In this document: piece by piece, positions 1-64,000 of the stretch
Layout of the letters: each line of letters begins with the position of its first letter
Numbering within the stretch: position 1 is the first letter of the stretch
Source of the DNA: an uncultured delta proteobacterium
GTDB lineage: Bacteria; Desulfobacterota; Syntrophia; Syntrophales; Smithellaceae
Assembly (NCBI GenBank): GCA_963753975.1
Contig: CAVWEH010000005.1
Span: 704,001 to 768,000 of the forward strand
DNA length: 64,000 nt
Direction of reading: 5' to 3'
Notes under the pieces: generated by a model
What the model saw: the letters and a program-made list of their open reading frames with translations, nothing else
What the model was told of the DNA's origin: nothing
Databases searched by the model: none
Translations under genes and position numbers: made by a program

Positions 1-70
1 GTAGCTCAGTCGGTAGAGCATCGGACTGAAAATCCGAGTGTCGGCAGTTCAATTCTGCCCTGACCCACCA
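1..70 (+). tRNA. tRNA-Phe(GAA), 5' end cut by window edge
   Basis: D arm GCTCAGTCGGTAGAGC, anticodon arm TCGGA-CTGAAAA-TCCGA, T arm GGCAG-TTCAATT-CTGCC, 3' ACCA. Confidence 0.95.
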
Positions 71-81
71 TAAAACTGCAG

Positions 82-109
82 GCCCTCCCTAAATAAGGAG
101 GGCTTTTTT
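82..109 (+). terminator. Intrinsic terminator after tRNA-Phe
   Basis: GCCCTCC...GGAGGGC hairpin followed by T run. Confidence 0.7.
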
Positions 110-130
110 AGTCCACCGTCTTTCGAGATA

Positions 131-1471
131 ATGGAACTAATAAGTGTGTCGATGACAAAACAAAAATTGAAAATCATGCTGGTCAATCCTCCCAACTGCG
201 GCAAGAGTATTCCGGAGGAGGAATACGGCATTACCTCTCTTAAACAGCTTTTCAAGGGAGAACCTTTCAATCTGGAAGTCCTCGCCGGTCCTTTGCAGGA
301 ACATGAAGTAACGATATTTGATCTCAAGAGCGAGAGCGAAGAGACTTTTTGGAAATCCTTCGACACGTTTGCGCCGGACATTGTCGGTCTAACAGCAGTA
401 ACCTGCGAGGCCAATACCGTCATCCGCATAGCCCGCAAAATAAAAGAGAAAAGCAATCCGTTCATCGTAATCGGCGGCAATCACGCCACTTATAGCCCCG
501 GCTATTTTAACCGTCCCGAATTCGACTATATTGTTATCGGTTTAGGGAAAAAAAGTTTCAGTGAATTACTCGAGTGTTTGGCTCAAGGCAAAAAAGGCAT
601 AGGCATTGCCGGAGTTGCGCAAACCTCGCCCGGTAAACCTTTAGCCTATGTCACCAGAAATTATAGCGAAGCGGATTTGATGGAGGATATCCCTCCCCGC
701 TATGATCTCGTTGCCAAATATAGAAGCCAATATTTTCTGGAGCAATTGGGTCTGACAATGGGGTTTGTCATCACCGCCTACGGCTGCACGCATAAATGTT
801 CTTTTTGCACGATCCCGGGAATGACGGGAGGAAAATACTTGAATCACTCTATAGATGCTGTAATTCGCGATATCCGGCTGCTCGGCGATATTTCCTTTAT
901 TCGTATGGTTGATGCCAACACCTTCGGCAATACGTCATTATCACTTGACCTTTACAGAAAAATCATGCAATCCGGTATCAAGAAAAGATTCTTCGCGGAT
1001 GTCCGTGCCGATACTATTGTCAAACACCCGGCTCTAATGAAAAACTGGAAGGAAGCCGGACTCTATGCGGTCGTCGTGGGCTTCGAGGATTTTCAGGATA
1101 CGCGCCTTGCCGCCTATAACAAAAAATATCAAGGTCATGTGATTAACGAAGCAATAAAAATTTTGCATGACCTGGGCATAGTCATTATCGGTGATTTTAT
1201 CGCCTCTCCCGAATATGAGGAAAGTGATTTTGAAAAACTGGAAAACTTCATAGTCGCCAATAAGATCGAAGTTCCGGTAATATCTATTTTGACTCCTATT
1301 CCGGGAACGCCTCTATACGAGACAATGAAGAATCAAATCGTGATTTCCGATTTGGATTATTACACCTTTACCAACGCGGTCACGGCGACAAAGATGCGCG
1401 AAGATTTATTTTACAGAACATTCGCTGATATGGTAAAAAGGTTTCATGATAAGCCGCACAGACCACAGTAA
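131..1471 (+). CDS. B12-binding domain radical SAM protein (start may be 152)
   Basis: N-terminal cobalamin-binding domain (PDIVGLT, IVIGGNHAT) plus CxxxCxxC motif (GCTHKCSFC). Confidence 0.9.
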   Translation: MELISVSMTKQKLKIMLVNPPNCGKSIPEEEYGITSLKQLFKGEPFNLEVLAGPLQEHEVTIFDLKSESEETFWKSFDTFAPDIVGLTAVTCEANTVIRIARKIKEKSNPFIVIGGNHATYSPGYFNRPEFDYIVIGLGKKSFSELLECLAQGKKGIGIAGVAQTSPGKPLAYVTRNYSEADLMEDIPPRYDLVAKYRSQYFLEQLGLTMGFVITAYGCTHKCSFCTIPGMTGGKYLNHSIDAVIRDIRLLGDISFIRMVDANTFGNTSLSLDLYRKIMQSGIKKRFFADVRADTIVKHPALMKNWKEAGLYAVVVGFEDFQDTRLAAYNKKYQGHVINEAIKILHDLGIVIIGDFIASPEYEESDFEKLENFIVANKIEVPVISILTPIPGTPLYETMKNQIVISDLDYYTFTNAVTATKMREDLFYRTFADMVKRFHDKPHRPQ

Positions 1472-1485
1472 ACGGAGGGAAATTA

Positions 1486-2628
1486 GTGCCTGTCTATATT
1501 AATGATGTTTCCGCGTTTCTCCCCAACGAGCCGGTTGGAAACGAAGAGATTGAAGATATACTGGGGAAAATTCATGATAATCGCTCCCGCATGAAATCAA
1601 TGGTTCTCAAAAACAACGGGATACTAAAAAGATACTATGCGATCGACCGCAAAACTGGAAAGCTCAATTATACGAACGCGGCACTTACGGCGGAGGCAGT
1701 CAAAAGATTGAAACCTTATGAAGGTTTTTCGATAAATGATATTCAGTGCCTCTGCTGCGGCACAACTATCGCGGACGTTATCGCGCCCGGCCACGGTCTG
1801 ATGGTGATGGGCGAACTTAAGATTCCGCCCTGCGAAGTTATTACCACGGCGGGCATTTGTCTCTCCGGCGTCACCTCCTTCAAGGCCGCCTACGCCAATG
1901 TCGCCCTGGAGTTGAGCGATAACGCCGTGGCGACCGGTTCGGAACTCGCCTCATCTCTCATACGCTCTAATTTCTTTGAGCACCTCCCCGGCGATCCTGA
2001 CCTGAAACGGCATCCTGTTCTTACCTTTGAATCGGATTTTTTGCGCTGGATGTTATCCGATGCCGCGGGCGCTGTTTTTATGTCCCGCAAGAAAAATAAG
2101 AAAGGCGGGTCGCTGAGGGTCGATTGGATCGAGCATGTGTCTTACGCGGGACAAATGGATGTTTGTATGTATGCGGGCGGTGTGAAAAAAGCGGACGGCA
2201 GAGTTACCGGGTGGCGCGAGCTTGATTCGCTTCAGGAAGCTCTCGCCGGAAACTTTTTTGCTCTCAAGCAGGATACCGAACTTCTGGGCGAACATGTTGT
2301 ACGCATTACCGTAAGCGAAGCGCTTTTGCGCACCGTGAAGAAAAGAAAAATTAAGCCGCAAGAAATTGATTGGTTTTTGCCGCATTATTCATCGGAATAT
2401 TTCCGCGACAAAATTCATGATGCGATGGCCGGCATTAACTTTGAAATACCTTACGAGAAATGGTTTACCAACCTTACCTCTAAAGGCAACACCGGCGCCG
2501 CTTCCATTTACGTGATGCTGGAAGAGCTTTTCCATTCGGATAAATTGAAGAAAGGGCAGAAGCTGCTTTGCTATATTCCCGAAAGCGGCCGGTTTTCCGT
2601 CGCCTATATGCTGCTTACCGTTGTTTAG
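1486..2628 (+). CDS. Beta-ketoacyl-ACP synthase III family protein, StlD/DarB-like
   Basis: Catalytic Cys (AGIC), HYSS, GNTGAAS; FLRWMLSD and PESGRFS motifs typical of DarB-like KAS III; GTG start with GGAGG RBS. Confidence 0.85.
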   Translation: MPVYINDVSAFLPNEPVGNEEIEDILGKIHDNRSRMKSMVLKNNGILKRYYAIDRKTGKLNYTNAALTAEAVKRLKPYEGFSINDIQCLCCGTTIADVIAPGHGLMVMGELKIPPCEVITTAGICLSGVTSFKAAYANVALELSDNAVATGSELASSLIRSNFFEHLPGDPDLKRHPVLTFESDFLRWMLSDAAGAVFMSRKKNKKGGSLRVDWIEHVSYAGQMDVCMYAGGVKKADGRVTGWRELDSLQEALAGNFFALKQDTELLGEHVVRITVSEALLRTVKKRKIKPQEIDWFLPHYSSEYFRDKIHDAMAGINFEIPYEKWFTNLTSKGNTGAASIYVMLEELFHSDKLKKGQKLLCYIPESGRFSVAYMLLTVV

Positions 2629-2651
2629 GTGTAGCTGCGGACGCTGTTTTT

Positions 2652-2930
2652 TCAATGAAACTCAAATTTCCAAAACGAAGTGTATAACCTGAAGGTCACA
2701 CGTTGAAATTTGCGGAGCTTCAAGAGAACAGTCGAAGACTCTTTTCCAACATGCGACGTCCCGCAAAGTACAGCGGGGTTAGTTGAATTGATCCCGCCAT
2801 AGGCGGAGGGTATCGTAGATACCCGTGGTGCATGGAACTCAAATTTCCAAAACGAAGCGCATGGAAATTTGTTAGTTGTAATGAGACCCAAACTTCAGAA
2901 ACAGAATGCATGACCTAAAGGTCACGTCAC
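2652..2930 (+). repeat. Cluster of family-A structured repeats (2652-2826, 2831-2883, partial copy from 2879) with nested mini-hairpins
   Basis: AATGARACTC-stem-loop-stem-YTAGTTGAATT motif; long near-identity with 7183-7300. Confidence 0.85.
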
Positions 2931-3000
2931 CCCGTGAATATAATTATTGAACAAATCATATAACAGATGTAAATCAATACAGAATAAGGAGGCGCTGCCA

Positions 3001-3585
3001 ATGAAATCGAAATCCGTGAAGATTATAATTATATTTTTAGTTTTATCAGTCTTTCCCTTATTCTCCGCTTATTCAAATGATAAGCAACAATCAACGGATA
3101 TCGAGGCAATTAATCAGGATCAACGGCTAAGGGACGCATTGAAAGGCGTCAGTGCAAAAAAAGCTATGCTGCTTGCGAACAAATGGCGGCTGGAGAAAAT
3201 TAATATTGTGAGTTTTGTAACCCCGGATGCGGTAAATTTTAAGTTCCGAGATGGAAAAACTCTAAGCATATCTCTGCCGGATGATGAGATGATTGTGTCC
3301 GTCGCACCTTATATAAAAAACACGCATGAATGCGCGACTCATTATATGTCGAGTTGTGATGGGGAACTGAAGAATAAACTTGTAAAAATTAAAGCGGTTA
3401 CCGCTAAAGGTAAAATTCTCATTAATAAAATAGTTACTATGCCCCGCACCGGGTTTTATGATCTTTGGCTTCCCCGAGATCAGGAGATAACCATATCAGT
3501 CGATGCCCTGGGTAAAAAAGCAACCGGCAAAATATTTACTAACAGAAACAGCAAAACTTGCGACACAACATTGAAGCTCGAGTAG
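3001..3585 (+). CDS. CueP family periplasmic metal (copper)-binding protein
   Basis: Signal peptide; SVAPYIKNTHECATHYMSSCDGEL, GFYDLWLPR and C-terminal TCDTTLKL; AAGGAGG RBS. Confidence 0.8.
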   Translation: MKSKSVKIIIIFLVLSVFPLFSAYSNDKQQSTDIEAINQDQRLRDALKGVSAKKAMLLANKWRLEKINIVSFVTPDAVNFKFRDGKTLSISLPDDEMIVSVAPYIKNTHECATHYMSSCDGELKNKLVKIKAVTAKGKILINKIVTMPRTGFYDLWLPRDQEITISVDALGKKATGKIFTNRNSKTCDTTLKLE

Positions 3586-3739
3586 TAAGCTTGATCATCT
3601 ATTTGAGCTTCATCACTTAAATCACGTGGTGTTTATTCAAGAAGGGTATTTGTTTCTGAGGAAATCCTTGACAGGCGGAGTTATTTATTCTGTACTCTTG
3701 GTCATCATTTTGTAGAAGTTCATATCCGGGGAGATTGAT

Positions 3740-5887
3740 ATGTCTGAAAATCCTTTGCAATTGCTGATGAATCCCAAATCTATAGCTGTCGCGGGAGCAA
3801 GCAACAAACCGACCAAGATGGGGACAATACAATCCTTGAGTGTTTTGAAAGACGGCTACCAAGGCAAGTTCTATCCGATTCATCCCACGGAAAAAACAAT
3901 TCTAGGGATTGCGGCTTATGCCTCGCCATTGGATTTACCCGAAGTTCCTGATCTGGCCTTGTTGATAGTTCCCGTAAAAGCGGTCGTTTCCCTTTTGGAG
4001 GATTTCGGCAAAATCGGCACGAAAAGGGCAATCGTCGTCACCGCTGGTTTCAGGGAAACAGGAAACGCCGGTCAGGATATGGAAAATAAGCTCAATGAAG
4101 TTGCTCGCCGCTATGGGATGCGTTTTGTCGGCCCCAATTGTCTGGGCGTAATTAACAGTCAGATTTTTTTGAATACAACTGTCTATCCCTTTCCCCGGGA
4201 GCACGGCCTGCTTGGTTTTGCATCGCAGAGCGGCACTTATGTTACACAGGTTCTTCCCCTGTTGAGAAAAAAGGGAATCCGTTTCAGCAAAGCCATCAGT
4301 CTCGGCAACGAAGCAAATATCGATATTGCTGATGCCTTGGAATTTTTGGGAGAGGATGAGCAAACCAAAGCAATTATACTTTACATTGAAGGAATTCGTG
4401 ATGGCAAAAGATTCATAGAAATTGCCCGCAAAATTACTTCGCATAAACCCGTGTTGGCGCAGTATGTCGGCGGCACCAAATCCGGTGCCCGAGCCGGCAT
4501 GAGCCACACCGGCGCCATGTCCGGACCCGATTTTCTTTATGACGGCATCTTCAAACAAGCAGGGATAATCCGTGTGGGCTCCGTGGAAGAGCTTTACGAC
4601 CACGGCTGGACGCTGGCCACACAACCACTCCCGCGGGGAAGGCGTGTCGGTGTCATCACTAATTCCGGCGGTCCGTCATCCTCCATTTCCTATACTTGCG
4701 ATTTAGTTGGATTGGAAGTTCCGCGTTTTTCCGCCGGTTTGCAAAAAGAAATCAGAAAATATTTGCAGCCGCATGCGGCTTCGGCCAATCCGGTAGATCT
4801 GACTTTTGATACAGGCATGGAAAAACTGGCGGTAACCATTCCTGAGCTCGTAATCAAGAGCGGGGAAGTGGATGCTTTAATCGTGCATGGAATAATGCAC
4901 TCCGGTTTTTTGCGCGAAATTTATAATCATGTTTCCGATTATATCAAGGGGATTTCCTTTGAAGAATTTTTAACTTTCACCGGGCCCGTAATTAAAGAAG
5001 TGTTTGAACTGCCGCGCAAATATAACATGCCCTTAATTATTTCCAGTTTCTTCGGTCAGGAAGATTCTTATACTAAAGGTTTTCAGGAAAACAATATTCC
5101 GGTCTTTAATTCTCCGGAAAAGACCGCCCGTGCGTTAGGCTCTCTTTATCGCTATAAACTAATCAAGGAACGGTCTCTGGATAAAAAAATTGTGTTGCCC
5201 CAAATCAGCGAACAAGCCGGAAGTCTCATTAAACAAGCGAAGGAAAATGGACAAAAAGCTCTGGATGAACATGCAGCCAAGAGTTTGCTTGCTGCCTACG
5301 GTGTACCGGTTACAAAGGAAGCACCGACAAAAACGGAAAGTGAAGCGCTTTCCGCCGCCGCTAAAATCGGTTATCCGGTAGCACTGAAAGCCTGTTACTG
5401 GGAAATCATGCACAAGAGCGGCAAGGGGCTCATAGCTTTAAACATAGAAGATGCCTCCGAGTTAAAAACGGCGTTTCAGGATATTCAAAAGGCCGCGGGA
5501 AAATCAGTGCCGGTACTGGTTCAGGAAATGCTCGCCGGCAGCCGGGAATTTCTGGCCGGTATGACTCGTTTTGCCGGATTTGGGCCGTGTGTGGTTTTTG
5601 GATTGGGCGGTGTTTTTACCGAGATGTACCGCGATACGACAATTCGGATGGCGCCGCTTACCGATGCCGACACAAAGGAAATGTTTGCCGATCTGCGTGC
5701 GCACAAACTTCTGGATGAATTCCGGGGCATGCCGCAGGTAGAGAAGGATAAGCTTGCGGGAATACTGCAAGCAATAGGAAATATTTCCTTATTGCATCCG
5801 GAAATAGCCGAAATTGATTTAAACCCCATTATCATCAGCGGGGCCAAGCCTGTTGCCGCCGATGCTTTGATTGTGCTTTCAGGATAG
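3740..5887 (+). CDS. Acetate/acyl-CoA ligase (ADP-forming), fused alpha-beta
   Basis: CoA-binding domain (PKSIAVAGAS), GPNCLG, SHTGAM phospho-His, C-terminal ATP-grasp (EIDLNP). Confidence 0.9.
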   Translation: MSENPLQLLMNPKSIAVAGASNKPTKMGTIQSLSVLKDGYQGKFYPIHPTEKTILGIAAYASPLDLPEVPDLALLIVPVKAVVSLLEDFGKIGTKRAIVVTAGFRETGNAGQDMENKLNEVARRYGMRFVGPNCLGVINSQIFLNTTVYPFPREHGLLGFASQSGTYVTQVLPLLRKKGIRFSKAISLGNEANIDIADALEFLGEDEQTKAIILYIEGIRDGKRFIEIARKITSHKPVLAQYVGGTKSGARAGMSHTGAMSGPDFLYDGIFKQAGIIRVGSVEELYDHGWTLATQPLPRGRRVGVITNSGGPSSSISYTCDLVGLEVPRFSAGLQKEIRKYLQPHAASANPVDLTFDTGMEKLAVTIPELVIKSGEVDALIVHGIMHSGFLREIYNHVSDYIKGISFEEFLTFTGPVIKEVFELPRKYNMPLIISSFFGQEDSYTKGFQENNIPVFNSPEKTARALGSLYRYKLIKERSLDKKIVLPQISEQAGSLIKQAKENGQKALDEHAAKSLLAAYGVPVTKEAPTKTESEALSAAAKIGYPVALKACYWEIMHKSGKGLIALNIEDASELKTAFQDIQKAAGKSVPVLVQEMLAGSREFLAGMTRFAGFGPCVVFGLGGVFTEMYRDTTIRMAPLTDADTKEMFADLRAHKLLDEFRGMPQVEKDKLAGILQAIGNISLLHPEIAEIDLNPIIISGAKPVAADALIVLSG

Positions 5888-5931
5888 CGGAGAAGAACTA
5901 ATTTTTTTAAGAAATCTGTCGGAAGAATATT

Positions 5932-7092
5932 CTAACGTTTTTTGCGGGATTTTTTGAATACATCACCGAGAGTACCCATCATTTCCGGCGCCTTGGCCAT
6001 GTAGTCCTTTAATTCGTCATTTTCAGACGCGGCATTTTCGTTTCCGGCAAGATCAAGAGAGATTCTTTTATTGACCGGATCAGCTTTTTCAATTCTTACT
6101 TCCAACTGCGCGTCCGGAGAAAGCACATCGCGTGCATGTTTAATCTTCTTGCCGCGGGCGAGTTTGGAAATATGTAAAAGGCCGTCAATACCGGCTTCCA
6201 AAGTGATAAAAGCTCCAAAATCCGTCAGGCGCGCTACCCGGCCTTCGTGAATACTCCCTTCGGGATATTTACTCAGGACATCATTCCACGGATCGGGCAG
6301 AGTGTCTTTGAAAGACAGGGTAATGCGTTCATTTTCCCAATCAAGATTGATAATTTTTGCTTCTATTTTATCGCCCGGGAAATAGAGAGCCTTGGCGTCC
6401 TGAACTTTCCCCCAGGCCATTTCGGAAACGGGCAGCAGAGCTTGTATCCCTCCGATATCCACGAAAGCGCCGAAATCACGGACGGCTTTGATTACACCCT
6501 GGACGAGCATGCCTTTTTGCAATGAACCTTTGAGCTCTTTGATTTTTTCCTGTTCGATTTTTTCGAGAAGCGGACGGCGGGAAAGAACTATTGTGCGTCC
6601 GTTTTCCGCATATTCGATAATCATAAAATCAAATTTCTTGCCGATATACAAGGCGACATCATCGATTTTTTTCGTATCCATCTGGGAGTAGGGACAAAAG
6701 CCCACGACATTTGCACTTATTTTGACTTCGAAGCCTCCTTTGATTTCCTTTTCCACGGTTGCTGGGAGTGGAATTTGTCTTTTATAAGCATTGTATAAAT
6801 AATCGTCAACACTCTTGCGTGTCAGCAATTTGGTGGTAAAGAGCTTTTCACCGTGCTTCGAGGATAAAAAATAGGCCGTGATAGGATCGCCTTCCTTTAC
6901 TCTCAGGTTGCCTTCATCATCCAGAAGCTCTTTTTTATCGAGATAGCCTTCGCTTTTTGCCCCCAGATCGAGAAATATCCAGTCGGAAGTAATTTTTACG
7001 ACGGTCGTATCGATTTTTTCTCCCACAGAATAACGCCGGGGAGTGAGACTTGTCTCATCAAGCAACTCAGCAAAACTCTTTTCCTCAGCCAT
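5932..7092 (-). CDS. rpsA: 30S ribosomal protein S1-like protein (4 S1 domains)
   Basis: Repeated S1 motifs (DLGAKSEG, DFGAFVDIGG, DFGAFITLEAGIDGLLHIS); likely start MAEEKSF. Confidence 0.8.
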   Translation of the reverse strand: MAEEKSFAELLDETSLTPRRYSVGEKIDTTVVKITSDWIFLDLGAKSEGYLDKKELLDDEGNLRVKEGDPITAYFLSSKHGEKLFTTKLLTRKSVDDYLYNAYKRQIPLPATVEKEIKGGFEVKISANVVGFCPYSQMDTKKIDDVALYIGKKFDFMIIEYAENGRTIVLSRRPLLEKIEQEKIKELKGSLQKGMLVQGVIKAVRDFGAFVDIGGIQALLPVSEMAWGKVQDAKALYFPGDKIEAKIINLDWENERITLSFKDTLPDPWNDVLSKYPEGSIHEGRVARLTDFGAFITLEAGIDGLLHISKLARGKKIKHARDVLSPDAQLEVRIEKADPVNKRISLDLAGNENAASENDELKDYMAKAPEMMGTLGDVFKKSRKKR

Positions 7093-7182
7093 AGATCTTC
7101 CTCGTCTTAAGCAATAATGAAGTTTCCGCATCGGGCGGTTGTCTTTGATAACATGAAAAAAATAATTTGTCTTTCAGAAAAT

Positions 7183-7462
7183 TAATGAGACTCAAATTTC
7201 GGAAACGAAGTGCGCCGAAATTTGCGGAGCCTCAAAAAGGCATCTGAAAACTCTTTTTCAACATGCGACGTCCCGCAAAATGTAGCGGGATCAGTCGAAT
7301 ACAGTGCCTATGCATGCCGTGACTTGACATGGCATGCGGGCAAATATAAAATCATCAACTTCCTTATGTATCAAAGACTCTGGTTTTCCTCCATAACCAG
7401 AGTCTTTAATTATCCTGCGAATGGAATTCGCGGGGCGAATTATCCATCTAGCGAAACGGGAT
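7183..7462 (+). repeat. Family-A repeat, apparently split by a 140-bp insert (7301-7440)
   Basis: 7183-7300 aligns with 2653-2788; the typical tail TATCC...GGGAT resumes at 7441. Confidence 0.75.
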
Positions 7463-7552
7463 TAATACCGTTGCTTTTTTTAAAAAAATCTGGATATTTC
7501 AAGAAATATGTATTATTAACGAATCAAGAATATCCAAGGAGTTAAATCACTT

Positions 7553-8857
7553 ATGCGCTTTGAAATTGCCCGCGGCGGCAGCGGCTTAACTTATGAAATC
7601 CGTAATATTGTGCTTATCGCCAATAAGCTCAAAGAATACGGCGTCGATATTATCTGGGAAAACATCGGCGATCCCGTCCAGAAGGGAGAAAAAATACCCG
7701 CCTGGATGAAAGATGTCCTGATCAATATATTAAAAGAAGATAGTTCCTATGCCTATTCGCCGACTAAGGGAGTTGATGAAACACGCAAATTTCTTGCCGA
7801 CCGTCTGAACAAACGCGGCAAAGTTCAAATCACACCGGAAGACATAATTTTCTTCAACGGCCTGGGTGATGCCATCGCTCGTGCCTACAGCTCTATCCAG
7901 GTTGACGCGCGCATGATCATGCCGGAGCCGACGTATTCCACACATTTTATGGCGGAAGTCCTGCACGCTTCCTTTCCTCCCAATACATATCGGATGAACC
8001 CTTACAGCAACTGGTATCCGGATATGCGGGAGTTGGAACAGAAAGTTAAAAGTCATAAGTCCATCGTCGGCATTTTGGTGATCAATCCCGATAACCCCAC
8101 GGGGTTCGTTTATCCGGTGGAGACGCTCAAGCAAATTGTGCAGATCGCCAAGGAAAATGATCTTTTTATCGTCTTCGATGAAACATATATCAACATAGTT
8201 TACAACGGTAAAAAGACCGTGCCGCTTTCCGATATTGTGGGCGATGTTCCCGCAATCAGCATGAAGGGCATTTCCAAAGAACTTCCCTGGCCGGGTGCGC
8301 GCTGCGGATGGATCGAAGTTTATAACGCCGAAAAAGATCCGATCTTCGCCCGTTTCATTAATACGATCTTGCAGCAGAAAATGGCGGAAGTGTGCTCAAC
8401 AACTCTGCCCCAAATGGCGATTCCCAGGATTATGTCCCATCCCGAATATCAGAATTATTTAGATAAGCGCAAACAGCATTACGAAAAACTTTCCCGGATC
8501 GCTTATGATATTCTAAAGGATGTTCCCTGTCTGATGGTGAATAAAACCAACGGCGCTTTTTACATGACCGTTGTTTTTAATGAATCGGCTCTCAATAATC
8601 GCCAACGTCTGCAGATTAAGAAAAAGGAAATAAGAGAGTTCGTGGAAGATTTAGTTAAAGAGACCATCGAACACGATAAACGATTCGTTTATTATCTTTT
8701 GGCGGCAACCGGTATTTGCGTTGTGCCGTTGACATCATTTTTTACCCCGCTGCTTGGTTTCCGTATGACGCTATTGGACAAAGACGAAGCGGAATTCAAA
8801 TACGTAGTTAAAACCATCGCCGAAAAAATCGTGGAATATATTGAGTCGGGGAAATAA
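7553..8857 (+). CDS. PLP-dependent aminotransferase class I/II (AlaA/AspC-like)
   Basis: NIGDP, INPDNPTG, DETY, KGISKELPWPGARCGW. Confidence 0.9.
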   Translation: MRFEIARGGSGLTYEIRNIVLIANKLKEYGVDIIWENIGDPVQKGEKIPAWMKDVLINILKEDSSYAYSPTKGVDETRKFLADRLNKRGKVQITPEDIIFFNGLGDAIARAYSSIQVDARMIMPEPTYSTHFMAEVLHASFPPNTYRMNPYSNWYPDMRELEQKVKSHKSIVGILVINPDNPTGFVYPVETLKQIVQIAKENDLFIVFDETYINIVYNGKKTVPLSDIVGDVPAISMKGISKELPWPGARCGWIEVYNAEKDPIFARFINTILQQKMAEVCSTTLPQMAIPRIMSHPEYQNYLDKRKQHYEKLSRIAYDILKDVPCLMVNKTNGAFYMTVVFNESALNNRQRLQIKKKEIREFVEDLVKETIEHDKRFVYYLLAATGICVVPLTSFFTPLLGFRMTLLDKDEAEFKYVVKTIAEKIVEYIESGK

Positions 8858-8897
8858 AAAAGCCGAAGGGTTTTATAATGACTCTTCGGCTTTTTTT
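8856..8897. terminator. Bidirectional intrinsic terminator between convergent genes
   Basis: A-run, AGCCGAAG...CTTCGGCT hairpin, T-run. Confidence 0.8.
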
Positions 8898-8908
8898 GTT
8901 TAAACTAT

Positions 8909-8990
8909 TATCCCCATGCGCTTCGCTTAGGGCATCAATTCGGCTAGCAATTATTACTTAGTTTCTCTCGTAATAATTGAGTCTCATTGA
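8909..8990 (-). repeat. Family-A repeat abutting the stop codon of the RRM gene
   Basis: Reverse complement reads TCAATGAGACTCAATTATTAC...GTAATAATTGCTAGCCGAATTGA. Confidence 0.8.
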
Positions 8991-9344
8991 TTAGTATTTG
9001 CCGCCGCGGTTTCCACCGCCTCCGCCGCGTCCGCCTCTGTTAAATCCACCGCCACTGCGATTGCCGCCGCCTTTTGAGCCTCCGCCACCGAATTCCTTCT
9101 TTGGTCTTGCCTCGTTGACAGTAATCGCCTTTCCATCAAGCATACCGCCGTTGAACTTCTTGATGGCTTCAGTTGCGCCTTCCTCTGTTTTCATTTCGAC
9201 AAAACCGAATCCCTTCGATTGACCTGTAAACTTATCCTTAATGATTGCAGCGGATACGACTTCTCCCGCTTCAGTAAAGTTAGTTTTGAGATCCTCGTCC
9301 GTAACTTTATAAGACAGATTGCCGACATACAAATTCTTGTTCAT
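8991..9344 (-). CDS. RRM RNA-binding protein with Gly-rich tail
   Basis: RNP2 LYVGNL, RNP1 KGFGFVEM, VNEARP. Confidence 0.95.
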   Translation of the reverse strand: MNKNLYVGNLSYKVTDEDLKTNFTEAGEVVSAAIIKDKFTGQSKGFGFVEMKTEEGATEAIKKFNGGMLDGKAITVNEARPKKEFGGGGSKGGGNRSGGGFNRGGRGGGGGNRGGKY

Positions 9345-9513
9345 TTTAATCCCCTTTCTCGTTGACTATCTTTTGTTAACCTTCATTCCCCCGTGGGGCC
9401 CATAAAGCATCAAAATCACCCCCATCCGTCTCCCGGTTGAGAAGGAAGGAAAAAGTGAGGGGCTTGTATGCCTTACCTCTTGAGCTTTTTTCCAAGCTCA
9501 CTACTGCTCAAAG

Positions 9514-9548
9514 AAAAAACCACCAACGCTCCGAAAAACGTGGTGGTT
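9514..9548 (-). promoter_or_regulatory. Leader hairpin plus U-run (attenuator-like) upstream of the RRM gene
   Basis: AACCACCA...TGGTGGTTTTTT; homologous to the csp leader at 55190-55227. Confidence 0.5.
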
Positions 9549-9833
9549 GTGTCTCGTTTATAAAGAAATTTTTAACATTCTAAAACATAAACACAGTTTA
9601 TTTTCATGTAACTTGGTCACAATACCAATTAATAGTCAAGAAGGATTTTATTTTTGTTTTCTATTGATTAGCAACGCCTTCTGAGGAAATTCGGTTCAAA
9701 ATACACTAACTTCATTCTATTAATTCCGATTGATGACCAATTAATTCGTTCAATTGCTTTTTTTCTGCTATAATCCGTAAACTTTCATTAAGGCATTTTC
9801 AATAACCATGCGCCGCAAATTAAGGAGGAGTTT

Positions 9834-11102
9834 ATGTTTGATTACATGCTGACCAAAGAGCAAATAAAGATCAGGGACGAGGTCCGTGAGCTTGTAAAAT
9901 GGACGCCTCGCCAGATGATTTTGGATATGGATACGGATAAAATCAAATTCCCCAAAGAATTTTTACAGGAAGCAGGCAGACGCAATCTGCTGGGCTGTCG
10001 CTACCCCAAAAAATGGGGAGGCAGGGAAATGGATTGGGTAACCACCTGCATGATTATGGAAGAGGTGGGAACACTCGGTTATGAATTTGCCTGCGTTTTC
10101 GGTGTGGGGGCAGAATTAGTCTGCGATGCCATTATCCTGCACGGCACAGATGAGCAAAAAGAAAAGTACGTAAAGCCTCTCCTGAAGGGGAAGCTTTTTG
10201 CGGCGGAGTGCCTAACGGAGCCGCGAGGGGGCTCGGATTTTTTTGGAGCGACGACTAAAGCCGAGGATAAGGGTGATTATTATCTCTTGAATGGCCAGAA
10301 ACGTTTTATCGTTGGCGCCGAAGGCGCGGATTTTTTTCTCGTTTACGCTAGGAGCCATTCCGAAGCCAAGCCGCAAGAAGCAATAACCTGTTTTATTGTG
10401 GATCGCGGACCGGGTGTGGAAGTGAAATATCTTTACGGCCTTATGGGTTGCCGCGGCGGCGGAACCGGCCGTATTATCTTCCGCAATGTTAAAGTACCTA
10501 AGAAAAATGTTGTGGGAAAAATTCAGGGAGCCTACGCGGTTTTTAATACCATGATGATCCCGGAGAGGTTAGGCACCGCCGCGATGACTATAGGCGCCGC
10601 CCGCCCTGCCCTCGATGTCGCCACGCGATACACATCGAAACGCAAAGCATTCGGCCAGATAATCAATCAATTTGAAGGCGTTAGTTTTCAGATTGCCGAG
10701 GCTGCCATGCTGCTGGATGCGGCACGCGCCGTGGCTTATGTTACGGCCCGCGCGGTGGATGCAGGCGTGGATATGAACCGTGTGCGGCGCATGGTATCGC
10801 AGAGCAAAAAGTTTATCACCGAATCATGTCAGAAGGTCGTTCATAATTCCATGCAGGTGATGGGGGGAATTGCTTACACCAATGTTTTTCCGCTGGAACG
10901 CATCTACCGCGATGTTCGTCTGGCTTCGATTTGGACAGGCACCAGCGAAGTCATGTCCATGATCACGGCTCACGAGTGGTATCGTGAATATTTTCGGGAA
11001 AAGGCAAAGGGCAAAACCCGCGACCATGAACTAGACGCCCCGGAAGCTTTTGATGAAGAAAAAATCTACGACGATGACGATATGTGGAAAAAGGGCTGGT
11101 AA
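9834..11102 (+). CDS. Acyl-CoA dehydrogenase
   Basis: LTEPRGGSD, LNGQKRFI, RKAFGQ, QVMGGIAY, RIYRD, IWTGTSEV. Confidence 0.95.
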   Translation: MFDYMLTKEQIKIRDEVRELVKWTPRQMILDMDTDKIKFPKEFLQEAGRRNLLGCRYPKKWGGREMDWVTTCMIMEEVGTLGYEFACVFGVGAELVCDAIILHGTDEQKEKYVKPLLKGKLFAAECLTEPRGGSDFFGATTKAEDKGDYYLLNGQKRFIVGAEGADFFLVYARSHSEAKPQEAITCFIVDRGPGVEVKYLYGLMGCRGGGTGRIIFRNVKVPKKNVVGKIQGAYAVFNTMMIPERLGTAAMTIGAARPALDVATRYTSKRKAFGQIINQFEGVSFQIAEAAMLLDAARAVAYVTARAVDAGVDMNRVRRMVSQSKKFITESCQKVVHNSMQVMGGIAYTNVFPLERIYRDVRLASIWTGTSEVMSMITAHEWYREYFREKAKGKTRDHELDAPEAFDEEKIYDDDDMWKKGW

Positions 11103-11276
11103 GGGCAAGATATTGAAAATCTGCCGTCTAACCGGTGATAAAATTTTTTAATATAGTCATACAAACTATTTGACCAAATCCAGTCATTTTATTATATTCA
11201 CGTATCGAGAGTGCCGGTTTGGAGAGTGGCCGGTATTTTGCTGTGCTATTAATCCTTATTAATGGAGGTTCAGACT

Positions 11277-11387
11277 ATGGCTAAATCAAGAGACATAAAG
11301 AAGGACGCGAAGAAGAAACCCGCCAAAACGGCGAAAGAAAAAAGAGAAGCCAAGAGATTGAAAAAAATGACCAGAGAAGGATTATAG
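11277..11387 (+). CDS. Small Lys-rich protein, 36 aa (MAKSRDIKKDAKKKPAKTAKEKREAKRLKKMTREGL)
   Basis: GGAGG RBS, open frame read by hand; below the ORF-track size cutoff. Confidence 0.7.
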   Translation: MAKSRDIKKDAKKKPAKTAKEKREAKRLKKMTREGL

Positions 11388-11464
11388 TGAGACTCAAATA
11401 TTGCGAGTATAACAAAGCAATATTTGCTAGCCGAACTATCCCCGAAGCGCAGCGGAGCGGGATA
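11386..11464 (+). repeat. Family-A repeat overlapping the small ORF's stop codon
   Basis: AGTGAGACTCAAATATTGC...GCAATATTTGCTAGCCGAACT followed by ATCCC...GGGAT hairpin. Confidence 0.8.
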
Positions 11465-11579
11465 ACGAGCACCGACCACACACACTATGCTCAAAAAAAT
11501 CAATCACTCATTTTGAATACCGGGCAGAGTGCTGGGGCGGTTTTTTGTTACTGTTAATTATCGGCACAGCGGAGTTAAA

Positions 11580-13190
11580 ATGAAAATTAAATTTCTCGGG
11601 GCGGCAAGAGAAGTTACCGGCTCTTGTTTTATTATTGAAACGGATAAGGTAAGATTCGCTGTTGACTGCGGCATGCATCAGGGCAGCGATGAAATAGAAA
11701 AACGCAACTGGGATGTCGACATATATGAACCTGAGCATATCGATTTCATCCTGATTACTCATGCCCATATTGATCATTCGGGATTACTCCCCCGTATTGT
11801 GCAAAAAGGATTTCGCGGCCTTATTTACGCAACCGAGCCCACCGGCGACCTGATTAAGATATTGCTTTTGGACAGCGCGCATATACAGGAAGTCGAATCA
11901 ACGTGGAAAATCAAAAAAATGCAGCGTCACGGCAACACTGACGATGCCTTACCGCTTTACACGACGAAAGATGCCGAATCCGTCAGTCCGCTAATTAAAA
12001 CCAAAACCTACAACGAGGTTTTCAGTCCCGCAAACGGGATAAAAGCCAACTTTCAGGATGCCGGCCATATTTTGGGCGCGGCGATACTGGAATTATTTAT
12101 CGAGGAAAACGGTAAATCCACAAAATTAATTTTCTCCGGCGACATCGGCCGTCGCCACCAGCTATTGATGAAAGACCCCGTAACCGTCAGCGCGGCGGAT
12201 TTTCTTTTTATGGAATCGACCTACGGCGACCGCAACCACAAAGGTGAGGAGGACAGCTTAAATGAAATGGCCGAAGCGATTAAGTACAGTTACTCCAGAG
12301 GGGAAAAAGTCATCATTCCCGCCTTTGCCGTGGAAAGAACCCAGGAAATGCTCTATTCGCTTTATCTTCTTTCCCGGGATGGCAGGCTGCCCAAAGACAT
12401 GCCGGTGATTCTGGATAGTCCCTTGGCAATCAAAGCAACGGAGATATTCCGCCGTTACCGTTCCTATCTCGATTCCGAAACGCAGAGCCTTTTGAAAAAT
12501 GGCGAAGACCCTTTAGATTTGCCGCAGCTTCAGTTTTCTTCAACAACCGAACAATCGAAGCAAATTAATGAATTAAAAGGATCGGCAATTGTTATTTCCG
12601 CGAGCGGCATGGCCAATGCCGGAAGGATCAAACATCATTTGCGGCATAATTTGTGGCGTCCGGGCGCAAGCATTGTGTTCGTCGGCTATCAGGCGGAAGG
12701 CACACCCGGCCGCAAAATTGTCGACGGCGCGAAAAAAATCCGCATCTTCAATGAAGATATCGCCATCAAGGCCAAGGTATGGACTATCAGCGGTTTTTCC
12801 GCCCATGCCGGCCAGAATCAGCTACTGGATTGGCTGGGGAATTTCCGCAATAAAAAAATGCAGGTGTTTTTAGTTCACGGTGAATTTTCCGTGCAAGAGC
12901 AATTAGCCTCAATAATTAGGAAAAAATTGGGCTTTGATGTTACCATCCCCGAATATCTGGAGGAAATACGGCTGAAGGTCGGTGCTGAGTTCGAAGAAGT
13001 AAAACCGGCGAAGGTCGAAGAGACGCGAGTCGACTGGGATTTGTTATTGGGCGATTTGGAATCAAAAATTTCTTCTCTGCAGGGCCTGAAGAAAAAGCTC
13101 CAATCACTGCCTTTGAGCAAACAAATGGAAATCAGGGATACTCTGCACGAAGCGCATGTCAATATTAATGAGATAAAGGATGAGATTTAA
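11580..13190 (+). CDS. MBL-fold beta-CASP metallo-hydrolase (RNA-processing nuclease family)
   Basis: FLGAAREVTGSC, THAHIDHSG, AGHILG, MESTYG, FSAHA, LVHGE. Confidence 0.92.
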   Translation: MKIKFLGAAREVTGSCFIIETDKVRFAVDCGMHQGSDEIEKRNWDVDIYEPEHIDFILITHAHIDHSGLLPRIVQKGFRGLIYATEPTGDLIKILLLDSAHIQEVESTWKIKKMQRHGNTDDALPLYTTKDAESVSPLIKTKTYNEVFSPANGIKANFQDAGHILGAAILELFIEENGKSTKLIFSGDIGRRHQLLMKDPVTVSAADFLFMESTYGDRNHKGEEDSLNEMAEAIKYSYSRGEKVIIPAFAVERTQEMLYSLYLLSRDGRLPKDMPVILDSPLAIKATEIFRRYRSYLDSETQSLLKNGEDPLDLPQLQFSSTTEQSKQINELKGSAIVISASGMANAGRIKHHLRHNLWRPGASIVFVGYQAEGTPGRKIVDGAKKIRIFNEDIAIKAKVWTISGFSAHAGQNQLLDWLGNFRNKKMQVFLVHGEFSVQEQLASIIRKKLGFDVTIPEYLEEIRLKVGAEFEEVKPAKVEETRVDWDLLLGDLESKISSLQGLKKKLQSLPLSKQMEIRDTLHEAHVNINEIKDEI

Positions 13191-14085
13191 TTCCCCTTAT
13201 CCCCGGATGAAAAATTAGCGCCATTTCTTCGATGGCATCCACAATACGCGGCGATGCCCGGCTGATCAAATCGGTATCGATAGGATAAATTCTATTATTA
13301 TCCACCGCCGGTACTCCTTTGAATTCTTGCCAGAAGCGTTTTCCCGCAGCAAATTCCTTGTCGCCGGCCATCGGCGCAAAAAGAATTATATCCGGCGCTG
13401 CCCCCATGATGCCTTCGGCACTGTAGCGGGGATAGCGGGCGGTGTCCCCTCCCGCAACATTAACACCTCCGGCTCGCTCAATAACTTCATTGATTAACGT
13501 ACCTTTGCCGGCCGTAATAACCGGCTCTAAACCAATTTGGAAAAAAACTCGCGGTTTACTTTTATGGTTTATTTGCGCCGTGATATTGTTTAATCTCTTT
13601 TGCAGTTTTTCCACCAGTTTTCCGGCGTCCTTTTCCCGGTTTGTTATTTCGCCTATATGTAAAATGCTTTTCAGGATACCAGCGGTATCGGAAGGATTGG
13701 TTACATAGACGGAAAGACCGATTCTTTCCAATTGCCGCACGGTATCTTTGCGGTTCCCGTCCGCCGTGGCTATGATCAAATCGGGTTTCAGGGAAACAAT
13801 CTTTTCTATGGAAGGATTGGTGAATCCACCGACTCGCGGTTTCTGACGCGCCTGCGACGGCCAATTGCAAAAGGTGGTCACGCCCACAATTTTGTCGTCA
13901 AGGTTAAGTGCGTAAAGAGTTTCCGTTATTCCCGGAGCAAGGGAGACAATCCTCTGGGGAGACTCTTTAATATTTATCTTGCGCCCGATCTCATCCCTTA
14001 CCGTACCGGCCCAAGTTTCGCTTACGCAAAAGAACGTCAAAATAATGAGCAAAGTATTATTAATAATTTTTAATTGTTTGCGCAT
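13165..14085 (-). CDS. btuF: Cobalamin ABC transporter substrate-binding protein (BtuF-like)
   Basis: PQRIVSLAPGITETLYAL, IVGVTTFCNWP, EKIVSLKPDL. Confidence 0.8.
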   Translation of the reverse strand: MRKQLKIINNTLLIILTFFCVSETWAGTVRDEIGRKINIKESPQRIVSLAPGITETLYALNLDDKIVGVTTFCNWPSQARQKPRVGGFTNPSIEKIVSLKPDLIIATADGNRKDTVRQLERIGLSVYVTNPSDTAGILKSILHIGEITNREKDAGKLVEKLQKRLNNITAQINHKSKPRVFFQIGLEPVITAGKGTLINEVIERAGGVNVAGGDTARYPRYSAEGIMGAAPDIILFAPMAGDKEFAAGKRFWQEFKGVPAVDNNRIYPIDTDLISRASPRIVDAIEEMALIFHPGIRGIKSHPLSH

Positions 14086-14147
14086 TATTATAAAACCGTT
14101 TTTCTTGTTTCAGCTTTTTCTGCTTATTTTGGCTGCGGGGAGAAATG

Positions 14148-14717
14148 TCAGTCCATGATTTTATACCGGAAGGAAGCCAATATATTCAAGCGCGAAAGAT
14201 TATATTGCTCCGGCAAGGGATCGTACGGCGCGGCGGCTTTGACTACACCCAACGCTCCTTCATCGAGCTCTATTGCCCCGGAGGAAGACACGAGGGTTGT
14301 TGCAGCAAGGGTACCGCCGGCATCAATGGATAATTTTACCACGACAGTTCCCTCTTCATTTTTACTGTAAGCTTTTTCGGGATAATTCCAAATTCGGAGA
14401 ATCTTCTTTTTGATCTTAACCAAATAAGCGCCATACTTTACATCCATGCTGCCAAGTTCAACAGTCTCTTCCCGCCAGCCGTCATTGACAAGAACATCTT
14501 TCGCGTCTTTGCTCCGTGAGGGTTTTATTTCTTCGGGCCTTTTTTCTTCGTTTTTCTTCGGCTGTATTTCTGTTTCCGGCTCTTTGATATCCACGGTGAT
14601 TATTTCGTCGGCTCTAATATTTTCACGTAAATCGATCATGCCTGTAACGGTGATTAACGCTAGATGCCCAACAAAGGATATTAGGACCGGCAATAATATG
14701 ACTTTTTTTGTATCCAT
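14148..14717 (-). CDS. tonB: Energy transducer TonB family protein
   Basis: N-terminal TM with S..H, charged linker, C-terminal WNYP...EGTV...SSG...LD. Confidence 0.75.
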   Translation of the reverse strand: MDTKKVILLPVLISFVGHLALITVTGMIDLRENIRADEIITVDIKEPETEIQPKKNEEKRPEEIKPSRSKDAKDVLVNDGWREETVELGSMDVKYGAYLVKIKKKILRIWNYPEKAYSKNEEGTVVVKLSIDAGGTLAATTLVSSSGAIELDEGALGVVKAAAPYDPLPEQYNLSRLNILASFRYKIMD

Positions 14718-14816
14718 GTTTTACCGCTTCGGAGCAATTATATACGGCAATTGCCATAAAATCAACTATATGATAACGATGCGGAGAAATTAGATGTCAG
14801 GGAAAGCGGTTGTTAA

Positions 14817-15296
14817 ATGCAAAATCACTATAATTTCATGAAAATTGCGCTGGAGGAAGCCGAGATCGCCTACCGCGAGGGAGAAGTGCCCGTCGGTGCT
14901 GTACTCGTGAGCGAAGGCCGCGTTTTAGCGCGGGCGCATAATTCACCTATTACGAAAAACGATCCTTCGGCGCATGCGGAATTACTGGCCTTAAGGCAGG
15001 CAGGAGAGACTATCGGCAATTACCGTTTGGTAGGCGCGGAACTCTACGTCACACTGGAGCCCTGCGTCATGTGCGCGGGCGCAATTATTCAGGCCCGACT
15101 CTCCCGGGTAATTTTCGGAATGCGTGATCCTAAAAACGGTGCTGTCGTATCATTGTATAAAATTTTAACCGATGAGCGGCTGAATCATCAGGTAGAGATA
15201 ACGGAAGGTATTTTGCAGGAAGAATGCGGGGAACTTTTGAGTAGATTTTTCAGCCAAAAGAGGATAACATCCCGCGCGCTTCGGGCAGATAATTAA
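14817..15296 (+). CDS. tadA: tRNA adenosine(34) deaminase
   Basis: EVPVGAV, AHAE, TLEPCVMCAGA. Confidence 0.95.
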   Translation: MQNHYNFMKIALEEAEIAYREGEVPVGAVLVSEGRVLARAHNSPITKNDPSAHAELLALRQAGETIGNYRLVGAELYVTLEPCVMCAGAIIQARLSRVIFGMRDPKNGAVVSLYKILTDERLNHQVEITEGILQEECGELLSRFFSQKRITSRALRADN

Positions 15297-15298
15297 GT

Positions 15299-15376
15299 GG
15301 AGAGATACCGAAGTGGTCGTAGCGGGATCGACTCGCCCGGCATGCGCCGGGCGTCCGGCGAATGTCGGACGAAATC
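15299..15376 (+). pseudogene. 5'-half copy of tRNA-Ser(CGA), anticodon loop interrupted by a 34-bp palindrome doublet (15336-15369)
   Basis: Matches the start of the tRNA at 15650 with one mismatch up to GACTCG, then insert, then CGAAATC. Confidence 0.9.
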
Positions 15377-15392
15377 TACAATAATTGATATT

Positions 15393-15647
15393 ATGTATTA
15401 CGTTTACATACTACAAAGTGAACGGGATAAAGAATTTTATGTTGGAAGGACTAGTGATCTTAAAAGAAGATATTCGGAACATCAGGCAGGCCGTGTAGAA
15501 TCGACAAGACACAGGTTGCCCATGAAGTTGTTATGTTACGAGGCTTATAGCACGAAAGAAGAATCAGCCAGGCGGGAAGAATATCTAAAAACGAGTGATG
15601 GAAGAAAAGATATCAGGAAACGAATTATAGAAAGCCTGATTAAATAG
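15393..15647 (+). CDS. Stand-alone GIY-YIG nuclease, 84 aa
   Basis: YVYIL...FYVGRTSDLKRRYSEH...ESARREEYLK, i.e. GIY/YIG-like motifs with conserved Arg and Glu. Confidence 0.92.
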   Translation: MYYVYILQSERDKEFYVGRTSDLKRRYSEHQAGRVESTRHRLPMKLLCYEAYSTKEESARREEYLKTSDGRKDIRKRIIESLIK

Positions 15648-15649
15648 AC

Positions 15650-15743
15650 GGAGAGATACCGAAGTGGTCGTAACGGGATCGACTCGAAATCGATTTGGGG
15701 GCCACAAGCTCTCACGGGGGTTCGAATCCCCCTCTCTCCGCCA
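15650..15743 (+). tRNA. tRNA-Ser(CGA)
   Basis: Anticodon arm ATCGA-CTCGAAA-TCGAT, long variable arm, GGTTCGAATCC, GCCA end. Confidence 0.95.
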
Positions 15744-15802
15744 GAAATAGATACGGAGATGTAATATGTTACGTCTCCATAGTTAAAAATATTGTAATGA
15801 CC

Positions 15803-15896
15803 GGAGAGATGTCCGAGCGGCTTAAGGAGCACGACTGGAAATCGTGTGTATGCCCACAAAGGTGTACCGCGGGTTCAAATCCCGCTCTCTCCGCCA
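15803..15896 (+). tRNA. tRNA-Ser(GGA)
   Basis: Anticodon arm CACGA-CTGGAAA-TCGTG, long variable arm, GGTTCAAATCC, GCCA end. Confidence 0.95.
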
Positions 15897-15938
15897 TTTA
15901 TTACTGTAGATAGATAGTAAGGAAGCGTTCATAATGAT

Positions 15939-16020
15939 CGGGTTCACCCGGCACGTGTGACCTTTAGGTTATACGCCGGGTAGTCCGGCGAATGCCGGAC
16001 AAATCCCGCTCTCTCCGCCA
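15939..16020 (+). pseudogene. 3'-end copy of tRNA-Ser(GGA), T-loop interrupted by a 53-bp palindrome doublet (15947-15999)
   Basis: CGGGTTCA[insert]CAAATCCCGCTCTCTCCGCCA is identical to the tRNA 3' end once the insert and duplicated CA are removed. Confidence 0.9.
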
Positions 16021-16065
16021 GAAAACAAAAGCGCAATTGCTTAGAATATAATATGGGTAAAACAT

Positions 16066-16809
16066 ATGATTCTTATGCCTATTCCCGCCATTGATTTTGA
16101 TCCCAGTGAAACAAGTATTCCCTGGAAAGCATTGAATTCTAATAATATCGACATAACTTTTGCAACTCCATCGGGACAGCCGGGCAAAGCTGATCCCAGA
16201 ATGCTAACCGGGAAAGGCCTGGGGATTTGGAAAAAGATATTGATGGCCAACGCCGACGCATTAAATTGCTATTCCTTGATGACTAAAGATAAAAATTTCA
16301 ATAAGCCCATCAAATGGGATGAAATTAATCCGAAAGACTTTGCAGGAATAATTCTTCCTGGTGGTCATGCTCCCGGCATGAGAACATATCTGGAATCCAA
16401 AAAACTGCAAAATATCATTGTCAGGCTCTTTGAAGAAAATAAACCAGTAGGAGCAATATGTCACGGCGCTTTACTCGCTGCGCGAAGCATCAATCCCAAA
16501 ACAGGAAAATCCGTAATATATAATTATAAAACTACTTCACTTTTGAAATCACAAGAGTTGTCTGCGTATTATCTTACATTTCTTTGGCTGGGACGTTATT
16601 ACAGAACATATCCGGTAACGGTTGAAGATGAAGTTAAATCTTATCTAATTGATAAAAAAAATTTCTTCCGGGGTAATTCGGGGCTAATCAGAGATTCCAT
16701 TAACAACACAACGCATAGCTTTTCGGTACGCGACAGAAGCTATTTATCGGCGCGTTGGCCGGGCGATGCCTACCATTTTGCTTTTGAGTTTTTAAAATTA
16801 ATAAAATAG
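16066..16809 (+). CDS. DJ-1/PfpI (type 1 glutamine amidotransferase-like) protein
   Basis: DFDPSE, LPGGHAPG, GAICHG, SARWPGD. Confidence 0.88.
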   Translation: MILMPIPAIDFDPSETSIPWKALNSNNIDITFATPSGQPGKADPRMLTGKGLGIWKKILMANADALNCYSLMTKDKNFNKPIKWDEINPKDFAGIILPGGHAPGMRTYLESKKLQNIIVRLFEENKPVGAICHGALLAARSINPKTGKSVIYNYKTTSLLKSQELSAYYLTFLWLGRYYRTYPVTVEDEVKSYLIDKKNFFRGNSGLIRDSINNTTHSFSVRDRSYLSARWPGDAYHFAFEFLKLIK

Positions 16810-16946
16810 CGCGTTACTTCGCACAAAACGATAAAAACCGGTCTACTTCACCCGGGTCACGACTGCAGATGCAGGCAGACGAACTTGCTACTGTAATAAC
16901 AGGCTGCCGATAGACACTACGCCAATGTGTGTAACTGCGTACCGTC

Positions 16947-17474
16947 TTACTTCTCAGCCAAAATCTTCAGGTTGGCTAAACCGGTCTCGAAGTCCTTACC
17001 GATCATCTTGTCCATACCGAAAAATATGCTCATGACCTTCGCCAAATAGGAATTGGAGCCGTACATGGCCCACGTAACGTTAGTGACGTCGCCCTGCGGT
17101 TGAAGCGTGAACTCAGCGATGCTGTGACCTTCCAGTGGTTTTTCGAAATCCAGTTTAATCACAACCCTGAAAGACGGAGACACTTCCATGATCTCCATAC
17201 GACCCTTGCCTACCTTATTATTGCCTTCCCACGCATACGCAGAACCGATACCTGCTTCAGGGCCACTGAATGTCCTCTTCATTGCCGGATCCATCTTCTC
17301 CCAGGGTGACCAGTCGCCCCATTTATGCAAGTTAGTGATGAGAGGAAATATCTTCTTTGGCTGCGCCTTGATGCTCGCCGTACGCTCGACACGGAACGTG
17401 TCCGGTTTGGTCGCGGCAAAAACCAGCAGACCGACTATCAAAACGACCAATGCAATAACGATTATTTTTATCAT
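16947..17474 (-). CDS. SRPBCC / polyketide cyclase family protein
   Basis: FRVERT, WSPWEKMDP, WEGN..VGKG.M, MDKMIGKDFE.GL..LK. Confidence 0.88.
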   Translation of the reverse strand: MIKIIVIALVVLIVGLLVFAATKPDTFRVERTASIKAQPKKIFPLITNLHKWGDWSPWEKMDPAMKRTFSGPEAGIGSAYAWEGNNKVGKGRMEIMEVSPSFRVVIKLDFEKPLEGHSIAEFTLQPQGDVTNVTWAMYGSNSYLAKVMSIFFGMDKMIGKDFETGLANLKILAEK

Positions 17475-17875
17475 ATTATCCTCCTTCTGTTTCTTAATTT
17501 ACCGCCTAACCACACACTAGGCATGGTAAGTATTATAAGCGCAATTGGATACCATGTACCCGATGATGCTATTGCGTTGTCCCAATTTGCAATTGATCCG
17601 AGTATAGCAAATACAAGTCCTATTACTCCAAGAATGATGGCATGACGCATTGGTCGACTTGGTGCTAAAGTTGCGGTAACATAACCGCCCACTGCTGCAT
17701 AGATAGTGCGATATATAAGCGCAAGAAAAAGCATCCACCAGGCGTGAGAACCAGGTTCACCTTGCGGGGGAAAAACACCAAGTTTTTCCAATATAATATC
17801 TGTCCCAACACTTAAGACAAAAACCGCAATAAATCCTGTCAGGATGGCGCCAATACTTTTCAAAATGTTCTTCAT
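17471..17875 (-). CDS. Hypothetical membrane protein (about 4 TM)
   Basis: Hydrophobic segments; ATGA overlap with the downstream gene. Confidence 0.75.
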   Translation of the reverse strand: MKNILKSIGAILTGFIAVFVLSVGTDIILEKLGVFPPQGEPGSHAWWMLFLALIYRTIYAAVGGYVTATLAPSRPMRHAIILGVIGLVFAILGSIANWDNAIASSGTWYPIALIILTMPSVWLGGKLRNRRRII

Positions 17876-17959
17876 ATCTTTCCACCCCTTTTCACCTCGT
17901 TCAGCGTTTCTCTCTTTTTAGGATTTCGCACTGCTTAAAAATTTGATGCACTGATTTTA

Positions 17960-18712
17960 TCACCGGCTATTCATCTGTTGAAAGCTTTTGTCCAACTCTG
18001 CTCGGGACGCCTGGATAAATCCTTCCGACATCCCATAAGCTATTTCAAATGCGTCATTTTGGAAGCCTTTCATCACTGCGGCGACAAATTTATCAGCCGT
18101 GAGACCCGCTTTAAAATTGCCTCTTTGGGCTCTTCCCTCCTGATTCAATTCCGTATCCACCGCCGGGGGAACCACCTCAAAAACTTTGATCCCTTGATTT
18201 TTTAGCTGATGTCTCAGGGCCATAGAAAAGGCATGGAGGCCGGCTTTGGTCGCGCTGTACACGGGCATTCGGGCCATAGGCACAAAACCTAATCCCGAGG
18301 AGATATTGATAATGGCGGCTTCTTTTTTTTCGGTCAAATATGGAATAAAGAGCCCGGATAGAACAATCGGGGCTTCCAGGTTGATTTTTATTTCACTATC
18401 GCCTGCCAGAAATTCGTCAATACCTTTTGTGAAATCAATATCTCTTTGGATGCCGGCATTGTTAACCAGGATGTTTAAATTTCTGAAATTGGCAGTTGCC
18501 CATTCCACAAGCGCCTTTCGATCAGCTTCATCAGCAACATTACATACCTTGATATGAAAACCCGGATGTTTCTTCTGAGCCTGAAGAAGTCTTTCTTTCC
18601 TGCGGCCGCAAATGATGACTTCATTTCCCGCTTTCAGGAAAGATTCGGCCATCGCATATCCAATGCCCGTCGCTCCACCAGTAATCAATACCGTATTTCC
18701 TGAAATCTTCAT
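17960..18712 (-). CDS. Short-chain dehydrogenase/reductase (DltE-like)
   Basis: TGGATGIG, NNAG, SSGLGFVP, YSATK. Confidence 0.9.
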   Translation of the reverse strand: MKISGNTVLITGGATGIGYAMAESFLKAGNEVIICGRRKERLLQAQKKHPGFHIKVCNVADEADRKALVEWATANFRNLNILVNNAGIQRDIDFTKGIDEFLAGDSEIKINLEAPIVLSGLFIPYLTEKKEAAIINISSGLGFVPMARMPVYSATKAGLHAFSMALRHQLKNQGIKVFEVVPPAVDTELNQEGRAQRGNFKAGLTADKFVAAVMKGFQNDAFEIAYGMSEGFIQASRAELDKSFQQMNSR

Positions 18713-19102
18713 TGAAAATTTCCTCCGTTAATTTTTGCCGGATAGCCAACTGTGTGGGCAAAGAAAATATTTACCAATAAATGCGGCTGTGGATTTCTTT
18801 TTCTTTCCTTCACTCATCAGCAATTCTTCCTTTTTATTTCAGCAAGGCACAATAAGAACATAATAATGAATTGTTATTTTTCAAATACAAACTTTGCACT
18901 GCTATTAGTCAACTCGTACTGGAGATTCCCAATGTTTATATCCTGCTGTTATTTAAGAAGAAAATAATAAACGCCGGTTGCATAACGGTCGTTTTCGACC
19001 ATCATAATGTCTGCGAAAAATCGATATAAAAAATTTGAGTTGATTCCTATTCATTTATCAATTAAGAGTTTCGCTGAAGAATTTGCTTTTTATAAAAAGA
19101 TA

Positions 19103-19200
19103 TGGCCGGGTCCCGTGCAACGGTGGCTTGTGAACCCCGTCAGGTCCGGAAGGAAGCAGCGGCAGCAATGTTCCGCCTTGTGTTGCGGTAAACCTGGCCA
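19103..19200 (+). ncRNA. ffs: Signal recognition particle RNA (small type)
   Basis: GTCAGGTCCGGAAGGAAGCAGC helix-8 motif, TGGCC/GGCCA closing stem, canonical position upstream of dnaX. Confidence 0.95.
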
Positions 19201-19206
19201 CCAGTA

Positions 19207-19334
19207 ATTATACCGGAAAAAGTCTCCAGCATGCGCCGGACTGCGCATATGCGGAGTTTATCCGGCGTATGCCGGATGCGCGTTTCATCCTCTGGTCTTG
19301 CGCGCCTTGCCTCTGGAGCTTTTTGCGGTATAAT
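19207..19334. repeat. Family-B 128-bp MITE-like repeat containing a 16-bp palindrome doublet
   Basis: Terminal IR ATTATACCG...CGGTATAAT; near-identical core at 21558-21685. Confidence 0.88.
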
Positions 19335-19431
19335 CAAACAAAAGGTAATGATTTTGTTGGCAGTCTCGTTATCTTTTGCAAGCGAACAGGTAAAAATACA
19401 CCGAGATTTTGCAGTAAGTTTAGGAGTTTCA

Positions 19432-21135
19432 TTGGAATATCTCGTCCTAGCCCGAAAATTTCGGCCGCAGTCTTTTGAGGACGTTGCCGGTCAGGAACAT
19501 GTCGTGAAAACCCTGAGAAACGCTATAAGCCGGGGCCGCGTTGCCCACGCGTTTCTTTTCAGCGGTCCGCGCGGTATCGGTAAAACCTCGGTCGCCAGAA
19601 TTCTCGCCAAATCGCTCAATTGCGAAAAAGGCCCGACGCCTATTCCCTGCAATGTCTGCTCCAACTGCCGTGAAATAACCGACGGCTCTTCACTGGATGT
19701 GCGCGAAATTGACGGTGCTTCCAACCGCGGAATCGACGAAATTCGGGAACTGCGGGAAAACGTTAAATTTGCTCCGGCGGCATCCAAATATAAAATCTAT
19801 ATTATCGACGAAGTGCACATGCTCACTAGGGAAGCTTTCAACGCCCTTTTGAAAACGCTGGAAGAACCGCCCTCCCACGTAATTTTTATTTTTGCGACAA
19901 CCGAAAGCCATAAAGTTCCTGCTACCATTCTTTCCCGTTGCCAATGCTATGATTTTCGCCGGATATCGCTCAAAGAAATAATCGCTAATCTGGGCAAGAT
20001 AGCCACGGCGGAAGGAATAAAAATAAGTCCAGCCGCTCTTACCTGGATTGCTGAAGCTGGTGACGGAAGTATGCGCGACGCGCAAAGCATATTCGACCAA
20101 ATCATTTCGTATGCCGGAACAAATATTAAAGATGCCGATGTAGAGGAAAACCTGGGACTTACGGACCGGAAGTATCTATTTGTCCTTTCCGAAGCCGTCT
20201 TACAGAGGAATGCCGGTACCTGTCTGAATATCCTTGAAGAAGCATATTTAGCGGGTATTGACATGAAGCATTTTTATCAAATGCTGCTCAAACATTTCCG
20301 AAATTTGCTTCTGGTTAAAATTGCCGGCTCTGCCAGTTCTTCTTTCGATATCGCGCCGGAGGAAATTGAAAAACTAAAAAATCAAACCAATACCGTATCG
20401 CGTGAAACTTTACAGCGCCTGGCGGAAATTTTAATCGCCGAAGAAGAAAGTTTTCGCCGCAGTCAGGAGCCGCGGATGAAACTGGAGGCTGTACTTGTGA
20501 AGATGGCTTATCTGGAACCGATAATTCCTCTGGGTGAAATTGTGGCGACAATCGAAGCCATCGAACAAAAACTTCGCCAGGGTTTGCCTGCAGCTGCCGG
20601 CAATATTGGAGAGCAACTTGCAACAAATAAACAGGTAAAAGAAATACCTGCTGATTACGGCGCCAAAATTAATATCACCGATGAAAAAAATAATGAGGAT
20701 AGCTTAGCTGGTCAGAATAAGCCTACCGATGATCTGAGAATTCTTTCCGATAATTTGAAGAAATTTATCAAAAAGGAGAATGCGATACTTGGAGCAAAAA
20801 TTGACTCTGCCGAAATTTTAAGTTACGAGAACGGCTGCCTTACGCTGGGATTCCCTAAGGGATTCATATTCCTCGAGGACATCAAAGCCAAAAAGCAAAA
20901 GGATCAACTGGAGCAAATCGCTGGGAAATTTTTCCAGGCTGATGTGACAATAAATATTGCCACTACCGAGGCAGATAAGATAAATACAAACGGCAATAAT
21001 GGGCGCGGCAAAACCAATAGCTTAAGCGACATGAAACGGGAAGCGATAAACCATCCGCTTTTGCAGAAAGTTATGGACGAATTTGCCGGCGCCGAAGTAA
21101 TAGAAATTAAAGCGCGGACAGATAAACCCCGTTAG
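19432..21135 (+). CDS. dnaX: DNA polymerase III subunit gamma/tau
   Basis: ARKFRPQ, GPRGIGKT, IDEVHML; TTG start after AGGAG RBS. Confidence 0.95.
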   Translation: MEYLVLARKFRPQSFEDVAGQEHVVKTLRNAISRGRVAHAFLFSGPRGIGKTSVARILAKSLNCEKGPTPIPCNVCSNCREITDGSSLDVREIDGASNRGIDEIRELRENVKFAPAASKYKIYIIDEVHMLTREAFNALLKTLEEPPSHVIFIFATTESHKVPATILSRCQCYDFRRISLKEIIANLGKIATAEGIKISPAALTWIAEAGDGSMRDAQSIFDQIISYAGTNIKDADVEENLGLTDRKYLFVLSEAVLQRNAGTCLNILEEAYLAGIDMKHFYQMLLKHFRNLLLVKIAGSASSSFDIAPEEIEKLKNQTNTVSRETLQRLAEILIAEEESFRRSQEPRMKLEAVLVKMAYLEPIIPLGEIVATIEAIEQKLRQGLPAAAGNIGEQLATNKQVKEIPADYGAKINITDEKNNEDSLAGQNKPTDDLRILSDNLKKFIKKENAILGAKIDSAEILSYENGCLTLGFPKGFIFLEDIKAKKQKDQLEQIAGKFFQADVTINIATTEADKINTNGNNGRGKTNSLSDMKREAINHPLLQKVMDEFAGAEVIEIKARTDKPR

Positions 21136-21217
21136 TCCCGTTAGAAATCAGAGGACATATGTTAAAAGAAGAGTTTGGATTGTTTGAACCAAGGTGAGCG
21201 TGAGATTTCTAACGGGA
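21136..21217. repeat. 82-bp element with perfect 14-bp terminal inverted repeats
   Basis: TCCCGTTAGAAATC ... GATTTCTAACGGGA. Confidence 0.75.
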
Positions 21218-21242
21218 TAAAAGCAGAAAGGACATAAAAGAG

Positions 21243-21551
21243 GTGCAGAATTTCGGCAATATTATGAAGCAGGCGAAAAAAATGCAGGAGCAAATCGGAC
21301 AGCTCCAGCAGGAATTGGAGGCCAAAACCACAGAAGCGCAGGCCGGCGGCGGAATGGTACGGGTCGTAGTGGACGGCAAGTTTAGAATAGTTTCCATAAA
21401 AATCGAAAAGGAAGCGGTCAATCCCGAAGATATAGAAATGCTGCAGGATTTAATTGCGGCCGCGGTAAATGAGGGAATTCGCAAAGCGCAGGAAATGGCT
21501 TCCGCAGAAATGGCAAAAATCACGGGAGGGATGGGAATTCCCGGCATGTAG
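21243..21551 (+). CDS. ybaB: YbaB/EbfC nucleoid-associated protein
   Basis: MKQAKKMQ, AGGGMV, DIEMLQDLIAAAVN; dnaX-ybaB-recR synteny. Confidence 0.95.
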   Translation: MQNFGNIMKQAKKMQEQIGQLQQELEAKTTEAQAGGGMVRVVVDGKFRIVSIKIEKEAVNPEDIEMLQDLIAAAVNEGIRKAQEMASAEMAKITGGMGIPGM

Positions 21552-21557
21552 GCTATG

Positions 21558-21685
21558 ATGACACGGCCAAAAGTCTCCGGCATACGCCGGACTGCGCATA
21601 TGCGGAGTTTATCCGGCGTATGCCGGATGCGCATTTCATCCTTCGACCTCGCGCGCCTTGCTTCTGGAACTTTTGGTGGAGTCAT
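21558..21685. repeat. Family-B 128-bp repeat
   Basis: Homologous to 19207-19334; terminal IR ATGAC...GTCAT. Confidence 0.88.
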
Positions 21686-21738
21686 TCTGTGAATCTGATT
21701 GTTTAGTGACTTAATTAAGATTCTATTAGGCTGTATTT

Positions 21739-22338
21739 ATGAAAGCATACGCTCAACCCATAAAACGACTGATCGCCGAACTCGGTAAACTTCCCGGTAT
21801 CGGCGAAAAAACAGCTGCCCGTCTGGCTAACTATATTTTACGCGCAACGGCGGACGACGTAAAGAAACTTGCGGAAAGCATCATTGAAGTCAAAAGAAAA
21901 ATCAAACTCTGCCGGATTTGCTTAAACCTGACCGAGGGAGATGTTTGCCATATTTGTCACGACACGACAAGAGATCATGGCGTGATTTGCGTTGTGGAAG
22001 AACCGGATGCGATGGTGGTAATTGAAGAGAGTGGAGGATTTCGGGGGACTTATCATGTTTTGCACGGACACCTGGCGCCTCTGGATGGAATTGGGCCGGA
22101 AAATCTGCGGTTAAACGAACTTCTCCAGCGAATTAACGGCGGCAAAATCAAAGAAGTGATTATCGCTACAAATCCCGATGTCCACGGCGAAGCGACTGCT
22201 TTGCTGATTATCAGGATGCTCAAAGGGAAAAAAATTAAGGTGACGCGCATTGCCACGGGCGTGCCCATGGGCGGCGACTTGAAATACATTGACAAGATGA
22301 CTATTTCCAAATCGTTGGAATTCCGGCGCGGCATATAG
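21739..22338 (+). CDS. recR: Recombination mediator RecR
   Basis: [13 protein letters not shown]4 zinc finger, Toprim domain. Confidence 0.97.
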
Positions 22339-22339
22339 T

Positions 22340-22462
22340 ATGACACCATAAAACAGCCTTTGGCTACTTTGTTGGCTGTGTCTTCGGGTTGCGGCGTATG
22401 CGAAAAATACGCCGCACTTCTCAGGCCTCGCGCGCCTTGCCTCTGGTCATTTTTGACGTCAT
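22340..22462. repeat. Divergent family-B repeat
   Basis: ATGAC...GTCAT ends and shared CGCGCGCCTTGCCTCTGG core. Confidence 0.7.
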
Positions 22463-22511
22463 AAGGCTAAATATTTTTATTGACTATTTTATGGAGTTTT
22501 CGAGTGTAGAT

Positions 22512-23384
22512 ATGGAAAAGAAAACCAGAAAAACAGCTAAGCCGGCAGATCGATTGCAAGCTAATTACCGCGACGGTAAAAAAACTTTTTATCGAAGCTA
22601 ATACTGTCTTTAGGTACGGATGTTGTGGAAGCGCTACGCAAATCTCTGCCCAAAGAGGAATCGGCAACCGGCAGAGAGGTGCTCGCAAAAATAATGGAAA
22701 ATGCTGATATTGCCTGCCGTAGTAAAATGCCCATCTGTCAGGATACAGGACTGGCGGTTGTCTTTCTTGAAATCGGGCAGGATGTTCATATCGTCGGCGG
22801 GAATCTACGGGAAGCAATTGATGAAGGTGTGAGGCAGGCTTACTGCTGAGGGCTATTTGCGAAAATCAGTCTGTGATCCGCTGACCAGAAAAAACACACA
22901 GGATAATACACCGGCGATAATTCATGTTGATATTGTCGAAGGCGACAGGCTGAAAATAATTGCCATGCCCAAAGGCGGCGGCAGTGAAAACATGAGCGCG
23001 GCGAAAATGCTTACGCCGGCGGCGGGGAGCGACGGCATTAAAAAATTTGTTCTGGAAACGGTGGAGCAAGCGGGCGCCAATCCTTGCCCGCCCATTATGG
23101 TCGGAGTAGGTATCGGCGGCTCCCTGGAAGAAGCCTGCATCCTGGCCAAGAAGGCGCTGTTAAGACCAGTAGGCGAAGGTAATAGTAAAGATGAACGTTT
23201 GGCTCAAATGGAAAAGGAACTTTATACCGGTATTAACGATCTGGGTATTGGTCCGGGAGGTCTTGGCGGAAGGGTTACAGCACTGGCCGTAAATGTAGAA
23301 ATGATGCCCTGCCATATAGCCTCTCTGCCTGTCGCGGTAAATATTCAATGTCATGTCGCCAGGCATAAGGAAGAGATTATATGA
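22512..23384 (+). CDS. Fe-S fumarate hydratase (tartrate/fumarate family) alpha subunit, frameshifted near 22520, 22610 and 22845
   Basis: PICQDTG, DNTPAII, PKGGGSEN, PCHIAS, QCHVARH spread over several frames. Confidence 0.85.
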
Positions 23385-23968
23385 AGGACGTCGCTGTGAC
23401 TGAAGAAAAAGAGATACCTCGCCATATTCAGACACCTCTGACCAAAGAAGTTGTGCTGTCTCTGCGGACAGGAGATATGGTTTTATTGAGCGGCGAGGTT
23501 TACACGGCACGAGATGTCGCGCACCGTCGCCTCTATGACGCGTTGATAAGAGGTGAGGCTCTGCCTATAGATTTAAAGAAAAGTGTTATATTTTACGCGG
23601 CTCCCACGCCCACTCCGCCGGGTAAGGCCATCGGTTCCATCGGTCCAACAACCAGTTACCGGATGGATTTCTTCACTCCGAAGTTAATCGAAAACGGCCT
23701 CATGGGAATGATCGGTAAAGGCAGCCGTTCACCGGAAGTCATAGCGGCACTGCAAAAATACGGTGCCGTTTATTTTGGCGCTATCGGCGGCATTGCGGCT
23801 CTTTCTGCTCAATGTGTTCAAAAAGCCGAGCTTATTGCCTACGAAGACCTTGGCCCGGAAGCCATCAGAAAGTTGACCATCGTTGATTTTCCGGCAATTG
23901 TCGTTAATGATGCTTACGGAAATGATTTATATGCCGAAGCCAAGAATAAATGGCGCGTAAATCGTTAA
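23381..23968 (+). CDS. Fe-S fumarate hydratase beta subunit
   Basis: YTARDVAH, GPTTSYRM, IGKG, DLGPEAI. Confidence 0.9.
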   Translation: MKDVAVTEEKEIPRHIQTPLTKEVVLSLRTGDMVLLSGEVYTARDVAHRRLYDALIRGEALPIDLKKSVIFYAAPTPTPPGKAIGSIGPTTSYRMDFFTPKLIENGLMGMIGKGSRSPEVIAALQKYGAVYFGAIGGIAALSAQCVQKAELIAYEDLGPEAIRKLTIVDFPAIVVNDAYGNDLYAEAKNKWRVNR

Positions 23969-24073
23969 CCGTAAAAAATTTATATTGCGAAAAAAGTTGA
24001 CAGAAAAATTCGAATATAATAGAAAAACACTTCACTTTACTTCGTAATAACTAATCCGGCAGGAGAGATTATA

Positions 24074-24625
24074 ATGATAGAAGTTAGATGGCACGGCAGG
24101 GGCGGCCAAGGTGCGGTAACATCGGTAGAATTGCTCGCGGTGGCGGCCATAGGCGCGGGTAAATATGCTCAAGGCTTCCCCAGCTTCGGCCCGGAGAGAA
24201 GAGGAGCGCCCGTTGCCGCTTTCAGCCGCATAGATGACAAAAAAATCAAGGTACGTTCCGGCATTTATCAGCCTGATGTCGTTGTAGTGCTGGATTCCAG
24301 CTTGATCGGCATGGTAAACATGACCGAAGGTTTGAAGCCTGACGGAATATTGATTGTGAATACGCCGAAATCGCCGGAGGAAATGAAAAAAGAACTGAAT
24401 TTCAGCGGCACGACCGCAACTGTCGATGCAACGGGCATTGCCAGGAAGGAAATGGGGGTGCCCATTGCCAATACGACAATGCTGGGCGCTTTGATAAAGA
24501 TGATTGACACTATAAACCTGGACGCTCTGAAAGAACCCATAGAACACCGCTTCGGCAGGATTGCGCAAAAGAATTTAACCGCCATGAAAAGGGCTTACGA
24601 AGAAACTAAAATCAGTAAAAATTGA
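24074..24625 (+). CDS. porC: Pyruvate/2-oxoacid:ferredoxin oxidoreductase gamma subunit
   Basis: HGRGGQG, FGPERRGAP. Confidence 0.9.
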   Translation: MIEVRWHGRGGQGAVTSVELLAVAAIGAGKYAQGFPSFGPERRGAPVAAFSRIDDKKIKVRSGIYQPDVVVVLDSSLIGMVNMTEGLKPDGILIVNTPKSPEEMKKELNFSGTTATVDATGIARKEMGVPIANTTMLGALIKMIDTINLDALKEPIEHRFGRIAQKNLTAMKRAYEETKISKN

Positions 24626-24637
24626 GGTGTAAGAATC

Positions 24638-24928
24638 ATGACAAAAAAGAAAGGGCCTGATGCCTGGCAGGAAATAACCACGGGATGCGTCGTTTTCGAA
24701 CCGGGCAGCGCCAGTGAATATCATACGGGAAGCTGGCGGGCGCAAAGGCCGGTTTGGAATAATCAAAAATGCATCAAGTGCGGTATTTGCTATATCTTTT
24801 GTCCGGAAGGGTGCATTCAGCAAAGCGAAGACGGTTTTTTCCGGGCCAATCTGGACTATTGTAAGGGCTGCGGCATTTGTGCACACGAATGCTGGCCGAG
24901 GGCAATAGCAATGACGGAGGAGGGATAA
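24638..24928 (+). CDS. porD: 2-oxoacid:ferredoxin oxidoreductase delta subunit (2x[4Fe-4S])
   Basis: TGSWR, CIKCGICYIFCP, YCKGCGICAHEC. Confidence 0.9.
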   Translation: MTKKKGPDAWQEITTGCVVFEPGSASEYHTGSWRAQRPVWNNQKCIKCGICYIFCPEGCIQQSEDGFFRANLDYCKGCGICAHECWPRAIAMTEEG

Positions 24929-24930
24929 GC

Positions 24931-26109
24931 ATGCCTAAGCGCGTTGGAATGGAAGTGGCAATTGCCGTCGCCGAAGCCGTGGGGCAGTGCAATATCGACA
25001 TGGCTGCTGTTTATCCCATTACGCCCCAATCGCATATTGCGGAACATCTCTCCGATCTTGTAGCTGATGGAAAAATAGACGCGGAATTCGTCACGGTGGA
25101 ATCCGAGCATTCGGCGATGAGCGCGGTTATCGGTGCTTCCGGCACCGGCGCGCGGGTATATACGGCGACAAGCTCCCAGGGCTTAATGTTGATGCATGAA
25201 CTTTTGCCGATTGCTTCGGGCATGAGACTGCCGATTGTGATGGGAATCGCGAACCGGGCTGTTTCCGGACCTTTAAATATATTAAATGATCATTCGGATA
25301 TTATGCCGCAGCGCGATTCCGGCTGGATTTCAATGTTTGTGGAAAACGGGCAGGAAGCGATTGATTTGTCGATACAGGCATTCAAGATTGCCGAGCATAA
25401 AGACGTTCTGCTCCCGGTATGCATAAATATCGACGGATTTCAGTTGACACACATGGTGGAGCCGGTGGAATTTCCGGAGCAGGAATTAGTGGATAAATTT
25501 TTGCCGCCGCGTGAGCCCTATGCGACGCTTCATCCGGGTAAACCCGTCACTATGGGCGCTTTCGCCATGGCGGATTACTACCCGGAAATGATGAAAGCAA
25601 AAAATGAGGCTTTAAAAAATTCCCAGAAAACGATTCTTGCCGTTTGGGAAGAATGGGCAAAAATATTCGGTCGCCGTTACAAACCGGTGGAAACATATAA
25701 AGCGGAAGGCGCAGAAATTCTACTTCTGACAATGGGCTCGATGGGCGAAACGGCGGAAGTGGCGATCGATGAGCTTCGTGCCAAAGGGAAATCGGTAGGT
25801 CTGATAAAACTCAGACTTTGGCGGCCGTTTCCATTTGAGGAGTTGAAAGAAGCTGCGAAGGAAGCGAAGAAATTAATTGTTACCGACCGCGCCGTTTCTT
25901 TCGGCGGGCCGGGAGGACCGGTTTTCTCGGAAATAAAATCCGCCCTTTATCATGAAGAGACGCGTCCGATGATCTGCAACTACATTATCGGATTGGGCGG
26001 CCGCGATGTAGCGGTAACAGACTTTACAGCAATGATCACAAGAGTCATCCGGGAAGACTCAAAAAAAATAGCGGACACCTGTGAATTTTGGGGAGTAAGA
26101 GAGAAATGA
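24931..26109 (+). CDS. porA: 2-oxoacid:ferredoxin oxidoreductase alpha subunit
   Basis: YPITPQ, VESEHSA, TATSSQGL, NR, WRPFP. Confidence 0.92.
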   Translation: MPKRVGMEVAIAVAEAVGQCNIDMAAVYPITPQSHIAEHLSDLVADGKIDAEFVTVESEHSAMSAVIGASGTGARVYTATSSQGLMLMHELLPIASGMRLPIVMGIANRAVSGPLNILNDHSDIMPQRDSGWISMFVENGQEAIDLSIQAFKIAEHKDVLLPVCINIDGFQLTHMVEPVEFPEQELVDKFLPPREPYATLHPGKPVTMGAFAMADYYPEMMKAKNEALKNSQKTILAVWEEWAKIFGRRYKPVETYKAEGAEILLLTMGSMGETAEVAIDELRAKGKSVGLIKLRLWRPFPFEELKEAAKEAKKLIVTDRAVSFGGPGGPVFSEIKSALYHEETRPMICNYIIGLGGRDVAVTDFTAMITRVIREDSKKIADTCEFWGVREK

Positions 26110-27056
26110 ATATTGTAGAGAATTTTGATTTATATGCCCCGCGGCTGGTAAATAAGAAGGAATTGTTCTGCGCCGGCCACCGCGCCTGCCAGGGCTGCGG
26201 CGAGGCTTTGGCTGTAAGGCTCATGTGCAAAGCTCTGGGTGAAAATACGGTTATTGCTTCGGCGACCGGTTGCATGGAGATAGTATCGAGCCTGTATCCG
26301 ACTACTGTGTGGGAAGTGCCCTGGATTCATGTGGCCTTTGAAAACGCGGCGGCAGTAGCCTCCGGCGTAGAGGCCGGCCTCAAGGCGCTGCGCAAGAAGG
26401 GCAAGATCGACGACCGCAATATAAAAGTTGTCGGTATGGCGGGTGACGGCGGCACAATGGATATCGGCCTGCAGGCGCTCTCCGGTGCGATGGAACGCGG
26501 ACATGACATGCTTTTTGTCTGTTTCGACAATGAAGCTTATATGAACACGGGAATTCAGCGCTCCAGCGGCACACCGATGGGCGCATCAACTACGACTGCA
26601 CCGGCAGGCAAAATCAGTTACGGGCAGAAGACGTGGAAGAAGAATATGCCGGAGATAATGGTTGCCCACAATGTTCCTTACGTGGCCACGGCTTGTCCCA
26701 GTTACCCGCTTGATTTCATCCGCAAAGTGGAGAAGGCCAAAAAAACCAAAGGGCCTTCTTATATCCATTGCTTCTCCGTGTGTCCGACCGGCTGGCGCTC
26801 ACCCTCGCATTTGACTATCGCTCTGGGACGCCTGGTTGTCGAAACCGGCATATTCCCGCTCTACGAAGTGGAAAACGGCGAGTATAAGATTTCCGCGGAA
26901 ATGCCGAAAAAATTAAAGCCGATTAAAGATTATTTCAAAACGCAGGGACGCTTCCGTCACTTGACGGATGATGAAATCAAGATGATTCAGGAAAGAGTAA
27001 ATAGTGAATACAAAAAACTTTTGAACAAAGTCGAATGCCTGAAAGCATGGGATTGA
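26106..27056 (+). CDS. porB: 2-oxoacid:ferredoxin oxidoreductase beta subunit (TPP-binding)
   Basis: ACQGC, GDGG, DNEAYMNTG, CPTGW. Confidence 0.92.
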   Translation: MNIVENFDLYAPRLVNKKELFCAGHRACQGCGEALAVRLMCKALGENTVIASATGCMEIVSSLYPTTVWEVPWIHVAFENAAAVASGVEAGLKALRKKGKIDDRNIKVVGMAGDGGTMDIGLQALSGAMERGHDMLFVCFDNEAYMNTGIQRSSGTPMGASTTTAPAGKISYGQKTWKKNMPEIMVAHNVPYVATACPSYPLDFIRKVEKAKKTKGPSYIHCFSVCPTGWRSPSHLTIALGRLVVETGIFPLYEVENGEYKISAEMPKKLKPIKDYFKTQGRFRHLTDDEIKMIQERVNSEYKKLLNKVECLKAWD

Positions 27057-27096
27057 TATTGCACGAGGACCGGAAAAATTCTGAGGTGATTTACGC

Positions 27097-27594
27097 ATGA
27101 AGAAAGCCACAACTACTGCCGCAACTACTATAGAAGCGAAAACAAAAGAAATTATAAAAAAACATAACAGGGACAAGAGTTCCTTAATTGCTGTTTTGCA
27201 GGATGTTCAACAACAATATAACTACCTGCCTAAAGACGCGCTCGCGACCGTTAATTGCGAAATGGAAATTCCAGCCAGCCGTATTTATGAGGTGGCAACC
27301 TTTTATGACGCCTTCAGCCTCACACCGAGAGGAGAGCATGTCATCAAGCTTTGCCAGGGTACAGCCTGCCACGTCCGCGGTGCAGCCGCAATACTCGATA
27401 AGCTGGAAAGAACGCTGGGAATAAAACCGGGCGAGACGACCAGCGATCGGAAATTTACTCTGGAGACGGTTAACTGCGTTGGGGCCTGCGCCATCGGTCC
27501 TGTCATGGTAGTCGACGGAGAATATCACGGACAGGTAAACATGGCTAAAGTGGATAAAGTTATCGGACCGCTGAAGAAGGGGGAACAACGATGA
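27097..27594 (+). CDS. NuoE/HydC-like [2Fe-2S] subunit
   Basis: [20 protein letters not shown]. Confidence 0.9.
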
Positions 27595-29435
27595 AAAAAA
27601 ATATCGATATTCAAGCCCACCAGCTTCCGGATGATTTGACAAAAAATTACGGTCCGAATAAAAAGTTTGTTACGATTTGCGCCGGCACTGGTTGTCGTGC
27701 TGCGGGCAGTCTCAAGGTCAAAGAGGCCCTCGAGGCCGAATTAAAAAAACAAAACATGAACGTGGATGTCCTCGCCACAGGCTGTTTGGGATTCTGCGAA
27801 AAAGGCCCCATGGTCGTTGTCTATCCCGACAAGTATTTTTATCAGCAGGTAAAAGTCCAGGACGTGCCGGAAATCGTCTCCAAAACCGTGGCCAAAGGGG
27901 AAGTTATCAGCCGCCTGCTCTACCGCCATCCGGAAACGAAAAAAACTTTGTTTCGGGAAGATGACTTGCCCTTTTACAAAAAGCAGCTTCGCGTAGTATT
28001 CGGCCAAAATGGCATGATTGATCCTACGCGGCTCGATGATTATCTTGCCATCGACGGCTACCAGGCGCTGGGCAAAGCGCTTTCCGAAATGACACCTGAA
28101 GGCGTAATCAGCGAAGTGAAGAAGGCCGGCTTGCGCGGCCGTGGCGGCGGAGGCTTTCCTGCGTCCGTCAAGTGGGAAGGAGTACGCAAGGCGCCAGGTG
28201 TTCCCAAATATGTCATCGCCAACGGAGACGAAGGCGACCCCGGAGCCTATATGGACAGAAGCCTCATGGAAGGCAATCCCCACAGCATCATCGAAGGCAT
28301 GATCATCGGTGCTTACGCCGTAGGCGCGCACGAAGGTTATATCTACGTGAGAAACGAATACCCGCTGGCGGTGACGCATCTAACAATAGCGATTGCGGCT
28401 GCCAAGGAAATGGGGCTTTTAGGCAAAAACATTTTAGGCACTGATTTTTCGTTTGATATTCATATTAGCAAAGGTGCAGGAGCATTTGTCTGTGGTGAAT
28501 CCTCCGCGCTGTTTGCTTCGATAGAAGGCCGCGCCGGTGAACCGCGCGCCAAATATGTCCACGCTGTGGAAAAAGGCCTGTGGGACAAACCCACAGTACT
28601 CAACAACGTGGAAACATGGGCCAACGTTCCTCTAATCATCAATCGCGGAGCTGATTGGTATAATTCCATCGGTACGGAAAAAAGCAAGGGTACAAAAATA
28701 TTTTCTCTTGTCGGTAAGATTAATAATACCGGCTTAGTCGAAGTTCCGATGGGCACAACGCTCTACGAAATCATTTACGACATGGGAGGCGGTATTACAA
28801 ACGGCCGTAAGTTCAAAGCCGTGCAGACCGGTGGTCCTTCCGGCGGATGCATTCCGGAGAACCTGCTGGATATTCCCGTTGATTTCGATAAACTCGCCGA
28901 AGTCGGCTCCATGATGGGTTCCGGCGGTATGATCGTCATGGACGACAGTTCCTGTATGGTCGATGTCGCCAGATACTTCCTCGCCTTTCTTAAGGAGGAA
29001 TCCTGCGGCAAATGCGTGCCCTGCCGTGAAGGGGTTCGACGGATGAGTGATATTCTGGAAGATATCTGCGCGGGAAAGGGCAAAGAAGGGGATGTAGAGC
29101 TCTTGGAAACGATGTCGCGTGCCATCAGTGACGGTTCACTTTGTGCGTTAGGTGGCAGCGCCCCAAACCCGGTACTTAGCACTATTAAGTATTTCCGCGA
29201 TGAATATGATGCCCACATCAAGAAAAAACGCTGTCCTGCCGGTGTCTGTAAGGCTCTTATCAAATACAGTATTAATCCCGAAAAGTGTACCGGTTGCGGC
29301 ATGTGCGTCAAGGTATGTCCCACATCAGCCGCAAGCGGAGAAAAGAAGAAACCACATATTATTGATAATGAAAAGTGCATCAGATGCGGCGCCTGCATAG
29401 AGAGCTGCAAATTCGATGCAATAAAGATTGAATAA
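27591..29435 (+). CDS. NuoF/HydB-like NADH/FMN-binding subunit
   Basis: [33 protein letters not shown], extra N-terminal 2Fe-2S and C-terminal 2x[4Fe-4S] domains. Confidence 0.92.
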
Positions 29436-29451
29436 AGGCAGGGTATATACA

Positions 29452-30166
29452 ATGGTAAATTTGATTATTGATGACAAAAAAATAGCCGCTCAAAAAAACA
29501 CGATGATCCTGGAAGCCGCCCGTGCCGCCGGAATCGATATACCCACTCTTTGCGCTCATGAGTCGGTTTCCCGTTCGGGCGCCTGCAGACTTTGCGTGGT
29601 GGAAGTGAAAAAAGGGAAACAGGTCTAAGATCGTAACTTCTTGCCTTTATCCGGTGGAAGAAGACATTGTCGTGGAAACAAAAAGTGAGCGGGTCTTAAA
29701 TGTACGCCGTTTGGTGCTGGAATTATTATTGGCCCGGAACCCGGAATCCGACGTCATTGCCGATTTGGCTAAAAAGCTCGGTGTAACGCCTCAGCCTCGA
29801 TTTACTCCGGATACGGATAAAGGCAAATGCATTCTTTGCCGGTCCTGCGTGCGTGTCTGCGAAGAAGTTGTCGGTGTCAGCGCGATCGGATTATCTTGCC
29901 GCGGCTCAGAGAAGAAAGTCGGACCTCCTTATAATGAGGAATCGGCAGTCTGCATCGGCTGCGGCGCCTGCGCCTTTATTTGTCCGACCGGTCATATCGA
30001 AATGGAGACAACCGGGGATAAGAGAATAATTTGGGGACGCACATTTAAAATGCAATCCTGTGACGTTTGCGGCCGCTATTTTGCACCCGTTGATCAGCTA
30101 AAATACATTAGTAAGATAACCGGCGTTCCGTTCAAAGAACTGGCAATTTGCATGGATTGCCGCTGA
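29452..30166 (+). CDS. Short NuoG/HydA N-terminal-like Fe-S subunit without catalytic domain, frameshift near 29620
   Basis: IPTLC...GACRLCVVE continues as IVTSCLYPVEE in another frame; CILCRSCVRVC, CIGCGAC, C-terminal CxxC/CxxC. Confidence 0.85.
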
Positions 30167-30559
30167 CTTTTTTTGTAATTTCCTGTAGATTAGTCAAATG
30201 GTTTCCGCGGCGGCGGATAGGGAAGCCAATTCCCCCAAAGGCTACTCCATCTGTAACGTATATGGACGAAATAGAGTTTATGCCCACCGACAAAAATATC
30301 CTCTTTGGTTATTAGTTTAAGCCGATTGCGGGTAAGGCACCGATCATTGGACCGATTATTGCGATCCGGTGGAGATAGCCGCCTGCGTTGATACGGATTC
30401 TGTATGAATTGTTAGCGCAGGGAGAGAAACTACATTGATGATATCGATAGAAGAGAGAGGCACGCGGTATTCTGATCAGAAGTATGGCCTGCAGAGAGTT
30501 TTTCCTTGACAGGCTGATGATAGTGTTATGTGAAATAAATTTTTCAAAAGGAAAATCGT

Positions 30560-32386
30560 ATGAGCTCATTGTATTTGCTGATTGGTGCATTATGCGTCTT
30601 TGCTTTAGCTTACCGCTACTACGCGGCATTCATCGCGACTAAGGTACTGATGCTGGATGACCGTAATGTCGCACCGTCCATCTCCTGTAACGACGGCCAG
30701 AATTTCGTCCCCACCAACAAGTGGGTTGTCTTCGGCCATCATTTTGCCGCCATCGCCGGAGCGGGCCCTCTGATCGGACCGGTCCTGGCCGCCCAGTACG
30801 GCTGGGGTCCCGGTTTTTTCTGGATTCTGCTGGGCAGTGTCTTTGCCGGTTGCTGTCCATGACATGATCATTCTTTTTGCCTCCTACCGTCACAAAGGCC
30901 AGTCTCTGTCCGTCATTGCCGAAAGAGACGTCAGCAAGCTCACCGGCGGTGTCACGGCAGTCGTCATCCTCTTCATCATTATCGTCGCCCTGGCCGGTCT
31001 CGGCGTGGCCGTGGTGAACGCCCTGTTTAACAATCCCTGGGGCGTCTTTTCCATCGCCATGACGATTCCCATTGCCATGGCCGTCGGCATTTACATGTTC
31101 AAGATCAGACCCGGGGCGATCCTTTCCGGATCCATCGCCGGATTTATTCTGGTCTGCGCCGCCGTTTTCCTGGGGCCCTATATTGCAGACTCCAGTTATG
31201 CCGCCTGGTTTACCTTCAGTAAAGAACGAGGTGTCCGTCATCTTGCCTCTTTACGGCTTCCTGTGCGGCGTCGATTCCCGTCTGGCTCCTCCTCGCCCCC
31301 CGGGACTATCTCAGCACCTTCATGAAGATCGGCGTCATCGCCGCCCTGGCGGTTGGCCTGTTCTTCGTGAATCCCAGTGATCAAGATGCCCTTCACCACC
31401 CAGTTCATGGACGGCGGCGGACCCATCATCCCCGGTCCCTGGTGGCCCTATGTGTTCATTACCATCGCCTGCGGCGCCATTTCCGGATTCCACGCCCTGA
31501 TCGGCTCCGGAACAACGCCAAAGATGATCGAACATGAAACGGAGATTACCATGATCGGCTACGGCGCCATGCTGACCGAAGCTTTGGTCAGCGTCATGGC
31601 CCTGCTCTCCGCCGTCACCCTCAATCCGAGCGACTATTTCGCCATCAATACCTCCGCGGCTGTCTATGCGAAAATTGAAAATGACGGTTGTCGATCTGCC
31701 TGTCCTCAATCAGCTGGTCGGGCTGGATGTAGCCCATCGTCCGGGCGGCGCCATTTCCCTGGCCGTGGGCATGGCCCATGTCTTTGCCAATATCGGCGAG
31801 GGTCTGCGGCACACGATGAAGTACTGGTTCCAGTTCATCATCATGTTCGAGGCGCTGTTTATCCTGACGACCATCGACGCCGGTACCCGCGTGGCCCGCT
31901 ACATCCTCCAGGACATCCTCGGTTATGTCTATAAACCCCTCGAGCCGGAAAGACTGGATTCCCGGTTCTATTTTAACCAGCGCTCTCGTTTCCCTGGCCT
32001 GGGGATACCTGCTCTATACAGGCGACATTTCTTCCATCTGGCCCATGTTCGGCGCCACGAACCAGACACTGGCCTCCCTGGCCCTGGCAATCGGGACCAC
32101 TATCATCCTCAGGATCTCCGCGAAGAAAATCTACGCTCTGATTACGTTTATTCCTTGCGTCTTTGTCACAGTCACCACTTTTGCGGCAGGGATCATGAAC
32201 GTCCAGACCTACCTGGCAAAAAATCAGCTGCTGAATGCCTGGCTGAGTATCGGGATCATCGCTTTGGTGGTCATCATCATTGTGGAAAACATTCGTGTCT
32301 GGCTACGGCTTCTCCGGACAAAACAATCTGCCGGCATGAATGACGGTCGGGAAGTGGTTTATTCGAATGAGGGGATAAAATCTTAA
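30560..32386 (+). pseudogene. cstA: Carbon starvation protein A (pyruvate/peptide transporter), several frameshifts, possibly sequencing errors
   Basis: [44 protein letters not shown] in successive frames. Confidence 0.88.
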
Positions 32387-32532
32387 TCTAAGGGGTGTAA
32401 CAGCTAGCCGTCAGTTGGCCAGCACGTCCCCTATAATTAACAAAGCTATATAAATGATTGTATTGACAAGCAATCAGGCTTTTGTTAAAATTAAATGTAT
32501 CTGTTGAAACAAATAATGATGGGGGGTACATT

Positions 32533-32913
32533 ATGCCTTTAGTCAAACCGGAATTTATTGAATATAATGGGAAAAAAATTCTTCACTTGAATTTTGTCAA
32601 TATGGCCAAGCAGGATATACCCGTTTTTTTGGAGGAAGCAAAAAAATTAGTCCTGCCCAATCCTCCCGGTTCGGTTCTCTTTTTAGCCAATGTATATAAA
32701 ATGAGCTTTGATAAAGCGACGGTTAAAAATTTTGTGGAATTTTTTAAATCTAACAGGCCATTTGTGAAAAGAACAGCCGTAATCGGTTTGGATTCTATAA
32801 AGAAAATGTTGTATGAAGCCTCTCTCGTTCTTTCCGGCAGAAAATCTGAAAATACCAGAGTATTTGACGGTCCTAATGCTGAATCAAAAGCGAAAGACTG
32901 GCTGATAATGTAA
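32533..32913 (+). CDS. Hypothetical protein (STAS/SEC14-like small alpha/beta fold)
   Basis: FIEYNGKKIL ... AVIGL ... AKDWL pattern; G-rich RBS. Confidence 0.65.
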   Translation: MPLVKPEFIEYNGKKILHLNFVNMAKQDIPVFLEEAKKLVLPNPPGSVLFLANVYKMSFDKATVKNFVEFFKSNRPFVKRTAVIGLDSIKKMLYEASLVLSGRKSENTRVFDGPNAESKAKDWLIM

Positions 32914-33037
32914 TCCAGAACTTCCCTTCAGATAATATACATCCATGAAGCGTTTTTGCAAAAAAACGCCCCCTAGCTGTTACTGCTGCACAGGAAAAAC
33001 ATCCGTTTTATAACTACTGCTGATTAGACGGTACACA

Positions 33038-33244
33038 CTACTTTCTATAAAGCGTCACCGCGCCCAACACGGTGCAGACAGCTCCGGCAATCAAAAAGAT
33101 CATAGTTTCATTTGATGATGATCCGGTGAAAGTTCTGACGAGTTTATTGCCGAACGCGCCATAAAGATTAATGCCCCAGAGGAGAAGGCCGATACCCACG
33201 ACCAGCAGGATTATGCCTATTTTACTGGAATTATTTTTTGCCAT
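33038..33244 (-). CDS. Small 2-TM membrane protein (DUF3185-like)
   Basis: IGIILLVVGIGLL.WG ... FTGS...ETM...GAV. Confidence 0.7.
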   Translation of the reverse strand: MAKNNSSKIGIILLVVGIGLLLWGINLYGAFGNKLVRTFTGSSSNETMIFLIAGAVCTVLGAVTLYRK

Positions 33245-33475
33245 GTGATCCCTCCTATGTTAATTAATCATGGATAAAAACTCAACAGCTGACCTTTTTA
33301 GTTTCCAAATAGGCTGGTTGCAGAAGCTCCAATTTTTTGTTTTTACAGTTACGTTGCAAGCTAACTTTATCGTATCCCAGTGACTTTTTTTGCCGTGGTT
33401 CGGTAATTCTGTTTCCATTTGAAGAAATTACTACTGGAGTAAGAGCAGCAAGAGGAATAATCGGTCGTAAAAAAG

Positions 33476-33685
33476 CTATTTAGGGTTATATTTAAAAGAT
33501 ACTCTCAATTTTGCCCGATATTCGACAACTTTGCCTTTTTCGATTCTCATATCAAGATCTTTTACTTCGGCGACTCTCAAGTCCTCCAGGCTTTGCGCCG
33601 ACAATTCAACAGCTTTTTTGGCTGCATCTTCCCATGATTTTTCGCTACTGCCGATAATTTCAATCACCTTATAAATGCTGCTCAT
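33476..33685 (-). CDS. Dodecin family protein
   Basis: YKVIEIIGSS..SWEDA...LRVAEV...YRAKLRVSFK. Confidence 0.9.
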   Translation of the reverse strand: MSSIYKVIEIIGSSEKSWEDAAKKAVELSAQSLEDLRVAEVKDLDMRIEKGKVVEYRAKLRVSFKYNPK

Positions 33686-33764
33686 AAATGTCTCCTTTCT
33701 TTTTGCATTGAATTCAAAATAATTAATTACTTAATAACCCGATTTCTCCCGATACTTGGCAGAA

Positions 33765-33793
33765 AGTATAAGAAGAATGGCTTCGCAAGTCAA
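33765..33793 (-). promoter_or_regulatory. Sigma70 promoter of the dodecin gene
   Basis: TTGACT-N17-TATACT on the minus strand. Confidence 0.65.
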
Positions 33794-33845
33794 TGAAAAA
33801 AAGGCCATCCAACATATTGAAAATATTCAAGAAAATTGTTTCCAT

Positions 33846-34009
33846 AGGCGGAATTACCATCGATTGTTTACATTGAGCCGTCCAGCTCATCGGCCGCCGG
33901 GGACTTGCAGTGCCGGCAACGCTGCGCTCCTCTATACAGGGGCTTGCAGCGGAAAAAGTAATACCTTCCATATCACTTATTCCTTGATGGTTTAGGGAAA
34001 TTACCGCCT
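33846..34009. other. Multi-hairpin structured intergenic element (sRNA or MITE)
   Basis: Closing stem AGGCGG-AATT-ACCATC / GATGGT...AATT-A-CCGCCT enclosing four hairpins. Confidence 0.5.
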
Positions 34010-34022
34010 GCAAACATTTTTT

Positions 34023-34328
34023 CTATTTCTTTTCCTTAATACCGGCCAGATCCTCGTAGATATCGATAACCGGAGAACCGTCGAGCAGGGGGCCGATCTT
34101 TCCGAAAAGCTCCGTGAAATAAGGGGTTGAGCTGTGTTCTTTCAGCGCTTCCTTATCCTGATACTTTTCATAGAAGAGAAACTTTCCCGGCTCTTTTTTC
34201 GCCCGGTGAAGGGTGTAGGCGAGAGTGCCTTTTTCCGCTTCCACCTTGGGGATTATCTCTCTCAGCGTCTTTTCCATCTCCTGCTCCATTCCCGTCTTTG
34301 CCTTCATGACTGCAACAACTACCAGCAT
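34023..34328 (-). CDS. Antibiotic biosynthesis monooxygenase (putative quinol monooxygenase) family protein
   Basis: E.GTLAYTLH...FLFYEKY.D..AL..H..TPYF. Confidence 0.85.
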   Translation of the reverse strand: MLVVVAVMKAKTGMEQEMEKTLREIIPKVEAEKGTLAYTLHRAKKEPGKFLFYEKYQDKEALKEHSSTPYFTELFGKIGPLLDGSPVIDIYEDLAGIKEKK

Positions 34329-34438
34329 TTTTGCCTCCTTAAATTAGCCTGTTTGAACTCCCATCGCCAACACTGACTTATACACCTTCATCCAAAAGCG
34401 ATAGAATTTGTATCTGCTAAGATTGTTTACTGAAAAGA

Positions 34439-34467
34439 AGTATAAGAAGGACGAACTTGCCTGTCAA
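34439..34467 (-). promoter_or_regulatory. Sigma70 promoter of the monooxygenase gene
   Basis: TTGACA-N17-TATACT on the minus strand. Confidence 0.7.
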
Positions 34468-34671
34468 TGAAATTGTGGCCGCAATAAGTGGTGAATTGCT
34501 TCATTGACATCATTGATGATTAATTTTGCGCCTTCCTCGGCACAGCGCAAAGAAAACGAACGCGCTCATCACCTTGTCTTTTAATTGACCGTCTCTTCAG
34601 TATTGTTCCTCTATAATAACTATGATATGTTATATTCCACGCTAATAAAAAGTCCGAGAAAGGGATAGAAA

Positions 34672-35466
34672 ATGAATCTCTCACAGTTTTCTCTGGAAGG
34701 GAAGGTAGCCCTGATAACCGGCGGGAGCCGCGGCATAGGACGGGCCAGCGCTTTAGCGCTGGCCGACGCCGGCGCCAATGTTGTGGTGAGCAGTCGAAAA
34801 ATAGCCGATCTCGAACCGGTGGCTGACGAAATAAGAGCCAAGGGCGTCAAATCGATGGCGATAGCGGCCCACAATGCCAGGATGGAAGACTCCCGGACAT
34901 TGATCGAACAGGTCATAAAAGCATTCGGGAAAATAGATATTCTCATGAACAACGCGGGAACGAACCCCTACTATGGCCCGCTCATGGACCAGGATGAAAA
35001 GACTTATGACATAACTATGAATGTCAATCTGAAAGGTCTTTTCTTTCTGAGTCAGCTCGCGGCTCGAACCATGAAGGCTGAGGGCGGAGGATGCATTATC
35101 AATACATCGTCTATCGGCGGTTTGAGGGCCGGTGAGCTGGGCGTGTATTCCGTCACCAAGGCCGCCGTTATTATGCTCACCCAGGTTATGGCCAAGGAGT
35201 GGGGACAGTACAATATCAGAGTGAATGCCATTGCACCGGGGATTATCAAGACACGTCTCAGCGAGGCTCTGTGGAAAGACCCGAAGGTTAACGCGAAAGC
35301 GATTGCCCAGATTCCCATGATGCGGCTCGGCGAACCGGAAGAAATCGCGGGTGCGGTCGTGTTTCTGGCCTCTAAAGCAGGAAGCTACATCACGGGAGAA
35401 ACGCTCGTGATCGACGGCGGCCGCGTCCACGGCGAGCCGGCGCATTTGAAAAAGCAACAATCTTGA
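34672..35466 (+). CDS. SDR oxidoreductase (DHRS4/FabG-like)
   Basis: TGGSRGIG, NNAGTNP, YSVTK, IRVNAIAPG. Confidence 0.9.
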   Translation: MNLSQFSLEGKVALITGGSRGIGRASALALADAGANVVVSSRKIADLEPVADEIRAKGVKSMAIAAHNARMEDSRTLIEQVIKAFGKIDILMNNAGTNPYYGPLMDQDEKTYDITMNVNLKGLFFLSQLAARTMKAEGGGCIINTSSIGGLRAGELGVYSVTKAAVIMLTQVMAKEWGQYNIRVNAIAPGIIKTRLSEALWKDPKVNAKAIAQIPMMRLGEPEEIAGAVVFLASKAGSYITGETLVIDGGRVHGEPAHLKKQQS

Positions 35467-35502
35467 TATAGATGTTATAATTTTTGGAAAGGAGAAATTG
35501 TT

Positions 35503-35808
35503 ATGCCAGTGAAAAAAACGGTCCAGAACATTTTCGATATGGGAATTGAGCTTTCCAAGAAAACGTATGAAAAAGCGAAGGAATTGGGAGAAATAGGGCT
35601 TATTCAGGTGGAAATTATAATGCTACAACACAAGATGGCGAAAAAAATCGGCCAGCTCGGAACACTAACATATAATCACTTATTAAAAGAAAAAGCGGTT
35701 CTACGAAAAGATACCAAAGGAGTGCCCGCCATATTGAAAGAACTAAAGGCTACAGAACAAAAAATTAAGCAAAAAGAAAAGGAATTGAAAAATAAGAATG
35801 TTAAATAA
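35503..35808 (+). CDS. Hypothetical helical protein
   Basis: AAGGAG RBS, 101-aa ORF. Confidence 0.65.
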   Translation: MPVKKTVQNIFDMGIELSKKTYEKAKELGEIGLIQVEIIMLQHKMAKKIGQLGTLTYNHLLKEKAVLRKDTKGVPAILKELKATEQKIKQKEKELKNKNVK

Positions 35809-35833
35809 TATTCGGCCGGGTTTTATTTTTCCA

Positions 35834-35890
35834 GCACCGGATTGCCACGCTCTGTGCCGGGCGGATGCCGGGTGAGCGGCAATCCGGTGC
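35834..35890. repeat. GC-rich hairpin between convergent genes
   Basis: 13-bp perfect IR GCACCGGATTGCC / GGCAATCCGGTGC. Confidence 0.6.
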
Positions 35891-36025
35891 CTTCTTGAGC
35901 CGTTTCAAAAAAATCCGACTGAATTTGAGAGGTAATGCAAAGAAATATATCCGAACCTTACCCACTCTTTTTCATTTTTCCAATTTCAAGTTTCAACGTT
36001 ATAAATCGCAGCTATGAGCGTTTGA

Positions 36026-36565
36026 TCATTGAGCCCCTTGTCCGGCAACAAACCCTTTGGAGGGCGGCCCCGTGTCAGCCGGTGTGCCCGCAATCTGGGC
36101 AAGGTAGGCGGCGCCCAGTCTCTTGATGTGATCGCTCACGTTGTCGAAATAATTGAAGTGGATCTGTTCCTCGTCGGTGATGGTCTCAAAAAGCTTCATG
36201 CTGATGCTGTCGCCGTTTTCCCGGCAAACAAGAAGGAACTGATTGTAGGCGGCGATGGTATCGTCTTCCAGTTTTGCATCAAAGGGAAAAACGACTTCAA
36301 TCTTCTGTGCCTTTTCGACCTGGCCGTCGAACCCGGCGGCCGGTTCGCCGTTCAGTTCCTTGATACGCTCCGCAAACATTTCCGCGTGGCGCATCTCGTC
36401 AATCGCGATGAGCTTCACTTTGGCCGCCAGATCGCCGTAATCCATATCGGCAAGGTTATAATGCTGATTCATGTATTGGTAAATGGCCAAAAGCTCCATA
36501 GACCTCGCTTTGTTCAAAACCTCAATAACCTTTTCTTTTTTCTGTGCGCTCGAAGTTTTTTCCAT
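36026..36565 (-). CDS. bfr: Bacterioferritin (Desulfovibrio type)
   Basis: E..AI.QY, IDEMRHAE, DEEQIH ferroxidase motifs. Confidence 0.9.
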   Translation of the reverse strand: MEKTSSAQKKEKVIEVLNKARSMELLAIYQYMNQHYNLADMDYGDLAAKVKLIAIDEMRHAEMFAERIKELNGEPAAGFDGQVEKAQKIEVVFPFDAKLEDDTIAAYNQFLLVCRENGDSISMKLFETITDEEQIHFNYFDNVSDHIKRLGAAYLAQIAGTPADTGPPSKGFVAGQGAQ

Positions 36566-36860
36566 ATAAAACCTCCCTTAGTTAAACATAGACTTGTACT
36601 GGAAAAGTTGATAATTATTATATTCATTCTTGAGCCGATTTACCATAGCGCAAAACAATTTCTCTTTCTACATTTTCTTAATGTGCCGAGAGGGGGAAGC
36701 CGGTTTTTGAACTGGCCTGTTTTCGTTTCTTAACGAACAACGGGAGAGACAGAGCAGGCAAGGCTTTTCATTAGACTATCTCTGATTAGTTACAGCCAAC
36801 GTCAATTTACTTTCTTAACAGTATTTCCCAAATTACTCACATGAAGAAATAACTGATTAA

Positions 36861-38040
36861 TTAATAACCCAAAACGACTTTTTTCCCCAACAAGGATGAC
36901 TTGCCCAGGGTAATCTTAAAATATTCCAGCATCAATTCTTCAATGATTTGTTCTTTAGGGGTGTTGGCATAGGAGTCTTGTTTTTTTATTTCGTTTATTT
37001 CTATTTTACCGCTCAGAACGGCCAGGGATTGTCGAGCCTGCTGCAAGGCGGTATATCTTTCAACTAAATCATTTTGTGGTAAGGCTGAAAGCCGTTGATA
37101 AGTCGAGACTATCTGATTTGGCGCGGGCAAGTTTGGCGATTCCAGGATTGTTTTTGAATTTTTGGCATATCGTTTCATTCCCTTGATGATATGCCTCGTC
37201 TGGACAAAATTGATCCCGGACCAGCCAGCCCGAATCCATTGAAAAATTCCGGTTCTGACCATGGACGGCGAAGAGCCGGACTCGACATGAACTACCACCG
37301 AAAAATAGTCATAGATGTAGGATTTAACCCAGCCCAGGCCTGCTTTGGCCGAGCCGGGTTCGCCCGAATAATAGTAATTCCAATCGTCATCATTCCCCAG
37401 AATGACGCCCTTTTTACCGACGTCGGATATATCAATCTGTTTGGAAATGGAAATAAGCACCTGCCGTCCTTTATGATTGAGAAGGATGAGCGTTCTTTTC
37501 AGATTGTATTCATAGTAGACGCCGGTGGTGAGGTCCGGAGTGATTGCCGTCGCGTTGTAATCCGCGAATGATGACAGGCTTGACCATCCGGTGGGACCAA
37601 TTTCCATCTGCCGGGCATTTTTTGTGATTCCCCTCGGAGGCCGGTCCATAGGGAATAGCGCAGAGAAGACGGGACTTGTGAGAACCGATGGAATTTGTTG
37701 ACTATAGGAGTATTGCAGAAAACTGCACGAAGTTGATTCTGGTATCGAATTCATAATAGGCACCGGAGGCTTCCTGGAGTTTGGGGAGATCGGCTTCCTC
37801 ATTGGACTTAGGCCCGAGAACGTAATCCACGAGGACAGCGACGGCCTGGGCATCGAGCCCAACTTTAGGATCAGCGCAGAACTGCACAAGTTTCATTGCC
37901 GCAGCGGGGATGGGGCTGGAACTGTCCGCGAGAGAAAGGGCCAGAGCCGGTTGATGCTGAAATATTGTCAGTAGTGAAATCATCAAGGCTGTCGACAGCC
38001 AGCGGAAGCCGGAGGAGAGGTTTGTTGTTTTTATTTTCAT
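36861..38040 (-). CDS. Hypothetical exported protein, frameshift near 37720
   Basis: Signal-peptide ORF 38040-37702 continues into ORF ending at 36861. Confidence 0.6.
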
Positions 38041-38250
38041 CGTCTGCCTTGCTTAGTCGAGTACGCCGGTCTTTCCCAATACTGTATGTTTAATTGCACC
38101 GTCCGGCACCCGGCGATGCCGCAGTATTTCCATCATCTATCTGTTGCCGCTGGTTATCTACTACAGGACTGCAGACGACCGCATTTGCCTATTCCATATC
38201 ATACTTATGGAGTAAATACCATCAATAATAGCCTGTCTGAAAAACTCTTA

Positions 38251-39012
38251 TTATTCCAATCGGTAAGGCTCAGCGGCATCAGGCCAGTCAAATAATACGG
38301 CAGCATTAGAAGTAATATCTCGAAGAATAAAAATATAGGAATCAATATTTTCCGCGGCATCCATTATGGGTTGAACATTTAGAGAGAATATGCCCGGTTT
38401 GCCCATATCGTGGCTTTTTACAATAAAATAGTTGCTGGTTTGATAAGGATATACATCTTTTTTAAACATTGTTTTTAGATGGGTTAAAAGATTTCCCGGG
38501 TCTTCTTTAATTCCTAAAAAATCTTTTGCCTTAAAATTGGTAACAATAGGCGTAAAGGTAGTGTCAGTAATTATTATTCCCTCGTCCAGTCTATCAACGA
38601 TATTCAATAATTTACGTTTTTCAAATGTTTGATTTCTTAAAGAAGAGAGTTTAATTTGAGACTCTATTTTAGCGACCAGTTCATCGACATCAAAAGGTTT
38701 GCTGATGAAATCATCAGCGCCTAATTGCAGGCCTTTAAGCCGATTTTCCTTATCAGCCAAGGCTGTAATGATAATGACAGGTAAAGACTGCAGTTTCTTA
38801 TTCCCGCGAATGTTTTTCAAAACATCAAAACCGGATATTCCCGGCATCATAATGTCCAACAAAACTAAATCCACTGACGCATTTTTCAATATTTCCAGGG
38901 CATCTTCCCCATTTTCCGCTTTTAAAACATTATACCCTTTATATTTGAGAAGCCCAAAATAGAATTCTCTATTCATTTTTTCATCATCGATAGCCAGAAT
39001 AGTTTCTCCCAT
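38251..39012 (-). CDS. Response regulator receiver plus PAS-like domain
   Basis: IDDE, LLDIMMP, GADDFISKPF; C-terminal LDEGIIITD. Confidence 0.88.
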   Translation of the reverse strand: MGETILAIDDEKMNREFYFGLLKYKGYNVLKAENGEDALEILKNASVDLVLLDIMMPGISGFDVLKNIRGNKKLQSLPVIIITALADKENRLKGLQLGADDFISKPFDVDELVAKIESQIKLSSLRNQTFEKRKLLNIVDRLDEGIIITDTTFTPIVTNFKAKDFLGIKEDPGNLLTHLKTMFKKDVYPYQTSNYFIVKSHDMGKPGIFSLNVQPIMDAAENIDSYIFILRDITSNAAVLFDWPDAAEPYRLE

Positions 39013-39071
39013 TCCTGATGCCTCCGGGTTTTATAAGAGCATATACTTGTTTTTCCAATTTATCAGGACGA

Positions 39072-39100
39072 ATTATAAGAAGAACTCACTTGCATGTCAA
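39072..39100 (-). promoter_or_regulatory. Consensus sigma70 promoter of the response regulator
   Basis: TTGACA-N17-TATAAT on the minus strand. Confidence 0.75.
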
Positions 39101-39234
39101 TGGAATAATAGCAGTAACATAGGGGTATTATGCTCTGATGTTTGTATTCAGGTATATGATGTTTCCATATTTTCACTTGAAATACCCGGCAACCTGACTT
39201 ATAAGCGGGCAGTCTTTTTTTCTGGGGAGGATTA

Positions 39235-41141
39235 ATGATGAACTACCGCTCTTATGATGAGGCATACAACCGTTCGATGAATGATCCGGAGGGATTCTGG
39301 GCGGACGCTGCCGCAGCTGTTTCCTGGGTAAAGAAATGGGATAGTGTTGTTTCCAGCCCCAAACCGGAATTTTACAGATGGTTTGAAGGCGCGCAAATGA
39401 ATACCTGCTATAACGCGATTGACCGGCATGTAGAGCGCGGCAGGAAAGATCAGGTTGCTATTATTTACGACAGCCCCGTAACGGGTGTAGTCAAGAAAAT
39501 AACGTATGGTGAACTTCTTACCTCTGTTTCACTTCTCGCCGGCATGCTTAAAAAATCCGGTGTCGCAAAGGGCGACCGCGTAGTTATTTACATGCCCATG
39601 ATTCCGGAAACACTCTTTGCCATGCTTGCCTGCGCGAGGATTGGAGCCATTCATTCGGTCGTCTTCGGTGGATTTGCGCCGAATGAACTCGCGATAAGAA
39701 TCGACGATGCGAAGCCCAAGGTAATTCTTTCCGCAACATGCGGCATCGAACCGAAAGGCGCTATACCTTACAAGCCGCTTCTGGATAAAGCAATCGAACT
39801 ATCTGCGCATAAGCCGGAAAAATGTTTTATCTATGAGCGTCCGCAGGTTAAGGCCAAACTGATTCCCGGCCGGGATGTGGATTGGGAAAAGGCTCTGCAG
39901 GAAGTGAAGCCTGCCGGATGTGTTACGGTAAAGGCAACCGATCCCCTTTATATACTTTATACATCCGGCACAACCGGAATTCCGAAGGGCGTGGTGCGGG
40001 ACAACGGCGGCCACGCGGTGGCCTTGCTGTGGAGCATGAAGAACATTTACGGAATCGAGCCCGGTGATGTCTACTGGGCGGCCTCCGATGTAGGCTGGGT
40101 TGTCGGTCATTCCTATATCGTTTACGCGCCGCTTCTTTACGGCGCCACAACAGTCATGTATGAAGGCAAGCCGGTGGGAACACCTGATCCCGGCGCTTTC
40201 TGGCGTGTGATTAATCAGCATAACGTCAAGGTTCTCTTCACCGCCCCTACCGCGTTTCGTGCGATCAAGAAAGGAGGATCCAGCCGGATCTTTCATTAAA
40301 AAATATGACATTTCCTGCCTTAAATATCTTTTCCTTGCCGGCGAGAGGCTCGACCCGGATACATATTACTGGGCGGCAAATTTTCTGAAAATCCCCGTCA
40401 TTGACCATTGGTGGCAGACCGAGACAGGCTGGGCGATTGCCGCCAACTGCATGGGCATAGAACATCTGCCGGTAAAAGCCGGTTCGCCCACAAAACCTGT
40501 GCCGGGCTATAATATCAAAGTGCTGGATGAGAATGCCGAGGAGCTGCCGAACGGAACGGAAGGGACGATTGCCATAAAGCTGCCGCTGCCGCCTGGCTGT
40601 CTGACCACGCTCTGGGAGAAGGATGATGCTTATGTTTCCTCGTACCTGCGCACATTTGAAGGCTGCTATTCCACGGGGGACGGAGGCTTCAAAGACGAGG
40701 ACGGATACATTTATATAATGGGACGTGTCGATGATATAATTAATGTGGCCGGCCACAGGCTGTCCACCGGCGGCATGGAGGAAGTTGTTGCCAAACACCC
40801 GGATGTCGCCGAATGCGCGGTCATCGGTGTTGACGACCAGCTCAAAGGGCAGGTACCCGTCGGTTTCGCCGTATTGAAAGCTGGTGTTTCCAGAAACCAG
40901 GCGGATATTCAGAAAGAAATTGTCGGGATGATCCGCGATCAGATCGGCGCGCTTGGCCTGCCTTAAGGATATTGCCATTGTTGCCCGGCTTCCCAAAACG
41001 CGAAGCGGCAAGATTCTGCGCTCGACTATGCGCAAGATTGCGGATGGAAAAGAATATAATGTGCCGTCAACAATAGAAGACCCGGCAGTACTCGGGGAGA
41101 TTCAGGGCGCGCTCAAAGGTGTGGGTTACCCGAAGCAGTAA
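39235..41141 (+). CDS. prpE: Propionyl-CoA synthetase, frameshifts near 40270 and 40955
   Basis: YTSGTTGIPKGVVRDNGG, DHWWQTET, INVAGHRLSTG, LPKTRSGK. Confidence 0.88.
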
Positions 41142-41161
41142 AACACCGGAAAGACAGATAT

Positions 41162-41953
41162 CTAACGACTGCGGCATAGGAACCAGGGATAGCGGGTAAA
41201 TTCCTGATACCCCATTCTTTTATAGACGGGTTCACCGTAAATACTGGCCTGCAAAATAACACAGCGAGCGCCGAATTTGAAGGCAGTGTTGCCAACTGCA
41301 CGGACGCATTGTTCGGCTAAACCGATTCCGCGAGCAGTTTCAACAGTACCGACATAATAAATGCCGGCAATGCCATGGCTGAGAAGTGCAAAAGCACAGG
41401 AAGCAGGTTTGTTATCCTTGTATGCCACAACCGCATAAATATGGGGTACAAGAAAAGCGTTCGGATTACTAAAAACACTTCTGCCCGCCTCTTCAGGCAT
41501 ACCAAGGCTCATGTAGCTGAGCGCTACCACCTCAGCAAAGTCATTTACCATGGATTTATTTGTGACATGCTTTAATGTTACGCCATCCGGCAAGGGTTTC
41601 TCAACAAGCGTCTTTTCGATGAACATACCGGGAGTGTTCGATATCCTCGTGAGTTTAAGCTCTTCACATTTGTCGAGAAGGTCCTGATCAATATGCGTCC
41701 GGACAATAATAGTAAAAGACCTCTTGCGCTTGGCAAAAAATTCCTTGGCCTGAGAAATAAGCAGGTCAGGCGGCGCTTGTGATTGCCTCGTGGTCCTTAT
41801 AACAAAGTTAAGGGCCGGAAATGTGCTTGCACCGCAAACAAAAAGAATATCACCTTGCTCGGCTATATCAGTATTTGTACCCCACCTGGAAATCTCGCGG
41901 TGGGATTCAGCTAAATTCAGATCACTCAAATGAAGCAGTTCATCTTGGTTCAT
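41162..41953 (-). CDS. GNAT family N-acetyltransferase
   Basis: AGIYYVGT..ARGIGLA...LQAS..G..VY.RMGY. Confidence 0.85.
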   Translation of the reverse strand: MNQDELLHLSDLNLAESHREISRWGTNTDIAEQGDILFVCGASTFPALNFVIRTTRQSQAPPDLLISQAKEFFAKRKRSFTIIVRTHIDQDLLDKCEELKLTRISNTPGMFIEKTLVEKPLPDGVTLKHVTNKSMVNDFAEVVALSYMSLGMPEEAGRSVFSNPNAFLVPHIYAVVAYKDNKPASCAFALLSHGIAGIYYVGTVETARGIGLAEQCVRAVGNTAFKFGARCVILQASIYGEPVYKRMGYQEFTRYPWFLCRSR

Positions 41954-42088
41954 TGTGTTTCCCTATTGTGAATGTTAATTATTCTTTTTGCGACGTACTT
42001 TATACAATATTTATTACTTAATCAAAAGGAGATTTGAAAAGATGTTCTAAAATGTTTGCAACACTAAAACAATCTAAGGTCACGAACA

Positions 42089-42964
42089 CTAACTAGCAGA
42101 TTTTAATATTTGATCAAGGTATTCTTTGAGAAGTTTGTCTTGGCTATGGATACTCTCTTCCATAGTTAATTTATAATGCTCATAGTCAAATGGCAGTTCG
42201 AGTTCTTCGCGCACAGCTTTAACGGCGGGTATTACCAATTCTCTAATTTGTACAGATATTGCGTAGCATTCTGCTACAAAATTTGCCCAATCTATTTTTA
42301 ATTTCTCACTTAGTTTTTTTTGTTGTTCTGTTGTGTCAACAATCATCTTTTGTTCAAATTCTAATGCATCTTGAATAAATTTCCAGCGGTGTTGATCCTT
42401 GTTCCCCTCAAAGCTCAACTGCTTCATCAATTCAACCATGCGATTGCGCTCTTTTGAAAACATATTGATTTGTTCGCCCAGCATGTTGATTCTTGTATAT
42501 GTATCTACTAGCGGCTGACGGTGAAACGCTAATTTTATTATTGACGCATTTAGTTCTCTGGTAAATTTCAATACGGCTTTAAGCGTTTCGTCTTGAGCTA
42601 TAAGATGTACCTTTGAAATGGCACTGACCTTCGCTGAGTATTCTTTGGACAGATCTTCTTGATTCACACGAATATTGGCGTACCGCTGAATCATGCCTAT
42701 GCCGACATCAACCGCCTCTGTCGCATCGAGATAGACTTGTTTTCGTAAATCCATTTCCCTATCAACACGGCTCTTTGTTCGGTCGTGCTCAAGTTGTTTA
42801 GCAAACCTTCTTTCATTTCCACGATGAAGTATATAAGAACTAAAAAAGGCAGCGGCAGCGGCAAAAATTATTCCTACGACGGTAACGAGTGACGCAATAA
42901 TAGCTGCCTGTAAAGTAGGCGGCAAACTGGCAAAATATTTTGAAATTCCTTCAATCATAGGCAC
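42089..42964 (-). CDS. Hypothetical protein (N-terminal TM, coiled-coil), AT-rich
   Basis: 291-aa ORF with no recognised motif. Confidence 0.7.
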   Translation of the reverse strand: MPMIEGISKYFASLPPTLQAAIIASLVTVVGIIFAAAAAFFSSYILHRGNERRFAKQLEHDRTKSRVDREMDLRKQVYLDATEAVDVGIGMIQRYANIRVNQEDLSKEYSAKVSAISKVHLIAQDETLKAVLKFTRELNASIIKLAFHRQPLVDTYTRINMLGEQINMFSKERNRMVELMKQLSFEGNKDQHRWKFIQDALEFEQKMIVDTTEQQKKLSEKLKIDWANFVAECYAISVQIRELVIPAVKAVREELELPFDYEHYKLTMEESIHSQDKLLKEYLDQILKSAS

Positions 42965-43045
42965 ACCTGTAAATGAGGAATATTAGGTACAGCGCCCTAT
43001 TTCTTTAAATATTATGGTAAATTACACTTTTTAAAAACCATGCGC

Positions 43046-43145
43046 TTAAATATACTCGCAATTTCCTTTATTTCAATTCTTTTTTCGAAGAATTTTTCAG
43101 CCGGCGCTTATACAGCCCTGGTTTTTCGATGGCGGTAGTATCTCA
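43046..43145 (-). repeat. About 100-bp duplicated upstream/promoter module (second copy 45597-45698)
   Basis: Near-identical TTAAATATACTCGCAAT...CGATGGCGGTAGTATCTCA. Confidence 0.85.
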
Positions 43146-43244
43146 GAGGAATAACGATAACAAAAAATAAATAATATAGATTTGGGAAATGGATTGGGAA
43201 TGCGTCATTCGAGTGGATCTTTGTGGCGGGATGATTTTTTTCAA

Positions 43245-43291
43245 CAAAAAGAAGAGGCCATGCATTAATAAAATGCATGGCCTCTTCTTGC
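43245..43291 (-). terminator. Intrinsic terminator of OmpA-like gene (duplicate at about 46534-46581)
   Basis: AAGAAGAGGCCATGCA / TGCATGGCCTCTTCTT hairpin plus T run. Confidence 0.8.
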
Positions 43292-43297
43292 TATTAT

Positions 43298-44380
43298 CTA
43301 CTTCTTAACTGTATATTCCACAGCGGCTTCGACTCTTCTGTTTTGCTGTCTGCCTTCTTTGGTGGAATTGTCGGCAAGAGGATTGGAAAATCCGAATCCT
43401 TTTGCTGTGATCCTGGATGCTTCGATATTGAATTTCTTCACCATGACCTCTTTTATCGCTTCCGCACGTTTCTGGGAGAGATTAATATTGTACTTCTCTC
43501 CTCCCACATTATCCGTATGACCTTCAACAACAATCTTCAGATCGGGGTATTTCTTCATGACATCGGCAACGCCCTCTATTTCTTTGTAATAAGCGGGCTT
43601 CACAATCGCTTTCCCCGTATCAAACTCCACATCCATAGTGACTCTGCCTTTTTCCATTATCTTCTGCTCAACCGATGGTTGGGGTTCCGCCTCCGCCTTT
43701 GTTATCGGTTCAGATGCCTCTTTTGCCCCGCCAAATTTCCACATCAAGGCTAATTTAATCCCGTCAAAGGTAATTGTAGATTCGACTGGTGCAACCGGTG
43801 AAACAGTATGGAATTGTTTGTTACCTAAATCATAGTAAGAGTACTCCGCGCGAGCAAGTAGATTCTTGGTAATGGCAAATTCCAGACCGGCACTTGGAGT
43901 CCAACCGAAATAATTATTTGTTTCGCCATAATCTACGCCTGTTCCTATATTTGTTGCATACGTCTTTGCCCGGCCATAAGCTACACCAACCCCCACGTAA
44001 GGAAGAAAACGCCAAATAGCGTAGCCCGCACGAATACGGGTTGAACCTACCCAATTGAGTTCGCTATTGACCAGATAGGCCGGGTTGGGAGCGCTTGTTG
44101 AACCGGAAATTTTGCCGTAGTTGATATCGGTCTCAGCGCCGATGACGATATTAATTGGGAATTGATAATTATAGCCGAGAAAAAGTCCGCCCATCCAGCC
44201 GTTAATGGTATGGTCAGCACGATCTCCGCTATCGAGATATTCCCATTTCGTGTTTCCGTGACCATACATCCCCTCCAACCCCACATAGAAACCCGTCCAA
44301 TTATAGGTATTGTCAGCAAGCGCACTCGCCGAAGTAAAAACAAAAACTGTAAAAATGAATAAAAAAAGTATACGTTTCAT
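43298..44380 (-). CDS. Outer membrane beta-barrel (Omp25/31-like) fused to an OmpA C-terminal domain
   Basis: NWTGFYVG, STRIRAGYA, RAEYSYYD; EGHTDNVG...LSQKRA...NRRVE. Confidence 0.9.
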   Translation of the reverse strand: MKRILFLFIFTVFVFTSASALADNTYNWTGFYVGLEGMYGHGNTKWEYLDSGDRADHTINGWMGGLFLGYNYQFPINIVIGAETDINYGKISGSTSAPNPAYLVNSELNWVGSTRIRAGYAIWRFLPYVGVGVAYGRAKTYATNIGTGVDYGETNNYFGWTPSAGLEFAITKNLLARAEYSYYDLGNKQFHTVSPVAPVESTITFDGIKLALMWKFGGAKEASEPITKAEAEPQPSVEQKIMEKGRVTMDVEFDTGKAIVKPAYYKEIEGVADVMKKYPDLKIVVEGHTDNVGGEKYNINLSQKRAEAIKEVMVKKFNIEASRITAKGFGFSNPLADNSTKEGRQQNRRVEAAVEYTVKK

Positions 44381-44627
44381 TTGTCTGCCCTCCGATTTTA
44401 TTTTTCCTGCAATTGTTGATGAGCTACTTACGATACAATTTTTGTGAATTTCTTCTTATGCTTATTTTAGTAGCATATCTTCAGCCAATACTTCAATAAA
44501 ATTTTTTTCTGCTACCACTTAATAGGAATCCCGTTGGAAACAGGTAAATACACATCAAAATTGCCGTGCCGCGGTAATTTTAATAAAGAAAGTGAGCGGT
44601 GAAAACAAGGCGCGGGTAGAAGTTTTT

Positions 44628-45548
44628 TTACTTCATCAGGGGCGTCCGGGATATAAAATCAACAACCGCCTGGGCGAATTCTTTACCCCTGTTCTCCTGC
44701 AGAAAATGCCCTCCCCCTTTAATGATAGTGTGCGGTTGACCTTTCGTTCCCAGAACCAGTTTTTGGAATACGCGTTCGCCGCCGCGGGTGATCGGATCGC
44801 CGTCACTAAACATTGTAACAAACGGCTTTTCAAATTGGGAGAGCACTTTCCATGCTTTGCGGTTGGCCTTTGATGCTGGGTCATTAGGAGTTATGGGTAC
44901 GAGAGAAGGAAATATGCGGGCGCCTTCTTTATAGGTATCATCGGGAAAGGGAGCGTCGTAAGCGGCAATGACTTCTTTGGATAAAGGATCGCTGGGGTTG
45001 GACATGGAGATAATTTCCCCGACTTTAAATTCCGGCGTCTCCTGAGAAAATTTACGCCAAGCAAGGAAGGCATCCGATATGGGATTATCGCCTGTCGGCA
45101 GGCCGGTATTGGCAACTACCACTCGCGCAAAGCGAGCCGGATTTTGCGCGACCAGGCGCAAGCCGATCAAGCCGCCCCAGTCCTGACAGACAAGGGTGAT
45201 TCCCTGTAAATTTGTTTTATCTAATAAACCCTGCATCCAATCGACATGGCGCTGGTAGGTGTAATCGGATCTCACCGCCGGTTTATCCGAACGGCCGAAT
45301 CCTGCGAGGTCCGGAGCTACAGCCCGAAACCCGGCATCAACTATGACTGGGATCATCTTGCGATACAGATAAGACCATGAAGGCTCTCCGTGCATAAGCA
45401 ATACCGGCTCGGCTTTTGCCGAGCCTTCGTCTACGTAGTGGATTCTCAGTGTTCCATCTTCGCCATCCGGGATATTCACATAATTAGGTTTAAACGGATA
45501 ACCGGAAAGATTTTCAAAACGGTCGTCCGAGGTTCGCAAAATTCTCAT
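44628..45548 (-). CDS. Haloalkane dehalogenase (alpha/beta hydrolase)
   Basis: HGEPSWSYLYRKM, CQDWGG, GGHFLQE. Confidence 0.88.
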   Translation of the reverse strand: MRILRTSDDRFENLSGYPFKPNYVNIPDGEDGTLRIHYVDEGSAKAEPVLLMHGEPSWSYLYRKMIPVIVDAGFRAVAPDLAGFGRSDKPAVRSDYTYQRHVDWMQGLLDKTNLQGITLVCQDWGGLIGLRLVAQNPARFARVVVANTGLPTGDNPISDAFLAWRKFSQETPEFKVGEIISMSNPSDPLSKEVIAAYDAPFPDDTYKEGARIFPSLVPITPNDPASKANRKAWKVLSQFEKPFVTMFSDGDPITRGGERVFQKLVLGTKGQPHTIIKGGGHFLQENRGKEFAQAVVDFISRTPLMK

Positions 45549-45910
45549 ATTTTATCCTCTAAATATTATGCAATTAATATTACAAAAACCTTGCATTTAA
45601 ATATACTCGCAATATCCTTTATTTCAATTCTTTTTTCCAAGATTTTTTTTGTGCCGGCGATTACACAGCCCTGGTTTTTCGATGGCGGTAGTATCTCAAA
45701 GGTCCACAGACTAGAATTAAAACCGGTGTCGTGAGTTACAGTAAATATCCCTTCCGGGTAGCCTTTCGACGACTCGAATGTTCTCATTGATGAAGTCTAA
45801 TGCCAGCGAAACCTTTAACATTGCAGTCAAGCGGGACCATTCGAATCAATCATACCTGATTCGTAATCATTAATGTTTTTCCCTCAATGTTATGATATAA
45901 ATTAATAAAT

Positions 45911-46399
45911 ATGAAACGAAAGGAGCAGGTAATGAAAAAAACATTTTTGATAATAAGCGTTGTTCTAGTGATGGGGATAATCTTTGCCGGAAGCACATTA
46001 GTGAGCGCGGCAGATTTGGGTTTGGTTCAGCTACTGACCAAGAATCTCGGAGTAACAACAAAACAGGCGACAGGCTGCGCCGGTTCCATATTCAATGTTG
46101 CCAAACAAAATATGACTGCAGATAATTTTAAAAAAGTGGCCAAAGCTGTTCCCGGTATCGACAAGATGATGGCGGCAGCGCCCAAATCGAAAGGAGCGAA
46201 GGGAACGCTCGGAAGCGCCTCGTCTTTAATCGACGAAAGTGCTTCATCAGTAGCCGGAGTTGCGAGTCTGGCGGGAAGTTTTTCTAAACTGGGAATGAAG
46301 GCGGACATGGTGAATGCCTTCACTCCCATCATCCTGGACTATGTCAAAGCGAAAGGCGGGGAACCGTTAATGAAGACTCTGCAAAGCGCTTTGCAGTAA
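45911..46399 (+). CDS. Exported protein, DUF2780-like
   Basis: Signal peptide, LGVT..QA.G.AGS.F..AK, F.KLG...DMV..F.P. Confidence 0.75.
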   Translation: MKRKEQVMKKTFLIISVVLVMGIIFAGSTLVSAADLGLVQLLTKNLGVTTKQATGCAGSIFNVAKQNMTADNFKKVAKAVPGIDKMMAAAPKSKGAKGTLGSASSLIDESASSVAGVASLAGSFSKLGMKADMVNAFTPIILDYVKAKGGEPLMKTLQSALQ

Positions 46400-46587
46400 T
46401 ATGTGCTTGCTAATAGTAAAAAAAAGAAGAAGTGTTTGCTGAAGATACCTGCCAACAAACCGAATCAAGATGTTTGAAGTTTATCGACTATCGCTTCTTA
46501 TTCATTAATTAGCTTGTCTATAATTTTTTCGACAAAAAAAGAAGAGGCCATGCACTAATAAAATGCATGGCCTCTTCTTGCCATTAT

Positions 46588-47717
46588 CTACTTCTTAACT
46601 GTATATTCCACAGCGGCTTCGACTCTTCTGTTTTGCTGTCTTCCTTCCTTGGTGGAATTATCGGCAAGAGGATTGGAAAACCCGAATCCTTTCGCTGTGA
46701 TTCTGTCTGATGCGATTTTGAAATTATTCACCATGACTGCTTTTACTGCTTCTGCGCGCTTCTGGGAGAGATTAAGATTGTACTTCTCTCCTCCCACATT
46801 ATCCGTATGCCCTTCGACAACAATCTTCAGATCGGGATATTTTTTCAGGACATCGGCAACAGCTTCAATTTCCTTGTAATAAGCGGGCTTCACAATCGCT
46901 TTCCCCGTGTCAAACTCCACATCCAGAGTAGCTCTGCCTTTTTCAATGTATCTTCTGCTCCACCGGTGCCGCGGCTTCAGGTGCCTTCTTCATTTCTTGT
47001 ACCGGAGGAGGTGCAGCCGCTCTTGCAATCGGTTCAGATGTCTCTTTTGCCCCGCCAAATTCCCAGGCCAAGCCGAGCTTGAAGCCCTGAAATTTAATTT
47101 TATTGTCAATATTTTCTACAAAATCACCGCTTGTTGTGACATTATTTGATGCAAAATCGTAATACGCATATTCCGCGCGGGCGAGTAAATTCTTGGTGAT
47201 GGCAAATTCAAGACCGACACTGGGAGTCCAACCCCAATATGTATTTACAGTATTTTCAACCTCTGCGCCTGTTGCTCTTAAATTTGCAAAAAGCTCTCCG
47301 CGGCTATAAGCAACGCCGACCGCAACATAAGGAAGAAAGCGCCCGATGGCATAACCGACACGGGCGCGAGTCGAGCCGACCCAAGGGATTTCGGTACGAC
47401 AATCATAAGTGTCTGTCTGGACAATTGGAAGAGCCTGATATTTTGCCGTAGTTAATATCCGTTTCCACGCCGACAACAACATTGATAGGAAATTGATAAT
47501 TATAACCGAGAAAAAGGCCGCCCATTCCGCCCTTAAGGGTGTGGTCAGTATGAGTTCCAAAGAGTGGCCAATCCAAGTCGGAAGTACCAACATCATAACT
47601 CCCCTGTATACCAACATAGAAACCTGTCCAATTTTTGGTATCTGTCGAATCAGCAAGCGCGCTCGTCGAAGTAAAAACTAAAAGCGTAAAAATGAATAAA
47701 AAAAGTATACGTTTCAT
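46588..47717 (-). pseudogene. Second barrel+OmpA paralog, frameshifts near 47415 and 46945
   Basis: Signal peptide and C-terminal domain nearly identical to 43298-44380. Confidence 0.85.
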
Positions 47718-47938
47718 TTGTTTGCCCTCCGATTTTATTTGTCCTGCAATTGTTAAAAACTTACTTACGATACGATTTTTGTGAATTTTTTCTCAGGTTT
47801 ATTCTAATAGCATACCATCAGCCAAAGCTTCAAGAAAATTTTTTCCGTTACTACTCAATTTCTGTTATTTGAGAACACACCGCCTAACAAAGACAAAATG
47901 CCGATGTTTAGAGAAACGGAGGGCTTTCTGCAGCGGGG

Positions 47939-49409
47939 CTACCGAACGGCGATTTTATCGCCTTGTCGAATCATCCGGCCTTCAACAGTACTGAGGTTTG
48001 AATTGATTAAAACATTGAGTGGTGTTCCGGTCTTCTTCGCTACTGTCCAGAGCGTATCGCCCTTTTGAACGGTGTAGTACTCTTGGGGATTGGTAAGTTT
48101 TTGACCGCTCGCTTTGGCCAGTTTTATTTGCGCTTTGTAAGTTTTTCGAGCGCGGACATGTCTGCGCGGCCGCTCGTACAAATCCGCATACATGGCCTCC
48201 TTGATGTTTTGCCCCTCTCGGAAAGGCAAAATCACCTCCTGATTTTTAGTGACGCGCGTACTGGCCGGGCAAGAATTGAGATCTTCGAGCACAGAGGGTT
48301 GTATTCTGAACTTTTTGGCCACCTGGACAATGGTCGTTGCTGAATGCGGTCTGTATTTCTGAAAGGCACTCGCTGTAAAATTTTTATTCGCACAGGCACT
48401 GCTCATAAACAACTTCTGCCCCGACAGGAACTTTTAAGCGGTATTTTTCAATATTAGGAGGAATGTACCAGCGCAACAGTTCGGGATTGAGAAAGTAAAT
48501 ATCCTCCACATCTATCTTCAATTCTTGTGCCAGGGCCACGAGGTCGGTTTTGGCGGGCACTTCTATCTCGGCGAAATCGATCGGCCCGTGAAACTCGATA
48601 TCTTTGAAACCAAAGGAGTTTAGATTTTTGCCCAAAATTGCCAGGGCCATAATTTTCGGAACGTAATTTTTGGTTTCGGACTTGAGGTAGCGCTTTTTCC
48701 TTAAATCCCAGAAATTGTCCGTTTTATAGCGCGCCATAGCCCGGTTCAGCTTAGCCTCACCCGCGTTATAAGCCGACGCGGCTATTTCCCAATCGCCAAA
48801 TTCTTCGTAGAGTTTTTTTAAGTATTTGCTCGCGGCAATCGTCGATTTAATGGGGTCGCGCCGCTCGTCGATATACCAGTCGATCTTCAATCCGTAATTG
48901 CGGCCTGTCGACGGAATAAATTGCCACAGGCCTACAGCCCGGGCATAGGATTTCGCTTTCGTCTGAAATCCCGATTCGGCCATGGCGACATAGATGAGAT
49001 CGCGGGGCAGACCGTTATCTTCGAGCATTTTGCCGAGCAGAGGAGTGTAACGGCCGCCGCGCGCGCTGTAAGTCTCAAAATAATTCCGGCCTCTTTTTAA
49101 ATAATAATTAATAAACTTTTTGACAGCATCATTGTAAACGACGGGGATATCGAAATAGCAGTTCTCCAAATTTAAGTCTTCCGCCCCTTCCAGGAGATAC
49201 GCTTTCTGAGTGTGGTTGCCCGACTTATCTATGCGGGCGCCACCGACAATGGGCGTAGCGGTCTTTTGCTTAACTTGCGGTTCAGCGTTCATCGCCGGTT
49301 GACTCTCGGGCGAATAATCTGTTTTCTGCGTCGCTGTCTGCAAAGACGAACACGAGGAGGCAAAGAAAACCAGAGCGCACAGTAACATGAGGACGGAATA
49401 TCGCATCAT
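47939..49409 (-). CDS. mltD: Lytic transglycosylase with LysM domains (MltD-like lipoprotein), frameshift near 48400
   Basis: AESGF, GLWQFIP, AYNAGE, ETKNYVPK, LysM YTVQKGDTLW. Confidence 0.85.
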
Positions 49410-49575
49410 ATTTGCAACTTTTTCTCCTTAACCCGGCAACAAGACCGTGTGATGCCCAAATATTTCAAATATTATTGCTTGTAATCTTGCATATTTTTTA
49501 AATTTCATCAACTGAGAAATACAGAAAAAAGCCGGTTTAATCTTTTTTCATTGACTGAAAGAGAAAAACTTTAAA

Positions 49576-50268
49576 TTACCTGTTTTTTTGTTTTCTTGTC
49601 ATTTTCAGCAATCTGTGCCGATATAAGTAGACCAATAAATAAAAGATAGCTATAAGTCCCAAGATTATGAGGAGAACGGCAATTCTCATCGTTCTGAAAC
49701 TATCTCCACTTACTGAAAGCAAAATAGTGCCAAATAGCCGGCCAACAGTCGAGATACCTATAAATGTCCAGATATTCATCCGACTTAAACCTATTATGTA
49801 ACAAAGAGCTGCCTTGGGAAATCCGGGAATCAGAAAAAGAATAAAGCAAGCTAGAGGACCTCGCTCTTCTATGAGGTGATCGTAATTTTCCATAAGTTGG
49901 GGTTTTACCATCTTTCTTACTAGTGGCAATCCGTATATCCTGGAAAGAATAAAGGCCAACCAGGAACCGATGCTAAGACCAATTGTGGAATAAATTATCC
50001 CCACTACGGGGCCGTACAAATAGCCGCCAACGAATCCAGAAATTTCGGCAGGAATTACTCCCGCGACCAATACCTGAAAGGCCTGAATAATGATGAAAAC
50101 AAAATCATCGTACGGATGAAAAGATTCGATAAAAGCAATCAGTTTTTGATTATAATATGTAAAATAATTGTAATAATGATAGGTAAAGAACAGATCGACT
50201 GCCGCAATAAGAAACAGGATGAGAAGTAAAATCTTGAGGATGAGGCTTTTATTCAAAGGTTTGTTCAT
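49576..50268 (-). CDS. TVP38/TMEM64 (VTT, DedA-superfamily) membrane protein
   Basis: Q..V...IPAE...GGYLYG, FLIPGFPK. Confidence 0.85.
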   Translation of the reverse strand: MNKPLNKSLILKILLLILFLIAAVDLFFTYHYYNYFTYYNQKLIAFIESFHPYDDFVFIIIQAFQVLVAGVIPAEISGFVGGYLYGPVVGIIYSTIGLSIGSWLAFILSRIYGLPLVRKMVKPQLMENYDHLIEERGPLACFILFLIPGFPKAALCYIIGLSRMNIWTFIGISTVGRLFGTILLSVSGDSFRTMRIAVLLIILGLIAIFYLLVYLYRHRLLKMTRKQKNR

Positions 50269-50372
50269 GTATTTCTGTACATCGGGTGGCCTGTCGCACA
50301 GTGACACCAAAATAAAAGGTATGAATGAATTTTTTTACTATCGAACATACTTCTAAACCGAACTATATATTA

Positions 50373-50564
50373 TTATTTATTTTCAATTTTTTTTGTGTCT
50401 GCGGCATCGTCCGGTTTGTATTCCTCCCCTTCCAAGGCCTTTTTAAAACCTCTTATAGCCTTGCCGATGGAGTTTCCTAATTCAGGAAGCTTACCGGGAC
50501 CAAAAATAATCAGAACGATAGCCAGTATCAACAAAAGATGCATTGGCTGGAGAAGACCTCGCAT
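50373..50564 (-). CDS. tatA: Twin-arginine translocase TatA/E
   Basis: [21 protein letters not shown]. Confidence 0.9.
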
Positions 50565-50809
50565 TATCTTTTCACCTCCTATTTCTTGTCTCTATATTTT
50601 ACTTACAGTGATTTAAAGAACAGGGCAAGCGATTTTTCATTAATAGTTCATTAATAAAATAATGGGTATTGCCGGTTATCGTCATGATTCTGTCCCAGAA
50701 ATACATTGTCACAGAGTTCAGAAAACATGTTGCAGATGCCGCCTGCTTATCAATGTCTTTTTTGCTTGGAATTGAGCTGTCTTCAAATCGATCAGATAGC
50801 AAATTGGTA

Positions 50810-51427
50810 TCAGTATTCAATGCCGGCGCGGTCTTTTATGCCCCTATTATAATGATGCTTCACTTCTTGGACTTCGCTTACGGTATCGGCAAGCTCAATT
50901 ATTTCCGGCGGGGCATAACGACCGGTTAAGATTATATCAAGAGCAGGCGGTTTATTTTTAATGAGCTCGATGACCTCCGGCAGAGCGATTAGTTTAAAAT
51001 CCAGCGCTACGTTGATTTCATCGAGAATAACCATATCATATTTGCCGCTCACGATTGCTTTTTTAGCGACGTCCAATCCCTTTTGTGCCAATTCAATGTC
51101 GACAGCCGCGGGATTGTCGCGCATGACAAAGCTATCCAACCCCGACATGCGGACGGTTAAACGGGGAAGATATTTTTCCGCGGCGACGATTTCGCCGTAT
51201 TTTCTTCCCTTCATAAATTGCAGAATAAAAACGCGATAACCCTGCCCGATGGCGCGCAGTGCCTGGCCGAAAGCGGAGGTCGTTTTCCCCTTGCCGTTGC
51301 CCGTGATCACTACGACCAAGCCTTTGTCTGTTTTGCCGGCTTTCTTTTTAGTTTTTTTTGCGGCCGGGGATTTCGCTTTCTTCACGGTTTTGGAAATGGA
51401 CTTTTTTTTGCTTTTCGCTGTCTTCAT
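50810..51427 (-). CDS. cobO: Cob(I)alamin adenosyltransferase (CobA/BtuR type)
   Basis: TGNGKGKTT, QFMKG, LDEIN, LTGR, KH. Confidence 0.9.
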   Translation of the reverse strand: MKTAKSKKKSISKTVKKAKSPAAKKTKKKAGKTDKGLVVVITGNGKGKTTSAFGQALRAIGQGYRVFILQFMKGRKYGEIVAAEKYLPRLTVRMSGLDSFVMRDNPAAVDIELAQKGLDVAKKAIVSGKYDMVILDEINVALDFKLIALPEVIELIKNKPPALDIILTGRYAPPEIIELADTVSEVQEVKHHYNRGIKDRAGIEY

Positions 51428-52398
51428 TTTTTATCCTGTTTTTTAAAAAACCGCTGAGCAATTTCTTCCGCCACGGAATAAGGATCGGCTTTTCTGCTTC
51501 TTATTATTTCGGCAAAGCTCGTGAGTTCGCCGCTTTCGGCAAGCGAGTTTAAAACCGGCTCCAGAAGACAGGCGAAGAGCGCATCGTTTATTTCCGCCAT
51601 AGCTTTCCTGTGCATCCGCTCGGTGAGTTTGCCGCTTTGCTGCAGATAAATATGATGCTCTTCGATTTTTTGCGCCAGCTCGGCGGCGCTTGCAGCGAAT
51701 GTTGTCGGCTCAAAAGCATCACCAATATTGACAATAGGCGGCTGCCAGCCGTCGGCGGCTTTGGACGCCAAATTGAGCATCGAGGTCAATTCCATTTGCA
51801 ATTGCTTGGCACCGGCGCGATTGGCTTTGTTGATGACGAAGATATCGGCTATTTCCATAAGTCCTGCCTTCATCGTCTGAATTTCATCGCCCATTCCGGG
51901 AACAAGCACGACAACGACGCTGTGCGCGTGATTGATAATGTCGATTTCCTGCTGACCGATGCCTACTGTTTCGACAATAATTATATTTTTGCCCATCGCT
52001 TCCATCACGTGAATGGCATCGCCCGCCGCCTGAGACAGGCCGCCCAGTGCACCGCGGGTGGCAAGCGACCGGACAAAAACTCCGGCATCTTCGGCATGGC
52101 GCTGCATACGGATTCTATCGCCTAAGATAGCACCGCCGGTAAAGGGGCTGGTCGGATCAACGGCCAGGACGCCGATGGTTTTATTTTTCTTGCGCAACTC
52201 GGCAATGAGCGCGTTGGTCAGCGTGCTTTTTCCCGCGCCCGGCGCGCCGGTTATTCCGATGATGAAAGATTTGCCGGTATGGGGGTATAGTTTTTTAATT
52301 TTTGCTTTAGCTTCGGGAATCTTATCTTCAATATCCCTGATCAGGCGGGAGGCCAGACGGACATCGCCGCCGCAGATTTTTTTAATAATGGAATCCAT
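51424..52398 (-). CDS. meaB: Mutase-associated GTPase MeaB
   Basis: GAPGAGKST, VDPTSP..GGAILGDRIRM, ETVG, NKA. Confidence 0.92.
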   Translation of the reverse strand: MDSIIKKICGGDVRLASRLIRDIEDKIPEAKAKIKKLYPHTGKSFIIGITGAPGAGKSTLTNALIAELRKKNKTIGVLAVDPTSPFTGGAILGDRIRMQRHAEDAGVFVRSLATRGALGGLSQAAGDAIHVMEAMGKNIIIVETVGIGQQEIDIINHAHSVVVVLVPGMGDEIQTMKAGLMEIADIFVINKANRAGAKQLQMELTSMLNLASKAADGWQPPIVNIGDAFEPTTFAASAAELAQKIEEHHIYLQQSGKLTERMHRKAMAEINDALFACLLEPVLNSLAESGELTSFAEIIRSRKADPYSVAEEIAQRFFKKQDKK

Positions 52399-52422
52399 TT
52401 TTACTTGCCGTTTAACGGAGCT

Positions 52423-52824
52423 TTAGTGCGTTTTTATATTCGTCTTAATCCATTCCACAATAGAATCAAGCGAAGCGCCGGGAGTAAAAATCGCTTTGAT
52501 GCCGGAATCGTATAGCAGGGAAAAATCCTGTTCGGGAATGATGCCGCCGCCGATCACCGTAATGTCGGATGCGCCTTTTTCGCGCAAGATTTCGACAACA
52601 CGCGGAAAGAGCAGACGATGCGCACCGGAAAGACAGCTCAAACCAACTAGGTCGACATCTTCCTGAATTGCGGCCGCCGCGATTTGTTCCGGTGTTTGAT
52701 GACAGCCTGTATAGACGACTTCGAATCCGGCATCGCGGAAACACCGCGCCAGAACGCGGGCGCCGCGGTCGTGGCCGTCAAGCCCCGGTTTGGCAACCAT
52801 CACACGAATTTTTCTTTCCGGCAT
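52423..52824 (-). CDS. Acyl-CoA mutase small (B12-binding) subunit
   Basis: [11 protein letters not shown] (DxHxxG), GLSCL, GGGIIP. Confidence 0.93.
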
Positions 52825-52861
52825 AGATATCTCCTTAAAATACTATAGCGACTTTGGAACA

Positions 52862-53015
52862 TTCCCGATGGCCTTCGGCCACGGGATCAATGCAACTAGC
52901 AGATATTGCTGTACTGCGTTTGCAATATCTGAGTTTCATCCCGACAGCTTTCGCTGCGGGATAATTCGACTAACGCTTCAAACTTCACGGTGTTCGTTTT
53001 CAGCGAGTCTCATTA
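52862..53015 (-). repeat. Two tandem family-A repeats starting at the mutase stop codon
   Basis: Reverse complement: TAATGAGACTC...TTAGTCGAATTATCCC...GGGATGAAACTCAGATATTGC...GCAATATCTGCTAGTTG. Confidence 0.82.
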
Positions 53016-54698
53016 CTAATACAGTCCTGGATCTCTGTATTCTCCATAAACTTCGCGGTAGATGTCGCATATTTCCTGCAAGGTAGCCAGATTTTTCACC
53101 GCTTCGATGCAGTGCGGCATGACGTTTTCGCCTTTTTTACAGGCATTTTTTATGTTATCCAGCGACTTTTTAGCGGCGCGGCTGTCGCGCTTGCGGCGCA
53201 CGTCTCTCAGCCTTTTTATTTGTTCCTCGCCGATTTTCTCGTCAATCTCCACGAGCGGAATGGAATGTTGATTGTTGCTCGCATATTTATTCACGCCGAC
53301 CATGATTTTTTCAGCGGTCTCCAACTGCCGCTGAAATTTGTAAGCAGACTCGGCAATTTCCATTTGCGGAAAACCTTTTTCTATGGCGGCAATCATTCCG
53401 CCCATGTCATCAATTTTATGAATGTAGTCCCACGCGGCTTCTTCGATTTCATTGGTCAGAGTTTCGATAAAATAAGAGCCGGCCAGAGGATCGATGGTAT
53501 TGGCGACTCCGGTTTCTTCGGCCAGAATTTGCTGTGTGCGTAATGCAATTTCCGCGGCATGTTCGGAAGGCAGGCAGAAAACTTCGTCTAAAGAATTGGT
53601 ATGCAGAGACTGGGTGCCGCCCAGGACTGCAGCCAATCCTTCCACGGTCGTGCGCACTACATTATTATAAGGCTGTTGAGCGGCGAGCGAACATCCGGCA
53701 GTTTGCGTGTGGAAGCGCAGCCATAGTGAACGGGGATTCCGGGCATGGAAGCGGTCGCGCATAATTTTTGCCCACATGCGCCGCGCCGCCCGCAGTTTAC
53801 AGATCTCCTCAAAAAAATCGATGTGCGAATTAAAAAAGAAAGACAGCCGCGGAGCAAAATCGTCGACATCCAATTTTTTGCGGCGAATAACGTCTTCCAC
53901 ATATTCGATGCCGTCACGGATCGTGAAAGCCAACTCCTGCACGGCGGTGGAGCCGGCCTCGCGAATATGATAACCGCTGATGCTGATGGTGTTCCAGCGT
54001 GGAACATACTTGGTGCCGAATTCGACGGTGTCGCTGATGAGCTTTACCGAAGGCTCCGGCGGACACATAAATGTTTTTTGCGCGATGAATTCCTTGAGCA
54101 TATCGTTTTGAATGGTGCCGCCGATTTTGGCAAGCGGAACACCTCTGATATCCGCTGTCGCGCAATACATTGCCCATAAAATAGTTGCCGGAGGGTTAAT
54201 CGTCATGGAAGTGGTAACTTCGTCCAGAGGAATTCCTTCCATAAGAGCCAGAAAATCCTCCAGGGTATCTATGGCCACGCCGCACTTGCCCACTTCACCC
54301 AGTGCTTTGGGCGAATCGCTGTCGTAGCCCATAAGCGTCGGAAAATCAAAAGCGGTGCTGAGCCCCGTCTGCCCTTCACGCAGAAGCATGTGCCAGCGGT
54401 GGTTGGTATCCTGCGCGCTGCCCATACCGGAAAACATGCGGAACGTCCAGAAGCGCCCGCGGTAGCCGGTAACCTGATTGCCGCGCAGATATGGAAATTC
54501 TCCCGGAACACCGATATCCCGGGCAAAATTAATATCTTTTATATCTTCCGGTGTGTAGAGCCTCTTGATTTCGGCATCCGAAACCGTGGAAAAGCGTTCC
54601 TTCTGATCGGGGTTGTTCTTCAGCGCTTTTTTTACTTCATCCGCCCATTTTTTAGTGAGCTTCAATGAAGCTTCCTGCATTTCTTTGGAGAAATACAC
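53016..54698 (-). CDS. B12-dependent acyl-CoA mutase large subunit (isobutyryl-CoA mutase-like residues)
   Basis: GLSTAFD, TIQND, ISGYHIREAG, QSLHTNS; RMFSG and EFIAQ; GTG start after AGGAGG. Confidence 0.92.
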   Translation of the reverse strand: MYFSKEMQEASLKLTKKWADEVKKALKNNPDQKERFSTVSDAEIKRLYTPEDIKDINFARDIGVPGEFPYLRGNQVTGYRGRFWTFRMFSGMGSAQDTNHRWHMLLREGQTGLSTAFDFPTLMGYDSDSPKALGEVGKCGVAIDTLEDFLALMEGIPLDEVTTSMTINPPATILWAMYCATADIRGVPLAKIGGTIQNDMLKEFIAQKTFMCPPEPSVKLISDTVEFGTKYVPRWNTISISGYHIREAGSTAVQELAFTIRDGIEYVEDVIRRKKLDVDDFAPRLSFFFNSHIDFFEEICKLRAARRMWAKIMRDRFHARNPRSLWLRFHTQTAGCSLAAQQPYNNVVRTTVEGLAAVLGGTQSLHTNSLDEVFCLPSEHAAEIALRTQQILAEETGVANTIDPLAGSYFIETLTNEIEEAAWDYIHKIDDMGGMIAAIEKGFPQMEIAESAYKFQRQLETAEKIMVGVNKYASNNQHSIPLVEIDEKIGEEQIKRLRDVRRKRDSRAAKKSLDNIKNACKKGENVMPHCIEAVKNLATLQEICDIYREVYGEYRDPGLY

Positions 54699-54865
54699 TA
54701 CCCGCCTCCTCGTATTACCGCATGGAATAATTAAGAATAATTGCCTGCAAAAACTAGAAGGCAACTAACTCAAATGTTTGGTTTTTGTCAAGTTATATTA
54801 ATGTAATTGGGGCTGGATTAACGTCTGTGGAGGAATGAAAATGAGGCAGTTATGAAGCTGAGAAA

Positions 54866-54915
54866 TAAAAAAAGCGCTCCAGCGCAATTTTCATGCACCG
54901 GAGCGCTTCCTTTTT
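54866..54915 (-). terminator. Terminator after csp gene
   Basis: AAGCGCTCC / GGAGCGCTT stem with flanking A and T runs. Confidence 0.7.
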
Positions 54916-54931
54916 GCCATGACGTTTATGC

Positions 54932-55132
54932 TTAAACAGCTTTGACGTTTTCAGCTTCGGGGCCTTTTTTGCCTTCTTTAACATCGAAGCTTACCTGCTG
55001 GCCTTCAGCTAAGGTCTTAAAACCACTGGCTTGAATCGCGCTGAAATGAACAAACACATCCGCGCCGCCTTCTTGCTCGATAAAACCAAAGCCTTTGCGT
55101 TCATTGAACCACTTTACTTTGCCTTCTGACAT
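54932..55132 (-). CDS. cspA: Cold-shock protein
   Basis: [31 protein letters not shown]. Confidence 0.95.
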
Positions 55133-55189
55133 TGTGTAGTATCCTCCTTTCTTAAAATTTCCAAGTCGAACCAACACAATGACAGAATC

Positions 55190-55227
55190 AAAAAAAACCG
55201 CCAAGACTCTAAAGAACATGGCGGCTT
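55190..55227 (-). promoter_or_regulatory. Leader hairpin plus U-run upstream of csp
   Basis: AGCCGCCA...TGGCGGTTTTTTTT; homologous to 9514-9548. Confidence 0.5.
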
Positions 55228-55494
55228 ACCTTTGTACTTCAAAATGTCTAAATTCAACTCTCTATTCCGCGCCTCTCTGCTCACATAGAACAAATACACG
55301 AAACTGAAAGTGATACTATGTGTAATATCAAGTAAAGTCAAGACATATTTAAACTTATTTAAAAACAGTAAAAAGTCGTTAATTAAAGAGAAAGACGGCA
55401 TGCGAACGAATATCTATTTCTGCCGATGACGCAAGCTTTAATTCATATCGTAGGCTATTTAATATCATCGGCCAAAATATATCTTGACCTTTTG

Positions 55495-55521
55495 GTAATA
55501 TTTTTTATATATTCGTGTCAC
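55495..55521. promoter_or_regulatory. Putative NikR operator
   Basis: Imperfect spaced palindrome GTAATAT-N13-GTGTCAC just downstream of TTGACC. Confidence 0.45.
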
Positions 55522-55544
55522 GCTAAATCAGCGGGAGGAAATCT

Positions 55545-55961
55545 ATGTCCAATCTGGTTCGTTTCGGCGTATCGCTGGAAGATGACCTTTTAAATAAATT
55601 TGACCGGCATATAAAACAGCATAAATATACAAATCGTTCCGAAGCAGTCCGCGATTTAATCCGGGAAGAATTGGTCAAGAAAGAATGGATGGAGAACAAA
55701 GAAGTTACCGGTGCGGTAACTCTGGTTTATGATCATCATACAAGGGAACTGGTCAACAAAGTTCTGGATATCCAGCATGATCATCACGACTGCATTCTCT
55801 CGACGCAGCACATTCATCTTGATCATCACAATTGCTTTGAAATTATTGTCACCAGAGGCAAATCAACGGAAATCGAAAAGCTTTTTATGAAGCTAAAATC
55901 GGTCAAAAGTGTAAAACATGCCGGTTTTATGATGGCTACAAAAGGAAAGGATTTAGCCTGA
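55545..55961 (+). CDS. nikR: Nickel-responsive regulator
   Basis: RFGVSL...NRSEAVRDLIR (RHH), HIHLDHHNC. Confidence 0.95.
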   Translation: MSNLVRFGVSLEDDLLNKFDRHIKQHKYTNRSEAVRDLIREELVKKEWMENKEVTGAVTLVYDHHTRELVNKVLDIQHDHHDCILSTQHIHLDHHNCFEIIVTRGKSTEIEKLFMKLKSVKSVKHAGFMMATKGKDLA

Positions 55962-55988
55962 TAACACAGAAGGGCAGTAAACAAACTA

Positions 55989-56639
55989 ATGCATATACCC
56001 GATGGCTTTTTAGCCACAAATACATGGGCTCCGGCCTGGGTAATTTCAACCGGCACAATTGGCTATTGCTTGAAAAAAACGGCCGGCATGCTCAAAGACA
56101 AAATGGTGCCCTTAATGGGCATCATGTCTGCCTTTGTCTTCGCTGCGCAGATGATTAACTTCCCCGTTATCGGCGGCACCTCCGGCCACTTGTTAGGTGG
56201 AGTGTTGGCGGCTGTATTGCTTGGGCCTTATGCCGGCGCGGTAGTTCTTACCTGTGTATTGATTTTTCAGTGTCTAATTTTTCAGGATGGAGGCCTCTTG
56301 GCCCTCGGAGCCAACATTTTCAATATGGCCATTATTGGAACGCTCGGAGGCTACGTTATTTTTAATGTTCTCCATAAAATATTCGGCAGTAAAAAAGGTT
56401 TTGTTATCGGAGCTGCTGTCGCTTCCTGGTTTTCCGTAGTGCTGGCCGCGGTTTTCTGCGCTTTGGAACTGGCCATTTCCGGAACATCGCCTCTGGGCAT
56501 TGTTCTTCCGGCTATGGCGGGAATACATGCGTTGATCGGTGTGGGGGAGGCAATAATCACGGTCGCTGTTCTTAGTTTTGTGCAAAAAGTAAGGCCGGAT
56601 TTAATTTACGGATTTGCAGAAGAAATTAATAAATTATGA
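55989..56639 (+). CDS. cbiM: ECF Ni/Co transporter S component (CbiM/NikM)
   Basis: MHIPDGFL N-terminus, GTSGH, DGG. Confidence 0.92.
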   Translation: MHIPDGFLATNTWAPAWVISTGTIGYCLKKTAGMLKDKMVPLMGIMSAFVFAAQMINFPVIGGTSGHLLGGVLAAVLLGPYAGAVVLTCVLIFQCLIFQDGGLLALGANIFNMAIIGTLGGYVIFNVLHKIFGSKKGFVIGAAVASWFSVVLAAVFCALELAISGTSPLGIVLPAMAGIHALIGVGEAIITVAVLSFVQKVRPDLIYGFAEEINKL

Positions 56640-57712
56640 ATAGAAAAGACATTGTTATGGGACTTATCATCGCGGTAATTGTAGCGTTTTTCCTGTCGCC
56701 GCTGGCCTCAACCTTACCTGATGGCTTGGAAAAAGTCGCTCATGATCATGGATTTATTGTCAAAGGCGAGCAGGGCTCCGTTTTCAAATCGCTTATCCCT
56801 GATTATATATTTCCGGGACTGAAAAATGAAAAAATGGCGACTGCCATATCGGGCCTCCTCGGAACATTGGTTATCTTTGGAATTGGCTATGGGTTGGCTA
56901 TCTTGCTTAAAAAGAACGAAGGATTGAAGATGAATCATTCATTTATTGATGAACATAGTCACATTGACAGTATGTTGAGCCGTCTTGATGCCAGAACTAA
57001 AATCGTCAGTTTCTTTGCCTTCATTTTTTTCGTCATCTTTACCGCGCCCGGTTCCGTTCTAAGTTTTGCACTGTATGGCTTATTACTGCTCACACTCATT
57101 GCATTCTCTAAAATACCGATAAGTTATATCTTCAAACGATGCCTGGTGATTGCCCCCTTTATTTTGATGACAGCGCTTTTCCTGCCTTTTTGGCAGCAGG
57201 GAGAAACCATAACGCTGTTCCAAATCGGTACTTTTCAGGCAAATGTCTCCGCTGCCGGATGGATAATGTTTCAAAGTGTTTTGATCAAAGGCATTTTTTC
57301 TGTTGCCTGCCTCACATTACTTACGGCCAGCACGCCTTTTCCGCAGCTACTGGCGGCGCTGGAAGATTTGAAATTTCCCCAATTAATTATCATGATTTTA
57401 TCTTTTATGTATCGTTATATTTTTTTAATAGAAGATGAAGCCATGAAAATGTGGCAAGCGATGAAATCGCGCCGCGCCGGCGGTTCCCGCTGGCTTCATT
57501 TAAAAGCACTAGCCGACATGCTCGGCACACTTTTTATCAGGTCATATGAGCGGGGCGAAAGAGTTTATCTCGCAATGCGTTCCCGTGGGTTTGACGGAAC
57601 TTTCCAGCAATCACATAATTTCGAATTAAGAAGATACGATCTGGCTTTTCTTTTTAATATATTCTTGGCTTTAGTCAGCATTAAACTTCTGGATAATTTC
57701 CTTGGAAAATAA
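56636..57712 (+). CDS. cbiQ: PDGLE (NikN) domain fused in frame to ECF T component CbiQ
   Basis: PDGLEKVA; LDARTK; RSYERGERVYLAMRSRGF. Confidence 0.82.
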   Translation: MNRKDIVMGLIIAVIVAFFLSPLASTLPDGLEKVAHDHGFIVKGEQGSVFKSLIPDYIFPGLKNEKMATAISGLLGTLVIFGIGYGLAILLKKNEGLKMNHSFIDEHSHIDSMLSRLDARTKIVSFFAFIFFVIFTAPGSVLSFALYGLLLLTLIAFSKIPISYIFKRCLVIAPFILMTALFLPFWQQGETITLFQIGTFQANVSAAGWIMFQSVLIKGIFSVACLTLLTASTPFPQLLAALEDLKFPQLIIMILSFMYRYIFLIEDEAMKMWQAMKSRRAGGSRWLHLKALADMLGTLFIRSYERGERVYLAMRSRGFDGTFQQSHNFELRRYDLAFLFNIFLALVSIKLLDNFLGK

Positions 57713-58395
57713 AATCATCAGCATAAAAAATCTGCATTATTCTTATCCGGACGGCACAAAAGCTCTCTCGGATATAAATCTGGAAATTCAGCGCGGCGAA
57801 TCACTGGGAATAGTAGGCGCGAATGGCGCGGGTAAATCCACTCTCCTTCTTCATTTCAACGGTATATTGCAGGGACGCGGAGAGATTAGTGTTTTGGGTA
57901 AGGATTTAACCGATAAAAATCTTCCCTTGATTCGAAGTATGGTCGGATTAGTTTTCCAAGACGCTGACAGCCAGCTTTTTATGCCCACAGTGTTTGACGA
58001 TGTCAGCTTCGGGCCGATAAATATGGGAATGCCCAGACAGGACGTGGAGAAATCCGTTAAAAAAGCGCTGAAAGAAGTGGACATGCTGGCATCTATTAAG
58101 AGATCAGCGCATCATTTAAGCGTCGGGAGAAAAAAAACGAATTGCCATTGCTACGGTTTTATCTATGAATCCGCAAATTCTCGTTCTGGATGAACCAAGC
58201 AGCAACCTGGACCCCAAACACCGGCGCGCTTTGATCAAACTGTTGAATATGCTGGAGATGACTAAAATTATTGCCACTCACGATTTGGATTTAATTAGTC
58301 AAACTTGTTCTCGCGTAGTTTTAATGGAAGAAGGGAAAATCGTTTCCGGCGGCCTTTGCCCGGATTTCTTGGCTGAAGCTGCCGCTCTTTGCTAA
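57702..58395 (+). CDS. cbiO: ECF ATPase CbiO, frameshift in the poly-A near 58130
   Basis: GANGAGKST, VFQD, LSVG, LVLDEP. Confidence 0.88.
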
Positions 58396-58565
58396 AAACA
58401 GAGAGGCTTCTTCTCCTTCACTCTATGTCCTTCCGGCAATAACTTTTGTTGTTAGTTGTTAACCGTTTCAGCGGAAGTTGTGAGCTAATTGATTATGTCT
58501 CAAGCTATAATACTTATAATTTTATCCAAAACATGATAAAAGCAGTAACTAGAGTAGAAGACCAT

Positions 58566-59318
58566 ATGACTGCCAGTGCCGAAAAACCTGAAGAATTGAA
58601 CCGGAATGAAATGGCGAAGCTGATAATGGACTTGCTTCATCGCACTATCGTCCATCACGCTCTCTGGTTTGGTGAGGTGGAGCATCAGTTGGGTATGCCC
58701 AAGGCTCTGGAAATTATGAATGAAGCCTGGCAGAAAAGCTATCCCCTTCAAATCAAAAGACTCTCCGAAATATTCGGCTTCAAAATCAAAGATTCGATTC
58801 CCGAAGCCCTGCTTTCCAAGGATAAAGCGGATTTATTAAAGATCATGGAGGAACTCAGCAAAAATTGGCTCGCCTCCGATGGCGTCTGGTTTCAGACCGT
58901 TGAGTCTCATTATGATTTGTGGGAAGCAAAACGCTGCAATGATTCTTGCTGGGCGCGGTTTTCTCCCTTCGAGGCTTCATCCATTAAGAAATTTCTTCAA
59001 CTTCCGGAGTCAGCGGGATTGGAAGGCTTGAAAAAAGCGCTGCGCTTTCGTCTTTATGCCTGTATAAATATGCAAAGCATCATTGATGATACGGAACAAA
59101 GCATCATTTTTCAAATGAATGACTGCCGTGTACAATCAGCCAGAAAGCGCAAGGGACTCACAGATTATCCCTGCAAATCGGCAGGACTTGTCGAATACCG
59201 GACATTCGCCGAAACCATCGATAGCCGCATTAAGACTAAGTGCATCGGCTGCCCGCCCGATGAGCACCCAGCCGAGTGGTTTTGCTCCTGGCGGTTCTAC
59301 TTAGAGGATAAAGTTTAA
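58566..59318 (+). CDS. DUF6125-like protein (Cys-containing, Deltaproteobacteria)
   Basis: NWLA.DG.WF, CRVQ.ARKRKGL.DYPCK, CPPDEHP..W.C.W. Confidence 0.7.
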   Translation: MTASAEKPEELNRNEMAKLIMDLLHRTIVHHALWFGEVEHQLGMPKALEIMNEAWQKSYPLQIKRLSEIFGFKIKDSIPEALLSKDKADLLKIMEELSKNWLASDGVWFQTVESHYDLWEAKRCNDSCWARFSPFEASSIKKFLQLPESAGLEGLKKALRFRLYACINMQSIIDDTEQSIIFQMNDCRVQSARKRKGLTDYPCKSAGLVEYRTFAETIDSRIKTKCIGCPPDEHPAEWFCSWRFYLEDKV

Positions 59319-59365
59319 ATAGGAGAAAAGGGCTGTTCCTAAAGGAATAAAGAAAGCAGAGCTAT

Positions 59366-59650
59366 ATGAAAAAAATCAGCGCGGTCATTTTTATTATCTT
59401 TTTAATTGGTGCTTCAGTATTTCTTCTCAACATATATAGACAGGCAGCGCCACCAAAAATCTTCTACCTGTTCATTGCTTTTGTTGGAGCGTTTATTGTC
59501 GCGGACATAGTTATTTATAAAATCATGAGGAAAAGATTTACCGATAATACATTGATAATGAAACTCTATACTCTGTTCAGTTTTATTGTTTTGGGTCTAT
59601 TGCTGTACGTGTTTGCATTGTATATATATCCCGGTTTTTCACCGGAATGA
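59366..59650 (+). CDS. Small 3-TM hypothetical protein
   Basis: Hydrophobic 94-aa ORF. Confidence 0.6.
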   Translation: MKKISAVIFIIFLIGASVFLLNIYRQAAPPKIFYLFIAFVGAFIVADIVIYKIMRKRFTDNTLIMKLYTLFSFIVLGLLLYVFALYIYPGFSPE

Positions 59651-59748
59651 CAAAGAGGTGAAATTGCCATACGACATGCTCAGTATACGACAAATTTCCC
59701 TGCAGGGTAAGTGTTCGAAGAATAAAAATATTAAGGAGTTAATTTATT

Positions 59749-60582
59749 ATGATACCAGATCACCACCCCGCTAAATTCCGCGGGGCATCACAGTACGTTC
59801 TTGATGAGGAATTGGCTAAAATTGTGAATATTTCTATGGCTCTGGAAATGCCCCTTTTGCTCAAGGGAGAACCGGGCACAGGAAAAACAATGCTGGCGCA
59901 TGCCATTGCGGAAAGTTTGCATATGCCGTTGATTGTTCTCAACGTTAAATCCAGCATGAAATTGATCGATGCTCTTTACCAATACGATACCTTAACCCGT
60001 CTCAATGACAGCCGTTTTGGCGATTCGAATCGCGACGTCAGCAATATCGAAGAATACCTCAAGATGGGAAAAATCGGCCAGGCCTTTGCTGCGGAAAAAA
60101 AAGTCGTTCTTTTGATTGATGAGATTGACAAAGCGGATACCGATTTTCAGGACGATATGCTGGATATTCTCGATCAAATGCAATTCGATATTATCGAAAT
60201 TGATAAAACAATTTCCGCCAAAAACCGGCCGGTGATTATCATCACTTCCAATGCGAAAAAAGATTTATCCGATCCCTTCCTGGGCCGCTGTAATTTTCAT
60301 CACATCGCTTTTCCCGATCATGACTTGATGCGCCAGATTATCGGAGTGCATTTTCCCGATTTAAACAATGATCTGACGGCGGCGTGTCTCGATACTTTTT
60401 ACCGGTTGCGGGAAGTTCGCGGCGTCGAGAAAAAACCGGCGACGCGCGAGTTGATTAACTGGATTCGCGCCCTGCAGGCCGATACCGATTTCCAGTTGAA
60501 GAATCTAAAAGCGGGCAATGTTCCTTATCTGGGAGTGCTATTCAAAAAGAGCAATGATTTTTATCTGGCCGCCAGCCAATAA
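59749..60582 (+). CDS. MoxR family AAA+ ATPase
   Basis: GEPGTGKT, LIDEIDKAD, KKPATREL. Confidence 0.92.
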   Translation: MIPDHHPAKFRGASQYVLDEELAKIVNISMALEMPLLLKGEPGTGKTMLAHAIAESLHMPLIVLNVKSSMKLIDALYQYDTLTRLNDSRFGDSNRDVSNIEEYLKMGKIGQAFAAEKKVVLLIDEIDKADTDFQDDMLDILDQMQFDIIEIDKTISAKNRPVIIITSNAKKDLSDPFLGRCNFHHIAFPDHDLMRQIIGVHFPDLNNDLTAACLDTFYRLREVRGVEKKPATRELINWIRALQADTDFQLKNLKAGNVPYLGVLFKKSNDFYLAASQ

Positions 60583-60610
60583 TTTAATGTAAGGTAAGAT
60601 ATAAAAAATT

Positions 60611-61803
60611 ATGTTCGTAAATTTTTTCTATATGCTACGCGATAAAGGGATTCCCGTTTCTCCCACGTCTTTTTTGCGCCTGCAAAAAGCCTTGGGCATG
60701 GGGCTTGTCCGTTCCTTGGAGATTTTTACATTGCTGCCCGCTCTTTGCTGGTGAAAAGCGAACGCTATTTCGATGTTTACGATAAGGTTTTTGCCGTAGC
60801 CTTTCACGGAGTAGTGGAAATTGATCCGACGGAAGCGGAGCTTACCGAATTGGCCAAAGCACTGCTTTCCGAATGGCTCAAAGATCCGGGCGCAATGGCC
60901 GAAGCGCTCGGCGTGCCGGAAGAAGAACTCAAAGAAATGACGCCGGAAGAATTGCTGGATTATTTCCTGGAGCGCCTGAAAGAACAAACGGAAGCGCATC
61001 ACGGAGGAAATCGCTGGATCGGCACGAACGGTACTTCACCGGTCGGCCATTCGGGCGATCATCCGGGCGGTATGCGCGTGGGCGGTACTTCGCAAAACAA
61101 ATCGGCGATTAAAGTGGCTATGGAACGGCGTTACCGCGATTATTCACAGGAAGGGCCGATTACCGCTTCGCAAATCGGCGAAGCTCTGAAAAGGCTCAAG
61201 CATCTTACACCATCCGGACCGCAGGATATTGTCAATATCGATAAAACCATTTATCAAACGATGCGCAATGCCGGAGAAATTGAAATTGTTTTTGACCGCC
61301 GGCTTGCCGACCGCCTGAAAGTGAAGCTGTTTATCGATAACGGCGGCTGGTCTATGGATCCTTATGTGGAACTTGTTCAGGTTCTTTTTCATTACGCCAG
61401 TTTCAGTTCAAAGAACTGGAGATTTATTATTTCCACAACACCATTTATAAAAACGTCTGGCAGGATCCCGAACGCCACAAAAAACCGGTGCTGGTGGAAG
61501 ATTTTGTTACGCAGCGATCCGGAAACACGCTTGATTATCGTCGGCGACGCCTCCATGGCGCCTTATGAATTGATGAATCCCAATGGAGCCATTTACTTTA
61601 ACCAGAATTATTTACAGCCCAGCATTGAATATTTGAAAATGCTGGCCAAAACTTTCCGCCATGCCGTCTGGCTGAATCCTGTCGCGCAAGTGGACTGGCC
61701 TTATACCTGGACAATAAAAAATATCGAAAAAATATTCCCGATGTTTGAACTTTCTTTGGATGGATTGGAAAAAGCAGTCCGCCATTTAATGTCCCGCAAT
61801 TAA
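60611..61803 (+). CDS. VWA-domain (CoxE-like) MoxR partner, frameshifts near 60715 and about 61400-61500
   Basis: HHGGNRWIGT.GTSP.GH.G, VGDASMAPYEL, VWLNP. Confidence 0.82.
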
Positions 61804-61817
61804 CTTTTAAGACAGGG

Positions 61818-61985
61818 ATGGATTATAAAAATAATATTTGCATTTCCGGGGAATTAAAGCCTGCGGATAGTATTTTAAAGGTTAAGATTAGGACAAAAGA
61901 TGCCATCCATTATATTGACGTCCATAATATCAACAAACGACCGCCTCTGGAAGACCTCATTCGGGAACTTCAAAAGCTTAAGTAA
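61818..61985 (+). CDS. Small hypothetical protein, 55 aa
   Basis: Open frame MDYKNNICISGELK...RELQKLK directly after the VWA gene; weak RBS. Confidence 0.4.
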   Translation: MDYKNNICISGELKPADSILKVKIRTKDAIHYIDVHNINKRPPLEDLIRELQKLK

Positions 61986-62134
61986 GCAATTTTCATAAGA
62001 TAAATTCAGTCCATACTAATCGGGAATTTTTTCTTGACATAGCCCTGATATTAATATACGAATTTGTGACCAAGAGTCAGGGAGAAATACCGAAAACAAA
62101 TATTCGTCACTTTAACTAAGGAGGAATATCTATT

Positions 62135-62767
62135 TTGGGCTCGCCGGAAAAAAAGAAAAAAGAAAAAGAAAATAAGAAAAACACAATCTTAAGAGCGGCA
62201 AGAAAGCTTTTCTTTGATCGGGGTTTCAAATTCGTAACCGTGGATAGTATCGCGGCCAAGGCTGGAGTCAGTAAAGGTTCGATTTATCTTTATTTTGACT
62301 CCAAAGAAGAGATCTACGCCCAAGTTTTGATTACCGACAATATCGAACTTAATAAAAACATTAAAATATTTTCCACCAAAGAAGCGTCGGCTGCGGAACT
62401 TTTGCTGGAATTTTCGCAGATCTACATTAATTATTTTTTAGATCATAATGAGTTATTCAGAATACTTATGACTTTCATGCTGCAAACCGAGCAGATGAAT
62501 CTTACGCAAGAACAAAACGCCGAGCTCATCCGGACGACAAATGAAAATATTAAGGTTATTTCCACAATAATTCAAAAGGGTATTGATTCCGGTGAGTTCG
62601 CGCCGGCAATCAATCTCCGGCAGGCACAAAACGCGATATGGGGTCTATTCAACGGTATTATTTCTCTTTATCTCTTCATGGGCAATCCGGCGAAACGTGC
62701 GGATAGGATTCACTCAATGGTAAGAGACAGTTTAAACATTTTTATCAAAGGCTTGAAAAAATATTGA
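62135..62767 (+). CDS. TetR/AcrR family regulator
   Basis: ILRAARKLF..RGF...VDSIAAKAGVSKGSIYLYFDSKEEI; AAGGAGG RBS. Confidence 0.93.
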   Translation: MGSPEKKKKEKENKKNTILRAARKLFFDRGFKFVTVDSIAAKAGVSKGSIYLYFDSKEEIYAQVLITDNIELNKNIKIFSTKEASAAELLLEFSQIYINYFLDHNELFRILMTFMLQTEQMNLTQEQNAELIRTTNENIKVISTIIQKGIDSGEFAPAINLRQAQNAIWGLFNGIISLYLFMGNPAKRADRIHSMVRDSLNIFIKGLKKY

Positions 62768-62800
62768 ATATTTGCGACATAAAAGCAAAGGGGATTATTT

Positions 62801-62971
62801 ATGCCTAGGGTAGGTTTGCAGGAATTAATAATTATAATGGTTATTGCCTTGATTATCTTCGGGCCCGGTAAAATCCCGGAAATCGGCGGAGCAATCGGCA
62901 AAGCCATCCGGAATTTCAAAAAGTCCGTCGATGAACCGGCGCAGGTACCCGAACAAAAAGAAAACAAATGA
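62801..62971 (+). CDS. tatA: Second TatA/E
   Basis: Hand translation: [41 protein letters not shown]. Confidence 0.88.
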   Translation: MPRVGLQELIIIMVIALIIFGPGKIPEIGGAIGKAIRNFKKSVDEPAQVPEQKENK

Positions 62972-63033
62972 TGACAATACCGGCATGTTTCAATAAAAGT
63001 GATATGCCGAAAGATCAAATGAAAGGGGGAAGT

Positions 63034-64000
63034 ATGGCAAAAGGGAATAATTCCGAATACAAGAAAATGATCGACAAGCAGTACAGAGACTTGATGAAGC
63101 ATTGTCAGGTTCACATGGAAAAAATTGAAAAAGATTTACCTGAACCAAAGGAAGATTTTCAGGAAATTTTAAAGGAGCACGGTGTTCAGTCGAAGAGATT
63201 TCATTAAATGGACATCGGCGATGACTGCAGCTTTGATGCTTCCGCCGATTTTCCGTCCGATGGTGGCCAAAGCTGCCGAAAATTTCAGCCGCCTTCCTGT
63301 GGTGTGGCTGCATTTTGCCGAATGCACCGGCTGCTCTGAAGCATTCTTACGTTCTTCTTATCCCAATGTTGATGACTATTCTGCTGGAAACCATCTCACT
63401 GGAATATCATGAAACACTGATGGCGGCTTCCGGTTATCAGGCGGAACAAAATCTGGAAAAAGCCATTAATGATTTTGCCGGTAAGTTCATTTGCGTCATC
63501 GAAGGCGCCTTACCCAGAGGGTTGAACGGAAAATATCTTACACTTGGCCCCAAAGGAAAAACCGGCATTCGAAGTAGCCAAGGAAGTTACTTCGAAAGCT
63601 GCTGCTGTTGTCTGTATCGGCGCCTGCTCCTGTTACGGAAATATTCAGGCAGCCAATCCCAATCCTACCGATTCTGTTGGTATCAGTAAGGCATTAGGAA
63701 TCAGTACGGTTAATATCGCCGGTTGTCCGCCCAACGCTGTTAATTTCACCGGTACACTGCTCCACTATCTCATGTTTGGTTCTCTGCCCCCGTTGGATTC
63801 TTTGGGAAGACCTGTTTGGGCTTACGGAAAGCGTATTCATGATTATTGTGAAAGAAGGTCGCATTATGATGCGTCGGAATTTGTCGAAGAATGGGGCGAT
63901 ACAGGTGCGCTCAAAGGCTGGTGTTTGTATAAAATGGGCTGCAAAGGTCCTTATACTTATGCCAACTGCGCTAAAGTTCGCTTCAATGACGCAATTTCCT
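63034..64000 (+). CDS. Group 1 [NiFe] hydrogenase small subunit with Tat signal; frameshifted and truncated by the window end
   Basis: SRRDFIKW, ECTGCSE, GACSCYG, GCPPN, HDYCERR, CLYKMGCKGP. Confidence 0.9.

Follow-up and report, generated by a model that had tools for sequence, protein, structure and literature searches.

The closest relatives of the tRNA-nested unit described here are, in the literature searched (supplements and most subscription journals lay outside it), Ssn and SegB, and the unit itself is undescribed there. SsnA cuts single-stranded DNA (ssDNA) beside its own hairpin, and in the accessible text the authors liken the NTS-ssnA-NTS arrangement to an IS (Chenal et al. 2025, PMC11893778). 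As in our locus, Ssn (cd10448) is a small single-domain GIY-YIG gene beside its own GC-rich hairpin, which is also scattered genome-wide, and Ssn residues Y6, Y17 and E64 match Y5, Y16 and E62 here by spacing. SegB, a free-standing homing endonuclease of phage T4, is likewise a GIY-YIG gene among tRNA genes that recognises a T-loop motif (accessible text of PMC2330249). Stand-alone GIY-YIG domains are grouped with Slx1 in the accessible part of PMC1564403, which describes the family as mainly vertically inherited, and such minimal domains (UPF0213/Slx1-like proteins, 1zg2 and 1ywl) give the best sequence and fold matches to our nuclease. REP/RAYT systems share with it short GC-rich palindromes, inverted doublets, genome-wide copies and a dedicated neighbouring nuclease gene (PMC3733652, in the text available), and Islander islands share an intact tRNA with a displaced end fragment, the same configuration and subsites in the tRNA loops (PMC4383910, in the text available).

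The present locus departs from each of these systems. Compared with Ssn, the hairpin family is another one (0 NTS-like or loose SRM matches in 14800-16300), and the unit is tied to tRNA loops with tRNA regeneration, whereas the main text of PMC11893778 never mentions tRNA. SegB acts on duplex DNA and is passed from phage to phage together with the tRNAs that flank it, whereas the element here is chromosomal and Slx1-like, and the accessible text of PMC2330249 mentions no tRNA stub or hairpin insert. Unlike in REP/RAYT systems, the enzyme is GIY-YIG and not HUH, there is no PF01797 match in the genome, and insertion is inside tRNA loops with duplication of the tRNA; GIY-YIG is not mentioned in the accessible text of PMC3733652. 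In contrast to Islander islands, the unit has no integrase, measures 0.1-0.4 kb, which is below the 2-kb filter of Islander, carries mostly 5' fragments with a hairpin doublet in the crossover loop, and also uses the D-loop (compared with the accessible part of PMC4383910). It is a real, recurring variant of small-nuclease-plus-hairpin systems, tied to tRNA loops, and it probably works like Ssn/NTS.

Organization of the tRNA-Ser locus

The window, i.e. the whole stretch of 64,000 nucleotides that was analysed, contains the following features at this locus.

14817..15296, + strand: tadA, the host gene that marks the locus, outside the element (NCBIfam NF008113, 198 bits, cut-off 150)
15299..15335, + strand: 5' stub, nucleotides 1-37 of tRNA-Ser(CGA), 36/37 identical to 15650-15686
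15336..15371, + strand: hairpin doublet P1-CG-P2-CG in the anticodon loop (16-bp hairpin and its inverted partner)
15372..15392, + strand: tRNA continuation AAATC (5 nt) and AT-rich leader (16 nt), so that doublet and ATG are 21 nt apart
15393..15647, + strand: Slx1/UPF0213-like stand-alone GIY-YIG nuclease gene, 84 aa (Pfam PF01541, E 4.5e-16)
15650..15743, + strand: intact tRNA-Ser(CGA) (ARAGORN, Rfam), beginning 2 nt past the nuclease stop codon
15803..15896, + strand: intact tRNA-Ser(GGA) (ARAGORN, Rfam)
15897..15938, + strand: non-coding spacer of the gene-less 3' unit, 42 nt, unique in the genome
15939..16020, + strand: 3' stub, the T-arm, acceptor 3' strand and CCA of tRNA-Ser(GGA), with a doublet at 15947-15999 in the T-loop
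15953..15970, + strand: second, unrelated 18-nt hairpin repeat inside the P1 loop of the 3' stub (core motif multi-copy)

The unit consists of the hairpin doublet, 21 nt, the 84-aa GIY-YIG gene and the tRNA 5' copy, and its period, measured as the repeat spacing, is 351 bp; the original prediction of about 315 bp had omitted the 36-bp doublet. The same prediction had rightly placed a 5'-half copy of tRNA-Ser(CGA), ending in the anticodon arm, after tadA, the open reading frame with the intact tRNA 2 bases further on, and a duplicate of the tRNA-Ser(GGA) 3' end with a doublet in its T-loop, all of which were verified by reading the sequence. Behind the 5' stub, P1 (15336-15351) and P2 (15354-15369) are each followed by CG, after which AAATC extends to 15376. 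The two doublets were claimed to be the same; they do belong to one family, but they are not identical, the 3' doublet having the nested 18-nt hairpin in P1 and a TAG linker. Folded as ssDNA, 15299-15395 reaches a z of -2.97 and the 3' stub one of -3.27 against shuffles. Rfam finds tRNA at the locus, and no other family reaches threshold.

The 5' stub occupies the ancestral position of the tRNA 5' end and is preceded by the native upstream flank common to empty alleles such as L084, and the 3' stub holds the native downstream flank that is found at the intact tRNA of the same empty allele. For both stubs of the window the native outer flank has thus stayed with the stub and is absent from the intact tRNA, which suggests that the original tRNA gene was opened at the loop and that the missing half was rebuilt on the far side of the insert. 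As expected from the original prediction, the locus has no integrase: contig C5 gave no tyrosine integrase match, all five PF00589 matches of the genome being on other contigs.

Misassembly was rejected, since the duplications recur in independent assemblies: the full stub-doublet-gene-tRNA layout at Ser(CGA) is present in six genomes of the family (that of the window and five others) and in four metagenome contigs. Among the sequencing runs that were screened, the highest share of words in any run was 0.18. Contigs from four of them did not span the locus and contained pieces of the nuclease gene of relatives and, in X2, one empty-type joint. One 89-nt piece of the nuclease gene in the RNA run X17 is unfit as expression evidence. 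A 116-aa open reading frame running from 15297 through the stub was also rejected, as open-frame lengths vary from 85 to 116 aa among the 13 best matches.

The loops used are of the TCRAA type, as predicted, in D-, anticodon and T-loops alike. It had further been proposed that 2 bp are duplicated on insertion, in keeping with 2-nt overhangs of the I-TevI type. CG and CA do flank the window doublets, and at Ser(CGA) the loop CG stands on both sides of the doublet in all 11 parsed cases, but 17 of 31 T-loop doublets have the same dinucleotide on either side (duplication is absent in the other 14), and there is no duplication in any of the five Ser(TGA) stubs. A general 2-bp target duplication is rejected by these counts, and the scattered P copies also lack constant flanks; an overhang of the I-TevI type is not supported as the explanation. 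In 25 of the 31 T-loop doublets the linker reads as the left dinucleotide reverse-complemented (TAG in three others, AA in three), the second hairpin of a doublet is approximately the inverted first, and the hairpin stems co-vary. As far as can be read from the sequences, the junctions look more like hairpin-templated synthesis or stem selection than like the filling of a 2-nt stagger.

Palindromes of this kind recall REP hairpins, alongside which the name REPIN is used. The P hairpin occurs in 29 copies genome-wide, where 3.7 are expected from loop shares, and hairpins of other families nest in its loops. The predicted link between nuclease and palindromes is supported in that gene-less hairpin units track the nuclease (see below). 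The palindromes are not tRNA-specific. Some further observations concern the hairpins themselves. The 16-nt core motif of the 18-nt repeat is present 69 times in the genome at no more than one mismatch, and the 18-nt hairpin is inserted at the same position of P loops, between GC and AT, in the window's genome (G000) and in G118, G121 and G116. Larger hairpins that by eye look like SRM/NTS lie in P-hairpin loops at L082, L089, L098 and L146, forming Russian-doll repeats. Two further inverted pairs of P hairpins, the two hairpins of each pair about 20 nt apart, are located in the window away from tRNAs at about 19225-19276 and 21576-21627.

The nuclease and its homologues

The nuclease is a member of the GIY-YIG superfamily by its Pfam match and by its fold, which matches 1zg2 and Slx1 (sequence match to PDB 1zg2 E 5e-8; structure model with pLDDT 91.6). 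It is one small domain without accessory domains, and Y5, Y16, R25, H30 and E62, which we take to be the candidate catalytic Tyr/Tyr, Arg, His, Glu set of GIY-YIG enzymes, are invariant in nine aligned proteins. An I-TevI-like enzyme had been envisaged; sequence and fold are nearest to UPF0213 proteins and Slx1, and the match to the I-TevI catalytic domain is weak (E 0.18). Intact copies have a median dN/dS of 0.054 (range 0.02-0.11; 37 unsaturated of 78 pairs), values that indicate a gene under purifying selection. A phage origin was rejected, the best full-length viral match being about 40-44% identical among eight hits, none of which exceeds 55%.

The loose SRM pattern flagged one of 162 homologue loci, L133, an SRM-flanked proxy for Ssn to which the nuclease is 34% identical. 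The Ssn proxies form a separate long branch, and joining them with the clade of the nuclease was not rejected (p-AU 0.51).

In a search reaching beyond the host's family, homologues lie near tRNAs far more often than the controls. Among the best 80 of at least 186 loci in species genomes, a tRNA or tmRNA lies within 300 bp of 48, in all 48 cases with one on the same strand, compared with 10 of 131 offset windows and, in the element's own genome, 60 of 5000 windows placed at random. In the same best 80, direct repeats across the gene (score at least 14) were found at 27 of 79 loci and inverted repeats at 11 of 79, each compared with 0 of 132 controls. The association with tRNAs and flanking repeats, proposed earlier as a check on homologues, is therefore strong.

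Enzyme and hairpin go together by clade. In a tree of 162 distinct proteins the P hairpin stands within 110 bp upstream of 20 of the 21 genes of the nuclease's own clade (support 95 in FastTree and 74/90 in a careful tree on a subset), and the other 141 proteins yielded three loose matches. Other nuclease clades carry, by eye, hairpins of their own; in the clade of L321, L332 and L351, for example, doublets with 7-bp stems lie in tRNA-Arg loops. Within the P-hairpin clade one geometry recurs: the doublet is 12-26 nt before the ATG in 19 of 19 loci measured, and in 17 of 19 no more than 0-4 nt separate the stop codon from the tRNA or the next stub that follows (L291 was measured to its second stub). 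The targets, by contrast, vary, comprising the anticodon loops of Ser(CGA) and Ser(TGA), the T-loops of Ser(TGA), Ser(CGA), Ser(GCT)-type and Tyr tRNAs (L293, L295, L297, L298 and L006) and the D-loop of Ser(CGA) (L300). Clade units were found in two phyla, one of them through a Falkowbacteria record with a gene 60% identical and three tandem 3' units. Stubs are not always fresh copies, as those of L295 and L298 do not match the tRNA that follows them but represent another Tyr allele and another Ser isoacceptor, respectively.

Other small GIY-YIG genes were noted in passing. L012, L034 and L062 are tandem repeats of a tRNA fragment and a small GIY-YIG gene, and distant homologues (L031, L063, L013, L018, L038, L070 and L075) lie at other structured RNA genes, namely tmRNA (ARAGORN) and, by eye, RNase P RNA-like and rRNA-like genes. 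In the window's genome, a second small GIY-YIG gene (G000:C1:309217-309438, L137) is 46% identical, with a C-terminus that is apparently truncated; the genes of its clade (with L124, L127, L129, L130 and L136) lie between short inverted ends, CCCGTTAGA ... TCTAACGGG, in an IS-like layout away from tRNAs. A further one, at C5:49248, forms a long separate branch, and no tRNA or hairpin context was noted for it. At L128, L131 and L138, GIY-YIG domains are located in frame within type I restriction HsdR genes (assigned by Pfam for L128 and L138) and are bracketed by inverted repeats; the accessible text of PMC1564403 mentions one GIY-YIG insertion in HsdR and does not mention flanking repeats.

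Filled, empty and gene-less alleles in the host's family

Empty alleles, in which tadA directly precedes tRNA-Ser(CGA), had been proposed as a check and were found in most relatives (DNA search of 61 genomes, with the loci read). A protein match at E 1e-8 or better exists in 25 of 116 family genomes, and the close nuclease group (at least 60% identity) stands immediately before tRNA-Ser(CGA) in ten genomes and before tRNA-Ser(TGA) in five; G118 has the nuclease at both and G122 a remnant of it. On the tadA tree, 18 of 91 genomes bear some trace at Ser(CGA), including a stub that stops at a contig end (G025) and a weak trace (G007), which corresponds to 16 state changes. Counted as nuclease 3' ends, which take in intact genes as well as several mere remnants of 50-110 nt, the gene precedes 10 of 89 Ser(CGA), 10 of 42 Ser(TGA), 0 of 76 Ser(GGA) and 0 of 39 Ser(GCT) genes, the 42 being the intact gene rows scored from part of 85 genomes matching at TGA loci. 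By these sequence traces the nuclease gene is patchy and often decayed. Four g5 copies at Ser(CGA) have neither stub nor doublet, and at least three of the four look broken or partial.

All nuclease copies of the family form one clade (support 100/100), and one origin per genus was not rejected by the AU test (p-AU 0.37 for genus g1 and 0.44 for g5). Horizontal transfer within g1, hinted at by 90% identity to a g2 copy against 79-85% within g1, is thus unsupported (AU p 0.37). The sole grouping rejected, that of g2 CGA with g2 TGA copies (AU p 0.003), reflects two loci. Two pairs are discordant with tadA in opposite directions, G061/G066 with a synonymous difference of 0.72 vs 0.18 (Fisher p 5e-11) and L290/L291 with 0.33 vs 0.59 (Fisher p 0.002); they fit replacement or transfer, and host recombination alone could also explain them. 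One old gain followed by many losses fits much of the pattern, given the single clade and the genus monophyly that was not rejected.

Gene-less 3' units were confirmed in 23 of the 116 family genomes; the pattern had matched 33, of which the inspected hits in nine were unrelated sequence, and G034 was dropped by motif, uninspected. Of the 14 genomes whose clade gene, whether intact or broken, is close to full length, 12 have such 3' units, against 11 of 102 others (p 1.5e-8, which overstates the co-occurrence, as related genomes are not independent); the latter divide into 4 of 13 genomes in which remnants or just a stub are left and 7 of 89 without a nuclease trace in the loci examined. Their spacers measure 30-38 nt in 26 of 33 parsed units, and a hairpin-free 3' stub was not seen by eye among 311 (redundant) tRNA-Ser 3' ends parsed in family loci. 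A weak promoter-like match at 15907-15935 (9/12) ends 4 nt before the 3' stub; a promoter in this spacer was set aside as within chance, with five promoter-like sites against 2.6 +/- 1.6 expected.

Three 5' units (L085, L210 and L291) have a non-coding spacer of 47-49 nt in place of the gene, that of L291 standing in tandem behind a gene-bearing unit. The three spacers share homology with one another (0 of 1000 shuffles), which leaves deletion unsupported as the origin of the three; L098, G101, G105 and G120, in turn, look by eye like deletions. Two loci stand apart. L090 (G015) has a chimeric tRNA in which the 5' part of Ser(CGA) is fused with the greater part of Ser(GGA), apparently the outcome of a deletion between the two tRNA genes or of misassembly. 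At L261 (G020) the intact tRNA-Ser(GGA) gene is followed, 1.2 kb downstream, by a near full-length copy that has a doublet in its T-loop, and between the two are a nucleotidyltransferase gene and a HepT-like gene that is split.

Proposed mechanism and alternative explanations

What does this unit do in the genome? Sequence comparison establishes the architecture, the filled and empty alleles, the pairing of enzyme and hairpin by clade, the several targets, purifying selection and repeated decay, and on the same material mobility of the unit is likely; the mobile-looking unit of nuclease and tRNA 5' half at a tRNA loop, as first proposed, is supported. Since tRNA-loop units recur in many bacteria without an integrase, they are probably spread by a route not yet described. 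We incline, with caution, to the explanation that they are minimal selfish hairpin-nuclease elements, in which an Ssn-like nuclease would act on its own hairpins in ssDNA and host repair would regenerate the tRNA. This explanation draws on the tRNA association, the flanking repeats, the cognate hairpin pairing, the variety of targets and the recurring geometry, on purifying selection, turnover, discordance with tadA, the co-occurrence of 3' units (action in trans) and the absence of a Y1 transposase, and on the Ssn precedent (PMC11893778, in its accessible text). Counting against it are the single family clade with one origin per genus not rejected, host recombination as a sufficient account of the discordant pairs, the 3' units in 7 of 89 genomes without a nuclease trace in the loci examined, the clade support of only 74/90 in the careful tree, and the g5 copies that have neither stub nor doublet. 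As to the Y1 transposase, there were 0 PF01797 matches in the window's genome (95% complete), the control being positive in six of 14 genomes. A retro-mechanism was rejected: one reverse transcriptase ORF exists, on another contig, and no link was seen. The reverse transcriptase ORF at G000:C2:429437-429970 (L374) is a 292-aa open frame downstream of a short ORF.

The autonomous unit would comprise the hairpin doublet, the short leader, the GIY-YIG gene and the tRNA 5' copy, and in non-autonomous units, 5' or 3' of the tRNA, about 30-50 nt of non-coding DNA would replace the gene. Like Ssn, the enzyme may recognise its own hairpin in ssDNA and nick a few bases outside it. To our knowledge a hydrolytic GIY-YIG nuclease cannot itself join DNA, and insertion would therefore need host steps, which are guesses: fold-back synthesis, template switching or recombination could put the doublet and its cargo in a TCRAA tRNA loop, while the displaced tRNA half would be recopied, so that the host keeps a working tRNA. 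The unit may disappear again when stub and tRNA recombine or through deletion, and may be re-acquired between relatives. A bolder version is offered tentatively, as a possibility: active insertion, by a hydrolytic nuclease of 80 residues and its cognate hairpin doublet, into whichever TCRAA loop a tRNA gene offers when folded as a single strand, with the tRNA half recopied exactly to the mature 5' or CCA end and with gene-less 5' and 3' units and nested hairpins mobilised in trans, would define a recombinase-free class of minimal mobile elements. Every clade of the nuclease would then stand for one pair of enzyme and hairpin within a large family of sequence-specific ssDNA nucleases.

Rather unlikely, in our view, is a passive accumulation, in which tRNAs are duplicated locally, the spare copies serve as safe sites for a REP-like hairpin, and an old, mostly vertical hairpin-processing nuclease uses the tRNA operon only for its expression. 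On the one hand, the excess of P copies genome-wide, the nesting of other hairpin families in P loops, the single family clade with genus monophyly not rejected and strong purifying selection, and the near full-length tRNA copy with its doublet 1.2 kb from the source in G020 are all compatible with such a history. On the other hand, it leaves unaccounted for that no hairpin-free 3' stub was seen among the parsed tRNA-Ser ends, that the same geometry occurs at different tRNAs, loops and phyla, that most genomes lack the gene and many have decayed pieces of it, and that spacer length is so tight.

It is quite improbable that host tyrosine integrases, acting in trans, move the units as miniature genomic islands whose cargo is the nuclease and the hairpins, even though 5' fragments lie upstream and 3' fragments downstream, as the island rule demands, with anticodon-loop and T-loop subsites (accessible text of PMC4383910), the five integrase-family matches are present on other contigs of the genome, and the 1.2-kb unit of G020 carries the nucleotidyltransferase and HepT-like genes. 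One nuclease clade uses different tRNAs and also the D-loop, which is absent from the three subsites given in the accessible part of PMC4383910; 5' fragments occur in 159 of 3919 islands there, yet they are the rule for gene-bearing units here; and the doublet sits exactly in the would-be crossover site.

Very improbable is a role of the stubs as functional RNAs (guide or decoy, as in the original prediction, or regulator) that are produced along with the tRNA operon and either serve the nuclease or act against it: stubs and tRNAs share a strand, hairpin stems co-vary, and the 3' stub keeps its CCA end with the weak promoter-like match just before it, but such sites are no more frequent than chance allows, stub length varies from D-loop to T-loop, stems erode, Rfam has no family besides tRNA at threshold, and SsnA does not interact with RNA (accessible text of PMC11893778). 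The least probable is homing of the SegB type, the mechanism of the original prediction, in which the endonuclease would cut the tRNA-gene loops of empty alleles in double-stranded DNA and leave 2-nt 3' overhangs, for which one can cite SegB, a GIY-YIG enzyme in a tRNA cluster whose site has a T-stem-loop motif and whose ends are mostly 2-nt 3' (PMC2330249, accessible text), and the CG or CA flanks and matching ends described above, and against which stand the single 84-aa domain without a separate DNA-binding region and nearest to UPF0213/Slx1, the intact target with the same loop 2 nt from the gene, unprotected, which duplex cutting would presumably hit too, the doublets without a duplication, and the lack of any relative above 55% identity among the viral hits.

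For annotation, stubs of the kind described here can be miscalled as tRNAs (ARAGORN called one, at L293), and several contigs of the family end or have gaps at these repeats. Returning to the selfish hairpin-nuclease element, an old question, namely what spreads short palindromic repeats where there is no Y1 transposase, is now testable, because each enzyme comes with a predicted substrate 12-26 nt upstream, and clade-specific pairs of enzyme and hairpin would add members other than Ssn to the nucleases that act on ssDNA in a sequence-specific way. Should the unit move itself, it would, at 351 bp and with neither transposase nor integrase, be among the smallest autonomous mobile elements, and a widespread but overlooked class of broken tRNA copies, together with short hairpin repeats, would be explained in anaerobes and in bacteria of candidate phyla.
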